Positions 1 to 64,000 of a stretch of 64,000 nucleotides of DNA are shown in pieces. Position 1 is the first letter of the stretch. Every line of letters starts with the position of its first letter. Under the pieces are notes generated by a model. It was given only the letters and a program-made list of their open reading frames with translations, ran no database searches and was not told the DNA's origin. Source of the stretch: Candidatus Cloacimonadales bacterium. Lineage in GTDB: Bacteria; Cloacimonadota; Cloacimonadia; Cloacimonadales; JAIOQZ01. The translations under genes and the position numbers were made by a program. The stretch covers positions 1,984,001-2,048,000 of the forward strand of contig CAXXTU010000002.1 of NCBI GenBank assembly GCA_963662655.2, written 5' to 3'.

Positions 1-4
1 TATT

Positions 5-1243
5 GTGGACAAATATAATATTCTTCACTGTTCCTTTTGTGGACGCGCCGAGACGGAAGTGCATCACATGATCAAAGGCGTTGCGGGAAACATCTGCGAC
101 GAATGCGTGAACATGTGTCACACCATCATCGAAGCCGATCACAAGGATCAGGAACTCGATGACTTCGATCTGCCCACTCCGAGAAAGATTAAGGAGTATC
201 TGGATCAGTACGTCATCGGGCAAAACAAAGCGAAGCAAGTGATATCCGTGGCTGTTTACAACCACTACAAGCGGATATTCAAGCAAAAAACGAACGACGA
301 TGTCGAGATCGAGAAGAGTAATATCCTGATGGTGGGACCCACCGGCTCAGGCAAGACGCTCATCGCGCAAACCCTGGCGCGGTTCCTCAAAGTCCCGTTT
401 GCCATCGCGGATGCAACCACACTTACCGAGGCCGGCTATGTCGGCGAAGATGTTGAAAACATACTCGTCCGACTCCTTCAAAACGCCAATTACGACGTCG
501 AGAAGGCAAAAACCGGTATCGTATACGTCGATGAGATCGACAAGATCGCACGCAAATCGGAAACGCCGTCCATCACGCGCGACGTCTCCGGCGAAGGTGT
601 GCAGCAAGCTCTCCTGAAAATCCTCGAAGGCGCGAAAGTGAACGTTCCTCCAAAAGGCGGACGCAAGCACCCGCATCAGGATTTCATCGAGATCGATACG
701 ACCAAGATTCTGTTCATCGTGGGCGGAGCGTTCTGTGGACTCGAGAAGATCGTTCAGGAACGCATCAACCAGAAGACCGTCGGCTTCGACGCGGACATCG
801 TTACCTACGAAGACGCCTCCAACGAAATCCTGCCGAAGGTCAATTCTACCGACTTGCTCAAGTATGGGATCATCCCCGAACTCGTGGGACGCCTCCCCGT
901 CGTGACGAACTTGCAGGAGCTCAGCGAAGAGATGCTCGTGGAGATTCTCACCAAGCCGAAGAACGCCATCATCAAGCAGTATAAGAAGCTCTTCGAGATG
1001 GAAGGCGTCGAGCTCGACTTCTCCGCCGACGCACTCGCCGAGATTGCCGCTGTTGCGCTCAAGCAGAAGACCGGTGCGCGCGGACTCCGCGCCATCATGG
1101 AGAGCGTGATGCTCGATATCATGTACGATATCCCCGAAATGGGATCGGTTAAAGAGTGCATGATCTCCAAAGATGTCATCACGGACGGTAAAGAACCCGT
1201 CTACGTATTCGAAAACGAAGAGGAAAAAGGCCAGAGCGCTTGA
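5..1243 (+). CDS. clpX: ATP-dependent Clp protease ATP-binding subunit ClpX
   Basis: N-terminal C4 zinc finger (CSFC...CDEC), Walker A GPTGSGKT, Walker [20 protein letters not shown] pore loop, RKHP loop, VGF ClpP-docking loop, GARGLR sensor 2. Confidence 0.98.
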
Positions 1244-1265
1244 TCCCATAAAACCTATAAAAATG

Positions 1266-1295
1266 AAACCCCGAAGCAATTGCCTCGGGGTTTTT
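1266..1295 (+). terminator. Intrinsic terminator after clpX (possibly bidirectional)
   Basis: AAACCCCGAAGCA-AT-TGCCTCGGGGTTT hairpin followed by a T run and preceded by an A-rich run. Confidence 0.85.
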
Positions 1296-1326
1296 CTTTA
1301 TTCATGATACTAAAAGTCCTATATAA

Positions 1327-1451
1327 CGGCAGCAGATTCGTTCGATCTTCCACGAAATCGTGGTGTTTCACAGCCTTGCCACATTACGCTCATTTCATTC
1401 CAAGGCTGTGGTATATCCACATTTCGTGGAAGATCGTGCGAAGATGCGCCG
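1327..1451 (+). ncRNA. Structured ~125-nt hairpin element, copy 1 (candidate ncRNA or folded-DNA repeat)
   Basis: Long inverted repeat with a 16-bp perfect stem CGATCTTCCACGAAAT/ATTTCGTGGAAGATCG and a 10-bp inner stem CACAGCCTTG/CAAGGCTGTG; same architecture and loop motifs as 55667-55792. Confidence 0.6.
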
Positions 1452-1454
1452 GAG

Positions 1455-2712
1455 CTACGTCTTGAGCTTCTTCTTCTCCGCGGCCGGGAACAGCACGTTG
1501 TTGAGGATCAGGCGATAGCCCGGTGAATTCTTGTGAAGCGCCAAAACGGTAGGAGGATCGCCAACCCGATGCTGGTAATCCTCGGGATCGTGTCCACCGT
1601 AGAAAGTGAAGGTTCCCTTGCCGAAATTACCGTGCAGGTATTTCACTTCATCCGCACCCGGAACTTCCCCCATGACAATCACACTCTTCTTTACATTTTC
1701 CTTGTGGAAGGTCGTCGTCTGGCCAAGGAATCCGTTCACGTAGTTCGTATGGCATTGGGGTCAGCATGGTGGGAACAGGATCGTACTTGGCGGAGAAGTC
1801 GAACAGCAGGAAATAGTCCTGCTCGGCGCCACGCAACTGTGCATAATCGCTGGCGTCCAATGAGGAGAATTCGTAGATGTTCGGATCCGTTATCAGCCGG
1901 AAATCCTTGAATGCGAGGCATCGACTGAAATCCAGCTTACTCTGGTAGCCCGGTTCGGGCGGCGTGCCGTCGTAAACCACATCGACGATGTCGATATCCT
2001 TCGCGGCAAGCGCGATATCGAACGTATCGGTCGCCGCACACATCGCGAAGAGGAAACCACCGTTGCTTACGTACTCACGGATCGTTTCTGCCACCGCGTG
2101 CTTGAGTTGCCAAACGGTCGTAAAACCCAACTGCTCCGCCATCTCTTCATTCTGCCGTACCTCTTCCTGATACCAGGCGGCATTGCGAAAGCTTCGGTAG
2201 AATTTTCCATACTGCCCGGTAAAATCTTCGTGGTGGAGGTGAACCCAGTCGTAATCCTCCAGCTTGCCTTGCAAAACCTCTTCGTCCCAAAGCAAGTCGT
2301 GATCGATTTGGGCATAGTCGAGCGCGAGCCGGACGGCATCGTCCCAGGGCTGCGAGTTTGGTGGAGCATATACCGCTATTTTCGGCTCTTTTTCCAGAAC
2401 CACGACATCCATGTTCGCTCCCTCGATCTCCTGCAGGATGGCTGCATACTGTGGTGTACCGATCTTCTCGTAGGATACGCCCCGAACACGGCACAAACTC
2501 TCGATGGTCGAAGACTCCGGAATAATCCAGGAGCCGGCCCGGTAGTTCAAGAGCCATTTGACAACGAGACCTTCCTTCAATCCCTCGAAGGCAACGCCAT
2601 ACGCCTTTAAATGATCCGTTTGGACATCGTCCATCGGGATCAGAATTTCCGCGTGAATTACCGAACACACACACGCTAACAGCAACATTGAATATATAAA
2701 TCTCAATCGCAT
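1455..2712 (-). CDS. Conserved secreted hypothetical protein (FCB-group family often labelled asparagine synthetase B-like); split by one frameshift
   Basis: Signal peptide MRLRFIYSMLLLACVCSVIHA, motifs HLKAYG, WLLNYRAGS, HLHHEDFTGQYGKF, FAMCAATD, GGHDPEDYQH. Removing one base from GGGG at 1757-1760 joins ORFs 1648-2769 and 1455-1739 as PTMLTQCHTNYVNGFLGQT. Confidence 0.75.
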
Positions 2713-2849
2713 ATTATACCTCAAATTATTAGGACAACTATCTGCTTTGTGTTTCAGGACACAAGTCATTTATGTAACGATTTCTGTATTGAATTGTAAC
2801 AACGCGAATTGGCGTGACTCGCCGCGTAAATCTCGTATCTTCGATTTCC

Positions 2850-4957
2850 TCAGCTCATCTGCTCCAGATTCCTGACGGCTTCCTCGTAATCCGGCGCAAT
2901 ACGCAGCGCTTCGATCAGGCACTGTCTCGCTTCCTCCGGCTTGCCGGCCTGATAGAGGATGACGGCCATGTTGTTCAATGCTTCCACGGAATACGGATGC
3001 ATCTGGTACACTTTCTGGAATGCGTTGAACGCCCCCTGTAAATCGCCACGGTGGAACGCGATTTCTCCCAAGCCCAAGTGAGACCTGAAGTCATCCGCCT
3101 TTACCATGAGGGCTTGCTGGTAGCACCGTTCTGAAAGGTCCAACTGCCCCTTTCGCTTGAAGATATCCCCCTGCAAACGAGAGATCACGACCTTATCTTG
3201 CGTGGTTTGCGCATCGTACTCGCTCAGGAAACGGTCTTGATTCTCCGATTTCACATACTCTTGAATCAATGCGACTTCCGGTTCATTCGCTACAGGCTCG
3301 AGATACTCTACGTCTCCACTCCGTTGCCAGCGATCGATGCAGACGTCCCTCCATACGTCATCCCGGCGGCGGTAGATGTGAACGACCTCGACATTCTTCC
3401 CGACCTTGATTTCGACGCTGTGCGCAACCTTATACGATACAGGGAGAAACGGCTGCAACTTCTGCATCGACCAGTCGTCTTTCGCGGTAATTCCCTGCAT
3501 GAAGATGATCCACGCGGGTGGATCCAGATACATCGTGTTTATCAGAATCTCCATCATCTGCGGCTTCATGATGGTCCCGGCAGGATAGATATGCGTAAAA
3601 CGGATGTCCGGAATCGGGACTCCGGCATAAAGATAAACGCTGGGATATTACCCCACACCAGCATCGTATCACGCGGGTTGGAATACTCGCGGATGTATTC
3701 ACCGACCGGCCTTGCTGCCGCGAAGTAACCGTTGAAGCGATCGTTGTAGTTCGCAAGGCGCTGCAGTTCGGGACCCCGCATACTACGTGCAATTACGGTT
3801 ACCATCTTCCCTACCTGCCAGATCACTGCGATACCAATTGCAATGAAGACCGGATTTCGCCATGGAAGCAGTTGCATCATTCGCGTTACCTGCTCCATGC
3901 ACATCGCGGCAAGGATAGCAACGGGAGCCCACACCATGAGATACCGGCTGGGTAGATGCGTCTTTTGCACGACGATCAGCAGCCATAAGACCACTGCCGC
4001 CCCGAATATCCACACGACCATCCATCGACCGGTGAGAATCCCGGACACTACTTCGGACAGGGCAAAGAGCAGCACGACAGGTATGTTCCGTAAAATCGGC
4101 AGCACCATCCTCTTCATCTGATCGATCTGCTGCCCGAAGGTAATCTGCATGATCCCGGAGACGTAATCCGCGCCCATACGATGGTCTTCCGTAACGGTCC
4201 ATCCCACCAGTTTACCCAGCCATTTCGGGCATCTGGTTCCCCCGCAGTAACCGGCGATCAGCCGGACGAAAAATCCCAGCGTCTCCTTGATGTAAATGAG
4301 CTTGAGCCCTTGCTTGCGATTGGGGATGAATAGCGCCGGCAGAACATAAAGAAAAACGAACCCACCCCAGAACAGACCCAGAGCCGTGATTGATTCATGG
4401 AAAAGAGCGGATGCAATACTGACGATTAACGCCGGGACCAGCGCGATAATCTTGATCTGCATCGCCCACGCCGCGAACAATCCCGATGCGATCAACCAGT
4501 AAAAGTTGTTGGTCTGAAAGGACAGAATCGCCGTAATCGCGCTAATCAGAACCGGCAGAAGCAGGAACACCTCGCCGTAGGTGACGGCGGCTCTGGAATC
4601 GGGCAGGAGGAACAGAAACAACAGAACGATCCCCGCAACGGAAGCGACGAACAGGCTCTGCGTCAACTGCCAGGCTAGCACGCTGTTGGCGACGATCGTC
4701 AGGGAATACCAGAACGCCTTGATCACATAGAGCTTCGACACACCCTCTCCAGGGAATAACCGGTACAGAACGCGGAATATCCAGTGCAACTTGAAGAATC
4801 CTCCGCCGGCCATCTTCCGCACGTACCAGTCAAGCGATATCCCGCGAAAAACCGCATAGTAGAACCAGTTACCGTCATCGCAATAGAGCGGCTTATGCCG
4901 CATGGGCAGAAGCAGGACAAGCGAGACAAAGAATAATGCGATTCCAACCAGTATCAT
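2850..4957 (-). CDS. Multi-pass membrane glycosyltransferase (GT-C, ArnT/PMT-like) with C-terminal TPR repeats; split by one frameshift
   Basis: About 10 hydrophobic segments, acidic DD after the first TM (YCDDG). Adding one base at GGG 3642-3644 gives WGNIPSVYLYAGVPIPDIRFTHIYPAGTIMKPQ, in frame with the TPR ORF 2850-3569 (EALNNMAVILYQAGKPEEA). Confidence 0.65.
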
Positions 4958-6142
4958 GACTTCCCCTCAATCTTCGCGACAAACCGATCGATGCATTTGA
5001 CCGCGTAGTTACGGTGATACCAGTCGGATCCGCTCTCACCCAGCGCTTTTACCTTGCCCGGATCGTCCAGCCATTGCTCCAGCGCATGGACGATATCCTC
5101 CGCTGAGAACGCCTGAATCCACGGATAATCGGTAACGCCCTCGATTTGCTCTCTTCCCGGCTTCACGTAATGGACCAGCGGCTTTCCCATCGCGAGCGTC
5201 TCGTAAACGGTCCCGCCACCCGGGTGACCGGTGACGAACTGCCCCGTTCCGATATCGCAAAGCGACAGCGCAACCATCAGTTCCTTGCGGGGCATCAGCT
5301 CGAACCAGTGAATCCGGTCCGAAACACCCAGCTCCTCTGCGAGTCTCTTGCTGTTTCCGGCATCCACGCCGTAATCGAAGGTGATCATTCCCGATCTCAC
5401 TTCGGGATACTTCTTCGCAAAGGTTGCGAATGCGCGAATCAGCTTGTCGTTACCCTTGTTGGACGCGGGATCGACGTACGTCTTCCAGATGTGTCGCGAA
5501 TTGTGGAATAAAAGGAGATCGTATTTCTTCCGAACTTCGAGAAAACGTTTGTAATATAACGATTGCTCATAGTGGCGCTGGATTTTACTCGCCGAGAACA
5601 CCTCATCGTACAAGAACGGATTGTGCATGAAATCGATTTTGCCGCCGATCCCGAGCTTGCGGATCATCTTCTGATTGAACGCCGGAACCGGATGCCAGTT
5701 GATGCTTTTCGCTTGCTGAATCCCCCGCTTCTGCGCAATGTGGAACGGCAGATTGAAGATGTTCATCACCGTTTCCACCGCCGATTTCCGCAATACAAAC
5801 GGCAAGAGATACATGTCGTCGCCGTGGGGCGAGATGATGTCCACCGTTCGTCCGGCCTTATGGACGAATGCCGGTGCCGTGTTGCAGGCGATGACAAAGT
5901 CGTAGGGCTTCAAATCCGAAGCGATCTGCCTTGGCGAAACCCGCGCGAAGAAATACTGGATGCCCCAGTTGAGCTGACGCGTATAGGCCTGATAGCGCAG
6001 ATCGAAGCTGTCATAGGACGGATGAAAGTGCGGGCGACTCGTATTGCAGAAGGAGAAGTTCTGCATCAATCCCGCGATCCCGCAGGTATCGAACCAGCGT
6101 GAAGAAATTGTTGTTCATGTTTCCGATGCAAGCTACTTTCAT
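4954..6142 (-). CDS. Glycosyltransferase family 4 (GT-B); split by one frameshift
   Basis: True N-terminus MKVACIGNMNNNFFTLVRYLRDRGIDAELLL starts at 6142. Removing one base from GGG 6032-6034 joins it to ORF 4954-6069, which has KGNDKLIRAF and GGTVYETLAMGKP. Confidence 0.75.
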
Positions 6143-6313
6143 CTTTTTACATCCTATAATATATTGCTGCGCGGGATCAGATTGGTTCGATCCGCCCGAA
6201 AGCGTATTATATTCACGGCGTATGCCGTGGTGTTATACGGTGAGGGCGAGCAAAGCGGGATCGGGACAATATGACCCGCGCTGACCATATTCGTAACAAC
6301 TCTCTCGCATCCC

Positions 6314-7727
6314 CTACTGGATCATCCTCTTGAGGAAATTGACGAAATCCCCCGTCAGCATGATGAAGAAACGCTTCCATCCAATCTTGGTATAGCCGCA
6401 AACCAATTCCCTGACAAAATTCACCAGCTCCAGCACCTTGGATACTTTCGCTGCGTAGTTCGCCGCCTCAACCGATTGATAAATGCATGGCAGAAGCACT
6501 CCCGCCGGAAAACGATCGTTGTGGATCAGCGTTTGAATCATTTGGAGATATTTGTTCAACCTAATCTGATTCTTCTGGCCACAATCCTCCCAAAGCTGTT
6601 CCCCGATGGGCGTTCCCAGAAGCGGCGCATACAGCCGGAAGTGGACCGAGAGATTGCGATGACGCACCAGAAGAGGAATGACCCTCTTGAGTTCGGCGTT
6701 GATGTAAATCTTATCCAAAGGCTGGCTCGCGGTGGAGGTTAAACCGAGCATGACGTTGCCGGCAAACATGATGCGGTGCTTCTTCCCGTATTCCACCATC
6801 TCCTCCAGATGTTCCATGGAATAGTCCTTTGTGGATTCGCTTGCGAGCCTCCGCATCGAGAGCCTCCAACCCAAAGAAGATGCGCTTCACGCCAGCCTCG
6901 GCCAGAAGATGTATATTCTCGCGATTCATGTCTTTCACCATCACATCGATGAAATTCGCCAGCTTCAAATCCTTTCTCCGGGCCATCATGCGCAGGATAT
7001 CCCTGCCGTATTTCCTCGTTCACGAAGATGTTGTGATCCTTCGGCAGGATAACCTCGATCCCCAATTCCTTCACGAGGTAGTCAAGCTCTTCTTCCACGC
7101 GTTCAAGCGTCTTGATCATCCCACCGCCGTACTTGGCAAAGCAGTGGTTGAAGCAGAATCGACAGCGATTGTTGCAATGGTACGAGAAATAGTAGGTGGT
7201 AATCACCACGCCCTTCAAGTCAACCTCGTAAAGCGTGGCGTGATCGCGGACAAAGCGCATGCCCCGCTTCAGAGAAAGCGAATCGGGGAGCACTTCCGGG
7301 TGATTGGTGACTATCAGGCGATCCGCCTTTCCGAGGTTGTCCCAGCCATCGAAGGCCCAGGGATAATCGATAAGGATATGGTCAATATCACCGTTTGGCT
7401 CGAAAAGCTGCGGAGACAGCGTAGGCAGGTAGCCACCAATAACAATCCTTACACCTCTGTGACGCCGCTTGAGCATCCTGACCGTTTTCAGGAGCATGAA
7501 AGTGTTCTCGGACGTATCCACTCCTGCTGCCACATTAAAACAACCGTTCCCTCGCCGATCTCCTTAAATCCCTCCAGCAGCATTTCGTGATACTGCTTTT
7601 TATCCGATATCTTGAGGATGCGGATGTCCTCGCTTCCAGTGGTTTGAGAAAGGTAATCGGCGGTGTAAAGCATGGTCTCCGGCAACATCGACATGCCCGT
7701 GAAATCGATTAAGAGATAATCAAGCAT
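6314..7727 (-). CDS. B12-binding-domain radical SAM protein; split by three frameshifts
   Basis: VIGGYLPTL (cobalamin-binding-like), CNNRCRFC radical SAM triad, EAGVKRIFFGLE, YAPLLGTPI. Reconstructed from ORFs 7488-7727, 6739-7533, 6711-6989 and 6314-6874, with breaks near 7490-7540, 7012 and 6829. Confidence 0.75.
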
Positions 7728-7728
7728 C

Positions 7729-8694
7729 TCACTCTCCTCGGTTCAGGCATTCGAACTGACGATACAGCTCTTTGCCTTTGTGCGTTACGGGTGAAAAATC
7801 CCACTCGAGCTTCGTCTTGATCTCCAGCCCGTGCTTGTTCTGCAGCGCCATCAGTATGGACGGCATATCCTGGTTGACGCGATCGTAGTTCACCGTGTAG
7901 ATACGATTCCTCAGTTCCGGCTTTTCCAGCCAGCTTTCCAGTAGTTCATGACCGGTACGCACCTGATGGATAATCTGCTCCACCGGCGATTTCTTCACGA
8001 TCTGGCAGAAATCGGGAGTTTTATACGACCACCAGTGTTTCGCGTCTCCGTAGCGCTTCTTGCGCGTGTTGTAGATCGATACGGCCACATCCGCCAGATC
8101 CCGCTTACAGTAAATGAATAACGATTTGCTGTCCATCTGCGCGAATTTCTCCAGATGCAGCGCGTAGAGGATATTCTTGAACACAACCGGCTTGTGCGCC
8201 TCGTTGCGCATGGCTCGAAGAATTTCTTCCATGCCTCTCCAGTCGATCGTCTCCGCGTGGAACTCGTCGCGAATCGTGACATCGGGGTAATTCATCCACT
8301 TCATCCAGAAATAGCCGAACTCATGCGGCTCCTGCACGCCTTTTGTCACGCCGAAAGCGGATTTGTAGCTCACATCCGCATCGTAGAGACCCAGCATGCG
8401 GGAAAGCTTGATGCCGACCACCGGCGCCTCCCAGAACCGCGCCATCAGGTTGGTGGGCCACACGCAATCCAGGCTGTTGACCACCGCCTGACAAACAAGC
8501 GTCGTTCCTGAGCGCGGTAAACCGTAGACATACACATTGGGAATCTGATTCGAATCGGGATTGCGAATCCAGTAATCGTATCCGGAGAGCAGGTCGTTCA
8601 GCTCCGAAAGAAACCTTTCGTCTTCAATGTTCTTCATGTATTCCGATGTGCGTAGTCGATTTTCCTTCTCAATAAATCGGGTCAGTTCCTTCAT
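7729..8694 (-). CDS. PAPS-dependent sulfotransferase
   Basis: 5'-PSB motif YGLPRSGTT, later VVFKN and KRDLADVAVS; start MKELTRF overlaps the upstream stop (ATGA). Confidence 0.85.
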   Translation of the reverse strand: MKELTRFIEKENRLRTSEYMKNIEDERFLSELNDLLSGYDYWIRNPDSNQIPNVYVYGLPRSGTTLVCQAVVNSLDCVWPTNLMARFWEAPVVGIKLSRMLGLYDADVSYKSAFGVTKGVQEPHEFGYFWMKWMNYPDVTIRDEFHAETIDWRGMEEILRAMRNEAHKPVVFKNILYALHLEKFAQMDSKSLFIYCKRDLADVAVSIYNTRKKRYGDAKHWWSYKTPDFCQIVKKSPVEQIIHQVRTGHELLESWLEKPELRNRIYTVNYDRVNQDMPSILMALQNKHGLEIKTKLEWDFSPVTHKGKELYRQFECLNRGE

Positions 8695-9848
8695 TTCATT
8701 TCTCCGTTCCCGGTCTGATAGATTCCGGCTTCGCGATTGATATTCCCTTTGCTCTGAAATCCGTATTCGCCGGTTTTCACCGTGTGCCACGGGGCTAAAA
8801 AGTGTCCCTTGAATATCGTCAAAAGCTCTTCCATGCTATAATTCTTTATCATCATTTTGAATGCGTTCTCATCCAGGATGCGCGTCATATACTTATACGG
8901 AAGCAAGTGGCTGCCCCAACTCTCCTTGAACTTGTAAATCCCTCCACTGGGCGGGTTGGTCGACTGCCAGTTGTAGATTTTCATATCGTGCTCGTGGCAC
9001 CACTGAAGGATCCCGTGGACCAGGAAGAAATTCAATCTACGATCCATCGCATCGCTGCTGGACGACATCATGAAATTGTCCAGCAGTCCCTGTTTGTTGT
9101 GAACGCAGAAATCACCGCTAACCAGCGCGTCCCCTTCATATACGGCAAAGAACTTCCAGTAATCGCCAAATCCCTCGGAGTGTATCGCGTTTTCGAAGAG
9201 CGCCCACGGAAGCGGTTCTCCCTCCAACTCGCCAATCCTTTTGACGTGCAAAGTCTCGTACCATTGCCGGATAACAGCTTCGTCTCTCGACGCCACAAAT
9301 CTGAAGCCGGCTTCGAGCCCCTTCTTCAGGTTACGGCGGAAATTACGCGATTTGTCTTCGAGAATCGCACGACCACCGCCATCGAAGAATCTTCGCACCG
9401 GTATCACCATGATGAATGTGTCCATGCCGGTCTGCGGCTCGAGCCCGTCCCGAATGGGATCGTCATCGACCTCGAAGGGATTCGTCGTAAGCGTCATCGC
9501 CAAACAGTCCAGCGACTTCGCGTACTCGCGGAGCGCTTTGAGGAATTCGCCATACGCCCGTCCGCGATCCGAAACCTTACCCTGATAGACGATCGTCCCC
9601 AATGATCCCGCCTGGACGTTCGAGACGAGGATGTTCCCCGCTTCGCTCTTAAAAAGGTACATGCTCGCACCGATAAACCAGCGATCGTTTTGCTGATAGC
9701 AGAATACGGGCTCATCTCCCGCGATGGGCGCAACGATTTCCGCCCAAAGCGACGTTTGCTGAATGAAACAACCCGGGCAATCCAGCACCTTCAGGTCAAA
9801 GAGCTCCCGTTGGGAGGCACGCTTGAAATCAACGATGTTCAAATCCAC
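8691..9848 (-). CDS. GNAT-fold / FemAB-related protein
   Basis: FIQQTSLW, RNFRRNLKKG, GIYKFKESWG motifs typical of FemAB-like GNAT proteins in glycan loci. Confidence 0.7.
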   Translation of the reverse strand: MDLNIVDFKRASQRELFDLKVLDCPGCFIQQTSLWAEIVAPIAGDEPVFCYQQNDRWFIGASMYLFKSEAGNILVSNVQAGSLGTIVYQGKVSDRGRAYGEFLKALREYAKSLDCLAMTLTTNPFEVDDDPIRDGLEPQTGMDTFIMVIPVRRFFDGGGRAILEDKSRNFRRNLKKGLEAGFRFVASRDEAVIRQWYETLHVKRIGELEGEPLPWALFENAIHSEGFGDYWKFFAVYEGDALVSGDFCVHNKQGLLDNFMMSSSSDAMDRRLNFFLVHGILQWCHEHDMKIYNWQSTNPPSGGIYKFKESWGSHLLPYKYMTRILDENAFKMMIKNYSMEELLTIFKGHFLAPWHTVKTGEYGFQSKGNINREAGIYQTGNGEMK

Positions 9849-10869
9849 ATTCCATTCCTTTCACCAGTTGATCGCAGACTCGTTTGAACTGCTCCATGTT
9901 CAGCGATGGATAAAGAGGCAAGGAAACCGTTCGTTTGTAAATCGACTCGGCAACCGGGAAGTCGTATCGTCCCTCCAGCCAGTGCAGGAGATAGTCAACG
10001 CCCTTACGTACCTGAATACCACCTTCGTCCATCCACGCGCGCACCTTATCGAAATCAGCATCTATCTGTACCGGGAAACGGAAGCAGTTACGCTGCTTGA
10101 GGTCGGGCAATACCAGCCCTTCGACATCCTTCAATTTCTCCCGGTATGCCGTGGCGAGTTCATTCCGCATCGCTGTAAAATCCTCCAGCCTGGACAACTG
10201 GCTCAGCGTCAGCGAAGCAGCCAGATCGGAGAAATTCGCCCCGGCATCGATGGCGCTTTCGTCACGGAACCATTTGTCGCTCAGCGATTCCGTTTTCAAG
10301 CCAAGGAATCCTCCCTCGCCCGAAGCGAGCATCTTGGTTGCATGGAACGAGCCGAAAACAACATCCGCTGTAATCCCCGTAACGGGCCTTCCGTTGACAA
10401 TCCCGATCGACTGGGCGATATCCTCGATCATGGTGATGCCGTGCTCTTTGCAAAGGAGACTGATACGCTCCACATCTGCTTCAATGCCGAACGGATGTAC
10501 GACGATCACGGCCTTTGTGGCAGAGGAAATGGCTTTCTCGACTGCTTCGGGATCAATGCAATAGTCGGGCCCGATATCGACGAGGATCGGCCTCCCGCCC
10601 ACGTACTTAACCGCGTCGTAAACGCTTCTGCATACATAGGTAGGCAAAATCACTTCTACGCCCACCCTGATGCCGATCAATTTCAGCGCGGTTATCAACG
10701 CCGCTTTCCCCGAGGAAAAGCAAACGGCCCGATCCCATCCAAAGAGCTGCTCCAGCGCGCTTTGCACCTGGGCGGTTTTCTCTCCCTTCGCGAGCATGCC
10801 GCCTGCGAGCTGCCCGGTGACCGCAATCACGTCAGCCTTGGAAATCGTTGGTTTGGAATGCGGAATCAT
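9829..10869 (-). CDS. DegT/DnrJ/EryC1/StrS family PLP sugar aminotransferase
   Basis: SSGKAAL, IEDIAQS, SFHATKMLASGEGG (PLP lysine), SLPLYP. Confidence 0.9.
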   Translation of the reverse strand: MIPHSKPTISKADVIAVTGQLAGGMLAKGEKTAQVQSALEQLFGWDRAVCFSSGKAALITALKLIGIRVGVEVILPTYVCRSVYDAVKYVGGRPILVDIGPDYCIDPEAVEKAISSATKAVIVVHPFGIEADVERISLLCKEHGITMIEDIAQSIGIVNGRPVTGITADVVFGSFHATKMLASGEGGFLGLKTESLSDKWFRDESAIDAGANFSDLAASLTLSQLSRLEDFTAMRNELATAYREKLKDVEGLVLPDLKQRNCFRFPVQIDADFDKVRAWMDEGGIQVRKGVDYLLHWLEGRYDFPVAESIYKRTVSLPLYPSLNMEQFKRVCDQLVKGMECGFEHR

Positions 10870-10878
10870 GTCTCCATC

Positions 10879-12762
10879 CTATGGTATAAAGTGTTTCAGC
10901 CACGTCTCAAAACTGATGAGCGACCATATAAGCAATCGCCGGTTTTTCTCGTCGTTGAAGTGCTCTTCAATCAATTCGCGGACGGTTGATGGACGCAGGT
11001 AATCGTACACGCGCGCTTTTTTGCGGAAGAACATGTCCTCGATGTATTTTCGAGATTCCCGCCGGAACCAGGTGGCGTCCGGAGCGGAGAAACCCTGCTT
11101 GATGCCGCCGGTGAATTCTCCGGGGATGTACAGGGACAGCATTTCGCGAAGTACGATCTTGCCGTCGCGGGTCTTCTGGAAGTACTTGTCGGCCTTGCGA
11201 CCAGGCTCGTTTTCGTCCTGCCGAACCACTTCCTGCAAGTTCTTGAGCTTGTACTTCACGGGGATGGTCATGGCAAAATCGACCAGGTCGTTATCGAGGA
11301 ACGGAACCCGCGTCTCCAGCCCATGCGCCATACTGATCTTGTCGTCAACCATCAGGAGCCCGTGCAGGAAGGTCTTGCTCTCGAAGTAGAGCGAAAAGTT
11401 TACATAGTCTTCGGGCGTGATCTCCCGCGGGTTGTCTTTCACAACTCCGCCAAGAGCATGCCGGAAAATGTCGCGCGTCTGATAGTTCCACACCTCTGGG
11501 AACACATCCGGCTGGAAGAACCTCGGCTTGTAGCTGTCGGGAATCAAGCGCTGCCAGTAGCGATAGTACTTGTCGGCGTAATCGTCGAAGCTGTCGTTGG
11601 ATACTGCGCGGTAGTAACGCCAGGGATATCCCGCGAAGATTTCGTCCCCACCGGCGCCGGAGAGGGCTACTTTCACGAACTTCCCGGCCAGGCGCGACAC
11701 GTAGTAATTGGGGTAGCACTGCCCCACACGCAAATCTTCGATATGCCACACCAGATCATCCATGACCCGCTCCATGTCTCCGGCCTTGAGCACCACCTCG
11801 TAATGCTCCGTTCGCACCAGGTTGGAGAGAAATTCCGCCTTGCGACGCTCGTCGAACGACGACTCCTGCATGGATACGTCCGAGAGATCGAATCCGCAGG
11901 TGAAGGTCTTGAGGTCTGGGAAGTTTCTTGCCGCGATGCTGGTGATCGCTCCCGAATCCATGCCGCCACTGAGAAAACTGCCGATCTCCACATCGCTCAC
12001 AAGCTGTCTCGTGGTCGCCTCTTCGAACAGGCGACGAACTTCGTTCACGTAGATTTTCTCCTGCGAGAAATGCTCGACATCGCGATAGTTGAAATCCCAG
12101 TACTGGCGGATATCCAGTGTGGGCTTGTCGCGGCGGTCGAGAACGGCGAAATGACCGGGCTGAAGGATATGGATGTGCTCGAACAACGTCAGATCGGAGA
12201 ATACGTTCTGGAACGAGAAGTACTCGTTCAGGGCGCGGATGTCCACGCGGGGATTCACCTCGGGATGCGTGAGGATCGCCTTGATCTCGGAAGCGAATAC
12301 AAGGATTCCGCCCCGATTGTAGTAGTAAAGCGGCTTGATGCCGTAGCGATCCCGCGCCAGGAAGAGCTTCTGCCCGGCCTGATCCCATATCGCAAAAGCG
12401 AACATACCGTTGAACCGATGCACGCAATCAGCGCCCCATTGGCGATAGGCCTTCAGTACGACTTCCGTGTCCGAATCGGAGAAAAAGCTATGCCCCAAGC
12501 GTTGGAGCTCCGTACGAAGGTCTTGAAAATTGTAGATTTCACCGTTGTAGACGATGATGTGGTTGCCATCCTCGCTTTGCATCGGCTGACTGGCCCGATC
12601 GCTCAGGTCGATGATCGCCAGACGCGTATGCCCCAGCCCGACAGGCCCCTTCACCCACCAGCTTTCGCCATCCGGCCCACGATGGCGGATGGTTCGCGTC
12701 ATGTTCTTCATCAGCGAAAGGCTGACGGGTTGTTGGTCGAGGACTCCGGCAATTCCGCACAT
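10879..12762 (-). CDS. asnB: Asparagine synthase (glutamine-hydrolysing) family amidotransferase, probably acting on glycan
   Basis: MCGI Ntn N-terminus, HRGPD, RLAIID, NGEIYN, LSGGMDS, SGAGGDE, RVPFLD. Confidence 0.92.
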   Translation of the reverse strand: MCGIAGVLDQQPVSLSLMKNMTRTIRHRGPDGESWWVKGPVGLGHTRLAIIDLSDRASQPMQSEDGNHIIVYNGEIYNFQDLRTELQRLGHSFFSDSDTEVVLKAYRQWGADCVHRFNGMFAFAIWDQAGQKLFLARDRYGIKPLYYYNRGGILVFASEIKAILTHPEVNPRVDIRALNEYFSFQNVFSDLTLFEHIHILQPGHFAVLDRRDKPTLDIRQYWDFNYRDVEHFSQEKIYVNEVRRLFEEATTRQLVSDVEIGSFLSGGMDSGAITSIAARNFPDLKTFTCGFDLSDVSMQESSFDERRKAEFLSNLVRTEHYEVVLKAGDMERVMDDLVWHIEDLRVGQCYPNYYVSRLAGKFVKVALSGAGGDEIFAGYPWRYYRAVSNDSFDDYADKYYRYWQRLIPDSYKPRFFQPDVFPEVWNYQTRDIFRHALGGVVKDNPREITPEDYVNFSLYFESKTFLHGLLMVDDKISMAHGLETRVPFLDNDLVDFAMTIPVKYKLKNLQEVVRQDENEPGRKADKYFQKTRDGKIVLREMLSLYIPGEFTGGIKQGFSAPDATWFRRESRKYIEDMFFRKKARVYDYLRPSTVRELIEEHFNDEKNRRLLIWSLISFETWLKHFIP

Positions 12763-12763
12763 G

Positions 12764-13948
12764 TTACACCTTCTTTTCTTTCAATCGATCAAACACTTCG
12801 TCGATCTCATCATCCGTGATACCCGGAAAGAACGGTAGCGCCACGCTGAGGCGGTCCGCAGCGTATGCCGTGATGAAGTCGGACGGCTTCAGACTGTATT
12901 TCTCGCGATAGAGTTTCTGGATATGCACCGCGTGCGTTCCCTGGCGGGTCGCAATACCCTCTTCCTCGAGCTCGTACATCACCTTGTTGCGTTCGGCGTT
13001 CAGAGCATCGATCTTTTCAAGATCGCCCCGGAGTATCGCATCGAAGGATTCCTCCGGCTTGAACCAGGTCACGTACGCCTGATAGCCGTGGAAATAGCCA
13101 TCGGGAACGTGTGGCGCTCTGAGCCATGAAATTTCCTCGATGCGTTTTTTATATTCCTTCGCAAGACCCTGCTTGATCTCCATGATGGCATCGAGCTTCT
13201 TCGCCTGCGCCACTCCGAGCGCTCCCTGGAAATCGGTCATGCGGTAGTTGTAGCCCAGCTCGGCGTATTCTGTGAGGAGGAAGCTTCCCTTCGAGTGATG
13301 GCGGTCGTAATCCGTCCGGACCGCTCCGTGATCGCGCAGGCTTGCGGATCTCGTCGCGACCTCTTCCCTGCGTGTGATGATCATCCCGCCTTCGCCGGTG
13401 GTGATCGATTTTCGCGGATGGAACGAGAGCACGCCGCCCTCGCCGAAGGTGCCGCAGTGTTTGCCGTCGATCCTGCCACCCAAGCCGCATGCGCAGTCCT
13501 CAATAACCTTCAGGTTGTAAGCTCCGGCAAGACGCATGACTTCCGGCATGTTCGCACAGAGCCCGAACAGATGCACGGGATAGATCGCACGAGTCTTGGA
13601 GGTAATGAGCGCTTCGATCCGGCTCACATCGATATTGAAGGTCTTCGGATCAATATCGCAGAAGACGGCTTTCGCGCCCAGGAATTCCACCGAATTGGCG
13701 GTGGAAACCCAGGTAAACGCCGGTACGATCACTTCGTCCCCGGGCTGAAGATCGATCACGCGAGAGAGGATGAACTGCCCGGAAGTGCAGGAGTTGACCG
13801 CAACGCCGTGCGCTGCGCCGGTGAACGCGGTGATCAAACCTTCGAATTCTTTCACGTAGGGTCCTTGCACCACCCAGCCGGTTTCCAGCGGCTTCGTGAT
13901 CAGTTCTTTCTCGGTCTCGTCGAAATAGGGTCTTGTAATGGGTATCAT
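12764..13948 (-). CDS. DegT/DnrJ/EryC1/StrS family PLP sugar aminotransferase
   Basis: NSCTSG, IEDCAC, SFHPRKSITTGEGG, GYNYRMTD. Confidence 0.93.
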   Translation of the reverse strand: MIPITRPYFDETEKELITKPLETGWVVQGPYVKEFEGLITAFTGAAHGVAVNSCTSGQFILSRVIDLQPGDEVIVPAFTWVSTANSVEFLGAKAVFCDIDPKTFNIDVSRIEALITSKTRAIYPVHLFGLCANMPEVMRLAGAYNLKVIEDCACGLGGRIDGKHCGTFGEGGVLSFHPRKSITTGEGGMIITRREEVATRSASLRDHGAVRTDYDRHHSKGSFLLTEYAELGYNYRMTDFQGALGVAQAKKLDAIMEIKQGLAKEYKKRIEEISWLRAPHVPDGYFHGYQAYVTWFKPEESFDAILRGDLEKIDALNAERNKVMYELEEEGIATRQGTHAVHIQKLYREKYSLKPSDFITAYAADRLSVALPFFPGITDDEIDEVFDRLKEKKV

Positions 13949-14946
13949 TTTCCTTCCATGGATTTCCGGCGCATGAGCACCTGTTCCTTGTGCTTGCTAC
14001 GCCAATCGATGAGGCTCTTCAAGCCTTCCGTCAAGTCGGTTTTTGCCACGAAGCCGGTCTCTTCGGTCAGCTTCTTCGTTGATCCGATGCGGTGGGTGAC
14101 AAACGTCGGGCCCTCCGGCTCATACCGGATTTCGAGATTGGAGCCGGTTTGATCGAGCAGCATCTGGCAGATTTCCTTGATGGACGTCCCGATACCGGTT
14201 CCGACATTGTAGCAGACGTTGTTCGAGTCCGCCTTGAGCGCTGCGATATTGGCTCTTGCGATGTCGCGAACGTAAATGAAGTCGTACGACTGCGAACCGT
14301 CGCCGTAAACCACCGGCGCTTCCCCGCGATCAATGCGATCGAGGATTTTCATCATCACCGCGATGTAGGTGCCGCGGTAATCCTGCCTGGGACCGTAGAC
14401 GTTCATGTAACGCAGCCCCACCTGATTGAGTCCGTACCGGTGGTGGTAAGCGATGGCGAGATGCTCGTCGGCAATCTTGGTCGCGCCGTAGAACGTGGTG
14501 TTGTTGTAGGGATGATCCTCGGTCATGGGGATTTCCAGCGCGTTGCCGTAGACCGATGCCGAAGACGACCACACGAGCTTTTTCACCTGGTGCTTGCGGC
14601 AGGCTTCCAGCACGTTGAAGAATCCCCGCACGTTCACCTCGAAAGCCGATTCCGGGAACTCGTAGCAGTGCAGCAGCCAAAGCGCCGCGGTGTGGATTAC
14701 ATAGTCCACGCCTTCCATCGCGCGATCGAGGATGTCGCGGTCGCGGATGTCGCCTCCGAGCGGATAGATATGGCAGCGATCATCCCGCAGGCTTTCTTCG
14801 ATGTTCTCCCGCGTACCGCGCGTGAAGTTATCGTAGATGACAACCTCGCGAACATCTTCCCTGAGCAATTCTTCCACGATGTGCGATCCGATGAATCCGG
14901 CCCCGCCGATCACCATGACCTTTGCGTCCTTGAGATCAAACATCAT
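13945..14946 (-). CDS. NAD-dependent nucleotide-sugar epimerase/dehydratase (extended SDR)
   Basis: GGAGFIG, SSSASVYG, YGATK (YxxxK), RYMNVYGPRQ. Confidence 0.93.
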   Translation of the reverse strand: MMFDLKDAKVMVIGGAGFIGSHIVEELLREDVREVVIYDNFTRGTRENIEESLRDDRCHIYPLGGDIRDRDILDRAMEGVDYVIHTAALWLLHCYEFPESAFEVNVRGFFNVLEACRKHQVKKLVWSSSASVYGNALEIPMTEDHPYNNTTFYGATKIADEHLAIAYHHRYGLNQVGLRYMNVYGPRQDYRGTYIAVMMKILDRIDRGEAPVVYGDGSQSYDFIYVRDIARANIAALKADSNNVCYNVGTGIGTSIKEICQMLLDQTGSNLEIRYEPEGPTFVTHRIGSTKKLTEETGFVAKTDLTEGLKSLIDWRSKHKEQVLMRRKSMEGK

Positions 14947-15050
14947 CTCTCCTTTATATCTATTATTTTCAAACTATTTCGTACCGTCATGGCCATTCTT
15001 CCTGTCATCCTGAGCTATCTGATTCTTGTAACCATGAGTTTCCATATTAC

Positions 15051-15120
15051 TGTCATCCTGAGCGGAGTAGAAGGGGCATTCAATATATTTATCCATCCTT
15101 CGACTCCGCTCAGGATGACA
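15051..15120. repeat. REP/MITE-like palindromic element
   Basis: 24-bp inverted repeats TGTCATCCTGAGCGGAGTAGAAGG / CCTTCGACTCCGCTCAGGATGACA (1 mismatch) around a 22-bp spacer; a partial arm also lies at 15003-15015. Confidence 0.85.
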
Positions 15121-15189
15121 TGAAGGAAGAGTCCAGCAAGGCTGACATTAACGAAAACCCAGGGTGACAATGCCTACCCACAATCCTTC

Positions 15190-16248
15190 TCACACAACCT
15201 TCTTCACCTGCACCAGATAGTACGGCGCGATCGTATACTTGCAAACGCCCGGCAGCCTGCGGATCAGATGGTTCCACAGCGGAGCCAGCTTGATCATCAG
15301 GAACCTCATCCACGGATAAATCAGCGATACGATTCGATCGTCGGAGGCGTTGTCGTATTGACTGTACTGCCCCCCACTTTCGGGATAGTATCCCGGCTCG
15401 GTCCGCACCGCGTCGAAATGCTCCCGCAATCTCTTCGCGAGCTTGAAAAAGTTCACCGAATGCTCGCCCCAGTTGCCGGTTTCGGGATCGCAGGTGTCCG
15501 TCCAGAACGGCGGCACTGGCTGTATGCCCGTTCGATTGTAAAACAATACCGCCTTCTCAATATCGTCCCTGCGCAAGCCACGAGTCTTTTTAACCAGCAT
15601 TTCGAGATTGTCCGCATCGGGGATCATCTCCTGAATCATCTTCCTGCGAGCTTCCCTTCGCGAGATCATGTTGGGCGTACCTTTCTTCTCCCAGAGTAGC
15701 TGCCTGCGGGTGTTGAAGAACAGAATCACCGGGTTGAGCCAGTTTGCGCCGGAGGCCATGAGGATGGTTCCCCCAGGGTTCAACGTCTCTCCCAGCGCGA
15801 GAAAAGCATCCAGCGGCTTGTAGAGGTGCTCCAGAACGTCATAATTGAGGATTACGTCGTACTTCTTGCGTCTATCCAGGTCTTCGTATCCGCCGGCCAC
15901 GGTTTCCGCAAGCGGCAGATTCATCGCCGCCGCAACGATCTTCACACCCTCGCACATCTCGGGATTGATATCCAGATAAGTGACCTTCCCCACTCCCACA
16001 AGGAGCGCCATAAACGAGAGAATTCCGGTTCCGCCACCGAAATCGAGCAGGGAGACGCGGTCCAGTTCCCGGAACTTGAGCGCTTTCTGCAGGATGTAGC
16101 GATAGCGCACGACCACCGAATCATACTCGCGGATATACACTTGCAGATACTTCCTATATACGGGGTAACTCTCCAGCAGGTGCATATCCACCGACTGGAG
16201 TCGCTTCTTCAGCTCAAGCGTCGCTTGAGAAAAAACAAATTCTTTCAT
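15190..16248 (-). CDS. Class I SAM-dependent methyltransferase
   Basis: LLDFGGGTG motif I, YLD, DVLEHL, LNPGG. Confidence 0.85.
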   Translation of the reverse strand: MKEFVFSQATLELKKRLQSVDMHLLESYPVYRKYLQVYIREYDSVVVRYRYILQKALKFRELDRVSLLDFGGGTGILSFMALLVGVGKVTYLDINPEMCEGVKIVAAAMNLPLAETVAGGYEDLDRRKKYDVILNYDVLEHLYKPLDAFLALGETLNPGGTILMASGANWLNPVILFFNTRRQLLWEKKGTPNMISRREARRKMIQEMIPDADNLEMLVKKTRGLRRDDIEKAVLFYNRTGIQPVPPFWTDTCDPETGNWGEHSVNFFKLAKRLREHFDAVRTEPGYYPESGGQYSQYDNASDDRIVSLIYPWMRFLMIKLAPLWNHLIRRLPGVCKYTIAPYYLVQVKKVV

Positions 16249-17459
16249 TCTGTATCCTTCCCGCCTGTAACCTTTTGCGGAGTCGAAGGGGCATTACCTT
16301 TTCCTGTCATCCTGAGCGGAGTCGAAGGGGCATCTCTCCCCAGTACTCTCGCGAACACATCCAGGTATTCGTCCGCCGCTTTCTCGATGCTGTATCGCTC
16401 TCGGATCAGCTTGCGGCAATTCCCGCTCATCTCCAGCGATAGCTCCGGCCTCCGGCTCAGCTCTTCAAGCTTCTTCGCCACCGCTGCAATGTCATCGGTA
16501 TCAACCTGATAGCCTGTCACTCCATCGACCACGAAATCCGCCATTCCGGGGGATTTTGAGCCGATTACAGGCAGCCCGAAGGAGTATGCTTCCAAGCCGG
16601 CCATCGACATCCCCTCAACCTTCGAGAGAAGAAGCAGATAATGCGCCTTCCGCATCCACCGGTGCACATACTCACGATCCTGCCAGCCGTGAAAACGCAC
16701 CTTTCCGGTGAGGCCGAGCTCGTCCACCTGCCTGCTGAGCATCTCGTACAACGGGCCATCGCCTATGATCTCCAGACGGAAATCGCCGGTAAGCCTCGAA
16801 AGCGCAACAAGGATCAGGGGCAGGTTCTTCTCGAAAGAGAGCCGTCCGATGAACAGGAACGTGGTCACATCCGGCTTTCTCTCGCCCGATACCGGTTGTA
16901 GCGGAACCGCGTTTTCAATCACCTCCACGCCGAACTCCGGAAAGACCTGCTGCGCCATGTCCGCGAGGTCCTTGCTCACGGCCACTCTCGCGGCAGCTTT
17001 GAGGCCAATCATACGGGCAATGGGCTTGAACAGGCGAAACTTGCCTGCAAGCTCCTTCACCAGGAAGGAGTGAATATCCCCACCGCGAAACGACAGCACG
17101 TATGGCGCTGCGCTGAAGATTTTTCCAAAGTATGGAATCGAGCCGGTGGGAAGCAGGAAAAAAGTCAGCACGACATCCGGTTTCCAGCCCAGCAGCAACC
17201 ACAGGTAAGGAAGCCAGGCAAACTTGAGAAACATGAACATCTGAAAAATCCCGCTACGATCCTTGTGCCTGCGGAAACATGGCACGCGGAACACCTTGAA
17301 GCCATCGTTGCTTTCATACAAGGGCAATCCCCGATAATGCGACGTCAATACGCGCACATCGTGGCCTCTTTGTGCAAACTGCCGGGCAAGGAGTCGCGTC
17401 TGCGCTGCGGCTCCACCCCCAAGCGGAGGATATTCGTAATTCAGGAGCAGTATTTTCAT
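16245..17459 (-). CDS. Glycosyltransferase family 4
   Basis: MKILLLNYEYPPLGGG, IGRLSFEKN, EGMSMAGLEAYSFGLPVI (EX7E); ATG at 17459 overlaps the upstream TGA. Confidence 0.92.
   Translation of the reverse strand: MKILLLNYEYPPLGGGAAAQTRLLARQFAQRGHDVRVLTSHYRGLPLYESNDGFKVFRVPCFRRHKDRSGIFQMFMFLKFAWLPYLWLLLGWKPDVVLTFFLLPTGSIPYFGKIFSAAPYVLSFRGGDIHSFLVKELAGKFRLFKPIARMIGLKAAARVAVSKDLADMAQQVFPEFGVEVIENAVPLQPVSGERKPDVTTFLFIGRLSFEKNLPLILVALSRLTGDFRLEIIGDGPLYEMLSRQVDELGLTGKVRFHGWQDREYVHRWMRKAHYLLLLSKVEGMSMAGLEAYSFGLPVIGSKSPGMADFVVDGVTGYQVDTDDIAAVAKKLEELSRRPELSLEMSGNCRKLIRERYSIEKAADEYLDVFARVLGRDAPSTPLRMTGKGNAPSTPQKVTGGKDTE
16266..16333. repeat. Two tandem arms of the REP-like element inside the 3' end of the GT4 gene
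   Basis: Degenerate TGTAACCTTTTGCGGAGTCGAAGGGGCAT (16266-16294) and intact TGTCATCCTGAGCGGAGTCGAAGGGGCAT (16305-16333). Confidence 0.85.
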
Positions 17460-18499
17460 CGTTGCATCCGTTCTAACTGGTACAGGTTTTCGCGAAAATC
17501 GTTGCGGGAGGGGTCCAGTTGGATGGCCTTGACAATCCACTCCTTCGCGTGGGAGAAGTCACCCAATTTCCAGCGGCACACCCCCAGGTTGTTCGCGATA
17601 TCGGCGTTCGCGGTATCGAGACGAAACATCGACATGAACACTTTTTCCGCGCCGGAGATATCACCCTGTGTGAAAAGGATTTGCGCTCTTTCCATCAATG
17701 CATCGTTGGAGGCTTGAACCGCTTGCGGTTTCTCCTTGTCCAAAAGCCCTTCGAACTCGGTTCCCGCCAGCGAGGAAACCAGTTCGTCGTAGTTCACGAT
17801 AATATCTTCAATTCGGCTGGGATTCGTTTTGCGGATGGGGCTCTCCAGGTCATAGCGTTCTCTCCCCTCGCCGAGGAAAGAGAAGATGGAGTGCAGAACC
17901 TCGGGTTTCATGGTCTGCGATTCCTCACTGTTGTCGAAGAAATCCTCGTAGTAGAGGGTGAGGGTCTCGAAGTGCTTGGGCAGAAATTCGGCGAAATACT
18001 CGATCTCCCGCTTGCGCTTGGCCAGCTCGTTGTGCAGCCGTTCGTCGGTATTGATCCGAATGCGAATGGGATCGTACTTCTTCAAATCGTGCGCCTTGCG
18101 GCCCCGGCTCTGCTTCTCGATGTTCACCAGGAGGGAAATGTAAGTCTTCAGGTAGTTTCGTCGAATCAGGTGAATCATTTTCACACTATATTCCGCCAGG
18201 AGATCTTCCAGCTTCGCCAGCGTATTGAACTGGTCATACTTGATATCGTAGCCGACATGCGGTTCGTCGTGAGCAGCGTAAAACCGGTTGAAGTACTGCC
18301 GGAACAGATTTGCGGCGTGCTTGTGGACGAGATACTTGTCCTCTTTGCGGATCGCTTCCAGCCACAGCCGGGGAAACGAATCCCCACGGTCCGGCAACAA
18401 CAGCTCGCCCGTGCAAAAAATATTCGGATGCGCGTTGAGCAACGTCTCCAGAAATCCGGTACCCGATCGCTGCTTGGAAGCTACGATGAATCGACTCAT
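17456..18499 (-). CDS. Sulfotransferase (Stf0/NodH-like) with C-terminal TPR
   Basis: QRSGTGFL, LNAHPNIFCTGE, IHLIRRNYL, LYYED; TPR NNLGVCRWKLGDFSHAKEWIVKAIQLDP. Confidence 0.8.
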   Translation of the reverse strand: MSRFIVASKQRSGTGFLETLLNAHPNIFCTGELLLPDRGDSFPRLWLEAIRKEDKYLVHKHAANLFRQYFNRFYAAHDEPHVGYDIKYDQFNTLAKLEDLLAEYSVKMIHLIRRNYLKTYISLLVNIEKQSRGRKAHDLKKYDPIRIRINTDERLHNELAKRKREIEYFAEFLPKHFETLTLYYEDFFDNSEESQTMKPEVLHSIFSFLGEGRERYDLESPIRKTNPSRIEDIIVNYDELVSSLAGTEFEGLLDKEKPQAVQASNDALMERAQILFTQGDISGAEKVFMSMFRLDTANADIANNLGVCRWKLGDFSHAKEWIVKAIQLDPSRNDFRENLYQLERMQR

Positions 18500-18525
18500 A
18501 TTTCACTCCTGTGTATCAAAAACCT

Positions 18526-18634
18526 TGTCATCCTGAGCTGTGATTTTCTCGCGCAGCGAGATAAATCGAATCTCTCAACGGAGTCGAAGGATGGTAATAT
18601 ATTGAATGACCCTTCGACTACGCTCAGGGTGACA
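18526..18634. repeat. REP/MITE-like element (reverse orientation to 15051 copy) with a ~40-bp insertion in one arm
   Basis: TGTCATCCTGAGC [insert] GGAGTCGAAGG ... CCTTCGACTACGCTCAGGGTGACA; the spacer is the reverse complement of a close variant of the 15051 spacer. Confidence 0.8.
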
Positions 18635-18654
18635 GTAAGGAATATCAACATACA

Positions 18655-20568
18655 CTACCCATAATTTTCTCTCCACTTCTCGAACACATACAGCGCCCAG
18701 AGGGGCTTGCGGTTGTCCCTTTTCCCCTCCAGGTGCTCATCGAGAAGTCTTCGGACTACCTCCGACCGGAATATCCCTGCTCGATCGATTCTCTCCGGAC
18801 AGAATATCCGTTCCATCTCGTCGCGTAAGTCGTTCTTGATCCACTTCGCGAGCGGTATCCCGAATCCCTTCTTCTTCCGGTAGAGAATCTCGTGGGGAAG
18901 GCGACTTTCCAACGCCTTCTTCAGGAGATACTTGCGGATGGTTCTCTTCATCTTGAAGCGTGAGGGTAGATTGTTGGCGAATTCGGCGAACTCCACGTCC
19001 AGGAAGGGCGTTCGGGCCTCCAACGAAACCATCATGCTGGCGCGGTCGACCTTAGTGAGGATATCCTCCGCAAGATAGAATCGCTGGTAGTTCCAGCCAA
19101 CCTCGTCCAGCCAGTCGCGAAAGGCCATCTTGCGAGCCTCCTCTTCAATCTGCTCGTAGGGATTCATATCGGCGATTTCGTGAAGAACCTCCGGTGTGAG
19201 GATATCTCTCTGCTGCTGTGGCGTGAACGCACCAAGCCATACCTGGTTGCGGACGCCTCGCGGATGATAGACACCCTTGAGAAAATGCTTGATCTTGAAA
19301 TCGAAGCTCATGTTACGGGTGGATACCGGCAGCTTCATCGCCAACGGCTTCAAGATGCTTCGATGCAGGAATTCCGGTATCATCTCATAGCGATCCGCCC
19401 AGTAGTGCGCCAGGAAAGGATCGTACCCCGCGAAAAGCTCGTCTCCGCCATCCCCGCCAAGGGCAACGGTCACATGCTTCCGCGTGAAGCGCGATAGCAG
19501 ATATGTGGGGATGATCGACGCGTCTGCGAAGGGTTCGTCCAGCTTCGACCATATCTCCGGCTGGATGTCCAGCATCGTTTTGGCTGTCAGGATATCCTCA
19601 TGGTGATCCGTACCGAATTTCCGGGCGACCTGCCTCGCCCAGTTCGATTCATCGAAGCTCTGTTCCTGGAAACCGATGGAGAATGTCTTGATGTTCCCGG
19701 CCGGCATCATCTCGGATAGGAGCGCGATCATGCTGCTGGAATCGATTCCGCCGCTCAGGAAGACGCCCAGCGGAACATCGCTCATCAGGCGCCGCTCCAC
19801 CGAGCGTTTGAGAAGCTCGATCAGCTCCTCGCCCAAAATACGCTCATCCTTACAGATGCCTTTTCCACCGAAGCGGGGCTCCCAGTACGGTTCGATCTTC
19901 GATGTACCGTTCTGCCAGACCAGCAAGTTACCTTGCGGAAGCTTGCGAATTCCCTTGTATATACTGTATGGAGCCGGCAGGTATTCGAAAGCCAGATACC
20001 GGCTCAAAGACTCGCAATCGAGCTCCGGCTGGATATGCGGATGCCGATGCAGTGATTTCAGTTCAGAAGCGAACGCGATGCCTTCCGCATACTCGCAATA
20101 GTACAGCGGTTTTTGCCCGAAGCGGTCCCTCGCCAGAATCAATCGTTCTTTCTTCGCGTCCCAAATCGCCAGGGAGAACATGCCGTTCATCCGGTTGATG
20201 AAATCGATGCCGTGTTCCTGATACCCGTGAACAATTACCTCTGTGTCTGTTTCGGACACGAAGGAATAACCTTTCGCGATCAGGTCCTCGCGCAACGTGA
20301 GGAAATTGTAGATTTCACCGTTGAACGTGATCCAGATATCGCCATCCGCGTTGGACATCGGCTGCCGCCCCGCATCGGAGAGATCGATGATGCTCAACCT
20401 CCGGTGACCCAGGCCGACAAACCACGGTGAATCCGCTACGAAGGCGCCGTTCGGGCGCAGGAATGTCCCTCGAGCGTCCGGACCGCGGTGCTCCAGCGCA
20501 TCGGTCATGCTGTCGAGATATTCACTGCCGATCTCGCGGCGGCTGATAAAACCGGTTATTCCACACAT
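18655..20568 (-). CDS. asnB: Second asparagine synthase family amidotransferase
   Basis: MCGI, HRGPD, RRLSIID, NGEIYN, LSGGIDS, GDGGDE, KVDRASM, RTPFLD. Confidence 0.92.
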   Translation of the reverse strand: MCGITGFISRREIGSEYLDSMTDALEHRGPDARGTFLRPNGAFVADSPWFVGLGHRRLSIIDLSDAGRQPMSNADGDIWITFNGEIYNFLTLREDLIAKGYSFVSETDTEVIVHGYQEHGIDFINRMNGMFSLAIWDAKKERLILARDRFGQKPLYYCEYAEGIAFASELKSLHRHPHIQPELDCESLSRYLAFEYLPAPYSIYKGIRKLPQGNLLVWQNGTSKIEPYWEPRFGGKGICKDERILGEELIELLKRSVERRLMSDVPLGVFLSGGIDSSSMIALLSEMMPAGNIKTFSIGFQEQSFDESNWARQVARKFGTDHHEDILTAKTMLDIQPEIWSKLDEPFADASIIPTYLLSRFTRKHVTVALGGDGGDELFAGYDPFLAHYWADRYEMIPEFLHRSILKPLAMKLPVSTRNMSFDFKIKHFLKGVYHPRGVRNQVWLGAFTPQQQRDILTPEVLHEIADMNPYEQIEEEARKMAFRDWLDEVGWNYQRFYLAEDILTKVDRASMMVSLEARTPFLDVEFAEFANNLPSRFKMKRTIRKYLLKKALESRLPHEILYRKKKGFGIPLAKWIKNDLRDEMERIFCPERIDRAGIFRSEVVRRLLDEHLEGKRDNRKPLWALYVFEKWRENYG

Positions 20569-20572
20569 ATCC

Positions 20573-22258
20573 TTACGATGAAAGTTTCTTGGTTATAATC
20601 TTTTCGATGATGTAGTAGTCTTTTTTCTGACCCTCGAAGTAGATTCGCATCATGATCTCGCCCAAAAGCCCCATGATGACGATCTGGAAGCTTGATATCG
20701 CCAGAATTCCGAACATCAACAGGATGGAATCGATCGACACGGGAATGGGAAGGAATATCTTCGAGAGCCCGATGACGCCGAGAAGCACGGTGCCACCCGA
20801 AAAAATCTTTCGCGCTAGCTTTCCGAAGAACTGGATCGGGCGTGTCATGTAGTCTGAGAAGAATCGCACGACCAGCAAATCGAAGATCACGCGGGACACA
20901 CGAGAGAGGTTGTACTTGGCACGACCGTGGATGCGGGGATGGTGATTGACGGGGATCTCCGTTACGCGAACGCCGATCCAGGCTGCAAACACGGGAATGA
21001 AGCGGTGCATCTCTCCGTACAGATGAATGTTCTTGATGATCCCCCGCTTGTACGCCTTCAGCGTGCAACCGAAATCGTGCAGCGCGATGCCCGTACCCGA
21101 GATCAGCTTGTTGATGATCGCATTGGCGATTTTCGACGGTATCTTTCGTGTAACCATCTTGTCCTTGCGATCCTTACGCCAGCCGTTCACCAGATCGTAG
21201 CCCTCCGCCATCTTCGCCAGCAGTTTGGGGATGTCGGCCGGATCATTTTGGAGGTCGCCGTCCAGGGTGATGATCACCTTGCCGTGCGCATATTTAAAAC
21301 CTGCGCTGAGCGCGGCGGTTTGGCCGTAGTTCCGGCGGAACTGGATCACCTTGATGTGATCGTCCGCCATCGCCATCTTCTCCATGAGCTCCAGACTACC
21401 GTCCGTGCTACCGTCGTCGATCAGGATGATCTCGTATTTCTGGCGAAGCGGCTCCAGCGCGTTCCTGATCTGCTCGTGAAGTACAGGAAGATTCTCCACT
21501 TCGTCCATGATTGGTACGACAACCGAGAGATCAATCTCCTCTTCAGCCGGTTCAATCTCGAAGGCGGAAAGCATTTTCAGGGGAGCGATGTCGTAGGTTC
21601 TGTCCGAGAACTCCAGCCGGAGCGATCCGTTGAGCTCGTTTTCGGGATTCTTCTCCAGCACCTCGAGCTGCCGCTGGAATTCCATGACCTCCACCTGAGA
21701 AACGTTGTCCGCAAGCAGTTGATTCAGCACTTTTCGCGCTCCTTGCAGATTACCGCTCGTGAGATACACATACCCGAGATTCAGCTTGGCGAAGTAGTAC
21801 TTCGGGTTGATCTCGATCGCCTCATGCAGCACGTTCGACGCGCTGTTGTAGCTCCGCAGATTGTAGTACATCACCCCGATATCGTTGAGAAGCTCCGCGT
21901 TGTCGGGCTCGAGCTCGCGTGCCTGATTCAACACCTTCAGCGCTTGCTCGATCTTGCCCTGTTCATAAAGGATCAGGCCGTAGTTGTAAAGGTATTTGAA
22001 ATTGTTCGGCTCGAGATTGACGGCCTGGTGGAGAAGCTCGCTGCTACGCTCGTAATCGTTGAGCATCTTGTAGGCGTTTCCCAGAACCGAGTGAATCTCC
22101 GACTGGTTCTTGTCCTGTTCGAGCGCGAGTTCCCAATATTTTACAGCTTGCGGCAGGTCGTTGTCTTTGAAATACTTCAGGCCAAGCTTGAAGTAGTTTT
22201 TATTATCGTCCCGCTTAGACCCGTCCGATCGGAAAGCGAGGTTCTTGCCTGGATTCAT
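20573..22258 (-). CDS. TPR-repeat / glycosyltransferase family 2 fusion (DPM1/ArnC/GtrB-like, two C-terminal TMs)
   Basis: About six N-terminal TPRs, then SVVVP, IDDGSTD, RNYGQTAA, DGDLQNDP, DFGCTLKAY, GEMHRFIP; GGAGGA RBS precedes ATG 22258. Confidence 0.88.
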   Translation of the reverse strand: MNPGKNLAFRSDGSKRDDNKNYFKLGLKYFKDNDLPQAVKYWELALEQDKNQSEIHSVLGNAYKMLNDYERSSELLHQAVNLEPNNFKYLYNYGLILYEQGKIEQALKVLNQARELEPDNAELLNDIGVMYYNLRSYNSASNVLHEAIEINPKYYFAKLNLGYVYLTSGNLQGARKVLNQLLADNVSQVEVMEFQRQLEVLEKNPENELNGSLRLEFSDRTYDIAPLKMLSAFEIEPAEEEIDLSVVVPIMDEVENLPVLHEQIRNALEPLRQKYEIILIDDGSTDGSLELMEKMAMADDHIKVIQFRRNYGQTAALSAGFKYAHGKVIITLDGDLQNDPADIPKLLAKMAEGYDLVNGWRKDRKDKMVTRKIPSKIANAIINKLISGTGIALHDFGCTLKAYKRGIIKNIHLYGEMHRFIPVFAAWIGVRVTEIPVNHHPRIHGRAKYNLSRVSRVIFDLLVVRFFSDYMTRPIQFFGKLARKIFSGGTVLLGVIGLSKIFLPIPVSIDSILLMFGILAISSFQIVIMGLLGEIMMRIYFEGQKKDYYIIEKIITKKLSS

Positions 22259-22487
22259 AGAGTCCTCCATAGTGGTGGATGGATGGCGTGTATCGAGCGG
22301 AAAAAAAGGCACATGGATAAGCAGGTGTAATGGATACCCCCGAAGAACACATTCTCATGGCCACTTCCCTGTGACATCATCGTAACTCATTCCTTTGATT
22401 TATGTTGCGTATCACGAACGCCTTGCGAAAGGATAACTTCCGCAGCATAATAGCATGGCATTCCCTTTTTTTCACATATTATCAATA

Positions 22488-22503
22488 TGAAAGGATTGTG
22501 CCA
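22488..22503 (-). promoter_or_regulatory. Possible sigma-54 (-24/-12) promoter upstream of the glycan cluster
   Basis: TGGCAC-AATCC-TTTCA versus consensus TGGCAC-N5-TTGCW; the -12 G is replaced by T. Confidence 0.3.
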
Positions 22504-22602
22504 AACATTGCAGGGCGTGCTTCAGATAGTGTCCGCGGAGCTAAAAATTAGTGATAAAGCGACTTACGGAAACAGTCTCAACGAAATTCACTCGATCGAC
22601 AA

Positions 22603-24909
22603 TCAGGAAAAATGTTTTCTGGGGAAATTATTTCCTTCCTTCGGCTTTGTCACTTCTTCGATCTTCAATACAAGTTGCTGCAAGGAAAGCGGTTTGATGA
22701 TTACGTCTCGGATTCCGTTCTTGCCGATGTCGATTTCATCTTGCCGCTCATGGAATCCGGTACAGATCATGATGGGCGTATCCGGCTTGATCCCGTGGAT
22801 GCTCCGGGCGACATCCAGTCCCGTGACCTCCGGCATCGCGAGGTCCGAGATCACCAAATCGTACTCGTCCGGTGAAGCCCTGAAAAGCTCGATCGCATCC
22901 TGCCCACTCGTTCGTGTAGTTATGCGATACCCGTAGGTTGTCAGCGCTTTGCGAATCATATCCACCACGAAGACCTCGTCGTCCACATACAGGATATGCT
23001 GGGGCGTTGTTTTCGTTCTCGATTCCGATTTTCCGGCAGCATTCGGCAGCGATACCTGCTTTGCCACAGGCAGGTAGACGTCGAAAATCGTTCCCTTGCC
23101 GACTTCGCTCTGCACATCGATCGCACCGTTCAGCGTTGAGACGATGCCCTGGACAATCGCCAGCCCCAGGCCAGAACCCTGATCCTTCGGTTTGGTTGAG
23201 AAATAGGGGTCGAAGATGCGGGTGATGATCGACTCGGGGATACCATGCCCCGTATCTTGCACACGGAGCAAGACATAATGGTTGTAAACGAGCTTCTCGC
23301 GAATGATCGGCGGGATGTTGTTGAAGGGTATGCTGGCAAGGGCGATGGTCAGAACGCCGCCACCCTTTTCCATTGCAAAAGCGGCATTCATACACAAGTT
23401 CAGCACAATCTGATGAATATGCGAGTTATCGGCCATCACAAAATACTGCGATTCAAGAACCGTCTCGACCTTCACCTTGTCCGGTATCAGCGATTTGATC
23501 AACTTCATCGAGTCCTCGATAACCTTGTACACGTTTACCGGAACAAGCTCCCAGTCTGTTCTGCGAGTGAACGTTGTTATCTGGCCGACAAGGTCCTTCG
23601 CCCGCGTGGCCGCGTGGATGATCTCCTGCAAATTCGAACGATTCTCCGGTTGATAATCCATCTCCATGTTGAGTAGCTCCGCGTAACCCAGAATCACGGA
23701 GAGGATGTTGTTGAAATCGTGAGCGATGCCTCCTGCAAGCGTTCCGATCGCTTCCATTTTTTGCTTGTGGCGAAGCTGTTGCTCAAGCATCTTCCTCTGG
23801 GTCAAGTCCCGTAGAATTCCCTGAACGAGAAAACCGTCGGAAGATTCGAGGTACGTTACGGACGCTTCGAATTCAATTTCTTCTCCGTCACGAGTTATCC
23901 CGGTGATGAAATATGTTCCCGAAACAGACTGCCTTTCCATGATCTTTTTTCTACGATCGATGAGCGCTTGGCGGCTCGAAGGGGCAACCAGCGTGAAGAA
24001 ATCGAAGTCCGTGCCCGTGATCTCCTCTCTCGAGTAACCGAAGGTGTCTGTAAACTTCTTGTTCACGATTTCCAGTTTATCGTTAACCATCAGGTAGATC
24101 GCATCATTCGAAGTCTCGATCAGTCGCCGGTATTTTTCCTCGCTGTCTCGAAGAGCCTTCTCTGCGTCCTCGCGCTCGATCGTCCGCTCGCGCAGCGTGG
24201 TAACCATCGAGTTGATGCCGTGCTGCAATCTCGAGAGCTCAGGTGAATTGTCGATATCGCGGATCGTGGCGGAATAATTTCCCTCTTCGATTTTCTGAAC
24301 ACAGGCGAGCATCCCGTTGATTCGTTTCACGACCTGCTTGATCATGAAGCTCGCAAGCGTTAGCGTCACAAGCATAACGGCAAGCGAAACAAGAATGACC
24401 AGGATAAGGAAATTGTTGCGATACGCGTACATCTCCGATTTGGTTATGGAGAGCACGAACAGCCAGTCCCACGAATCGAATACCGAGAATGTGGTGAAGT
24501 ACTTCACGCCCTCACTTTCAATCCATAGATAGCCGTTGTTCCTCTCGTACATCTCTTTGATAACTTCCTCAGGCACGATGAGGTTCTTCGGCTGCAAATC
24601 GTTTGCTCCCGCATTTCCCTTGATAATCGTCAAGCTGCCGGTCTCGCCGAACACATAGCCGAAATACTGTCGTAAAAACTCGTCCTGCTTCCGTTTGATG
24701 AAGTCCTGATTGGTGATGCCCCACTTCTTCATGGTCGAGTGAACTTGATTTGCCGAGAGGAGAACTCGATTCAATTCCTGAAGCATCTCCCGCTCGTACT
24801 GACCTCTGATGACTTCCTGTATCGTTAACCAACCGATTAAAATCAGCGCCAGTGTCATTAACAGCAACGACCCGCCGATGAAGAGTATGATCCGACTCTG
24901 CAATCTCAT
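22603..24909 (-). CDS. Membrane hybrid sensor kinase (TM-Cache-TM-HAMP-PAS-HisKA-HATPase-REC)
   Basis: GGIAHDFNN H-box, NLCMNA, DTGHG, GSGLGL, receiver VDDE...SDLAMP...IKP. Confidence 0.92.
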   Translation of the reverse strand: MRLQSRIILFIGGSLLLMTLALILIGWLTIQEVIRGQYEREMLQELNRVLLSANQVHSTMKKWGITNQDFIKRKQDEFLRQYFGYVFGETGSLTIIKGNAGANDLQPKNLIVPEEVIKEMYERNNGYLWIESEGVKYFTTFSVFDSWDWLFVLSITKSEMYAYRNNFLILVILVSLAVMLVTLTLASFMIKQVVKRINGMLACVQKIEEGNYSATIRDIDNSPELSRLQHGINSMVTTLRERTIEREDAEKALRDSEEKYRRLIETSNDAIYLMVNDKLEIVNKKFTDTFGYSREEITGTDFDFFTLVAPSSRQALIDRRKKIMERQSVSGTYFITGITRDGEEIEFEASVTYLESSDGFLVQGILRDLTQRKMLEQQLRHKQKMEAIGTLAGGIAHDFNNILSVILGYAELLNMEMDYQPENRSNLQEIIHAATRAKDLVGQITTFTRRTDWELVPVNVYKVIEDSMKLIKSLIPDKVKVETVLESQYFVMADNSHIHQIVLNLCMNAAFAMEKGGGVLTIALASIPFNNIPPIIREKLVYNHYVLLRVQDTGHGIPESIITRIFDPYFSTKPKDQGSGLGLAIVQGIVSTLNGAIDVQSEVGKGTIFDVYLPVAKQVSLPNAAGKSESRTKTTPQHILYVDDEVFVVDMIRKALTTYGYRITTRTSGQDAIELFRASPDEYDLVISDLAMPEVTGLDVARSIHGIKPDTPIMICTGFHERQDEIDIGKNGIRDVIIKPLSLQQLVLKIEEVTKPKEGNNFPRKHFS

Positions 24910-24913
24910 TCGC

Positions 24914-26068
24914 CTAATCCTGTTCAGGTTCCGCTATCTGGATTTCCTTGTATATATTGTCCGCCATCTCCAAAACGTTTATCGGCACGTCGAGGCCTAT
25001 TCTTCGTGCCGTTTCGAGATTGATGGAAAGCATCGGCGGCGATTGGAACTGGTTTTCCTGCTCTCCTGGAACCGCCCCGTTGATAATCCGACCGATCGCC
25101 TTGGCGATGAACAGCCCGACAATATCCGGCCTCTCGGTTTCCAGACTCATCAGCACACCATAAGGAACATCCTCGATTCCGGATTGAGAAAAGGTAGGAA
25201 CGTTATAGTTGAAAAAGGGTTCCAGCAGGGCAGGCATGTTCTCCGGAAGCATGGTTTCGTATTCTGTAAGGTATGCCGCGTCAACTTGGGGGGCTAATCG
25301 TTTATGGGCAGCGATCAAGTCTCGCAATGTCTCATCACGGTCAGGCCTGTCTTGAACGCAATGCTCCTCGACAACCTCGAATCCGAATAACTTGCTCATC
25401 TTGTGCACGGTTTCCAGCGCGGCATAGCTTCTTCCTGTGGGCGTATCCTCATACACGACACCCAGTTTCTTGAAACCAATAACATCGAAGAACGTTTGCA
25501 ACTGCATTTCATAACGATACGGAAAACTGGCAACGAATGTGTGGGGAAATCCATTGTCGTCGTAGGCGGGAATGATCTTCGACATGACGGGATCGGATGT
25601 GCTGAAAACGATCACGGGGGTATGGTGACGGTCATTCACCAGATCCTGCCCTGCCCACGTACCGGCTGCGAAAACCATGTCGATACCGCTATCTTCGGCG
25701 TTGAGGCGATCGATGATTTCGTCTCGTAAGAGAGCGCGTTTCGCGTTATCCCAATTCGCATCCCAAAACGCGTCTTTCACGAACTCGATCCGCTTGTTAC
25801 TTACCTGATCGTTAAGCCACAGCCAAACGCCGCGATTCTCTTCGTCGACCAACTCCTCCGGCAATTCATCGTACGTAATCCAACCGAATTCCTTCAGCCC
25901 CTGGATGATCCCGAGTAAGTTCTCAAAATAGTCTTTGTATTCACCTCCCTGATAAAGCGCAACCCGCCAGGGTTTCGACGGATATGTCTGCAGAGGAGAC
26001 TCGCCCTGCGCGGCAAGAAGGAATGCAAACAGTTGAATCAAAAGAATAAACGCAATTCTTGTTTTCAA
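24914..26068 (-). CDS. Periplasmic ABC-type substrate-binding protein (no transporter genes adjacent)
   Basis: Signal peptide, AAGTWAG, STSDPV, KKLGVVYED, INLETARRIG. Confidence 0.8.
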   Translation of the reverse strand: MKTRIAFILLIQLFAFLLAAQGESPLQTYPSKPWRVALYQGGEYKDYFENLLGIIQGLKEFGWITYDELPEELVDEENRGVWLWLNDQVSNKRIEFVKDAFWDANWDNAKRALLRDEIIDRLNAEDSGIDMVFAAGTWAGQDLVNDRHHTPVIVFSTSDPVMSKIIPAYDDNGFPHTFVASFPYRYEMQLQTFFDVIGFKKLGVVYEDTPTGRSYAALETVHKMSKLFGFEVVEEHCVQDRPDRDETLRDLIAAHKRLAPQVDAAYLTEYETMLPENMPALLEPFFNYNVPTFSQSGIEDVPYGVLMSLETERPDIVGLFIAKAIGRIINGAVPGEQENQFQSPPMLSINLETARRIGLDVPINVLEMADNIYKEIQIAEPEQD

Positions 26069-26463
26069 TATCCGCTCCCTTGTTTATCCTGGATTCTATC
26101 GAAATTTCTCAGAAAATCCTGTTACGTTTTCTAGGTTAACTCATTTCAGACCATGTAAAACCTAATATCAAACCGCCCGATATACAACAAAAACCATCGT
26201 TACGACGTAATAATTCTGGAGATAACCTCATTGATTGTTTATTTTTAACCATTCATCGCCATAAATTATATTCCTGCGTATGCGGATTTTCATATTGACG
26301 AACCTGAAAATTTGTTATACCATTTTATATAGTTAATTCTTTTGGTGATAAGAGTATTTACTGTGGCGAAGAAGCGAAAAGCTCCGTCAACGGGCCCGAT
26401 CATTAAAGGGCAGTGAAGAATCCTTTTCACAGCACAACATAACAAATTATACAGGAGAATGTT

Positions 26464-27072
26464 ATGAAAGAGAAGATTCTGCTGGTCGATGACGACGAAA
26501 ATCTCCTTCAGGCCCTTACGAGACACCTCAGAAAGCATTTCGATGTCGTAACCGCGACCGACGCAGTCAGGGCTCTGGAAATACTCGATGAAAATCCCGA
26601 TTTCCCTGTCATCGTTGCCGACCTGAACATGCCGGGGATGGATGGTATCGATTTCTTCATCAAGGCGAAGGAACATCACCCCAATGTAATACGCATCATG
26701 CTTTCGGGGAATATCGACTTCACTCAATCGGTCCGGGCCGTTAACGAAGGAAATGTCTATCGCTTCCTCTCGAAGCCTTTCCCGGCAAAAAAACTAGTAC
26801 AAGTTCTCGGTAATGCCGTGGACCAGTACAAGCTGAATGTCGCCATCTCAAATCAACTGGCATTACAGAAACAACTAGGGCAAACCATCTCGACTTGTTC
26901 TTATTGCAATCGTATCAAGGACACCGATCCGCTCGACGAAGACAAGATGATTTGGGAGCGCTTCGAGCTATATCTGTCTCGCAAATTCGGGTTCAGGTTT
27001 TCACACTGCGTATGCCCTGATTGCGTGAAGAAACTCTACGAAGAGCTTGAGAATATGCGGGAATTCAGCTAA
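26464..27072 (+). CDS. Response regulator with C-terminal Cys-motif (putative Zn-binding) domain
   Basis: VDDD...ADLNMP...SKP; CSYCNRI...SHCVCPDC. Confidence 0.88.
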   Translation: MKEKILLVDDDENLLQALTRHLRKHFDVVTATDAVRALEILDENPDFPVIVADLNMPGMDGIDFFIKAKEHHPNVIRIMLSGNIDFTQSVRAVNEGNVYRFLSKPFPAKKLVQVLGNAVDQYKLNVAISNQLALQKQLGQTISTCSYCNRIKDTDPLDEDKMIWERFELYLSRKFGFRFSHCVCPDCVKKLYEELENMREFS

Positions 27073-27091
27073 AGGTAGCAAGGAGAAACGA

Positions 27092-28219
27092 ATGCACGAA
27101 GAAGTCCTCTTTGTTGATGATGAAGAAAACATCCTGAATTCATTCAAGAGATCGTTCAGGAACAAGCTTGCTTTTGACTGTGCCAATAGCGGGACAGAGG
27201 CCCTCGAGGCAATCAAGGAAAAGCCCTACGCGGTTGTCGTTTCCGACTACATGATGCCGGGAATGAACGGAATCGAGCTTCTCGCCGAGATCAGCCGGCG
27301 TGCGCCGGAAACCGTTCGGGTAATGCTGACCGGGCAAGCCGACATCACGACGGCCGTGAACGCCGTGAACGAAGGCCAGATATTCCGTTTCCTCACCAAG
27401 CCCTCCCCTCCGACAGAAATTCTCAAGGCGGTTCACGCGGCGATCGAGCAATATCGCCTGATCACAGCCGAAAAGGAGCTTCTGGGTAAAACCCTCCGGG
27501 GCAGCGTGAAGGTTCTCACCGAGATTCTATCCTTCGTCAGCCCGGTGGCCTCCGGCAAAACATCCCGCATTCAGCGCTACGTCAATGAGTTGACAGCGGA
27601 ATTGAATCTGGAGGAGGATTGGAAATTCGATCTCGCGGCGATGCTCTCGCTGGTTGGCTGTATCACCCTTCCGCCGGAGATCGTGGACAAGTATTTTGCC
27701 AACGAGAAGCTTACCGAGAACGAATTCGCGCTGTTCAAGGAACATCCGAAGGTGGCCAAGAAGCTTATCGCGAATATCCCCCGCCTCGAATCGATCGCGT
27801 ACATGATTTCAGGGCAACTCACGGATTACGCGGAGTTCCCCGATACGAAGCAGAAAATGCCGTTCGTCGTCGGCGCGCAACTCCTGAAAATCGCCATCGA
27901 TTTCGATTCGTTCATCAATCTCGGGCTTCATCAATCAGAGGCAGTCCAGCTCATGAAGAAGAAAGAGGGAGTTTACAATCCTCAATTGCTCGAAGCCCTG
28001 TCGAAAATCCAGATCGAGAAATCCAACTCCCGCGTGAGGATGGTTGAAGTGCGGTCTCTCAACACGCACATGATTTTCGATCAAAACGTAAATGCATCGA
28101 ACGGACTGGTGCTGGTTAGAAAGGGAAAAGAAGTCACATTCACTGTCATTGAACTTCTCAAATCCTTTTCCGAGGGGATTGGCGTGCAGCAACCGATCCG
28201 GGTAATCGAGTTTCTGTAG
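27092..28219 (+). CDS. Response regulator with degenerate HD/HD-GYP-like domain
   Basis: VDDE...SDYMMP...TKP; AAMLSLVGC in place of LHDIGK; HP...IPRLE. Confidence 0.85.
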   Translation: MHEEVLFVDDEENILNSFKRSFRNKLAFDCANSGTEALEAIKEKPYAVVVSDYMMPGMNGIELLAEISRRAPETVRVMLTGQADITTAVNAVNEGQIFRFLTKPSPPTEILKAVHAAIEQYRLITAEKELLGKTLRGSVKVLTEILSFVSPVASGKTSRIQRYVNELTAELNLEEDWKFDLAAMLSLVGCITLPPEIVDKYFANEKLTENEFALFKEHPKVAKKLIANIPRLESIAYMISGQLTDYAEFPDTKQKMPFVVGAQLLKIAIDFDSFINLGLHQSEAVQLMKKKEGVYNPQLLEALSKIQIEKSNSRVRMVEVRSLNTHMIFDQNVNASNGLVLVRKGKEVTFTVIELLKSFSEGIGVQQPIRVIEFL

Positions 28220-28228
28220 GAGTGCATC

Positions 28229-29845
28229 ATGAGAGCATTGATAGCCGATGACGATAAACTTATTCAGGTGGTTCTGAAAGGCCACATGTCAAACTGGGGT
28301 TTTGAGCCGGTCATTGTGGAAAACGGTATCGACGCGCTGGAAGAGCTGAACAGGCCCAACCCGCCGATGATCGTTACGCTCGATTGGTCCATGCCCGGAC
28401 TAGGTGGAATCGAAGTTTGCAAAGAGATCCGCGCAAAACACCCGACAATACCATTCTACATCCTCATCATTACGGCGAAAGGGGAAAAAGACCATCTCGT
28501 CAGCGCTCTCAACGCCGGAGCGAACGATTTCATACGTAAACCGTTCGATATTTCGGAGTTGAAGGCACGTCTGGAGACGGGAAGGCGCATTGTCTCCATG
28601 CAAAGTAGATTGCAGAACCAGAGCCGGGCAAACAGGCAGCTTATCGAGTCGATAAAGTCCATTCTGATATGTGTGAACGAAAACGACATGGTAATGCGAT
28701 GGAATCAAAGCGCAGTGAAAGCTTTTGGGCTTTCGGAGAAAGATGCGTTCGAGAAAGATTTCTCCAAACTCCCGATTCATTGGGACTGGAAAAAGCTTGG
28801 GGCAATGATCGATAAATGTATCGTTACGGACACGCCAACAAGTATAAACGATTTCAGCTATACAAACCAGAATGAGCAGGAAAGATTTCTCAATGTAAAG
28901 ATAAATCCTTACGTCGGCAGTACGATCGATACTCGAGGTTTTTTGATTCTGGCAGACGACGTGACCGAGCAAAGGTTCATCGAGTCGCAGTTCATGCACT
29001 CCCAAAAGCTCGAGTCAATCGGTCAGCTTGCCGCCGGTATCGCCCATGAAATCAACACTCCCGTGCAGTTCGTAACGGATAATACGGAATTCCTGAAGGA
29101 GTCGTTCGAGTCCATCTCCAACGTGCTCTCCTTCTGCGAGAACACCCTCGATCTGTTGGGAGGCATTGAAGCGATCAAGGAACTCGCCGAAAAATTCAAG
29201 GACGTGAAAGAAGAAAACGATACGGAATTCCTGCTGGAAGAAATTCCCAATGCCCTCTTGCAGAACCTGGAAGGCCTTCAGAAAATTGCGGTCATCGTGA
29301 AAGCGATGAAATCCTTCTCGTACCCTGCGCAAACGGAGATGGTTCCCGTCGATCTCGCGGAGTCGATCCAGAACACGGTCACGGTCGCGAGAAACGAGTG
29401 GAAGTATGTCTCCGACCTCGAAACGGATTTCGATGAAGACCTTCCATCCGTGTACTGCCACCCGGGAGAGCTGAATCAGGTGTTTCTCAACTTGATTATC
29501 AACGCCGTGCATGCAATTCAGGAGAATCTGGAGAACCAGAAGAATTCGAAAGGAAAGATCACGATTACAACAAAGCGAGAAGGCGAGTTTGCTCGAATCG
29601 AAATCGCAGATACCGGGAACGGTATTCCGCAGAGCGTTCAAAGCCGCATTTTCGATCCATTCTTCACGACCAAGGAAGTTGGTAAGGGTACCGGACAGGG
29701 ATTGTTCATCAGCCACTCCGTCGTTGTGGACAAACATCATGGTTCGATCTCGTTCAAGACTGCGGAAGGCCGGGGCACCACTTTCATCATAAAAATCCCT
29801 CTACTTCCCGCCACAACGACAGAGGAAGGAACAGATGGAAAATAA
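28229..29845 (+). CDS. Soluble REC-PAS histidine kinase
   Basis: ADDD...LDWSMP...RKP, AAGIAHEINTP, ARNEWKYV, NLIINA, GTGQGL. Confidence 0.92.
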   Translation: MRALIADDDKLIQVVLKGHMSNWGFEPVIVENGIDALEELNRPNPPMIVTLDWSMPGLGGIEVCKEIRAKHPTIPFYILIITAKGEKDHLVSALNAGANDFIRKPFDISELKARLETGRRIVSMQSRLQNQSRANRQLIESIKSILICVNENDMVMRWNQSAVKAFGLSEKDAFEKDFSKLPIHWDWKKLGAMIDKCIVTDTPTSINDFSYTNQNEQERFLNVKINPYVGSTIDTRGFLILADDVTEQRFIESQFMHSQKLESIGQLAAGIAHEINTPVQFVTDNTEFLKESFESISNVLSFCENTLDLLGGIEAIKELAEKFKDVKEENDTEFLLEEIPNALLQNLEGLQKIAVIVKAMKSFSYPAQTEMVPVDLAESIQNTVTVARNEWKYVSDLETDFDEDLPSVYCHPGELNQVFLNLIINAVHAIQENLENQKNSKGKITITTKREGEFARIEIADTGNGIPQSVQSRIFDPFFTTKEVGKGTGQGLFISHSVVVDKHHGSISFKTAEGRGTTFIIKIPLLPATTTEEGTDGK

Positions 29846-31043
29846 AAAGCTTAAAATCCTGTTTGTTGACGACGAACGCAAAATCCTCGACGGAATCCGC
29901 CGAAAGCTCCACTCCATGCGCAATGAATGGGACATGGTTTTCGCCGTGGGCGGTTATGAAGCGAAAAAACACATGATCGAGACCAAGTTCGACGTTATCG
30001 TTACCGACATGAAGATGCCCGGGACAAGCGGTCAGGAACTACTCAATATCGTGCGCGACAAACATCCTGAAATGATCCGGCTCGTACTTTCGGGGTACAG
30101 CGATCAGGAAATCATCATGCAGACGACGAAGACCGCTCATCAATATCTGAGCAAGCCTTGCAACGTGAGCGACATCAAGGCAGCGATCCAGCGGAGTATT
30201 TCCCTGCGGAAGCTACTGAAGAATCCTCGTCTCACGCGGCTTGTCACGCAGATGAAGACCATCCCGAGCCTCCCCACCATTTACAACGAGATCATGGAAG
30301 AGATACAGAAGCCCGATTCATCCCTGCACGTAGTCGGCGAAATCGTCTCCAAAGATATCGGCATGAGCGCCAAGATCCTCCAGCTTGTGAACACCTCTTT
30401 CTTTGGCGTTGCCCACCACGTTCAATCCGTTGAGCAGGCTGTCGCCCTGCTGGGACTGGACATCATACGCAGCCTCGTCCTTTCGTTTAACCTTTTCGAG
30501 AAGTTCAAGGATAACAAGGTCAATCTGCCGACCTTAAACCGGGTCTGGAACCACAGCATGGAGGTAGCGAGTTACGCGAAACTGCTGAGTGAAAACTTCG
30601 GCCTCGATTCGAAGCAGGTCGACTACTCCTATATCGCCGGTATGTTGCACGACATCGGGAAGCTGATTCTGATCTCGGAAGTACCGGCAACCTACCTCTC
30701 GATCAGGAAAGATTCGGAAGAAAGCGGAACGCAGCTATATGTAAAAGAAGTGGAGGCGTTCCACACGAGCCATGCGGAGCTCGGGGCTTATCTCCTGGGA
30801 CTTTGGGGGCTCCAGCAGCCGATCATCGAGGCAATTGCCTATCATCACACACCATCCCTGTCGAACTCGGATTGCCTTACGCCGCTTGTCTCCGTTTACC
30901 TCGCCAATTATTTCGATTACCAGTTCACGCCATCGAGAAGAGAGGGGCCGGCCCCCGTTCTCGACATGGAATTCATCGAGCAGGTCGGCTTGAGCAAGAA
31001 GATTGACAAGTTACAAAAGTATATTTTGAAGCAGCAAAGGTAA
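29835..31043 (+). CDS. REC-HDOD protein
   Basis: VDDE...TDMKMP; PSLP, KILQLVN, LLG, WNHS, LHDIGK, HAELGAYLLGLWGL, YHH. Confidence 0.92.
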   Translation: MENKKLKILFVDDERKILDGIRRKLHSMRNEWDMVFAVGGYEAKKHMIETKFDVIVTDMKMPGTSGQELLNIVRDKHPEMIRLVLSGYSDQEIIMQTTKTAHQYLSKPCNVSDIKAAIQRSISLRKLLKNPRLTRLVTQMKTIPSLPTIYNEIMEEIQKPDSSLHVVGEIVSKDIGMSAKILQLVNTSFFGVAHHVQSVEQAVALLGLDIIRSLVLSFNLFEKFKDNKVNLPTLNRVWNHSMEVASYAKLLSENFGLDSKQVDYSYIAGMLHDIGKLILISEVPATYLSIRKDSEESGTQLYVKEVEAFHTSHAELGAYLLGLWGLQQPIIEAIAYHHTPSLSNSDCLTPLVSVYLANYFDYQFTPSRREGPAPVLDMEFIEQVGLSKKIDKLQKYILKQQR

Positions 31044-31053
31044 TGAGTTCAAC

Positions 31054-33354
31054 ATGGATACGAAATATCGCATCTTGATGATCGAAGATTCGCAGATATT
31101 CCATAAAATCATCTCCATTATGTTGCGCAGCAATGAGATGTTTACCTTCGAGATCGACTGGAAGGAGACCCTGACCGACGGCATCGAAGCGCTCAGTCAA
31201 CCCGATGCACACTACGACACAATTCTTCTCGATCTGGAACTGCCCGACAGTCAGGGAACCCATACGCTGGAGAAGCTCGTATCCTATCAATTCAACGTTC
31301 CCATTATCGTTGTCAGCGGAGCCGGGAAGGAACAGATTCTGGTGCAGACGGTACAATTGGGAGCTCAGGATTTCCTCCCCAAGGATCAACTGAACAAACT
31401 TCTGCTGGTCAAATCGATCTTGTATTCCATCGAAAAGCGGAAACTCCAGAAGGAGATCGAGGCTCAGAACGAATCCATCAGGAGCCGGGAAAAGAAATTC
31501 AGAACCATCGCCCAGAGCAGTTCCGACGGCATTGTCGTGGTCGATTCCAGCCTCCATATCCTTTTCCTGAACTCCGCGGCCTTGAAAATGATGCATTTTG
31601 ACAAAGGGGCAGTCATCGGGCAAAAATTCGGCTTCGATTTCGACGACCAGGGGCCGTTTGAAGTGGAAATTCCCAACGACGACGGGACCAGGGCCATCAT
31701 GGAAATGAAATCCTCCGTAACGAGCTGGAACTCCACGGACGATCGACTCATTACGATCAGGGACATCACGTCGCGTAAAAAGACCGAACAAGCGCTGGAG
31801 GAAAACCTGACGTTCGTGAACGAGCTGCTCGAAAGCATACCGAACCCGGTTTATTTCAAGAATGTGCAAGGGTATTACATTGGCTGCAACAAACATTTTG
31901 AACAAATCGCGGGTATGCCCCGGGAAGAGATCATCGGTAAAACGGTCTTCGATATCCTTGAATTCAAAAAAGCTTCCTTTCTGGCTCAAAAGGATCAGGA
32001 ATTATTGAAGAACCCGGGTAAGCAAGTTTTTGAAACCATCCTTACCGATAAACTTGGGATCATGCGGCACGTGATGTTCATCAAGGCGACCTTCAAACGC
32101 AAGGGCAGCGAAATCGGCGGCATCATCAGCATGATTATCGATATCTCCGAGCGCGTCCAGAACCAGGAAAAATTTTTCACCATCTTTCACGGCAATCCCG
32201 ATCCGATTGTCATCAGCAACTATCACAACGGAGAAATCGCGGAGGCCAACGAAGCCTTCATGGCGATGATGGGTTACTCTCGTGAAGAATTGATCGGCAA
32301 CAAACTCGATGCGATCGGATTCTGGGCAGATCAAAATGACAGGAATGAAATCTTCAACGATCTGGAAAACACGAAGAGAATTCGCTCCAAGAAAATCCTG
32401 CTTCAGGATAAAGACAACAACATGAGGCAAGTTTTGAGTTCGATAGATATTATCAACTTCGGGTACGAGCCTCATCTTATCATTATCTGCAAAGACATTA
32501 CGGAGCAGAAAAAGCTCGAGGATCAGCTCTTCCACGCCCAGAAGATGGAATCCGTGGGGCGTCTCGCAGCCGGAATCGCCCACGAGATCAATACTCCCAT
32601 CCAGTACGTTCACGACAACATCGATTTCCTGAACGAGTCTTTCGAGAGCTTCGTCGAGCTCATCAACCAGCTCAACGCTCATATAGAGACTCAACCGCAA
32701 GAAGGCGTCTCCGAAGGCTTGCGCCAGCTTCAGGCAATGCAGGAAGAAAAGGATATCCAGTTCCTGATCGACGAGATTCCCGAATCAATTAAGCAGTCCA
32801 TGGAGGGGATCGACCGGGTCACGAGAATCGTGCGAGCCATGAAGAACTTCACGCATCCGGGCATCGAGAACAAGGTGGCCCTGAACATTAACAATGCAAT
32901 CGAATCCACCATTACCGTTGCGCGAAACGAATGGAAGTACGTAGCGGAAATCGTCACGGACTTCAATCCGGATATCCCTCGAATCTTGTGTTACGAAGGG
33001 GATATGAAACAGGTGATCCTGAATCTGATCGTCAATGCGGCCCATGCGGTCGGAGAGAAGAAAAAAACATACGGATTCGCGAATTCGAAAGGAACTATCG
33101 AAATTAAAACGGATTTTAACGAAGATTCGGCATTTATAGTAATTTCCGATAATGGCTCAGGAATCCCTGATAAAGCGCAAAGCCACATCTTCGAGCCTTT
33201 TTTTACAACAAAAGAAGTGGGAATTGGTACTGGTCAAGGACTCGCTATTGTTTATAATATTATAGTAAAAAAACACCGTGGTAAAATCAGCTTTGAATCA
33301 AAAGTTGGTGAAGGCACACGATTCGTAATTGAGTTGCCTGTCTCAGGCGATTAA
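31054..33354 (+). CDS. Soluble REC-multi-PAS histidine kinase
   Basis: IEDS...LDLELPD, three PAS-like segments ending DIT/DIS, AAGIAHEINTP, ARNEWKYV, GTGQGL. Confidence 0.92.
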   Translation: MDTKYRILMIEDSQIFHKIISIMLRSNEMFTFEIDWKETLTDGIEALSQPDAHYDTILLDLELPDSQGTHTLEKLVSYQFNVPIIVVSGAGKEQILVQTVQLGAQDFLPKDQLNKLLLVKSILYSIEKRKLQKEIEAQNESIRSREKKFRTIAQSSSDGIVVVDSSLHILFLNSAALKMMHFDKGAVIGQKFGFDFDDQGPFEVEIPNDDGTRAIMEMKSSVTSWNSTDDRLITIRDITSRKKTEQALEENLTFVNELLESIPNPVYFKNVQGYYIGCNKHFEQIAGMPREEIIGKTVFDILEFKKASFLAQKDQELLKNPGKQVFETILTDKLGIMRHVMFIKATFKRKGSEIGGIISMIIDISERVQNQEKFFTIFHGNPDPIVISNYHNGEIAEANEAFMAMMGYSREELIGNKLDAIGFWADQNDRNEIFNDLENTKRIRSKKILLQDKDNNMRQVLSSIDIINFGYEPHLIIICKDITEQKKLEDQLFHAQKMESVGRLAAGIAHEINTPIQYVHDNIDFLNESFESFVELINQLNAHIETQPQEGVSEGLRQLQAMQEEKDIQFLIDEIPESIKQSMEGIDRVTRIVRAMKNFTHPGIENKVALNINNAIESTITVARNEWKYVAEIVTDFNPDIPRILCYEGDMKQVILNLIVNAAHAVGEKKKTYGFANSKGTIEIKTDFNEDSAFIVISDNGSGIPDKAQSHIFEPFFTTKEVGIGTGQGLAIVYNIIVKKHRGKISFESKVGEGTRFVIELPVSGD

Positions 33355-33370
33355 AAAGTCAGGATACGTC

Positions 33371-36300
33371 ATGAGTAAAAAAGATATTCAGATTTTGTTG
33401 ATAGAGCATAATGAGACGGAGATACAGAAGACAAAGACGATGCTCTGCTCGATAGGGAATTTCCCGTACGATCTAACGCTCGCAACATCCCTGGATGAGG
33501 CGGGTAAATACCTAACGACCAGCAACTTCGACGTCATTTTGCTCGCTACGGAACTTCCTGACAGCGTTGGTAACGAATCCTTCACCCGGCTGATAAAAAG
33601 CAAGACGAAAATCCCCATAATCATACTCGCATACACGCTTAACGAATCCCTCGCGATCGACGCGCTACGCCAAGGCGCTCAGAACTATCACGTAAAGAAC
33701 GAAATTGACGGATCGGACCTAGTAAAATCAATAATTTACGCGATTGAAAGAAATGCCCTGCGCATCGAGCTCGAAGAGAAGACCATTGCCTTGCAGAAGA
33801 GCGAAGAACGCTTCCGCATGATCGTCGAAAACAATAAGGACGCCTTCCTGATCGTCAGCAAGGACAACACGATTATGTTCTCCAATCCGGCGGCCCGGTC
33901 GTTCTTCGGCGCCTCCGAAGATGAATTGCTCGGGCAGACGTTCTCGACATCCGACGGTGAATTCCTGGATATCGAGCACCCGGACGGCAAGATTCACCAC
34001 GGCAACGTGACCTCCTTCGAAGTCGAGTGGCAGCACAATCCGGTAAAGATCGTGGCGATTCATGACATCACGGAGAGCAAGGAGTCCCAGAAGAAACTCG
34101 AGGAGAGCCAGAAGAAATACTCGGATCTTGTCGAGCAGCTCCAGGAAGGTATATGGTTGTTGGACGAAAACCTTAGAACCGTTTTTGCCAACCCGAGCCT
34201 GTGCAAGATGTTCGGGTACGATCTCAAGTCGATCATCGGCAAAAGACCGAAGGATTTTGTTTCGGAAACTTCCCAGGATCCCTGCGACGCCTTCTCTTTC
34301 AGACTGAAAGAGGGGATTACAGAGCGGATAGAGCTATTGTTCATCCGCAAGAACGGATCCGAGTTCTGCACATCGATCTCGACATCACCGGTGCACGACG
34401 AACAGGGAAACTTCGCGGGAGCTTTGGCATCCGTTCAGGATATTACGAAGGAAAAGCAGATACGTAATCAGCAGAGATTGATTCTGGAAATCCTTTCCAT
34501 CCTGAACCGGCACAACCTCTGGAAGTACCTGATTCGCGATATCCTCATCGAGATTCGAAAGGAGACCCAGTTCTCCACCATCGGCATCCGGCTCGAGCAA
34601 GAAGATGAGAAGCCTTATATCGAAGTACTGGGCGAGAGATCTCGATCTCGCATGCTGTTGGAGTGCGAGCATTGCGATTTCAAACAGCCGGATGGAGTAA
34701 GGAACCATATTGATTCATCCCGCTGCCTCTATGGTCTTGTTTTGCACCGCAGATTGCAGGATTATCCCAAAAATTCAACACCCTTTGGCAGCTTCTGGAC
34801 GAACGACCTCGACGATTTCTTTCTGATAGCGGATCCGACTCTCAAAGAGTACCTCCAGCATCTCAGAAAAAACGGAATTATGGATAAAACATACGCGCTT
34901 ATTCCGGTGCTTAACGAAGACAAGGTCATCGGAATCATACAATTGAGCGACGAGGAACCAAACCGGTTGAACGTTGAAACCATAAAATTCTTCGAGGAAA
35001 TCGCATCGTCGGTCAGTATCGCCTTCAAGCGCATGCAGGCGGAACAGGAGCTCATTCGGGAAAGAAATCGCGCTACGGAATACTTCAACCTTGCCCCCGT
35101 TATCATGCTTGTTCTGGGGCGGGATCAGCTTGTTAAGAAGATAAACCGGATGGGATGTATAATCCTCGAGGGACTCGAAGACGAGATTGTGGGAAAAAAC
35201 TGGTTCGACCACTTCATTCCATATTCTCACAGGGAAATGATGCGAAACAAATTCATCGAGATGATGGATTCCTCAAACGTGTATTCAGAGGCTATTGATT
35301 TCTTCCCCGAAGGCAACATGAATCCGATGGTTTCTCTCAAGGGAACACTCAGGGAACTCCGCTGGCACAATACGCTTTTGTTTGACTCCAGCGGCAACGT
35401 TACCGGCACGCTCAGCTCGGCGGAGGATCTGACAGAGCGAATTGAAGCGGAGAACGCCCGCAGGCAGAGCGAAGAGAAGTTCTTCAAGATATTCCGCTAC
35501 AATCCCGATGCGATTTGCATCGCTCAGGCCGACTGCGCAAGAATCAAGGACGCCAACGAGGCATTCCTCGAAATGTTCGGCTACACCCGGGAGGAGCTTT
35601 TCAATCCCAATTTCGACGCATGCAATATCTGGGTGAATCCCAAGGACAGGGAAGCCGTGCTGGCATTGCTGAAGTCCGAGGGGCAGGCTTCCACTCAGGA
35701 AATCCGCTTCCGGAACAAGGCAGGCGAGGAACGGATATCTCTTAGCTCGTTCCAGTTGATTAAACTGGAAGGCGAGAACAACCTCCTCTCGATTTTCCGC
35801 GATATCACCGAGCGCAGAAAGCTGGAAGATCACTTGAGGCAAGCCCAGAAGATGGAAGCGATCGGCACTCTTGCAGGAGGCATCGCGCACGACTTCAACA
35901 ACATTCTCTCCGTTATTGTGGGGTACGCCGAACTGGCCATGACCTCCATCCCCGAAAACAGCCGTGCCCTGAGGGACATGAAAGAAGTGATCATCGGGAG
36001 TTCCAGAGCAAAAGAACTCGTGCAACAGATTCTCACGTTCAGTCGTGAAACCGAGCAAAAAAAAGCCCCCCTTCAACTGGGTCTGATCATCAAAGAGGCT
36101 TTGAAGATGCTCCGGGCCTCGATCCCTTCCACCATCGCGATCAGAAGGTACATCACGACAAAGAATTTCATTTTCGCCGACCCGACCCAGATGCACCAGA
36201 TCATCATGAACCTCTGCACGAACTCGTTTCACGCGATGGAAGATACGGGAGGCACGATTTCGGTCGAGTTTGACGACATTCACTACGACGACCTGCCGGA

Positions 36301-36985
36301 TCAGATCAGGCCGAACCTGAAAGAGAGCGAATACGTCAAGCTGACCATCAAGGACGATGGCCCAGGCATCCCGGTCGATTTGCAGGAAAGAATTTTCGAG
36401 CCCTATTTCACCACAAAGAAAAAAGGCAAGGGTACCGGCTTGGGGCTTGCAATCGTCTCAGGCATCGTCAAGAATCATAACGGCGGAATTCACCTCGTAA
36501 GCAATAGAAATCAGGGCACGAAGTTCGAGATATTCTTCCCGGTTTTTAAAGGGGAAGCCAAGGAACTTTACGGCAAGGATCAAGCTCCGGAAATCCAGAC
36601 AACGCCGGCGAGAATTCTGTTTGTGGACGATGAAATCTCCATCGTCAAACTGCACGAGAAGCACCTGCGCAAGAAGGGCTATCAGGTGATATCCACCTCA
36701 TCGAGCCTGGAAGCGCTTCAATGGGTCAACGAGGAACCATCTAAATTCGATCTGGTGATCACCGATCTCACCATGCCCAAATTGACAGGGATCGAACTGG
36801 CCAGAAAGGTGCTGGCAGTGCGGCCGGACATACCCATCATCCTATGTACCGGGTATACCGAGAAGTTGACCAAAGAGGACATAAAACGCTCTGGAATAAA
36901 AGAGTTAATGTTCAAGCCGGTAATCATTAGCGATTTGATCCATACCATCGAGAAATCTCTCGTTCGCCACACACCCAGTAAATAA
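33371..36985 (+). CDS. Large hybrid kinase (pseudo-REC, PAS x2, GAF, PAS x2, HisKA, HATPase, REC)
   Basis: GGIAHDFNN, NLCTNS, DDGPG, GTGLGL, C-terminal VDDE...TDLTMP...FKP. Confidence 0.9.
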   Translation: MSKKDIQILLIEHNETEIQKTKTMLCSIGNFPYDLTLATSLDEAGKYLTTSNFDVILLATELPDSVGNESFTRLIKSKTKIPIIILAYTLNESLAIDALRQGAQNYHVKNEIDGSDLVKSIIYAIERNALRIELEEKTIALQKSEERFRMIVENNKDAFLIVSKDNTIMFSNPAARSFFGASEDELLGQTFSTSDGEFLDIEHPDGKIHHGNVTSFEVEWQHNPVKIVAIHDITESKESQKKLEESQKKYSDLVEQLQEGIWLLDENLRTVFANPSLCKMFGYDLKSIIGKRPKDFVSETSQDPCDAFSFRLKEGITERIELLFIRKNGSEFCTSISTSPVHDEQGNFAGALASVQDITKEKQIRNQQRLILEILSILNRHNLWKYLIRDILIEIRKETQFSTIGIRLEQEDEKPYIEVLGERSRSRMLLECEHCDFKQPDGVRNHIDSSRCLYGLVLHRRLQDYPKNSTPFGSFWTNDLDDFFLIADPTLKEYLQHLRKNGIMDKTYALIPVLNEDKVIGIIQLSDEEPNRLNVETIKFFEEIASSVSIAFKRMQAEQELIRERNRATEYFNLAPVIMLVLGRDQLVKKINRMGCIILEGLEDEIVGKNWFDHFIPYSHREMMRNKFIEMMDSSNVYSEAIDFFPEGNMNPMVSLKGTLRELRWHNTLLFDSSGNVTGTLSSAEDLTERIEAENARRQSEEKFFKIFRYNPDAICIAQADCARIKDANEAFLEMFGYTREELFNPNFDACNIWVNPKDREAVLALLKSEGQASTQEIRFRNKAGEERISLSSFQLIKLEGENNLLSIFRDITERRKLEDHLRQAQKMEAIGTLAGGIAHDFNNILSVIVGYAELAMTSIPENSRALRDMKEVIIGSSRAKELVQQILTFSRETEQKKAPLQLGLIIKEALKMLRASIPSTIAIRRYITTKNFIFADPTQMHQIIMNLCTNSFHAMEDTGGTISVEFDDIHYDDLPDQIRPNLKESEYVKLTIKDDGPGIPVDLQERIFEPYFTTKKKGKGTGLGLAIVSGIVKNHNGGIHLVSNRNQGTKFEIFFPVFKGEAKELYGKDQAPEIQTTPARILFVDDEISIVKLHEKHLRKKGYQVISTSSSLEALQWVNEEPSKFDLVITDLTMPKLTGIELARKVLAVRPDIPIILCTGYTEKLTKEDIKRSGIKELMFKPVIISDLIHTIEKSLVRHTPSK

Positions 36986-37077
36986 CACTGAAAGTGATTC
37001 TTTTTTTTCTTATTCCATGACCATTTTTGTTTACAATGAACATGGAATGTATTATCATTTATTGGACGGAAAAAAGC

Positions 37078-38745
37078 ATGAACAGGAAAACACAAAAACA
37101 CGCAGAAACATTGATGATGATGTTGTATGATCCAGATCGTAAAATCAATCTGGACTGGGAATGGATAACACGGGACACGGGGGTCCATATCACTGCATTG
37201 GAGGCCCCCGAAGCTACCGACGAGAATCCTCCCGGGGGCAAACCTCACTTGATAATCCTGCATGAGGATCACCACCAAAAAATCAGAACCCTGTTTGAAG
37301 ATTCTTCTCCCCGGCTTTTCGTTTACTCGGACAATCGGGAAGATGAAGCGTTTGAACGGGCGTACAGGCTTGGAGCGAGCCAGGTAGACTCCCTCGATTC
37401 ATCGTCGATGTGCCTCAAACGCAATCTCGCGAGCTACATCAAAAGGATTCAACTGGAAGAGCAGATCGCGTCGCTTGACCGCAGGCTCGAGTACGCGACG
37501 TACAACCAGCATTTGATTTCGCACATCGCAACCTCTCTCAACGGTATTCAGGACTTTTCACGAGAAATCCTCAATCTGCTGGACGTCCTCCTTTTCTCCA
37601 TCGATCTCGACCTCATTATCGTCAACCGGGCGATCGGCACTGCATGCGGCGACGGCAAATCCGATTTTATCATACGGAGCAAGGCGGATGACCATTCAAT
37701 TGCCCAGAAGCTCGATATGACCAATTTCAACAAGATTCTCAATACAACCGAGATCGATAGCCAGATCGTTCTTCATCGCTCCACGACGAAAGATCAATCC
37801 GTGCTCGACGCGCTTCAATCGATCGGCATCGAATCGATAAACATGTGTCCGCTCCAGACACGCAAATGCCTCCTGGGATCCATTCTGTTCGCCACGCGGA
37901 AAGAAACCGCCTGGAACTCCGAGATGAACGACCTCTTCATGACGGTTTCAAGTCTGATCGCCAACACATGGGAAAAGGACATGAGTATTTACCAGCGAAT
38001 AGATGCTCAAGCAAAGTTGACCGAATCGGTAAGAATGGTGGAACAGGCTTCGAAGATGGCGTCGCTGGGCATCATGTCTGCGGGCATCACCCACGAGATC
38101 AATCAACCGCTCAGCGCGATCAAGGTCACTGCCGAGAGCATTCAGCTCTGGGCGGACAGCCACCCGGGAGAGCTACCCGAGAAATTCATCAAACGCATCG
38201 GAATGATCAACCAGAGCGCTTCCCGCATCGATAAAATCATCCGTCACATGCGCACCAACTGGATTTCCGCTACCCCCGACGAACTCGTCAACATAGAAGT
38301 GAACGAAGCAATCAAGGACGCTCTTACACTCCTCGAGAAGCAGGCGGAATCGCATGGTATCGACCTTTTCCTTCAGTTCGATCAGAAGAAATCGATGATA
38401 CAGGGCGTTAATATCCAGTTCGAACAAATCATCGTGAATCTCATCATCAACGCGATTCATGCCCTGGACGACGTTGATCGATCCAAGAAGATATTGACAA
38501 TTTCCACCCGGAAACGCGAGGATATCGTTATCATCACGGTTGAAGACAATGGAACCGGATTTACACCCGAAGTTTTGAGAAGCATGTTTGAGCCATTCTT
38601 CACGACCAAGAGCGCCGGAAAAGGAAGCGGTCTGGGACTGGCAATCGTGAAGAACTTCGTCTTGAAATTCAATGGAAGCATCCAGGCTGAGAACGTTCCC
38701 GAGGGTGGCGCAAGATTTATAATTGAACTGCCGATAAAGCAATAA
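37078..38745 (+). CDS. Histidine kinase with degenerate receiver-like and GAF-like input regions
   Basis: AGITHEINQP, NLIINA, DNGTG, GSGLGL; start codon uncertain (37027-37078). Confidence 0.85.
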   Translation: MNRKTQKHAETLMMMLYDPDRKINLDWEWITRDTGVHITALEAPEATDENPPGGKPHLIILHEDHHQKIRTLFEDSSPRLFVYSDNREDEAFERAYRLGASQVDSLDSSSMCLKRNLASYIKRIQLEEQIASLDRRLEYATYNQHLISHIATSLNGIQDFSREILNLLDVLLFSIDLDLIIVNRAIGTACGDGKSDFIIRSKADDHSIAQKLDMTNFNKILNTTEIDSQIVLHRSTTKDQSVLDALQSIGIESINMCPLQTRKCLLGSILFATRKETAWNSEMNDLFMTVSSLIANTWEKDMSIYQRIDAQAKLTESVRMVEQASKMASLGIMSAGITHEINQPLSAIKVTAESIQLWADSHPGELPEKFIKRIGMINQSASRIDKIIRHMRTNWISATPDELVNIEVNEAIKDALTLLEKQAESHGIDLFLQFDQKKSMIQGVNIQFEQIIVNLIINAIHALDDVDRSKKILTISTRKREDIVIITVEDNGTGFTPEVLRSMFEPFFTTKSAGKGSGLGLAIVKNFVLKFNGSIQAENVPEGGARFIIELPIKQ

Positions 38746-38763
38746 CCAGCAAACGGAGTGATT

Positions 38764-39261
38764 ATGAACAATATGCGAATAATGATCATCGATGACGATC
38801 AGGGCCATCTAACAAGCCTGGAAGACGCATTATCGCTGAACGATTACGATGTACAAGCCTTCCTCAATCCCATCGAGGCGGTCGAGGTATACAAATCCGA
38901 AAATTTCGATGTCGTCATCACGGATTACAAAATGCCCCAGATGGATGGAATCCAGGTTCTCAAAGCGGTAAAAAAATTCAATCCCGACGCATACGTTCTG
39001 ATCATGACAGGGTTCGCCAATAAGGATAATGCGATTGATGCGGTGAATCACGGAGCATACTTTTTCTTCAGGAAGCCGATCGATCTGCGCAGAGTTTACA
39101 GCACGCTGGAGAAAATCGAAAACGAGATCCGAGAGCGCCGCGAAGAGCTGAGCCTGATTGCCTTCGCGAAAGAGTATAAGAAACTCAAAGGTCTGCTTCA
39201 ATCATTCGATCAAATAAAAAATGAAATTTCAACCCTTCACGGAGATAAACATGAGAAATGA
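38764..39261 (+). CDS. Receiver-domain protein with short C-terminal helical tail
   Basis: IDDD...TDYKMP...MTG...RKP. Confidence 0.88.
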   Translation: MNNMRIMIIDDDQGHLTSLEDALSLNDYDVQAFLNPIEAVEVYKSENFDVVITDYKMPQMDGIQVLKAVKKFNPDAYVLIMTGFANKDNAIDAVNHGAYFFFRKPIDLRRVYSTLEKIENEIRERREELSLIAFAKEYKKLKGLLQSFDQIKNEISTLHGDKHEK

Positions 39262-41599
39262 AGATCAAGAAATGTTGCAGTCTTTCGTCATCGAAGCAAC
39301 GGAAATGCTTGATGAAGTAGAACCATACCTCATTAACCTGCAAGAAGCGATACAGTCGGACGAGCGCCTGGACAGTGAAATCCTCAATTCGATTTTCAGG
39401 CTGTTCCACACCATCAAAGGCACCTCCGGCTTCTTCAATCTTCACAACATGCAGGGAATAACCCACGAGGCGGAAACGCTTCTTGATCTTTATCGAAAAG
39501 AAAAGATGGATCTGAACGATCAACAGGCAACGCTGTTTTTCAAAACGATCGATCTACTGCGAAAGATTTTAGCCACCGTCGAGACATCTTTCCATGATCA
39601 GGGATACGAAATGGAGGCAGGAGAATTGGTGAAGCTTTTCAATACCGCAAGCTCAGAGGATAACCGTGGCGCGAAATCCGAGCCGACGATCGTCGAAGAA
39701 CCGAAGAAATCGGATTCAGAGAAGAAGCCCCAGCCCAAGCCAGCGATCTCTATCGACATCAAGGATGAGCTCATGGAGCCATTCATCCAGGAAGCAATCG
39801 AAATTCTCGATGAAGCGGAACAAAATTTGATGATGCTGGAAGAAAACCCCGACGATGCCGATGTATTGCAGAAGATATTCCGCGGGATTCATACCTTCAA
39901 AGGCAACTGCGGCATCTTCGGAATGGACGAGCTCGAACGCTTGAGCCACCGCACCGAGACGGTTCTCGATTTCATGAGAAATGGAGCGAGGAAGGATTAC
40001 GGCGCAAACATCCGCATGATCCTGAAGCTGATCAGCGTTTTCCAGGATTCGATTGTCCGGATTCAAAACGGCGAAGACGGAGAGATTCAGGGAATCGACG
40101 GGATGATGTTCCTGCTCGACGAAACAATCAGCGAACTTGAGGAAGAGGTCCCCGAGCGGTCGATTCAACCGGGAAAGAAGAAGGAAGAAGCTCCCGTTGT
40201 TTATGATGAACCGGAGCCCGAGCCAGAACCGGAGATTGAGCCGGAGATCGAGGCTGAACCGGAACCGGAGCCGGAGAAGAAAGTAGTTACGCCAGCCCCT
40301 GTGGCCGAAGCCCCGAAGCCCAAGCCCGAGCCGAAGCTGAAACCGATAAAAAATAAGGACTCCGCCATCGACATGTTGAGCAAATCCTCCGGAGGCCGCC
40401 AAACAGTCGATCCGATGAAATCGTCCGTCGTACAACAATCGATCCGCATCGACATCGACAAGGTCGACAAACTCGTCGACTGGGTCGGCGAATTGTCCAT
40501 TGCCGAGCTGATGGTAACACAAAACCCGGTCCTTCGTCATCTGGAAAAGAAATACATCCGCATCTTCGACCAGTCCGCCCTTAACCTCCGCAGGATCATC
40601 ACCGAGATCCAGAGCCTCTCCTTATCCCTGCGCATGCTGCCCATCGCAGGAACCTTCAAGAAGATGCTTCGCCTGGTGCATGACCTCTCGCACAAGGCGG
40701 GTAAGAAGATCCGCCTGAAGATCGTCGGCGAAGAGACCGAAGTGGACAAGGGCGTTATCGACCTGATCGGCGATCCTCTTGTGCACATTATCAGAAACTC
40801 GATCGACCACGGCATCGAGCCCCCAGACGAGCGCATTAAAGCCGGCAAGGAAGAAATGGGAACCATCGTCCTGGAAGCCCGGCATGAGAGCGGCGAGGTC
40901 TGGATTGTGGTTCAGGACGACGGTAGAGGCCTGAATCGCGAGAAGATACTCTCCAAGGCCATCGAGAGGGGTCTTGTAAGCGAGGACCTCACCGAGGAGC
41001 TTACGGACCAGGACGTCTACAAGATGATCTTCCTGCCGGGATTCTCCACCGCTGACCAGATTACCGAGATTTCGGGACGGGGCGTCGGAATGGATGTGGT
41101 AAAGAAGAACCTCGAGAAAATCAAGGGCCGCATCGACGTGGAATCCAATCCGGGGAAAGGGACGACGATTCTTCTGCGAATCCCGCTGACGATGGCATTG
41201 ATCGAGGGTATGCAGATCATGGTCGGCATCAAGCGATACATCATTCCCCTACTCTCGATCAGGGAATTCTTCCAGCCGGTTCGTGACGACATCACCCAAA
41301 TGCCCGACGGCGAAGAAGTGTGCAACGTTCGTGGCGAGCTGATACCTGTCATCAGACTCCACAAGAAATACAAGATCAAGGCCAAGCACGAGCGCATCGA
41401 AGACGGCGTGCTTATCGTGATCAACTTCCACGGCAAGGCTTTCTGCCTGTTTGTCGATCAGATCATTGGCCAGATGCAAGCTGTGATCAAAGCCATTCCA
41501 AACTACTTTGGCACGACGGAGGGGATTTCGGGATTCACCATTCTTGGCGACGGAACCGTATGCCCCATCCTCGATCTTGCATCGCTTACAGCAAAATAA
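39251..41599 (+). CDS. cheA: Chemotaxis histidine kinase CheA with two Hpt domains
   Basis: FRLFHTIKG and FRGIHTFKG, SIRID...D.L, HIIRNSIDHGIE, GRGVGMDVV, C-terminal CheW-like P5. Confidence 0.96.
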   Translation: MRNEDQEMLQSFVIEATEMLDEVEPYLINLQEAIQSDERLDSEILNSIFRLFHTIKGTSGFFNLHNMQGITHEAETLLDLYRKEKMDLNDQQATLFFKTIDLLRKILATVETSFHDQGYEMEAGELVKLFNTASSEDNRGAKSEPTIVEEPKKSDSEKKPQPKPAISIDIKDELMEPFIQEAIEILDEAEQNLMMLEENPDDADVLQKIFRGIHTFKGNCGIFGMDELERLSHRTETVLDFMRNGARKDYGANIRMILKLISVFQDSIVRIQNGEDGEIQGIDGMMFLLDETISELEEEVPERSIQPGKKKEEAPVVYDEPEPEPEPEIEPEIEAEPEPEPEKKVVTPAPVAEAPKPKPEPKLKPIKNKDSAIDMLSKSSGGRQTVDPMKSSVVQQSIRIDIDKVDKLVDWVGELSIAELMVTQNPVLRHLEKKYIRIFDQSALNLRRIITEIQSLSLSLRMLPIAGTFKKMLRLVHDLSHKAGKKIRLKIVGEETEVDKGVIDLIGDPLVHIIRNSIDHGIEPPDERIKAGKEEMGTIVLEARHESGEVWIVVQDDGRGLNREKILSKAIERGLVSEDLTEELTDQDVYKMIFLPGFSTADQITEISGRGVGMDVVKKNLEKIKGRIDVESNPGKGTTILLRIPLTMALIEGMQIMVGIKRYIIPLLSIREFFQPVRDDITQMPDGEEVCNVRGELIPVIRLHKKYKIKAKHERIEDGVLIVINFHGKAFCLFVDQIIGQMQAVIKAIPNYFGTTEGISGFTILGDGTVCPILDLASLTAK
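40208..40276 (+). repeat. Imperfect 6-bp tandem repeat encoding the Glu-Pro linker of CheA
   Basis: GAACCG GAGCCC GAGCCA GAACCG GAGATT GAGCCG... = EPEPEPEPEIEPEIEAEPEPEPE. Confidence 0.7.
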
Positions 41600-41623
41600 A
41601 TCAGTAACGTCAAGGAGGTCTTC

Positions 41624-42145
41624 ATGAGTGAAGATGAGATGACTATGGATGAAGAGTTAATGGATGAAGATATCCAAAGGAATCGCTATCTTACTTTCCA
41701 CATGGGGAAGGAAGATTACGGAATCCCGATCTACAACGTCGTAGAGATCATTGGTGGAATGCAGCCTATTACGGAAATTCCCGAGCGCTCCGATTACGAG
41801 AAGGGAGTCATCAACCTTCGCGGCAGAATCGTACCAGTCATTGATGTGCGCTTGCGCTTCAGCTTACCGCCAAAAGATTACACGGACCGGACATGCATCA
41901 TCGTAACGAGTATCGATGACATTACGACCGGTCTGATCGTCGATGAGGTATCCGAAGTAATGGATATTCCTGAAGAATCGATCGATCCCCCGCCAGATAG
42001 CGTCAAGGACGCCAAAAGCCAGTTTATCAAAGGCATGGGAATCGTCGGCAAGAAAGTTAAAATCATTTTGGATGTCGAGAAAATCGTAAGCTCAGCTCGT
42101 ATAGCAAGATCGAGAGGGATTATAGCCGAGACATCCGAAACCTAA
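41624..42145 (+). CDS. cheW: Chemotaxis coupling protein CheW
   Basis: YLTF, GVINLRGRIVPVID, GLIVDEVSEV. Confidence 0.95.
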   Translation: MSEDEMTMDEELMDEDIQRNRYLTFHMGKEDYGIPIYNVVEIIGGMQPITEIPERSDYEKGVINLRGRIVPVIDVRLRFSLPPKDYTDRTCIIVTSIDDITTGLIVDEVSEVMDIPEESIDPPPDSVKDAKSQFIKGMGIVGKKVKIILDVEKIVSSARIARSRGIIAETSET

Positions 42146-42172
42146 CATCTCATTTGACACTCAGGAGGAACT

Positions 42173-42652
42173 ATGTTGAAGAAAGTCATCATACTGTTAA
42201 GCGTTTCGCTGATGATTGCCGGATTATCAGCTCTGACACTTGACGAGAAGCGAGAGACTGCAAGGAAACTCGTGGAAAAAGGCGCTACATATCTCAAGGA
42301 ACATGGAAGAGAAAAGGCATTTGAGGCATTCAAGGACAAAGAGGGCGAATTCATTTTCGACGAATTCTACATCTTTGTCGAAGACTACGACGGACACATG
42401 GTCATGCATCCGATTTCACCCAAGATGGACGGACAGAAAATCCTGGATATCCAAGACCCGAACGGTATCTATTTATTCCGGGAATTTATAAAAGTTACGA
42501 TAAAGGAACCTTTTCACGGGTGGGTCAACTACATGTGGCTGCATCCGGTCAAAGGGAGTGTGGAGCCAAAGGAAACTTATGTTATGCAAGTAAAGGGAAC
42601 CGACGAACAAGGAGACTATCAGCTCATTCTTGGAACCGGCTTCTACAAGTAA
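42173..42652 (+). CDS. Secreted stand-alone single Cache domain protein
   Basis: Signal peptide, YIFV...MHP, D.NG...FREF, GWVNYMW, K..YV, GTGFY. Confidence 0.85.
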   Translation: MLKKVIILLSVSLMIAGLSALTLDEKRETARKLVEKGATYLKEHGREKAFEAFKDKEGEFIFDEFYIFVEDYDGHMVMHPISPKMDGQKILDIQDPNGIYLFREFIKVTIKEPFHGWVNYMWLHPVKGSVEPKETYVMQVKGTDEQGDYQLILGTGFYK

Positions 42653-42680
42653 TTAGGCAATAACGGAAAAGGGGTTCAAA

Positions 42681-45404
42681 ATGAAACTCATATACAAGAT
42701 ATTCATCTTCGTAGTCCTGGCGTTGCTAGCTCTGATCATTGTCCTGTTTATAACAGGCCTTAACCAGATCAACAAAATCACTTACGATCTCAACCATGAA
42801 GTGATGTCATCGGAGCTCAGCGAACTGCTACAGAAGATAGAAACAAGCTACAAGGTACTTGAGGACACAGGGCTTACCGAAATGACGGGGTATGTTCAAT
42901 CAGCTCAGAACGAAGTATTGGACGTGTTCAGGAAGTATACGTTCCGTGAAACCGGATATGTCTTTATTACTGATAAGGATAAGAGGGCCGTTTTTCATCC
43001 CACAATAAAACCCGGCGAGAATATGAACTTCCCATTTATCAGCGACATGCTCCAGCAGAAAGACGGTTTCATGCGCTATACATACAATGGTGAGACGAAG
43101 TATGCCCGATTCGCTTCTTTTGAGCCCTGGAACTGGCTGATTGTCATTGGAATTTCGCAAGAGGAATTGTTCGCTCAAAGAAACGATTTCGTCAAGCTCG
43201 TGCTGATCATCTCGCTCGTAATGCTTATCATCAGCTTGGTTGCCTTCTACTTCGCGATTGATAGAATTGTGCTGAAACCGATACGCTCCGTTATCAATAT
43301 AACGACCAATATCAGTCAGGACATCTCCATGGGTAACCTGAACACACGCGGTTCCCCGATGGACGTAGCGATTGATTTCCGCGGTATCATCGATCAGATG
43401 AACAACCTGATCGACTCCTTCGTGAAGCCGATCAATTTCATGGTGGCGTACATTGACGATATCGCCAAGGGAGCGATCCCGGAAAGAATTACGGAAGAAT
43501 ACCATGGCGATTTCAACAAAGTGAAAGAGAACCTCAACGGCGCGATCGATGTTATGAACGGACTGATCAGCGATACGGCCGAATTGAACCACGCCTGCCT
43601 GAACGGTCGTTTCACGAAGAGAAGCGACACATCGAGGTATCAGAATAGCTGGAAGGACCTCGTCCAGGGGCTCAATTCGATCGTGAATACTTTCGAAAAC
43701 ATCATGGATTCAATCCCATTTCCGATTGCCGTGCTGGACATGGAGAAGCGTACGAGTTTCATCAATGACGAAATGGAGAAACTCAGCCGAATCAAACGTG
43801 AAACGGTTATCGGTGTTCGCAATGACCAGATCGACAGCCCTCTGGCAAAGATTGCCCTTGGTTTCTACGAGTCCATCGGTAGAAATGAAAAACGCAAGTA
43901 CCTCGACTATGAGAAATACAAACTTCAGGTCGACGCAGATTTCATCAGGGATGAGAAAGGCAAGAACGTTGCCTTGATCCAAATCCTCCAGGATATAACC
44001 GAAGCGGAACGAATTAAAAACGAGATCGAAGAAAAGGCGGCCTATACCCAGGTTGAGATCAATCGTCTCGCGAGCAACCTGCAAAACATCGCGGAAGGTA
44101 ATCTCAGCATCGACAAGAACATCGCAAAAGCCGACGAGAACACAAGAGACGTCTATGAGAACTTCTCGACCATCGCGAAGAACCTCGAAGGTATGATGGG
44201 AACGATCAACGAGCTGGTTGACGGTGTCGGCGATTACGCCCAGGCGATCAAGGACGGTGAGATCGATCGCGTCAATTTCGACATCAGAAAGTACATGGGC
44301 TCCTACCGCGAGATATTCGTTGGCTTGAACGACGCGGCCAAGGCCAATCTCGAGCCCATCAACGAAATCCTCGAAGTGATGCAGCGCATGGCAAACGGCG
44401 ATCTTACCGGCTCCATCGACGGCGAATACGAAGGAAGCTTCAAAGCGCTGAAGGAAGCGGTGAACCGCTCATTGAACTCCATCAACGATATCCTTTCACA
44501 GGTGAACGTGGCTGTGGAGCAGGTAGCATCCGGCTCCAGGCAGGTCTCCGACGCCAGCACTTCTCTATCGCAGGGCGCAACGGAGCAGGCTTCCTCACTG
44601 GAAGAGATCACAGCTTCGCTGCATGAGGTAGCTTCTCAGACTCGCTTGAACGCGGACAACGCAAACCAGGCGAACAACCTGTCCATCGATTCGCAGAAAT
44701 CGGCAAAAGCGGGTAACGAGCAGATGCAGAACCTGATGAACGCCATGAACGCGATCAACGAATCGAGTAACAACATCAAGAAGATCATCAAGACGATCGA
44801 CGAGATCGCCTTCCAGACGAACATCCTCTCCCTGAATGCCGCCGTTGAAGCTGCCCGTGCGGGCAAGCATGGCAAGGGCTTTGCCGTGGTGGCGGAAGAG
44901 GTTCGAAATCTGGCTGCGCGAAGTGCGGAAGCAGCCCAGGAGACCTCCGAGATGATCGAGGACTCGATCAAGAAGATCGACAACGGTACGCAGATCGCGA
45001 ACCAGACAGCGCAATCGCTGGATGAAATTGTGACCGGCGCTACCAAGACCACCGACATCGTCGGCGAGATCGCGGCGGCGTCCAATGAACAGGCGAAGGC
45101 TGTCGAGCAGGTCAATATTGGCCTCAGGCAGGTTGAACAGGTGACGCAGCAGAACACCTCGACCGCTGAAGAAAGCGCTTCCGCATCGGAAGAGCTGAGC
45201 GGACAGTCCGAACAACTCCGTCAGATGATCAGTCAGTTCACGTTGAAGGACGACATGCACTCTTACGGCGGTAAGTCGAAAGCAAACGAGCGTCGCCAGA
45301 AACAACCGAAGATGCTGCCTGAATCGAGGAAACAAAAGATCAAAGAATATACTCCCGACGACGTCATATCTCTGGACGATGACGACTTCGGCAAGTACTC
45401 TTGA
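42681..45404 (+). CDS. Methyl-accepting chemotaxis protein (periplasmic Cache, poly-HAMP, PAS-like insert)
   Basis: [37 protein letters not shown] hairpin tip; acidic tail DDDDFGKYS. Confidence 0.95.
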
Positions 45405-45415
45405 TGACATACCTT

Positions 45416-45440
45416 GGGAAGCGGGGTTTTCCCGCTTCCC
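45416..45440. terminator. Intercistronic hairpin between MCP and cheR
   Basis: Perfect 10-bp stem GGGAAGCGGG-GTTTT-CCCGCTTCCC without a U tract on the + strand. Confidence 0.5.
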
Positions 45441-45466
45441 ATTAATAAAAGAATGGATGTTACCTT

Positions 45467-46300
45467 ATGGGTTTTTTAGTCGAAATCACCGATTCCGAAT
45501 TCGAGAAGATGCGAAAACTGATTTACGACCAGTTTGGCATTCGTCTTACCGAGCAGAAGCGGACACTGCTGGTATCACGCCTGCAGAAGGTTTTCCGCAC
45601 ACGTGGCATCAGTTCGTTTTCCGAGTACTACGATTACGTTGTCTCCGATGCTTCACGCCAGGCCCTGACAGAGCTCGTGAACTACATCTCGACGAACCAC
45701 ACGTTCTTCTATCGCGAACACGACCACTTCGATCACTTCCAGAAGCACTCCTTCCCGGAGCTCATCCGCAGGCTCAAGCAAGAGAATTCGAGAGACATCC
45801 GCATCTGGAGCGCCGGGTGTTCCAGTGGTGAAGAACCTTATATGCTGGTAATCCTCATGATGGAGGTTCTCGGATCCGATTACAAGAACTGGGACGCCGG
45901 AATTCTGGCCACGGACATCTCGATGAAGGTTCTCGAAATCGCGCGAAAGGGAATCTACGAGAAAGAACGCCTGGATTTGCTGCCGGACAACTACAAGAAG
46001 AAATACTTCAACAAGCTGGATGCGCAACGCTACGAAGTTAAACCTGAAGTAAAGCGCGAAGTAACGTTCGGAAGATTCAACCTGATGAACGACACATATC
46101 CTTTCAGTAAAGAGTTTCACATGACGTTTTGCAGGAATGTGATGATCTATTTCGACGAGCCCACAAAGGAAAGGGTGGTCAATCGCTTCTGCGATACCCT
46201 CGAGGTGGGCGGATACTTCTATATCGGTCACTCGGAAACCATCCGCAGATTCGAAAGGTTCGAATACCTTCAGCCTGCACTGTACAGAAGGAAATACTGA
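45467..46300 (+). CDS. cheR: Chemotaxis methyltransferase CheR
   Basis: TNHTFFYRE, IWSAGCSSGEEPY, ATDIS, FCRNVMIYF, GHSE. Confidence 0.97.
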   Translation: MGFLVEITDSEFEKMRKLIYDQFGIRLTEQKRTLLVSRLQKVFRTRGISSFSEYYDYVVSDASRQALTELVNYISTNHTFFYREHDHFDHFQKHSFPELIRRLKQENSRDIRIWSAGCSSGEEPYMLVILMMEVLGSDYKNWDAGILATDISMKVLEIARKGIYEKERLDLLPDNYKKKYFNKLDAQRYEVKPEVKREVTFGRFNLMNDTYPFSKEFHMTFCRNVMIYFDEPTKERVVNRFCDTLEVGGYFYIGHSETIRRFERFEYLQPALYRRKY

Positions 46301-46302
46301 TC

Positions 46303-47355
46303 ATGTCAAAAATATACAAGCTCCTTATCATCGACGACTCCGCACTCGTACGCAACATCCTGGCCAAGGGACTCGCCCAAGATCCGGAAATTGAAGTTGT
46401 CGCTACCGCGAAAGATCCCTACGACGCAAGAGACAAGATTCTTCAGTATCATCCCGATGTTCTGACGCTGGATGTAGAAATGCCGCGCATGGACGGCGTT
46501 GAATTCCTGCGTCGACTCCTGCCGCAATACCCGATCCCCGTGGTCATGGTTAGCGCGCTGACCGAAAAGGGCAAGACCATCACGCTGGACGCGCTGGACG
46601 CCGGGGCGATCGATTTTGTCACCAAGCCGTCCTATGGCGTAGCCAGCGGCCTGAACGACATGCTGAACGAGCTGGCGATCAAGGTCAAGATGGCGGCCAA
46701 GATCGACGTTTCCCACATGAAGAAGATCGCTCATCACAAGACGACGCCGATCAACCCGACCGCGCTGGCGGTATCCACGGACAAGGTAATCGCGATCGGC
46801 GCATCGACAGGTGGAACGGAAGCGATCCGTGCCGTTATCACAAGATTCCCGCGGAACATGAGCGGCGTGGTTATCGTGCAGCACATGCCGGCAGGCTTCA
46901 CGAAGATGTTCTCCAAGCGAATGGACGAAATTTGCCAGATGGAAGTCAAGGAAGCGCAGAGCGGAGACCGCGTGATGAACGGCCGCGTCCTGATCGCGCC
47001 GGGCGGTTACCACATGGAGCTGGTTCGTTCGGGCGGTATCTACAAGGTGGTATGCCGCGAGAGCGGTGAGAACGTGTGCGGCCACAAACCCTCGGTGGAA
47101 GTGTTGTTCAGGTCGGTGGCTAAGCACGCAGGCGCAAACGCGGTGGGCGTGATGCTTACGGGCATGGGACACGATGGAGCCGATGGAATGGTTGAGATGA
47201 GAAACGCCGGCGCACGGACAATGGCCCAGGACGAAGAAACTTCCGTGGTGTTCGGAATGCCGAAGGAGGCATACGTTCGCGGAGGCGCGGAAAAACTGGT
47301 GCCGCTGGACGATATTCCGCGGGAGATTATCAAGCAACTGACTTCAATGAAATAA
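46303..47355 (+). CDS. cheB: Chemotaxis methylesterase/response regulator CheB
   Basis: IDDS...LDVEMP, GASTGG, VQHMP, LTGMGHDG. Confidence 0.97.
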   Translation: MSKIYKLLIIDDSALVRNILAKGLAQDPEIEVVATAKDPYDARDKILQYHPDVLTLDVEMPRMDGVEFLRRLLPQYPIPVVMVSALTEKGKTITLDALDAGAIDFVTKPSYGVASGLNDMLNELAIKVKMAAKIDVSHMKKIAHHKTTPINPTALAVSTDKVIAIGASTGGTEAIRAVITRFPRNMSGVVIVQHMPAGFTKMFSKRMDEICQMEVKEAQSGDRVMNGRVLIAPGGYHMELVRSGGIYKVVCRESGENVCGHKPSVEVLFRSVAKHAGANAVGVMLTGMGHDGADGMVEMRNAGARTMAQDEETSVVFGMPKEAYVRGGAEKLVPLDDIPREIIKQLTSMK

Positions 47356-47375
47356 TAACCAACAAAGGACTGGCA

Positions 47376-48617
47376 ATGAGGGGATTATCTGCCGACAACG
47401 TTGAAGGTTCGCATGTATTGATCGTGGACGACGAAGCGCATAACACAATGCTTCTCCAGACGATCCTCGCAAAAGAGAACTATCGCTGCTCGATCGCTCA
47501 AAACGCCGAAGAGGCCTTCATTCTCATAAGCCAGGAGCTCCCCGACATCATCCTTCTGGACATCATGATGCCGGATATCGACGGTTACGAGGTGTGCCGG
47601 AGGCTCAAGAAGGATCCAGAAACGCACCATATACCCATCATTTTTGTCTCGGTGAACAACACGACGGAGCAAATCATCAAGGGATTCGAGATCGGGGCGG
47701 TGGATTACATCACCAAGCCGTTCCACCCTCGTGAAGTCGTCGTCAGGGTGAAGAACCATCTGCTGCTCAAACACTCTCGCGATATCATCAATCAGTACAA
47801 TGCCCGGCTGGAGCAGATGCTCCAGAAGCGAACGGAAGACCTGATCCGTACAGAGCGGCAAGCCGCTTTCGGGCAGATGATCCAGGGCATCGTCCACAAC
47901 CTGAGGTCACCCCTGTCGGTGATGTCGATGGGCGTGGAATATCTGGAGATGTTGAGCGAGAAAATCTACAAGGTTCTCAAGGAGACCCCCTACAATATCC
48001 AGCCCGTCTTCAAGGAGTTGAACGAAGCGCACGAAACCATCGCGGGATTGGGGTCGTCGCTGAGCAAGCTGAACATGATCGTCAGCCAGCTCATGTCGAA
48101 GAGCAGGAGCGACCAGGCGGACAAGGTCGAGCTCATCGATCTGAACACCATTCTCAAGCGCGAGATGGAGTTCTTCAAGGCGGACAAATTCTTTATCAAA
48201 GCCATTCAGTCAATCGAATTCAGCAATCACTCGCTGTGGATCAAGGTTATCCCCGCCGAAATTGCCCAGATCATCGGCAATCTGATTCGTAACGCGCTCG
48301 ACGCACTGCATGACACGCAGCATCCGACACTGATCATCGAATCGGGATGGAGCACGGATAAAGTGTGGCTCACGGTGCGTGACAATGGCCCGGGGATCCC
48401 CGAGAATCACATCGAGCTCATCTTCGATCCGTTCTTCACGACTAAGCCCTCGGTGGCTGATCAGAAAGAGGATGAACCGGTGGGTACAGGATTGGGATTG
48501 TATTACTGCAAAAAGGCCATCGAATCCTACGATGGCACGATAACCGTTGAATCTTCACCGGAAAAGGGTACTACATTCAAGATCGAATTGCCCTATCATA
48601 AAACTGAGTACAACTAA
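47376..48617 (+). CDS. REC-histidine kinase hybrid
   Basis: VDDE...LDIMMP...TKP, GIVHNLRSP, NLIRNA, GTGLGL. Confidence 0.92.
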   Translation: MRGLSADNVEGSHVLIVDDEAHNTMLLQTILAKENYRCSIAQNAEEAFILISQELPDIILLDIMMPDIDGYEVCRRLKKDPETHHIPIIFVSVNNTTEQIIKGFEIGAVDYITKPFHPREVVVRVKNHLLLKHSRDIINQYNARLEQMLQKRTEDLIRTERQAAFGQMIQGIVHNLRSPLSVMSMGVEYLEMLSEKIYKVLKETPYNIQPVFKELNEAHETIAGLGSSLSKLNMIVSQLMSKSRSDQADKVELIDLNTILKREMEFFKADKFFIKAIQSIEFSNHSLWIKVIPAEIAQIIGNLIRNALDALHDTQHPTLIIESGWSTDKVWLTVRDNGPGIPENHIELIFDPFFTTKPSVADQKEDEPVGTGLGLYYCKKAIESYDGTITVESSPEKGTTFKIELPYHKTEYN

Positions 48618-49720
48618 GCTCTCTCACACCTCGCATCGACAATCATCTTCAGGCGATCAATCTCGAGCCTGAGGTTCTTTGCCTCATTCTCGTGCCGCTC
48701 CTGCATCAGGTTCAAGTCTTTCGCGTGGCGATCCACGTACATGGAGTGCGTCAACTTGCAATGAACTCTCATGGAGCTGAGTGCAGTAATTAACTTGCCT
48801 CTTCCTTCATGGATCGATGCCATCAGGAAGAAGCCGTTCGTGTATTCTTCGCGGATTTTATACTTCCAGGCAAGGACAATTGCCGTACGGGCATCCTCAA
48901 AGGCATGCTCGTATTCATGCATGTCGAGATAGTTCTGAGCGCTGGAGAGATATACATTGGGCAAGAGGAAATTCATTTGCAGTTTTTCGGTGATCTGCTT
49001 CGCTTTGGTGAAGTACTCCTGCGCCTGCTCCAAATTATGCATTGAGTGATTCCATAATCCCAGATTGTACAGGACGTTAACGTAAAGGCGGGGATTGTTC
49101 GAGTGCTCTTCGAACATTTTGAGCGCCGTCGAGAAAAATTTATACGCCAGATCACGATTATCCAGCTTGTCAAGCTGAACAAGCAAATCACGAATCAGGG
49201 GATTGACGATTTTGCCTTCGGCCATAGCGTCCTTCAGCATTTTCACGGCCTCGAGCTTCTGGTAGTCGAAGCGATCCGTCTTAGTCTCCCAATAAACGCC
49301 ACCGATGTTCGAGAGGTTCACGGCAATCTGTTCGTTCTTCTGAAACAAGGCTGTGTAGTAGAGGGACTTCAGATAGCAATCGAGGCACTCTTCCAGGCGA
49401 TTCAACCGGAAATACACCATCCCCATATTGTTGAAAACGGAAGGCGACTGCTTCTCGTTCTCGCGATCCAGAAAAGCCATAGCCTGGAAGCCATAATGAA
49501 GGGCCTTCTCATTGTCTCCCACAAAATAATGAGTAACCATCAGCACGTTAAAAGAGTCACATATCAGCTTTCCGGAGCCAATATCCTCCGCATTGCGAAG
49601 CGCACGCAAACCGTAATCCTTGCTTGTTTCAAAGTCTTGTTCCCAGTTCGCACGGGCAATCTCGAGCAACTGCCCAATTTCTTTCTCTTTGTTACTCACG
49701 GTTCGTGATATTTTCGTCAT
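48614..49720 (-). CDS. Tetratricopeptide repeat protein
   Basis: Repeats FNNMGMVY, LSNIGGVY, LYNLGL. Confidence 0.8.
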   Translation of the reverse strand: MTKISRTVSNKEKEIGQLLEIARANWEQDFETSKDYGLRALRNAEDIGSGKLICDSFNVLMVTHYFVGDNEKALHYGFQAMAFLDRENEKQSPSVFNNMGMVYFRLNRLEECLDCYLKSLYYTALFQKNEQIAVNLSNIGGVYWETKTDRFDYQKLEAVKMLKDAMAEGKIVNPLIRDLLVQLDKLDNRDLAYKFFSTALKMFEEHSNNPRLYVNVLYNLGLWNHSMHNLEQAQEYFTKAKQITEKLQMNFLLPNVYLSSAQNYLDMHEYEHAFEDARTAIVLAWKYKIREEYTNGFFLMASIHEGRGKLITALSSMRVHCKLTHSMYVDRHAKDLNLMQERHENEAKNLRLEIDRLKMIVDARCERA

Positions 49721-49735
49721 AGTTCCCTCATCTTA

Positions 49736-49763
49736 AGAATATGCATTTCTTTCCATGTGTCAA
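49736..49763 (-). promoter_or_regulatory. Sigma-70-type promoter of the TPR gene
   Basis: TTGACA-16 nt-TATTCT just upstream of GAGGG RBS and ATG 49720. Confidence 0.55.
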
Positions 49764-49862
49764 TATTTTTAAGGCCCCCAAGCTCGATTTATGAACGAGG
49801 AAATCTATAACTATATAGGCTCCAAATGAATAATCTCCAGAAAACTTTCTTTTCACCCTGTC

Positions 49863-51062
49863 CTATGAATAAAACGGCTCCACGACTCGATCCAGCACGC
49901 CATGCAGTTTCGAGATCGCAACACCGTAGTTGGTGACATCCACATGCCGTCTCGTGCATTCTCGCAGCCTTCGCATCATCTCCATGCGGTTCATCATGCA
50001 GCCGCCGCAGTGGATAACCAAAGCGTACTTTTCCAGGTCTTCCGGGAAGTCGTGACCGGCTACCACCTCGATATCGAGGTCTTTTCCGGTGTACTGCCGA
50101 AGCCAACGCGGGATTTTCACCCGGCCAATGTCGTCCGACTGCACGTGGTGCGAACACGCCTCCGCGATGAGCACCTTGTCGCCATCCTTCAGGTCGTCGA
50201 TCTTCTTCGCGCCGTCAACGAACACATCCAGGTCGCCCTTGTAGCGCGCAAAGACGGTGGAGAAAGTCGTCAGCGGGATATCGGGAGTCACGTCGCCAGA
50301 CGCCTTGAGGATCACCTGCGAATCGGTGACCACAAGGTCGGGCTCCCGCTTGAGCTTGCGGAGCGCATCCTCCAGCTCGCGTTCCTTGACGATCACGCCG
50401 ATGGCGTCGTTGTCGAGGATTTCGCGCAAGACCTGCACCTGCGGAAGGATCAAGCGCCCTTTTGGCGCTGCGAGGTCGATGGGCGTGACAAGGACAACCA
50501 GGTCCCCGGCACGGATGAGGTCGCCGATGAGCACCTTCTCGTCCAGGTATTCGCCCGGAACGATGGTGGCCATCATCTCTTTGAGCTCGGTCACACCGTC
50601 ATCGTTGACGCTCGAGACGCCCTTCCAGGGGATTCCGCGCGTCTCGCAGAACTCGATGTCCTGCGCTTTTACGTCGCTCAGATCGATCTTGTTGAACGCC
50701 ACCACGAACGGGATTTTCAATTCCTGTATCTCGTCAACGATCGTTTTCACACTTTCGTCGATTCCATCCTGATCCACGACCACGATGGCGATATCGCTGC
50801 GGAAGAGGATGCGACGGGTCGATTTGACGCGCTTTTCGCCCAGCTCGCCCACGTCGTCGATGCCGGCGGTGTCGTAGATGGTCACCGGCCCAATGGGGAG
50901 CAGCTCGTAGGGCTTGGCGACAGGATCGGTGGTGGTTCCGGCGGTTTCCGAAACGATGGCGATATCCTGTCCGGTGAGGGCGTTGATCAGCGAGGATTTA
51001 CCCGCGTTGCGCTTGCCCACGATGGCGATGATGAGTCGTTCTCCGCGCGGCGCTTTAGCCAT
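49863..51062 (-). CDS. hydF: [FeFe]-hydrogenase maturation GTPase HydF
   Basis: GKRNAGKS, GTTTDPV, DTAG, NKID, APKGRLILPQ, EACSHH and HCGGC cluster ligands; real start MAKAPRGER at 51062. Confidence 0.96.
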   Translation of the reverse strand: MAKAPRGERLIIAIVGKRNAGKSSLINALTGQDIAIVSETAGTTTDPVAKPYELLPIGPVTIYDTAGIDDVGELGEKRVKSTRRILFRSDIAIVVVDQDGIDESVKTIVDEIQELKIPFVVAFNKIDLSDVKAQDIEFCETRGIPWKGVSSVNDDGVTELKEMMATIVPGEYLDEKVLIGDLIRAGDLVVLVTPIDLAAPKGRLILPQVQVLREILDNDAIGVIVKERELEDALRKLKREPDLVVTDSQVILKASGDVTPDIPLTTFSTVFARYKGDLDVFVDGAKKIDDLKDGDKVLIAEACSHHVQSDDIGRVKIPRWLRQYTGKDLDIEVVAGHDFPEDLEKYALVIHCGGCMMNRMEMMRRLRECTRRHVDVTNYGVAISKLHGVLDRVVEPFYS

Positions 51063-52110
51063 TGTTCCTCCTCTTGAAGTGCGGTGAATCGCCCCATTCG
51101 CCGTAGCGGATCGATTCTCCCACCGACTGGATGCGCCCTTCGAGGCACGAGCGGCACATGCTGGCGTTTTCGTCCACGCAGGGCTTGTCCTCGTAGAGCA
51201 GGTATTGCTTGCGGTATCTGGTGTCGGTGATGACTGGCATGATAATGTTTGCACCAGCGCGTAGTCCGTATTCACGTCCCTTGGGATCGAGCGCTTGCAG
51301 CGCTGTTGTGGAGGCGATATTCACGTCTTTCAGGAAGATGCGGGTGAGCGCGACCATGCGCAGCGCCAGGTCGAGCTGACGCTCCTTGTTGAAGTCAGGC
51401 ATCTTCTCAGCCAGTGGGGTGTCGTGGTGAACAACGTACGGCCCCATACCGATCATGTCGATGTCCTTCTCCTTGAAGAAGAGGATGTCGTCGGCGAGGT
51501 CTTCGGCGGTCTGACCGGGCAGTCCGATCATGACCCCGGTTCCCACCTGATAGCCGATCTTTCTGAGATCCGCCAGGCTTTGCAGCCGCAGGTCGTGCTT
51601 GTGATCCGCCGGATGCAGGGTTTTATACAACTCTTCGTTAGAGGTCTCGATGCGCAGAAGATAACGATGTGCGCCGGCATCGAACCAGCGCCGGAAAGTC
51701 TCTTCCGTCTGCTCGCCGAGCGAAAGCGTGATGCCGAGGTTCCACTGCTCTTTGACCTTTTTCAGGATTCTTTCGACGAATGCGACGAACTGCTCGTCGC
51801 TACGCTCGCCGCTCTGTAGCACCAGGCTGCCGTAGTTGGCCTCGAAGGTCCATTTCGCCATATCGAGGATTTCCTCCTCGCTCATCATGTAGCGCTCGAC
51901 CTTGCCGTTGCTCTTGCGGATGCCGCAGTAGAAACAGTCCTTGGTGCAGATGTTGCTAAACTCGATGATGCCGCGGAAATAGACCACGTTTCCCACGTTC
52001 TCGAGCTTGATCCGGTAGGCTTCCTGAAACATCCGTTCGAGGAGCTTTTCGTCCCCGGTGGTCAGCAATTCCACCAAGTTGTCGCGGGTCAGGTTGTTGA
52101 AATCTATCAT
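51055..52110 (-). CDS. hydE: [FeFe]-hydrogenase maturation radical SAM HydE
   Basis: RGIIEFSNICTKDCFYCG, LQSGE, YLLRIET, GMGPY, GANIIMP, YLLYEDKPC. Confidence 0.95.
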   Translation of the reverse strand: MIDFNNLTRDNLVELLTTGDEKLLERMFQEAYRIKLENVGNVVYFRGIIEFSNICTKDCFYCGIRKSNGKVERYMMSEEEILDMAKWTFEANYGSLVLQSGERSDEQFVAFVERILKKVKEQWNLGITLSLGEQTEETFRRWFDAGAHRYLLRIETSNEELYKTLHPADHKHDLRLQSLADLRKIGYQVGTGVMIGLPGQTAEDLADDILFFKEKDIDMIGMGPYVVHHDTPLAEKMPDFNKERQLDLALRMVALTRIFLKDVNIASTTALQALDPKGREYGLRAGANIIMPVITDTRYRKQYLLYEDKPCVDENASMCRSCLEGRIQSVGESIRYGEWGDSPHFKRRNNG

Positions 52111-52115
52111 AATTG

Positions 52116-53480
52116 TCAGTACCCCAGTTTGTACATGTTCTTGGGCGCCAGAAGGTCTTTCAGTTCCTCCATCGGGATGCTTTCGCTTTCGCTGATATGC
52201 TGAAGCACGGATACGCCCTTCTCCGCGGCCTCCTTGATCAGCGTTTCAACCTTGTGATAACCGAGTCGCGGAACCAGCACCGTCGCGATCAGCGGACTGC
52301 GCATCAGGTTGTCGCGGCACGATTTCTCATTGGCCTCGATGCCTTCCACACAACGTTCGCGGAAGATTTTCGATGCGTTCTGCAGGATTTCCAGCGACTC
52401 CATCATGGTGTAGGCGATCAGCGGGTAGAACTGGTTCAGCTCGAGCTGCCCGAGGCTGGTCGCGTGCGTGACGAGTGAGTCATTGGCCATAATCTTCAGT
52501 GCCGCTTGCGACACCGCCTCCGGGATTACCGGATTGACCTTCCCGGGCATGATGCTGCTCCCCGCCTGCATGGGAGGGAGCGTGATCTCGGAGAGTCCGC
52601 CGTGCGGTCCGCTGGCGAGAAGCCGTAGGTCCGAAGCGATCTTGAAGAGGTTCACTGCGTATGCCTTGAGAATGCCCGAGACCTCGGCGATGGCGTCGAG
52701 GTTCTGCGTGGCATCGACGAGGTTCTCGCCGCGCGCGATGTTCAGACCGGTGATGCGGCGCAGCACATCGGTCGTCTTGAAGATGTAGTTGCGCGGCGCA
52801 CCAAGACCGGTTCCGATGGCGGTTCCGCCGAGGTTGATCACCTTGATCCGCTCGCGGCATTTGAAGATACGCCATCTGTCGCGCGCGATGGCTTCCGCGT
52901 ATGCGCCGAACTCCTGCCCGAGCGTCATGGGGACCGCGTCCTGAAGCTGCGTCCTGCCCAGCTTAACCACGTCGTGGAAATGCTGCTCTTTCGCCTGAAA
53001 CGCATCCTGCAATTTCGCCACGTCGTTTTCCAGCGCGCGGAGTTGCTTGAGAAGCGTCACCACCACCGCGGTGGGGTAGACATCGTTGGTCGACTGGTGC
53101 ATATTCACATCGTGCAGCGGATGGATGTCGTCTCCGGCAAGCCGCGCGATCACCTCGTTCATGTTCATGTTGGTCGATGTGCCGGCGCCGCCCTGCAGGG
53201 CGTCGAGCGTGAACTGCTCGAGGTGCTTTCCGTCCGCGATTTCGCGACACGCGCTCTGGATCGCCATACCTTTTTGCTTATCCAGGTATTCCAACTCTGT
53301 ATTGGAGATGGCGCACGCCAGCTTCACTTCTGCCAGCGACCTGATGAAGAGCGGATGGCTCCGCAGTCCCGATATCGGGAAGTTCTCGTGCGCACGGGCG
53401 GTGTGGACGCCATACAGCTTGTCCGAAGGGATCGGCATCTCGCCCAGCGCGTCGCGTTCTATACGATAATCGTTGGTCAA
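52116..53480 (-). CDS. aspA: Aspartate ammonia-lyase
   Basis: QGGAGTSTNMN, QSTNDVYPT, GRTQLQDA, GSSIMPGKVNP fumarase/aspartase signature; probable TTG start after GGAG. Confidence 0.9.
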   Translation of the reverse strand: MTNDYRIERDALGEMPIPSDKLYGVHTARAHENFPISGLRSHPLFIRSLAEVKLACAISNTELEYLDKQKGMAIQSACREIADGKHLEQFTLDALQGGAGTSTNMNMNEVIARLAGDDIHPLHDVNMHQSTNDVYPTAVVVTLLKQLRALENDVAKLQDAFQAKEQHFHDVVKLGRTQLQDAVPMTLGQEFGAYAEAIARDRWRIFKCRERIKVINLGGTAIGTGLGAPRNYIFKTTDVLRRITGLNIARGENLVDATQNLDAIAEVSGILKAYAVNLFKIASDLRLLASGPHGGLSEITLPPMQAGSSIMPGKVNPVIPEAVSQAALKIMANDSLVTHATSLGQLELNQFYPLIAYTMMESLEILQNASKIFRERCVEGIEANEKSCRDNLMRSPLIATVLVPRLGYHKVETLIKEAAEKGVSVLQHISESESIPMEELKDLLAPKNMYKLGY

Positions 53481-53493
53481 AAGCCGCTCCCGA

Positions 53494-54900
53494 TTAGAAG
53501 TAGAGGTCGCGTTCACCGTCGCGGACGCGTCCCATGCGTTTGAGAATCTCAGCCTTCGTACCTTCGTCGGCAACCTTGGTCAGTTCGTCGTCCAGAAGCG
53601 CCAGGCCAGCTTCCTTCGTTCCGCTCGAGGCGTAATCCTCGATGTATTCGAGGAACGTGAGGATGGCGTTCGGCGTGCAATAGCGTTTCACGAAGCCCGG
53701 AATGGCGAATTCCATGAAGTGTTCGCCGGTTCTGCCAAGTCGATAACACGCGGTGCAGAAAGACGGGATGTATCCGCTATGAGCGAGCTCGCCGATCACT
53801 TCGTCCAGCGAACGGTTGTCCATCAGGGCAAACTGGCTCTTGCGGAACGATCCGGCGTCCTTGGCGGCGTAGTCGCCGATGCCGATACTGGAACCGGCGT
53901 CGATCTGCGAGACGCCGTAGCGCAGCACCTCGTTGCGAATCTCGATCGGCTCACGCGCGGTGAGGATCATGCCGGTGTATGGCACCGCCAGCCGGATGAT
54001 GGCGACAAGCTTCTTGAAAGCGGCGTCGGACACGGCGTTGGGCGGCGCTTTGGTGAAATCGGTGTTGTTGGCCAGCTCGATGCGCGGGAAGGAGATGGTA
54101 TGCGGCCCGATGTTGAAGCGATCTTCGAGATGAATCGTGTGATAGAGCAGTCCCATGACCTCGAACCGCCAGTCGTAGAGCCCCATGAGCGCGCCGATGC
54201 CGAGGTCGTCGATACCGCCTTCCATGGCGCGATCAAGTCCGTAGAGCCGCCACAGGAAATCGCTCTTGGGGCCGCTCGGGTGCATCTTCTGATAGGTGGG
54301 AAGGTGGTAGGTTTCCTGGAAAATCTGGTAGGTGCCGATCCCGGCCTCTTTCACGAGCTTGTAGCCTTCCACATCCAGAGGAGCCGCATTGATATTCACG
54401 CGCCGGATCTCGCCCTTGCCCTCTTTGGTCGCGTAGACCTTCTTCACGGTGTCGTGGATGAACTGCGCGTCGTAGCGCGGGTGCTCGCCGTAAACAAGGA
54501 TCAGTCGCTTGTGGCCCTTGGTGACCAGCGAACGTACCTCGGCTTCGAGCTGCTGCATGGTGAGCGTGTTGCGGTCGGCTTCGGTGTTGGAGACGCGGAA
54601 GCCGCAGTAGACGCAGTCGTTGATGCAGTCGTTGCCGATATACAGTGGCGCGAAGAGCACGATGCGATTACCGTAGATGCGCTCCTTCAGTTCGTGCGCT
54701 CCCTCCTGAATCTCGTGAATCAAATCCTGATCCTCCGCGCCGATAAGGCAGGCGACCTCGTCCGGATCGAGACGGTTCTTGTCGAGCGACTTCTGGATGA
54801 TATCTCTCACGCGGATGCGATCGGGATTGCGGTATTCTTCAAGTAACGATTCGATCTTCCCGGTTGGGATAAACGATTCGGGTTGCGGTGTGATTTTCAT
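53494..54900 (-). CDS. hydG: [FeFe]-hydrogenase maturation radical SAM HydG
   Basis: FAPLYIGNDCINDCVYCGF, FQETYH, PHTISFPR, C-terminal CTACYR...C auxiliary cluster motif. Confidence 0.96.
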   Translation of the reverse strand: MKITPQPESFIPTGKIESLLEEYRNPDRIRVRDIIQKSLDKNRLDPDEVACLIGAEDQDLIHEIQEGAHELKERIYGNRIVLFAPLYIGNDCINDCVYCGFRVSNTEADRNTLTMQQLEAEVRSLVTKGHKRLILVYGEHPRYDAQFIHDTVKKVYATKEGKGEIRRVNINAAPLDVEGYKLVKEAGIGTYQIFQETYHLPTYQKMHPSGPKSDFLWRLYGLDRAMEGGIDDLGIGALMGLYDWRFEVMGLLYHTIHLEDRFNIGPHTISFPRIELANNTDFTKAPPNAVSDAAFKKLVAIIRLAVPYTGMILTAREPIEIRNEVLRYGVSQIDAGSSIGIGDYAAKDAGSFRKSQFALMDNRSLDEVIGELAHSGYIPSFCTACYRLGRTGEHFMEFAIPGFVKRYCTPNAILTFLEYIEDYASSGTKEAGLALLDDELTKVADEGTKAEILKRMGRVRDGERDLYF

Positions 54901-54925
54901 CGATTCTCCTTTATCTCTTTTAATA

Positions 54926-55174
54926 TTATACTTTCAAGGTGTTCGCTTTGGCGGTCACAGAGGGTATCTGCCCCAGCTTGCCCGTTAACGCGCCCAGCTC
55001 GTCGGTGGTCATTTCCGTTACGAGAAAGATGACGGCGCAGTTCTTCTCGGGCATGGGGTATCCAACCCTCAGGTGGATGTATTTGGCGTAACTGTGTAAT
55101 AGTTCACTTACGGATTGGAAAGCTTTTTCGCGATCGTATACGGTAATTGAAATCAAGTGGTTTCGTTTTTGCAT
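54926..55174 (-). CDS. TM1266-family iron-only hydrogenase system putative regulator (ACT-like)
   Basis: 82 aa, V.ELLH.Y...I..R.G.P, LGALTGKLGQI; position upstream of hydG. Confidence 0.88.
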   Translation of the reverse strand: MQKRNHLISITVYDREKAFQSVSELLHSYAKYIHLRVGYPMPEKNCAVIFLVTEMTTDELGALTGKLGQIPSVTAKANTLKV

Positions 55175-55270
55175 TTAACCTCCATCAGGATGGAGGTATG
55201 ACGTTGACGTCTGCCGCCATCCCCTTAATGTCAGATTCCTTCCTTCATCGCAGGAATGGATGTGCGATTT
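55175..55270 (-). promoter_or_regulatory. Structured 5' leader of the hyd maturation operon (riboswitch-like candidate)
   Basis: ACCUCCAU-CCUG-AUGGAGGU hairpin sequesters GGAGG; upstream GGAUGG can pair with either 5' CAUCC or the hairpin's CCAUCC. Confidence 0.55.
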
Positions 55271-55275
55271 GTATT

Positions 55276-55303
55276 AAGATAAGACACGGGCCAAATTTGT
55301 CAA
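55276..55303 (-). promoter_or_regulatory. Sigma-70-type promoter of the hyd maturation operon
   Basis: TTGACA-16 nt-TATCTT. Confidence 0.6.
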
Positions 55304-55325
55304 ATGAAAAACAGAGGAGACAGAT

Positions 55326-55586
55326 ATGCGAGAGGTCGTTTTGTCCCTTCCAAAAATGGAAGGGGAACACAATCTTGAGATCGAGGTTCGTATCAACGGA
55401 AAAACCGAAAAACTGCACTATCGGGTCGAACTTGTCCAATGGGAAGAAGATACGCCTACTACCCCCGATAAGATCATGACGCTGAGACACAAGATTCAAG
55501 AATACGATAGAGACTGGAAACTCATTCAAATCGGGATTCCCGAAAAAGATAAAATCCCGCTGGTTTTTAGGAAGGTGAAGGAGTGA
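55326..55586 (+). CDS. Small hypothetical protein (86 aa)
   Basis: GAGGAG RBS, plausible composition, followed by a terminator. Confidence 0.75.
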   Translation: MREVVLSLPKMEGEHNLEIEVRINGKTEKLHYRVELVQWEEDTPTTPDKIMTLRHKIQEYDRDWKLIQIGIPEKDKIPLVFRKVKE

Positions 55587-55617
55587 AAACTCTTTCTACC
55601 GAGCGTCTACCCACGCA

Positions 55618-55650
55618 CGGCTCCCGGGGTTCTACTCGGGAGCCGCTTTC
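55618..55650 (+). terminator. Intrinsic terminator
   Basis: CGGCTCCCGGG-GTTCTA-CTCGGGAGCCG then CTTTCTATT. Confidence 0.7.
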
Positions 55651-55666
55651 TATTACAACACCGCGA

Positions 55667-55792
55667 GCCGTGAGAAGATTCCCCCGATCTACCTTTTCAC
55701 CGTGGTGTTCCACTTCATTTTTTTACGCTCGATAGTCCCAATGATGTGGTATATCCACGTTGAAAAGGTAGATCGGGCGAAGATTCCACGGC
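55667..55792 (+). ncRNA. Structured ~126-nt hairpin element, copy 2 (candidate ncRNA or folded-DNA repeat)
   Basis: 17-bp stem CCCGATCTACCTTTTCA/TGAAAAGGTAGATCGGG; shares GTGGTGTTYCAC, TTACGCTC, GTGGTATATCCAC and GCGAAGAT with copy 1. Confidence 0.6.
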
Positions 55793-55883
55793 GATCGAAC
55801 AGCTATCACATCAACAAGAAAAGCCAATTTTCCCCTCTCGCTGCTTGTTCGGAATCGAATGATTTCTGTTCAGTATTGGACGC

Positions 55884-56111
55884 TCATTTCTTCGGCTTGG
55901 AATACGAGGGAATCTCATCGGCCAGAAATTCATCCACCCCCTTCCGCTTCATCTTTTGTAGATTCTTAAGATGAGCATCGCCATGCCCCACCAGCAGGAA
56001 ATCCATCTTCGAGCATTCATTGAAATCCTCGCACTCCCAGTAACCCTCATAGCCTTTCTTCTCGACACAGTACAATCAACATGGAGCAATTGGTTTTCTT
56101 GAATCACTCAT
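55884..56111 (-). pseudogene. DUF3795-like Cys-rich protein remnant
   Basis: MSDSRKPIAPC*LYC (APCGLYC-type motif with TGA at the Gly position) joined directly to the C-terminal part CVEKKGYEGYWECEDF...HGDAHLKNL. Confidence 0.65.
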
Positions 56112-56253
56112 TCTTACGCCTCAATAAGCCCGAATAACGGTTTTGTAATGGTTCTTGACAAGATAATCGTTCTCGTGTATTTGGAATTTACCATGCATTC
56201 CACCATGTGAGAATTTTTAAAAAACCCGTATTGACCATCAACCGGAAACAAAG

Positions 56254-58428
56254 GTGGATTCATTGAAAAAGTTATTGGTAATTGCTTTGTTTATTTTATC
56301 CCTTTGCGCTCTGATTGCGAAAGTCGAAATCCCCATCACCAGGGTGGATCGGCCTATGGTTATCGATGGCTCGGAAAGCGACTGGCGGAACATTGAACCT
56401 CTTCCGCAGCCGACGACCTACACACCCGTCGAAGGGAAAGAACCTCAATTCGCGACCGATACCCGTATCGCGTACGACAAGGACTATTTCTACATCATCT
56501 TCATCGCGCAAATCGATGATCCCGACGATCTGCTGGCCACGGTCGCAACGAGGGAGAATTGGAACAACAACGAGCAGGTTGTCTTCGCGCTGGATGTGTT
56601 CAATTCAGATCGCGGCGCATACCTCTTCAACTTCAATCCCTATGCGAATCCCAAGGACTGGATTTCATCGGCTTCAGGAACCTCTGATCAGAACTGGGAC
56701 ATTCCTCTGAAATCGAAGTCGCAGATTCATCAAGATCGATTTGTGGTCGAAGCGGCGATACCCTTCGCATCTCTCCCGTTTGACGACAGCCAGGACGAGC
56801 AACGTTGGGGATTTTACTACTTCCGGCTGGATAAGAAGCACAACGAGCAATCGGTCTATCCTCCCAGGACATCCAAGTTGCAGAACATCTACGCCCAATC
56901 GGGCGTTCTCAAGGGACTGCAGGGCATCAAATCGGGACAGCAGCTCGAACTGCTCCCCTACGTGTTCTCGTCGTACATTCACAACGAGAAGGACTGGGAA
57001 TACGACGGCGGTATCGACGCCTCTTATTCACTGGATTCCCACATGACGCTTTCCGCCACAATAAATCCCGATTACTCCCAAATCGAAGCCGATCCGATGA
57101 ACATCGACATCAACCAGCGGGATCCACAATGGCTGGAAGAAAAGCGTCCCTTCTTCACCCGGGGAATGGACTTCTTCTACACGGATATCTTCAGCCTCGT
57201 CTACACCCGTAACATCGAAAACCCCATCGCAGGCTTTAAACTGAGCGGTAAATACCCATCCGCGTCCATCGGGTTCGTCTCCGCGTACGACGAAGGGAAG
57301 CACGGCGAGAAAAAGGACGTCTACAACCTCTTCCGATACAGGAAAGACATCCTCGAAGAATCGACCGTCGGCGTTTTAATCACCGACCGCGAGGATATGG
57401 CCTCATCCGGCTTCAATCGAGTCGGTGCCGTGGACGGGTTCTTCTCACTTCCGATGAACATCCGCATCAAGACCCAAACAGCGTATAGCCAGGACAGCCT
57501 GACCGCCGTTCCGTACTACATGGATCGTGACGGATTCGAAACCGGCTGGGCGCATCATACCAAACTGGAGTACACCAGCGAGCACAACGGTGGCGATGTC
57601 TTTTTCGAGGTTATCGAGAAAAACTTTGAGCCCGGCTCGGGATACATGAGCTACTACGATAAAAACATGTACATGTTGGGCGCATACTGCAGAAACGATA
57701 TCCTGGATGCCAACACGCTCTGGGAAGAAGTGACGCTGAATTATGGCATCAAGAACAAGTATGACCTTGAGAACAATCCCACCAATCAATACGCATGGTC
57801 GAGCCTCTACTTCGAATGGAAGAACGTTGCGAACTCCGAGATTACGATCGACGTCAACAACGAAACCGACGATTACTACGATGAAAACGGCGACTTCCAA
57901 TCCAGTGAATTCAGTACCGTCCGCTACTCGTTCTCGAACTGGAAGATGTTCTCCGGTTCCTTCAACGCGTGGCTCAACGGCTCGTTCGGAACATCGCCGT
58001 ATTTCGGGTCTGCCTGCAATCCTGCATTCAAAGGTTGGTCCTATTATGCCGAATTCGGCTTCAGTCTCGATCTATTCGACCGCTTAGCTATCAGGCCCAG
58101 CATCCAATACACCGATTTCTACATGGATACGATGGATCAACGGGTGTACCAGTGGTACAAGCTGTACAACAAAATTACCTTCTTGCTCTCGCAAGACCTC
58201 TACATTCGCAACATCACGCAAGGCATATATCAGGAAGAATACTACCCGTGGTCGGATGCATCGCCGGAGCATTTCACAGCCTACTCCAACAGTTTGTTGT
58301 TGACCTGGGAGTACAGCCCCCTCAGTAATGTGTATGTCGGGGTGAATTTCGTAGATTTCGACCGCTGGGACAATGTCGCCGAAAATACCCAGATTTTCTT
58401 CAAAGGAAATTACCTGTGGTCGCTTTAA
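56254..58428 (+). CDS. Outer-membrane protein, CBM9-like N-terminus plus DUF5916-like region
   Basis: Signal peptide, IDG...DW, VEAAIPF, TINPDYSQIEAD, EKRPFF, YTRNI, aromatic beta-signal-like end KGNYLWSL. Confidence 0.8.
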   Translation: MDSLKKLLVIALFILSLCALIAKVEIPITRVDRPMVIDGSESDWRNIEPLPQPTTYTPVEGKEPQFATDTRIAYDKDYFYIIFIAQIDDPDDLLATVATRENWNNNEQVVFALDVFNSDRGAYLFNFNPYANPKDWISSASGTSDQNWDIPLKSKSQIHQDRFVVEAAIPFASLPFDDSQDEQRWGFYYFRLDKKHNEQSVYPPRTSKLQNIYAQSGVLKGLQGIKSGQQLELLPYVFSSYIHNEKDWEYDGGIDASYSLDSHMTLSATINPDYSQIEADPMNIDINQRDPQWLEEKRPFFTRGMDFFYTDIFSLVYTRNIENPIAGFKLSGKYPSASIGFVSAYDEGKHGEKKDVYNLFRYRKDILEESTVGVLITDREDMASSGFNRVGAVDGFFSLPMNIRIKTQTAYSQDSLTAVPYYMDRDGFETGWAHHTKLEYTSEHNGGDVFFEVIEKNFEPGSGYMSYYDKNMYMLGAYCRNDILDANTLWEEVTLNYGIKNKYDLENNPTNQYAWSSLYFEWKNVANSEITIDVNNETDDYYDENGDFQSSEFSTVRYSFSNWKMFSGSFNAWLNGSFGTSPYFGSACNPAFKGWSYYAEFGFSLDLFDRLAIRPSIQYTDFYMDTMDQRVYQWYKLYNKITFLLSQDLYIRNITQGIYQEEYYPWSDASPEHFTAYSNSLLLTWEYSPLSNVYVGVNFVDFDRWDNVAENTQIFFKGNYLWSL

Positions 58429-58469
58429 TGTCTGTACATTGTGAATAAGTAGTTGTATAGAAAACGATT

Positions 58470-58510
58470 GCACCCGATTTCGCCTTAAGCGAGATCGGGT
58501 GTTTCATTTT
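58470..58510. terminator. Terminator between convergent genes
   Basis: CACCCGATTTCGC-CTTAA-GCGAGATCGGGTG followed by TTTCATTTT. Confidence 0.8.
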
Positions 58511-59313
58511 TACAGATACTGTAATGGTTCTTCCCCGTCAACACCTGCCAGTAATTCGATGTACGGTTTCACGGGGCTCGACGCGATCTTGGTGAACAGG
58601 ACTTCCTCCACCTGGAAGAATCCAACCGATTGCGTCATCTTCACCATGATGCGGATGGGCTTTTCCTCCCCTTTGGAGATAATCACTTTATGGATCTCTC
58701 CCGCAGAATAACGGTGGATATCCCCTACGCGCGGATCGTTGCGAATCAATTGCGGAATTCTCGCTCTCCCCTTTTCCATGTCGCAACCGTCTCCGATCAG
58801 CACTAGTCCGGCCTCGAGCGTGTGGATCTTCTTGGTTGCCATGTGTCCTAGGATTCCCTCTGCAATCAGCGAACGCATGATAACGATCTTGTGTAAATCG
58901 TTCGGATAGATATCTTTGAGAATTCGTTCCGTGATGGGCATCGCCAGAACAACGCTCATCTGCTCATGAGAGTCACGAGCCACCGTCATACCGAAATCGT
59001 GGAACATGGAAGCCATCAACACCGCAATGCTGCTGTCTTCTACGGTACCGATACCTTCTTTTTCGAGATTGAATTGAATGCCGGCTTCATGGAGCAGGCT
59101 GAACATCTTCATCGCATTCAGCGCCGAAACCCGCATGTGTACGGGGCCGTGATCGTTGAATCCAAGCCGGCGAATGGACACGACATTCGCATAGTCGTGC
59201 ATCTCCTGAATCTCAGGATCGGCGAATATCATATTCGCCACGTCTCGCGCCTTCCCTTCCAATATTTTGAGCAGCTCTCGCTCTAGCGCGACTTGTTTTT
59301 GTGATTTTTTCAT
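58510..59313 (-). CDS. HD-superfamily metal-dependent phosphohydrolase
   Basis: RLGFNDHGPVH, FHDFG, RDSHE, GH, GDGCDM. Confidence 0.85.
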   Translation of the reverse strand: MKKSQKQVALERELLKILEGKARDVANMIFADPEIQEMHDYANVVSIRRLGFNDHGPVHMRVSALNAMKMFSLLHEAGIQFNLEKEGIGTVEDSSIAVLMASMFHDFGMTVARDSHEQMSVVLAMPITERILKDIYPNDLHKIVIMRSLIAEGILGHMATKKIHTLEAGLVLIGDGCDMEKGRARIPQLIRNDPRVGDIHRYSAGEIHKVIISKGEEKPIRIMVKMTQSVGFFQVEEVLFTKIASSPVKPYIELLAGVDGEEPLQYL

Positions 59314-59367
59314 CTTTTTTACCTCGTCGGATAAGTTACCCAAAGCGGTATTATACGTCAAATTAAA

Positions 59368-60564
59368 TCACAACTGCAAGGATTGATTCAACTGCCTGCG
59401 GATCAGCAAGCGGTTCAGCAGGATAACAAAAACGAGTAGCGCAGCCGCGGAATACCACGTCACATTCTGGATGCCCAACGATCCCGACATGCCGTATTTC
59501 ATCAGTAGTGTAGCGATGAAATCCTGTAACAGCATCATGGCTGCGAAGGAGATAACGAGCGTGAGTGCGAAAATGAGCGACAACCGGCGAAACAGCCAGC
59601 AGAAGATTTTCCCGTGCCGATAACCAAGCAGGAACAAGAGGCGGATGTCCTTCTCCGAGCGCTTCATGTACAGCCGGATGCTCAGCACGTACATACCGAT
59701 AGCCAGAAGCAATATCAGTCCACCCATGATACCGGTGAAGAGAAAGGCAAATCGAACGAACACCCGTATTTTCCCAGCTGGTGACGCTCCGGAGACAATC
59801 TCGAGATCCTTCTGCTCAAGAAACGCGTGAAGCTCTTTCGAATCGGGATTGGAGACTTCGAGAATCAGTTTGCGGATGTCTGTCCTGCTTCCCGGAGCAT
59901 AGGTGACGTTCGCCCACTGTAAGAAGCTCTCGGGGACTATGATCGATTGAATCCTGTTGGTGAATCCGCACACCTTCGCGCGGTAATCGACGGAGCCTTC
60001 GTCCGTATCGATCTGTATCCCGATAGGGAATTTCTTGATGGTTTCCGGCGTGATTCGCGGTAGTCCCCTCGCCGGGGCGAAGCCGAAATTGTACATCGTT
60101 AAAAAGTCGTTGGGGATGATGATCGGGATCGTTTTCGAATCCGTGTCCCACCGCCAGCTCTCGTCAGTCTGATCGAGGAAGCGGTCCGGCACCGATTCGA
60201 AGAACATCTCCGTGTAATAGTTGCCCATAACCGCGCCAAGCCGGACGTATGCGTTAAGCTCGAAGTGGTTCTTGCGGAATATCCCTACATCGCGAACAGA
60301 GGGGATATCAGCCAATTCGTGGATCGTCTCTTCGGTGATTTCGGCAACGCGGCGCGATTCGTCGATCTTACCCGCGATAAGAACGGTCTCATTGCGGTCC
60401 AGCGCGCTGTCGGATGCGAGGATGTCGCCGACGTCGAAGTAGAACTCCAGGGAAAGCAGCATCAAGAGCATCCCCAGGAACACACCTGCAACCACGCTGG
60501 CGAATTCCATTCCCCGGAAACCGGATGAAAGAATGCGGCTGAGCGGATCAGAGCGCCAGAACAT
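59368..60564 (-). CDS. ABC transporter permease (FtsX/MacB-like)
   Basis: One N-terminal TM, large periplasmic loop (FESVPD, YNFGFA), three C-terminal TMs. Confidence 0.8.
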   Translation of the reverse strand: MFWRSDPLSRILSSGFRGMEFASVVAGVFLGMLLMLLSLEFYFDVGDILASDSALDRNETVLIAGKIDESRRVAEITEETIHELADIPSVRDVGIFRKNHFELNAYVRLGAVMGNYYTEMFFESVPDRFLDQTDESWRWDTDSKTIPIIIPNDFLTMYNFGFAPARGLPRITPETIKKFPIGIQIDTDEGSVDYRAKVCGFTNRIQSIIVPESFLQWANVTYAPGSRTDIRKLILEVSNPDSKELHAFLEQKDLEIVSGASPAGKIRVFVRFAFLFTGIMGGLILLLAIGMYVLSIRLYMKRSEKDIRLLFLLGYRHGKIFCWLFRRLSLIFALTLVISFAAMMLLQDFIATLLMKYGMSGSLGIQNVTWYSAAALLVFVILLNRLLIRRQLNQSLQL

Positions 60565-61180
60565 GATCGAAGCACTCCTCATCGAGCCGCAGGAGGCCCG
60601 TCATGATGAATCCGGCCCTGCGCTCTTCGCACTGCTGTCTTATCAGTTGAAAAGCCGTATCGCCGTTCGCTTCGTCCAGGTGGCTCAACGGCTCGTCGAG
60701 CAGTAGCAGTGAAAACGGCTGGCACATTGCCCGGATAATTGCCAGACGTTGCCTCTCACCCAGGGAGAGGCTTCCGCATGGTCTGTCCATTCTCTCACGG
60801 ATTCCAAGCGTATCCGCCATCTCCAGCGCATCGCCGATATCCGAGCCGGTAAGATCGGCCTTGATGCGAATATTATCGAGCGCTGAGAGGTTCTCGAAAA
60901 GCTTCAAATCCTGGAAGACAATCGAAATCCGGTCACGTCTGATGTCGCTCCATTCCTTTTGGGTAAACGTTGCGACATCCCTTCCGTCATAAGCGATTCT
61001 ACCTGAGAAATCCCGGTGATTTCCGTAGAGGATATTGATCAGCGACGACTTCCCTTTACCCGAGACGCTGTAAACGTAAGCGTTCTGGCCGGACTCGATG
61101 GCTATATCGCGATCCCATACCTCGCTATCGCCGTTCGATTCGAGATAGCGAGGCAGGATCGACGCAAGATGCAGATTCAA
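60548..61180 (-). CDS. ABC transporter ATP-binding protein
   Basis: SGKGKS, VFQD Q-loop, LSLGERQR, LLLDEP. Confidence 0.9.
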   Translation of the reverse strand: MNLHLASILPRYLESNGDSEVWDRDIAIESGQNAYVYSVSGKGKSSLINILYGNHRDFSGRIAYDGRDVATFTQKEWSDIRRDRISIVFQDLKLFENLSALDNIRIKADLTGSDIGDALEMADTLGIRERMDRPCGSLSLGERQRLAIIRAMCQPFSLLLLDEPLSHLDEANGDTAFQLIRQQCEERRAGFIMTGLLRLDEECFDHVLAL

Positions 61181-61183
61181 ATG

Positions 61184-62767
61184 TTATTCTTCCGAAGCGG
61201 TAACGACGAGCTGTATGATCTGATGCAGACTGTTCTTTGTCGTATCGTTCATCGTAATCTCGAGATAGCCATGCTCGTTTTCGTACTTGTACGTCATGGT
61301 GCCGAGGTACTTTTTCATCGTCTCGACCCAGAGATGATTATCGTCATCCATCTCACCCTTGTTGATATAGTCCATGAATTTACTCAGATCGAAGGTCATG
61401 TAAACCGGGAGCTTTCCGATTTTCCCTCGTTCTTCTGCCGGAAGCGGGTTCTCGTTTTTACCGGCCACTAGCTTCTTCATCATCTCCTCGGACGACGTAA
61501 TCATGAGAATGCCGTTCTCGACGTGGAAATACTGTTTTTCTTCGTCGGTCTCGATGCCTTTGTAGCCTTCTCTTTCAAGGAAGCCGCCCAGGAGCTCTCC
61601 CACGGTGGCTTGTACTTTATCGAAAGATTTCTGATCGCCAATCCTCGCAAAGAGAGACATATAGGGATCGCCATCCACAGGCTGGTTGATTACGGTTATC
61701 ATATCACCGGCAAACGCGTCGTAGATGTTGTCGTAGGTGAGGTTGAATTTGGCCATGTAGATCATGCCAAGCGCTATCACGCCGGCATAGTCTTCTATCT
61801 TCTGAATGTCGTCAACCATGGTTCGCATGAAGGTTGGGAAATCGAGTGCGCTCGAGACGAGCATCAGCGCTTCGCCTTCCACCTGCACGACGTCGATGAG
61901 ATCGGAATCGATCCCGGACTTATACAGTTTGGTATACTTCTGCGAGAACGCGGAAAGGGAATCGCCAAGCTCGTACCAGCTATCGGCGGTGATTTTGCCG
62001 TTCTCGAAGTTCATGACCGCGTTGACATAGTTGTCTTCGTTCTTCAGGGTCCGAAGGTCGTAGATATCCGAGTAATCCCAGGGAATGTTCGGGATGGGGA
62101 GGTATCTCATGTTCATCCACATGCGGATGTCCTCGGAGCGAGCAAGCATCGAACCGAGGTTCTGGTCCTTGGTGAATTCAGGCTTGCCTTGCTGATTGAA
62201 CACCTTGTCCATCAGGTTGAGGATATCGTTTTCATCGGCGCTTTCGAGCATATTGTATTCATCGAAGTCTTCCGGCGTAAGGATCGCGAGAACGTTTTCG
62301 TTCGTCCAGCCAACGCAGAGGTCGCCTCCGTCTGTAAACGTATAACGATAAGTTCCCGTATCGTAGATCGAATCCGCTTCCGAGATTGTTTTGAGGGTGT
62401 TTTCATACATCTCGGGGTCCATGAGGGAGAACGCCAGCCCGAAGAGGGTCTTGTTCTGCGGAGCCACGCCGAAGAAGCACGCGTTTTTCTTCGCGTCGAC
62501 ACCCGCGAGATCGAGGTTCATCGCGAGCTTGGTCAGGTGAGATTGCTCGCCGGTTGACTGGATGTTCGCGAGGTCCATTTTCTCCTGGATCTTCGGCACA
62601 TCGAATACCACGATCATGAATGTGCTATCGGGAAGCAGGGGGAGCTGCATCACGATATCTTTCTGAGAGATTGCCGGGCCGCCTTTTGCGTCCTTGCAGC
62701 TTACAAACGAGAAGCTCATGATACCGAGTATCATGACTGTCAGGATTGCTATCCAAAACTTTTTCAT
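61184..62767 (-). CDS. Lipoprotein, DUF4836-like
   Basis: Lipobox FVSC, NFENG motif, C-terminal KNSLHQI; directly upstream of the ATPase/permease pair. Confidence 0.7.
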   Translation of the reverse strand: MKKFWIAILTVMILGIMSFSFVSCKDAKGGPAISQKDIVMQLPLLPDSTFMIVVFDVPKIQEKMDLANIQSTGEQSHLTKLAMNLDLAGVDAKKNACFFGVAPQNKTLFGLAFSLMDPEMYENTLKTISEADSIYDTGTYRYTFTDGGDLCVGWTNENVLAILTPEDFDEYNMLESADENDILNLMDKVFNQQGKPEFTKDQNLGSMLARSEDIRMWMNMRYLPIPNIPWDYSDIYDLRTLKNEDNYVNAVMNFENGKITADSWYELGDSLSAFSQKYTKLYKSGIDSDLIDVVQVEGEALMLVSSALDFPTFMRTMVDDIQKIEDYAGVIALGMIYMAKFNLTYDNIYDAFAGDMITVINQPVDGDPYMSLFARIGDQKSFDKVQATVGELLGGFLEREGYKGIETDEEKQYFHVENGILMITSSEEMMKKLVAGKNENPLPAEERGKIGKLPVYMTFDLSKFMDYINKGEMDDDNHLWVETMKKYLGTMTYKYENEHGYLEITMNDTTKNSLHQIIQLVVTASEE

Positions 62768-62891
62768 ACGATCTCCTTATGGTGATTAAAATGTTATTCT
62801 TTCATCAATAAAGCATTTCTGCATGCACTTCGTCATGCTGTTCATCGATTTATTTTTGTAAAGTAATTAAACACATTGTGGTGGTTGAGTC

Positions 62892-64000
62892 CTACTTACC
62901 TCCCGCCCATTCGTGAAGGAATTTTCCGATGTCCGTATTGTCGATGTAGTCACCGTAAACCGGGTCGCTTCCCTTAACACTTTGCTGGAACTTCTGCGAT
63001 CCGTTTCCCTTTGAGAAGAGCGGCACGAGGGAATTCGTATGTTTGCGACCGTGCCATCTCAGTTCAGGAACCTGGCCTGCGCCCGACTGCGGAACGGGAA
63101 CGTTTTCGCTCATGTTCTCCAGGCTTCCGGGACCTGTCAGATAGCCGCATTCGTGATCAGCGGTGATAACAAGAAGATTCTCATCCCAGCCGCCGTGGCT
63201 TTCGATCCAGTTTACGACTGTTTCCACGGCATCGATAAAATCCTGCTGCTCCTCAATCAGTCTGCCCGTCTGGCTGTGGTGCGCAGCCCAGTCAACTGCG
63301 CCGCCCTCGATCATGAGGAAAAAACCGTCCGGATCGTCGGACAGGTTATCAAGCGCGACTTTCGATAGAAGCACAAGGTTGGGCAGGCTATCCTGGAATG
63401 GCACTTCGTATGGCATCGCGGTTCGATCGCCCTTGCGTTCCTGCTGCAACGTATGGTAGCATTTGGGTATTCCGAGGATACGCTTTGTATTATCTGTATC
63501 CACCGAGTTCTCAAACTCCGCAACATCGCTGATGAGAAACCAGGGATCCGGTGTGCCGTCGCCGTTGCAATCGCCAGCGTAAAAATCTATCTGCCCGTCG
63601 CTGTCGTGATCAAACGCGGTTGCTCCCTGCTGAAGCGCTTGCCAGACGGCTTCTCCGCCAACGTACTTGCATTTTCCGCCTGTCGGATATCCACAGCCGA
63701 TGATTACATCGACCTGGCTGGCGATCATTTGGTGGGCAATCTCCGTATAATAGGAACGTGACGGTTGATGAGCCACGAATCCCGCCGGGGTCGCGTGAGA
63801 AAACATAACCGTCGTGACGACGCCTGCTTTACGGCCATTTTTCTTGGCAAGCTCCGTGACGTTGGAAAGGGGATTCTTCTCCGTATCCATCCCGAGGATT
63901 CCTTTATACGTCTTCTCGCCGCAGGCCATAGCTGTCGCTGCCGCGGCAGAGTCCGTGAATTTATCGGCTATCCAGACCGAATCCGCCCATGCTTTTTGCG
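62892..64000 (-). CDS. Alkaline phosphatase (5' end outside window)
   Basis: TDSAAAATA active-site Ser, HATPA, MIEGGAVDWAAH, TADHE, HTN. Confidence 0.92.
   Translation of the reverse strand, partial: QKAWADSVWIADKFTDSAAAATAMACGEKTYKGILGMDTEKNPLSNVTELAKKNGRKAGVVTTVMFSHATPAGFVAHQPSRSYYTEIAHQMIASQVDVIIGCGYPTGGKCKYVGGEAVWQALQQGATAFDHDSDGQIDFYAGDCNGDGTPDPWFLISDVAEFENSVDTDNTKRILGIPKCYHTLQQERKGDRTAMPYEVPFQDSLPNLVLLSKVALDNLSDDPDGFFLMIEGGAVDWAAHHSQTGRLIEEQQDFIDAVETVVNWIESHGGWDENLLVITADHECGYLTGPGSLENMSENVPVPQSGAGQVPELRWHGRKHTNSLVPLFSKGNGSQKFQQSVKGSDPVYGDYIDNTDIGKFLHEWAGGK

Follow-up and report, generated by a model that had tools for sequence, protein, structure and literature searches.

A genus-specific family of replication-oriented, modular hairpins in Candidatus Cloacimonadales, likely a gene-less mobile DNA

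Most high-copy hairpin repeats of bacteria are tied to RAYT proteins and have not been described as replication-oriented or as exchanging parts. The bcr1 repeat has a fixed orientation relative to replication.

Among described systems, REPINs and their REP-RAYT relatives come closest to the element reported here. As characterised in the cited studies (PMC3116915, PMC3333891, 10.1101/2021.07.10.451892), they share with it a copy number above 100, an extragenic location, a long hairpin with conserved ends, a paired variable spacer with compensatory changes, conserved stem mismatches, tail-to-tail doublets (seven here), vertical persistence in one lineage and the lack of an identical master copy. 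The element departs from them in several respects, however. Its arms alone fold barely better than shuffled sequences (-6.9 vs -5.2 and -7.9 vs -5.7 kcal/mol), meaning that there are no REP subunits; the GTAG/GTGG or CGTC foot tags are found at its ends in at most 7/113 copies, while its inner GTGG covaries; no cognate RAYT flanked by the element was found; and it presents two separate non-canonical modules, a strong replichore polarity, exchangeable loops and a form with a flipped core. The double-foot REPs of TnpA-Y1 subclass 2.4, as outlined in the cited classification (PMC6006769), start with GT[AG]G and end with C[CT]AC around a hairpin, as does the inner part of the element; in the latter, however, the tetranucleotide covaries, sits inside a longer stem and never occurs without the outer module.

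Other systems are more distant. Integron attC sites, solo sites included, resemble the element in being imperfect hairpins with an extrahelical base and a central bubble, in a terminal structure that varies and in their leading-strand-template bias, going by the features given in the cited work (PMC5371416). Unlike them, the element is dispersed singly among housekeeping genes and has a much longer stem; its end logos and alignment show no GTT/AAC triplets, and neither cassette arrays nor an integron integrase were found (integrases judged by eye). ERIC (127 bp) and bcr1 (155 bp), compared here by their published description (PMC3184786), are similar in size, in intergenic location near gene 3' ends and in compensatory changes, but the TA flanks of the former and the 5-bp direct repeats of the latter were not found at the element. 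In contrast to MITEs, which have terminal inverted repeats and are DDE-mobilised, it lacks a target-site duplication and its outer stem varies, so that no sequence-conserved terminal inverted repeats exist. Elements derived from IS200/IS605 have distinct end hairpins and a fixed target tetra- or pentanucleotide, whereas no fixed flank motif accompanies the present hairpin, no TnpB was found in eight family genomes and no TnpA in the source genome. The element works like a REPIN and yet fails REPIN membership; it is filed under none of the systems compared here.

Anatomy, size and distribution of the family

The window, that is, the whole stretch of 64,000 nucleotides analysed, corresponds to C2:1984001-2048000 of the source genome (G000; 3.81 Mb, 99% complete, from an uncultured bacterium), with G001, G002 and G003 being relatives of the same genus. 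A previous sequence-only reading had pointed out two structured elements of the window, described as a twin pair 54 kb apart. Both hairpins are real, possess the claimed order of parts and fold as described, with RNA minimum free energies of -69.7 kcal/mol for copy 1 and -67.6 kcal/mol for copy 2 (z = -12.2 and -11.1 against dinucleotide shuffles, none of 200 shuffles folding as well as either copy). They do not form a pair, though, but belong to a family of 133 loci, with a third copy in the window itself. The features are as follows.

1266..1293, listed on the - strand (a T-run follows on the + strand too): hairpin resembling a terminator, outside the element, that separates clpX from copy 1
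1327..1451, + strand: copy 1, standard type A with a pyrimidine-type terminal loop; 107 bits
1332..1347, + strand: 5' arm of the outer module of copy 1, comprising the 3-bp stem, GA from the tandem GA/GA and TT from the T.G pairs
1348..1358, + strand: copy 1 variable spacer stem, 5' arm, with its partner at about 1421-1431
1360..1371, + strand: copy 1 inner module X, GTGG-TGTT-NCAC
1379..1400, + strand: terminal loop of copy 1, belonging to one of the four or five loop classes that are exchangeable
1408..1420, + strand: copy 1 inner module Y, GTGN-TATAT-CCAC, with an invariant bulged T
1432..1447, + strand: copy 1 outer module, 3' arm
6166..6284, + strand: third copy, flipped-core type B; 31 bits, E 1.3e-7
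6204-6216, then 6227-6238, + strand: units of the third copy, Y-like followed by X, in swapped order relative to the standard
55667..55792, + strand: copy 2, standard type A with a GTTCGATAG-class loop; 129 bits
55674-55689, 55702-55713, 55746-55758 and 55771-55786, + strand: modules of copy 2

From the outside inwards, the element, a rod-shaped imperfect palindrome, is composed of a variable stem of 5-7 bp, a bulged A and an outer module (3 bp and a tandem GA/GA, then 4 bp, two T.G pairs and 5 bp), followed by a variable spacer of 9-12 bp, an inner module in which GTGG-TGTT-NCAC is paired with GTGN-TATAT-CCAC, a stem of at least 8 bp and a terminal loop that ranges from 2 to ~300 nt. The two modules, about 16 bp apart, are non-Watson-Crick and near-invariant. 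TGTT is present in 112/113 and TATAT in 113/113 copies of a set allowing two mismatches per module, with copies differing by up to 40% elsewhere. When this set was enlarged by four motif-variant copies and relieved of one misassigned copy (116 in total), the inner motif was found changed in 5/116 copies, three sharing a common variant and two being private (the raw count of 17/1044 is inflated by an alignment register slip in three variants), against 6.8% of cells changed in the outer module. The foot of the inner part reads GTGG/CCAC in 81/116 copies, GGGG/CCCC in 13 and AGGG/CCCT in 6, among others; this tetranucleotide covaries freely, and no inner part orphaned of its outer module was detected. 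The tandem T.G pairs are retained in 98/113 copies and one G.T pair is invariant. A GNA/GNA 3x3 loop occurs in 47/113 spacers, the same stretch being fully paired in 51/113, and in two copies the outer module has been converted to a perfect palindrome.

The proposal that structure is kept by compensatory change was borne out: in a 54-copy alignment 91% of the cells are paired and 35/47 pairs are changed on both sides, a pairing that none of 500 shuffles equalled and that fell to 33-45% in slid controls, although this comparison does not amount to a formal probability because the structure was drawn from the same sequences and the copies are related. A sibling of copy 1 (G000:C2:464249) illustrates the pattern, with a core 96% identical and a different outer stem that is paired in both. 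What did not hold was the conserved terminal-loop motif: the octamer TTACGCTC (at 1384 and 55723) is present in only 4/116 copies and, since the two window copies fall in different loop classes (pyrimidine vs GTTCGATAG), it is not a family motif. Target-site duplications were sought through direct repeats in the flanks of 116 copies, which are at the level of shuffled controls, and no fixed flank motif was found.

The family is dispersed, as had been supposed. The 133 hairpin loci of G000 were obtained with nhmmer (profile from 70 copies, E <= 0.01), the same profile giving no locus in the reversed genome, and an independent arm-based scan retrieved 113 complete standard (type A) copies, 9 flipped-core (type B) copies, one mixed and some partial, against no complete copy in its control. 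A covariance model built from 54 copies revealed homologues in all four genomes of one Cloacimonadales genus, with at least 35, at least 39 and at least 61 copies in the three relatives (82 candidates scored per genome). The same model gave no match in 37 other relatives and, in a 151-genome sample of the phylum, matched three genus members only, the family being absent from all of the ~185 non-genus genomes searched. An exact-pattern scan of species genomes returned 18 stretches, 16 of which are from Ca. Cloacimonadales and contain full copies, while the two from outside this group were dismissed as chance. Viral contigs yielded no family match, and in metagenomes a loose pattern gave at least 118 stretches with a full match in 0 of the 80 inspected. 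No description of the hairpin family was found in the open-access literature searched. The family is apparently undescribed, genus-specific and unusual in its polarity, constraint and modularity. Two copies on a single 38-kb contig of G002 (G002:C10) have G000-type ends, unlike the other copies of that genome, and may result from transfer or from binning contamination.

Placement, polarity and the nature of the folded molecule

The copies are dispersed and intergenic; going by the gene calls of a crude caller, they are enriched in convergent spacers (56/125 vs 164/1160) and avoid divergent ones (10/125 vs 278/1160). They lie near the 3' ends of genes that are functionally unrelated and mostly housekeeping (judged by eye), and both orientations are present in these 3' regions. 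A link to terminators was discarded, with figures of 20 and 16/113 vs 36/300 gene ends indicating a weak excess at most. From origin to terminus the distribution is roughly even, these two points having been placed in G000 from its GC skew, together with a cluster of DnaA boxes and with motif matches that resemble parS and dif sites. An identity of the element with dif or parS was rejected, as both sites (identified by their motifs) are located elsewhere in the genome and differ from it.

Several observations concern the surroundings of individual copies. The gene that ends beside copy 1 (window 1456-2769, - strand) is seemingly frameshifted, its ORF stopping at 1648 while homology with relatives extends to about 1454; one base at 1757 is missing in related contigs, and either a homopolymer assembly error or a pseudogene is possible. 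Elsewhere the window holds a long response-regulator/histidine-kinase/chemotaxis cluster (22606-48614) and a hydrogenase-maturation cluster (49866-55174; HydF, radical SAM genes, TM1266-like) enclosing a fumarase/aspartase-like lyase gene. In the rest of G000, one IS, judged by eye to be ISL3-like, has 12 copies, 3 of which lie within 70 nt of an element 3' end (C2:1506271, 1950524 and 3484913; p ~0.01). Three phage-packaging-like genes (terminase, portal, by eye) at C2:1733421-1737085 are placed between two outward-facing elements, one core-deleted and the other with a four-fold tandem insert, and at C2:834364-836503 an element separates two genes that by eye are umuD-like and umuC-like, the latter being followed by a copy whose core is deleted.

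The folded strand of the element has the sequence of the lagging strand, that is, it is situated on the template of the leading strand, in 89/118 copies of G000 (p = 3e-8), and this polarity is kept in all four gene contexts (36:14, 29:8, 14:7 and 10:0). It reaches 26/26 copies in G001 (9 from 800 kb read through and 17 from 20 stretches mostly around known matches, with skew measured per stretch), 9/9 on contig C17 of G002 and 14/18 in 400 kb of G003. Further repeat families of G000, taken as controls, gave a mixed picture (37:38, 37:18, 10:5, 5:8 and 9:2): most are less biased, but two (37:18 and 9:2) are likewise skewed. Relative to co-directional genes the folded strand is antisense in 37 cases and sense in 21. 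In every gene context, the orientation of the element follows replication, not transcription. The wrong-way copies are not explained by local inversions, since only 3 of 29 lie in reversed skew. The suggestion of a gene-linked sRNA is not sustained by these data, the neighbours being unrelated and the orientation following replication in every transcription context; that of a guide-like RNA with variable loop flanks fails because the variable segments pair with each other and are not free for targets.

That the + strand is the folded one was confirmed for both window copies, in which it folds better than the - strand with RNA energies. Across the family RNA folding favours it in 115/116 copies, with a mean advantage of 14.4 kcal/mol with RNA energies and 4.1 with DNA energies, and G.T mismatches prevail over A.C ones (63:33, p = 0.003; 14:16 in a 40-copy subset). 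A likeness of the inner loop to that of the hairpin ribozyme did not lead to an identification, as Rfam gave no such match, and 6S RNA was equally set aside, with the 6S RNA of the genome located elsewhere and no match to the element. Rfam as a whole supports the view that no known family is involved: no match reached the gathering score in the window, and copy 1 and eight other copies gave only sub-threshold matches to generic hairpins, mostly miRNA precursors.

The short forms found in relatives bear on the choice between DNA and RNA. Of 19 such forms (related copies, not independent), 17 close with a GNA triloop, including GCA and a T-A-closed GAA, and, among triloop classes, GNA alone is reported to form DNA mini-hairpins of extraordinary stability, which also occur at phage and plasmid priming sites (both as stated in PMC13037366). 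The GNA triloops of a 169-nt form (21/34 triloops) had been taken as further evidence for DNA and were withdrawn, because the insert is a repeat in its own right that occurs outside the element too.

It is distinctly unlikely, in our assessment, that the element acts as RNA, whether as a hairpin serving the processing or stability of 3' UTRs (RNase III-type stem, 4x5 internal loop) or as an sRNA spread by fork-primed reverse transcription. The strand preference in RNA folding, the retained T.G pairs, the invariant G.T pair, the overall excess of G.T over A.C and the position near gene 3' ends would suit such a role, and ERIC and bcr1 repeats are reported to be co-transcribed or transcribed (PMC3184786). 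On the other hand, orientation tracks replication in all gene contexts with antisense copies outnumbering sense ones, the short forms end in GNA triloops and not in GNRA/UNCG tetraloops, no promoter-like site was found near copy 1, the G.T preference vanishes in the 40-copy subset, and the only reverse transcriptase of G000 has an internal stop while G001 has none. Moreover, covariation alone is no proof of RNA function, because copying from arm to arm and exchange between copies can produce it. A DNA element is favoured over an RNA, in line with the branch of the sequence-only reading that envisaged a single-stranded DNA recognition site or a non-autonomous element, and the family is likely a new one of gene-less mobile DNA rather than an RNA gene.

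Apparent exchange of parts, and turnover between species

No two copies are identical, and only 6/119 have a neighbour at least 95% identical, yet subfamilies up to 97% alike are found in unrelated flanks. There is almost no correlation between outer stem, spacer and inner part (Mantel r 0.07-0.10), and near-identical spacers are combined with different loop classes in 24/54 pairs, one loop class (25/113) being a distinct family of tandem repeats that nests in the loop of the element. In type B the halves of the inner module have changed places without their sequence being inverted; single-unit deletions are seen between X and Y, and in most of the seven tail-to-tail doublets one copy is standard and its partner flipped or divergent. 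Copies thus appear to swap parts. Quasi-palindrome template switching, in which one arm is copied from the other, is known from yeast; such arm-to-arm copying would yield paired spacers and perfect-palindrome outer modules. G000 holds further intergenic repeat families as well, in clusters of 78, 57, 15, 14, 12 and 11 loci (for example at C2:1914601, 1897504, 2139600, 184464 and 2611835).

This mosaic structure could also be expected of attC-like sites used by an unrecognised single-strand recombinase, in which exchange at the inner module would swap loops, flip the module and move gene blocks. The long imperfect stem, the extrahelical base, the unpaired central bubble and the variable terminal structure agree with it, as do the mosaic modules, the flipped type B, the presence of A and B types at one orthologous site, the single-unit deletions between X and Y and a folded-strand bias to the leading-strand template like that noted for sedentary integrons (PMC5371416). 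However, there are no cassette arrays, the neighbours are mostly housekeeping genes, the tyrosine recombinases found resemble XerC, XerD and phage integrases (by eye), no GTT/AAC pair is conserved across the stem, and synteny breaks are not significantly enriched at elements in comparison with long element-free spacers (33/43 vs 144/225, p = 0.12). We regard this explanation as very improbable. Gene order in the genus is itself heavily shuffled (G000 vs G001 and G003), the 144/225 long element-free spacers that are synteny breaks being counted at ~75% nucleotide identity.

Comparison between species showed both persistence and turnover. At orthologous sites the element is often kept, with an identity equal to or above that of the neighbouring genes and with in-place compensatory change, while at other sites with flanks 88-95% alike the spacer or the entire core has been replaced, including type A for type B. 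The spacer orthologous to that of the third window copy holds a standard copy in two same-genus genomes. Of eight G003 copies in spacers syntenic with G002, five are common to both genomes and three are absent from G002, one of these being missing along with ~200 nt of other repeats. In the orthologous clpX loci, the spacer after clpX has no element in G001-G003, and that after the ORF of the hydrogenase-maturation operon has none in G002, but these spacers have diverged too far for the ends of the element to be fixed from them. The genome comparisons revealed no precise empty site for the element by itself, nor did shallow sequencing-run contigs, which are partly identical to the window, possibly its source and not independent of it. 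At G002:C17 (~177200-195500) what looks like the right arm of an element carries the insertion of an 18-kb island, which has TG...CA ends and a 5-bp duplication, and two tandem elements occupy the corresponding site in G003.

Such persistence raises the alternative of structure-defined chromosomal sites used by the host, in which a host protein would bind the folded modules during replication (for instance to restart forks, for priming, as a shield against hairpin nucleases or to organise the nucleoid), purifying selection would keep the copies, which would be oriented with the replichore, and spread would be secondary. In its favour are the near-invariance of TGTT/TATAT across copies up to 40% different elsewhere, the orthologous copies kept between species, often above flank identity and with compensatory change in place, the roughly even spread from origin to terminus, the uniform polarity in G001, the fact that the largest population is in the genome devoid of Y1 and, by analogy, the priming sites already mentioned at which GNA mini-hairpins are reported (PMC13037366). 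Confinement to one genus, widely varying copy numbers (at least 35, 39 and 61 vs 133) and the turnover of sites between species speak against it, no candidate protein was found, and gene conversion among copies can mimic purifying selection. Overall, host use of this kind seems unlikely.

Proposed mobilisation and significance

The sequence-only reading had recommended listing the recombinase, HUH or GIY-YIG nuclease and reverse transcriptase genes that accompany the element, and none of them fits as a partner. No Y1 transposase was detected in G000 by Pfam, NCBIfam or tblastn. The relatives carry Y1 genes with REPs of their own, and the element was not present within 1.5 kb of these genes at any of 12 loci (12 of 17 matches examined). 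It does lie just 3' of a REP motif that also flanks Y1 genes in 7/9 cases in G002 and 11/18 in G003, but this adjacency is read as a later, secondary clustering because it is rare in G001 (3/26) and absent in G000 (0/123). Among other candidates, IS110 is absent from G000, G001 and G003, TnpB from the eight family genomes, and a Y2 search found nothing, its control also giving no signal. The sole reverse transcriptase of G000, with its internal stop, and the lack of one in G001 speak against this enzyme class; by eye, the tyrosine recombinases resemble XerC, XerD and phage integrases, the GIY-YIG nuclease showed no adjacency in 12 loci, four matches to an HUH-motif regular expression are seemingly unrelated, and no neighbour gene fits (by eye).

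Some of the genes met in this search deserve record. The reverse-transcriptase gene (G000:C2:981409-982608) is AT-rich, with one in-frame TGA, and defence-type by eye. A 137-aa Y1 gene with its own REPs directly follows an xerC-like gene in G001 and G003, the position after the xerC-like gene in G000 (C2:1848570-1848800) being taken by a different long hairpin and no gene. G000 also contains a prophage that is Mu-like by eye, in several near-identical copies, at C1:11558-20595 and at C2:412-9911, 475000-509000, 2730000-2758000 and 3290000-3322000.

The interpretation that we prefer, and on which our judgement is evenly poised, is that of a REPIN-like, non-autonomous family of single-stranded DNA hairpins whose mobiliser acts in trans and is probably HUH-type. 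The element would spread as non-autonomous mobile DNA, recognised as a folded single strand at the replication fork by an enzyme that would most likely be a RAYT/HUH-type nuclease, which G000 would have lost. The protein would read the two modules by shape, which may be why stem sequence is free while pairing is constrained. Copies whose folded strand lies on the exposed lagging-strand template would be excised or lost more often, and this biased loss would leave most copies on the leading-strand template, whereas ectopic recombination and arm copying would reshuffle outer stem, spacer and loop and generate much of the covariation. A genome with no Y1, the most copies and a weaker polarity than G001, as is G000, would fit such a purge model, as judged from four genomes. 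Survival of REPINs after loss of the RAYT is described in the cited study (10.1101/2021.07.10.451892), and a loss of mobilisers is plausible in G000, because it has several other repeat families, also with no Y1 gene.

Several points weigh on the other side of this mobile-DNA reading. Besides the failure to find a cognate enzyme or a precise empty site, the secondary look of the REP adjacency, the small + strand advantage with DNA energies and the mixed polarity of the control families, the genome lacking Y1 is the one with most copies. In addition, IS200/IS605 elements act on the lagging-strand template, according to the cited account (PMC3333891), whereas the folded strand of the element is mostly on the leading-strand template. 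Finally, selection on resident copies is indicated, since the inner motif is preserved far better than would be expected if the copies were decaying relics, and in several orthologous copies conservation equals or exceeds that of neighbouring coding DNA. A more general possibility, which we entertain only tentatively, is that of a replication-polarised signal or recombination site defined by its structure, in which a host protein reads the folded single-stranded DNA and drives an exchange among folded copies that swaps loops and spacers and flips the core. The two pseudo-symmetric modules would then be putative binding sites, with selection acting at each resident copy.

In summary, the family is large, its nine core bases (TGTT/TATAT) are almost fixed, and G000, which has the most copies, yielded no partner enzyme. 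If the family is mobile DNA, this implies that the replication fork is where a mobiliser or a process purging copies operates; if the copies are sites used by the host, they would represent a new structure-based chromosomal signal; and were a host protein or recombinase to read them, the family would stand either as a counterpart of attC that is dispersed and free of an integrase or as a new class of motif in chromosome architecture. For RNA-motif searches it holds a warning, namely that very strong covariation can arise from a DNA repeat with copied and swapped arms.
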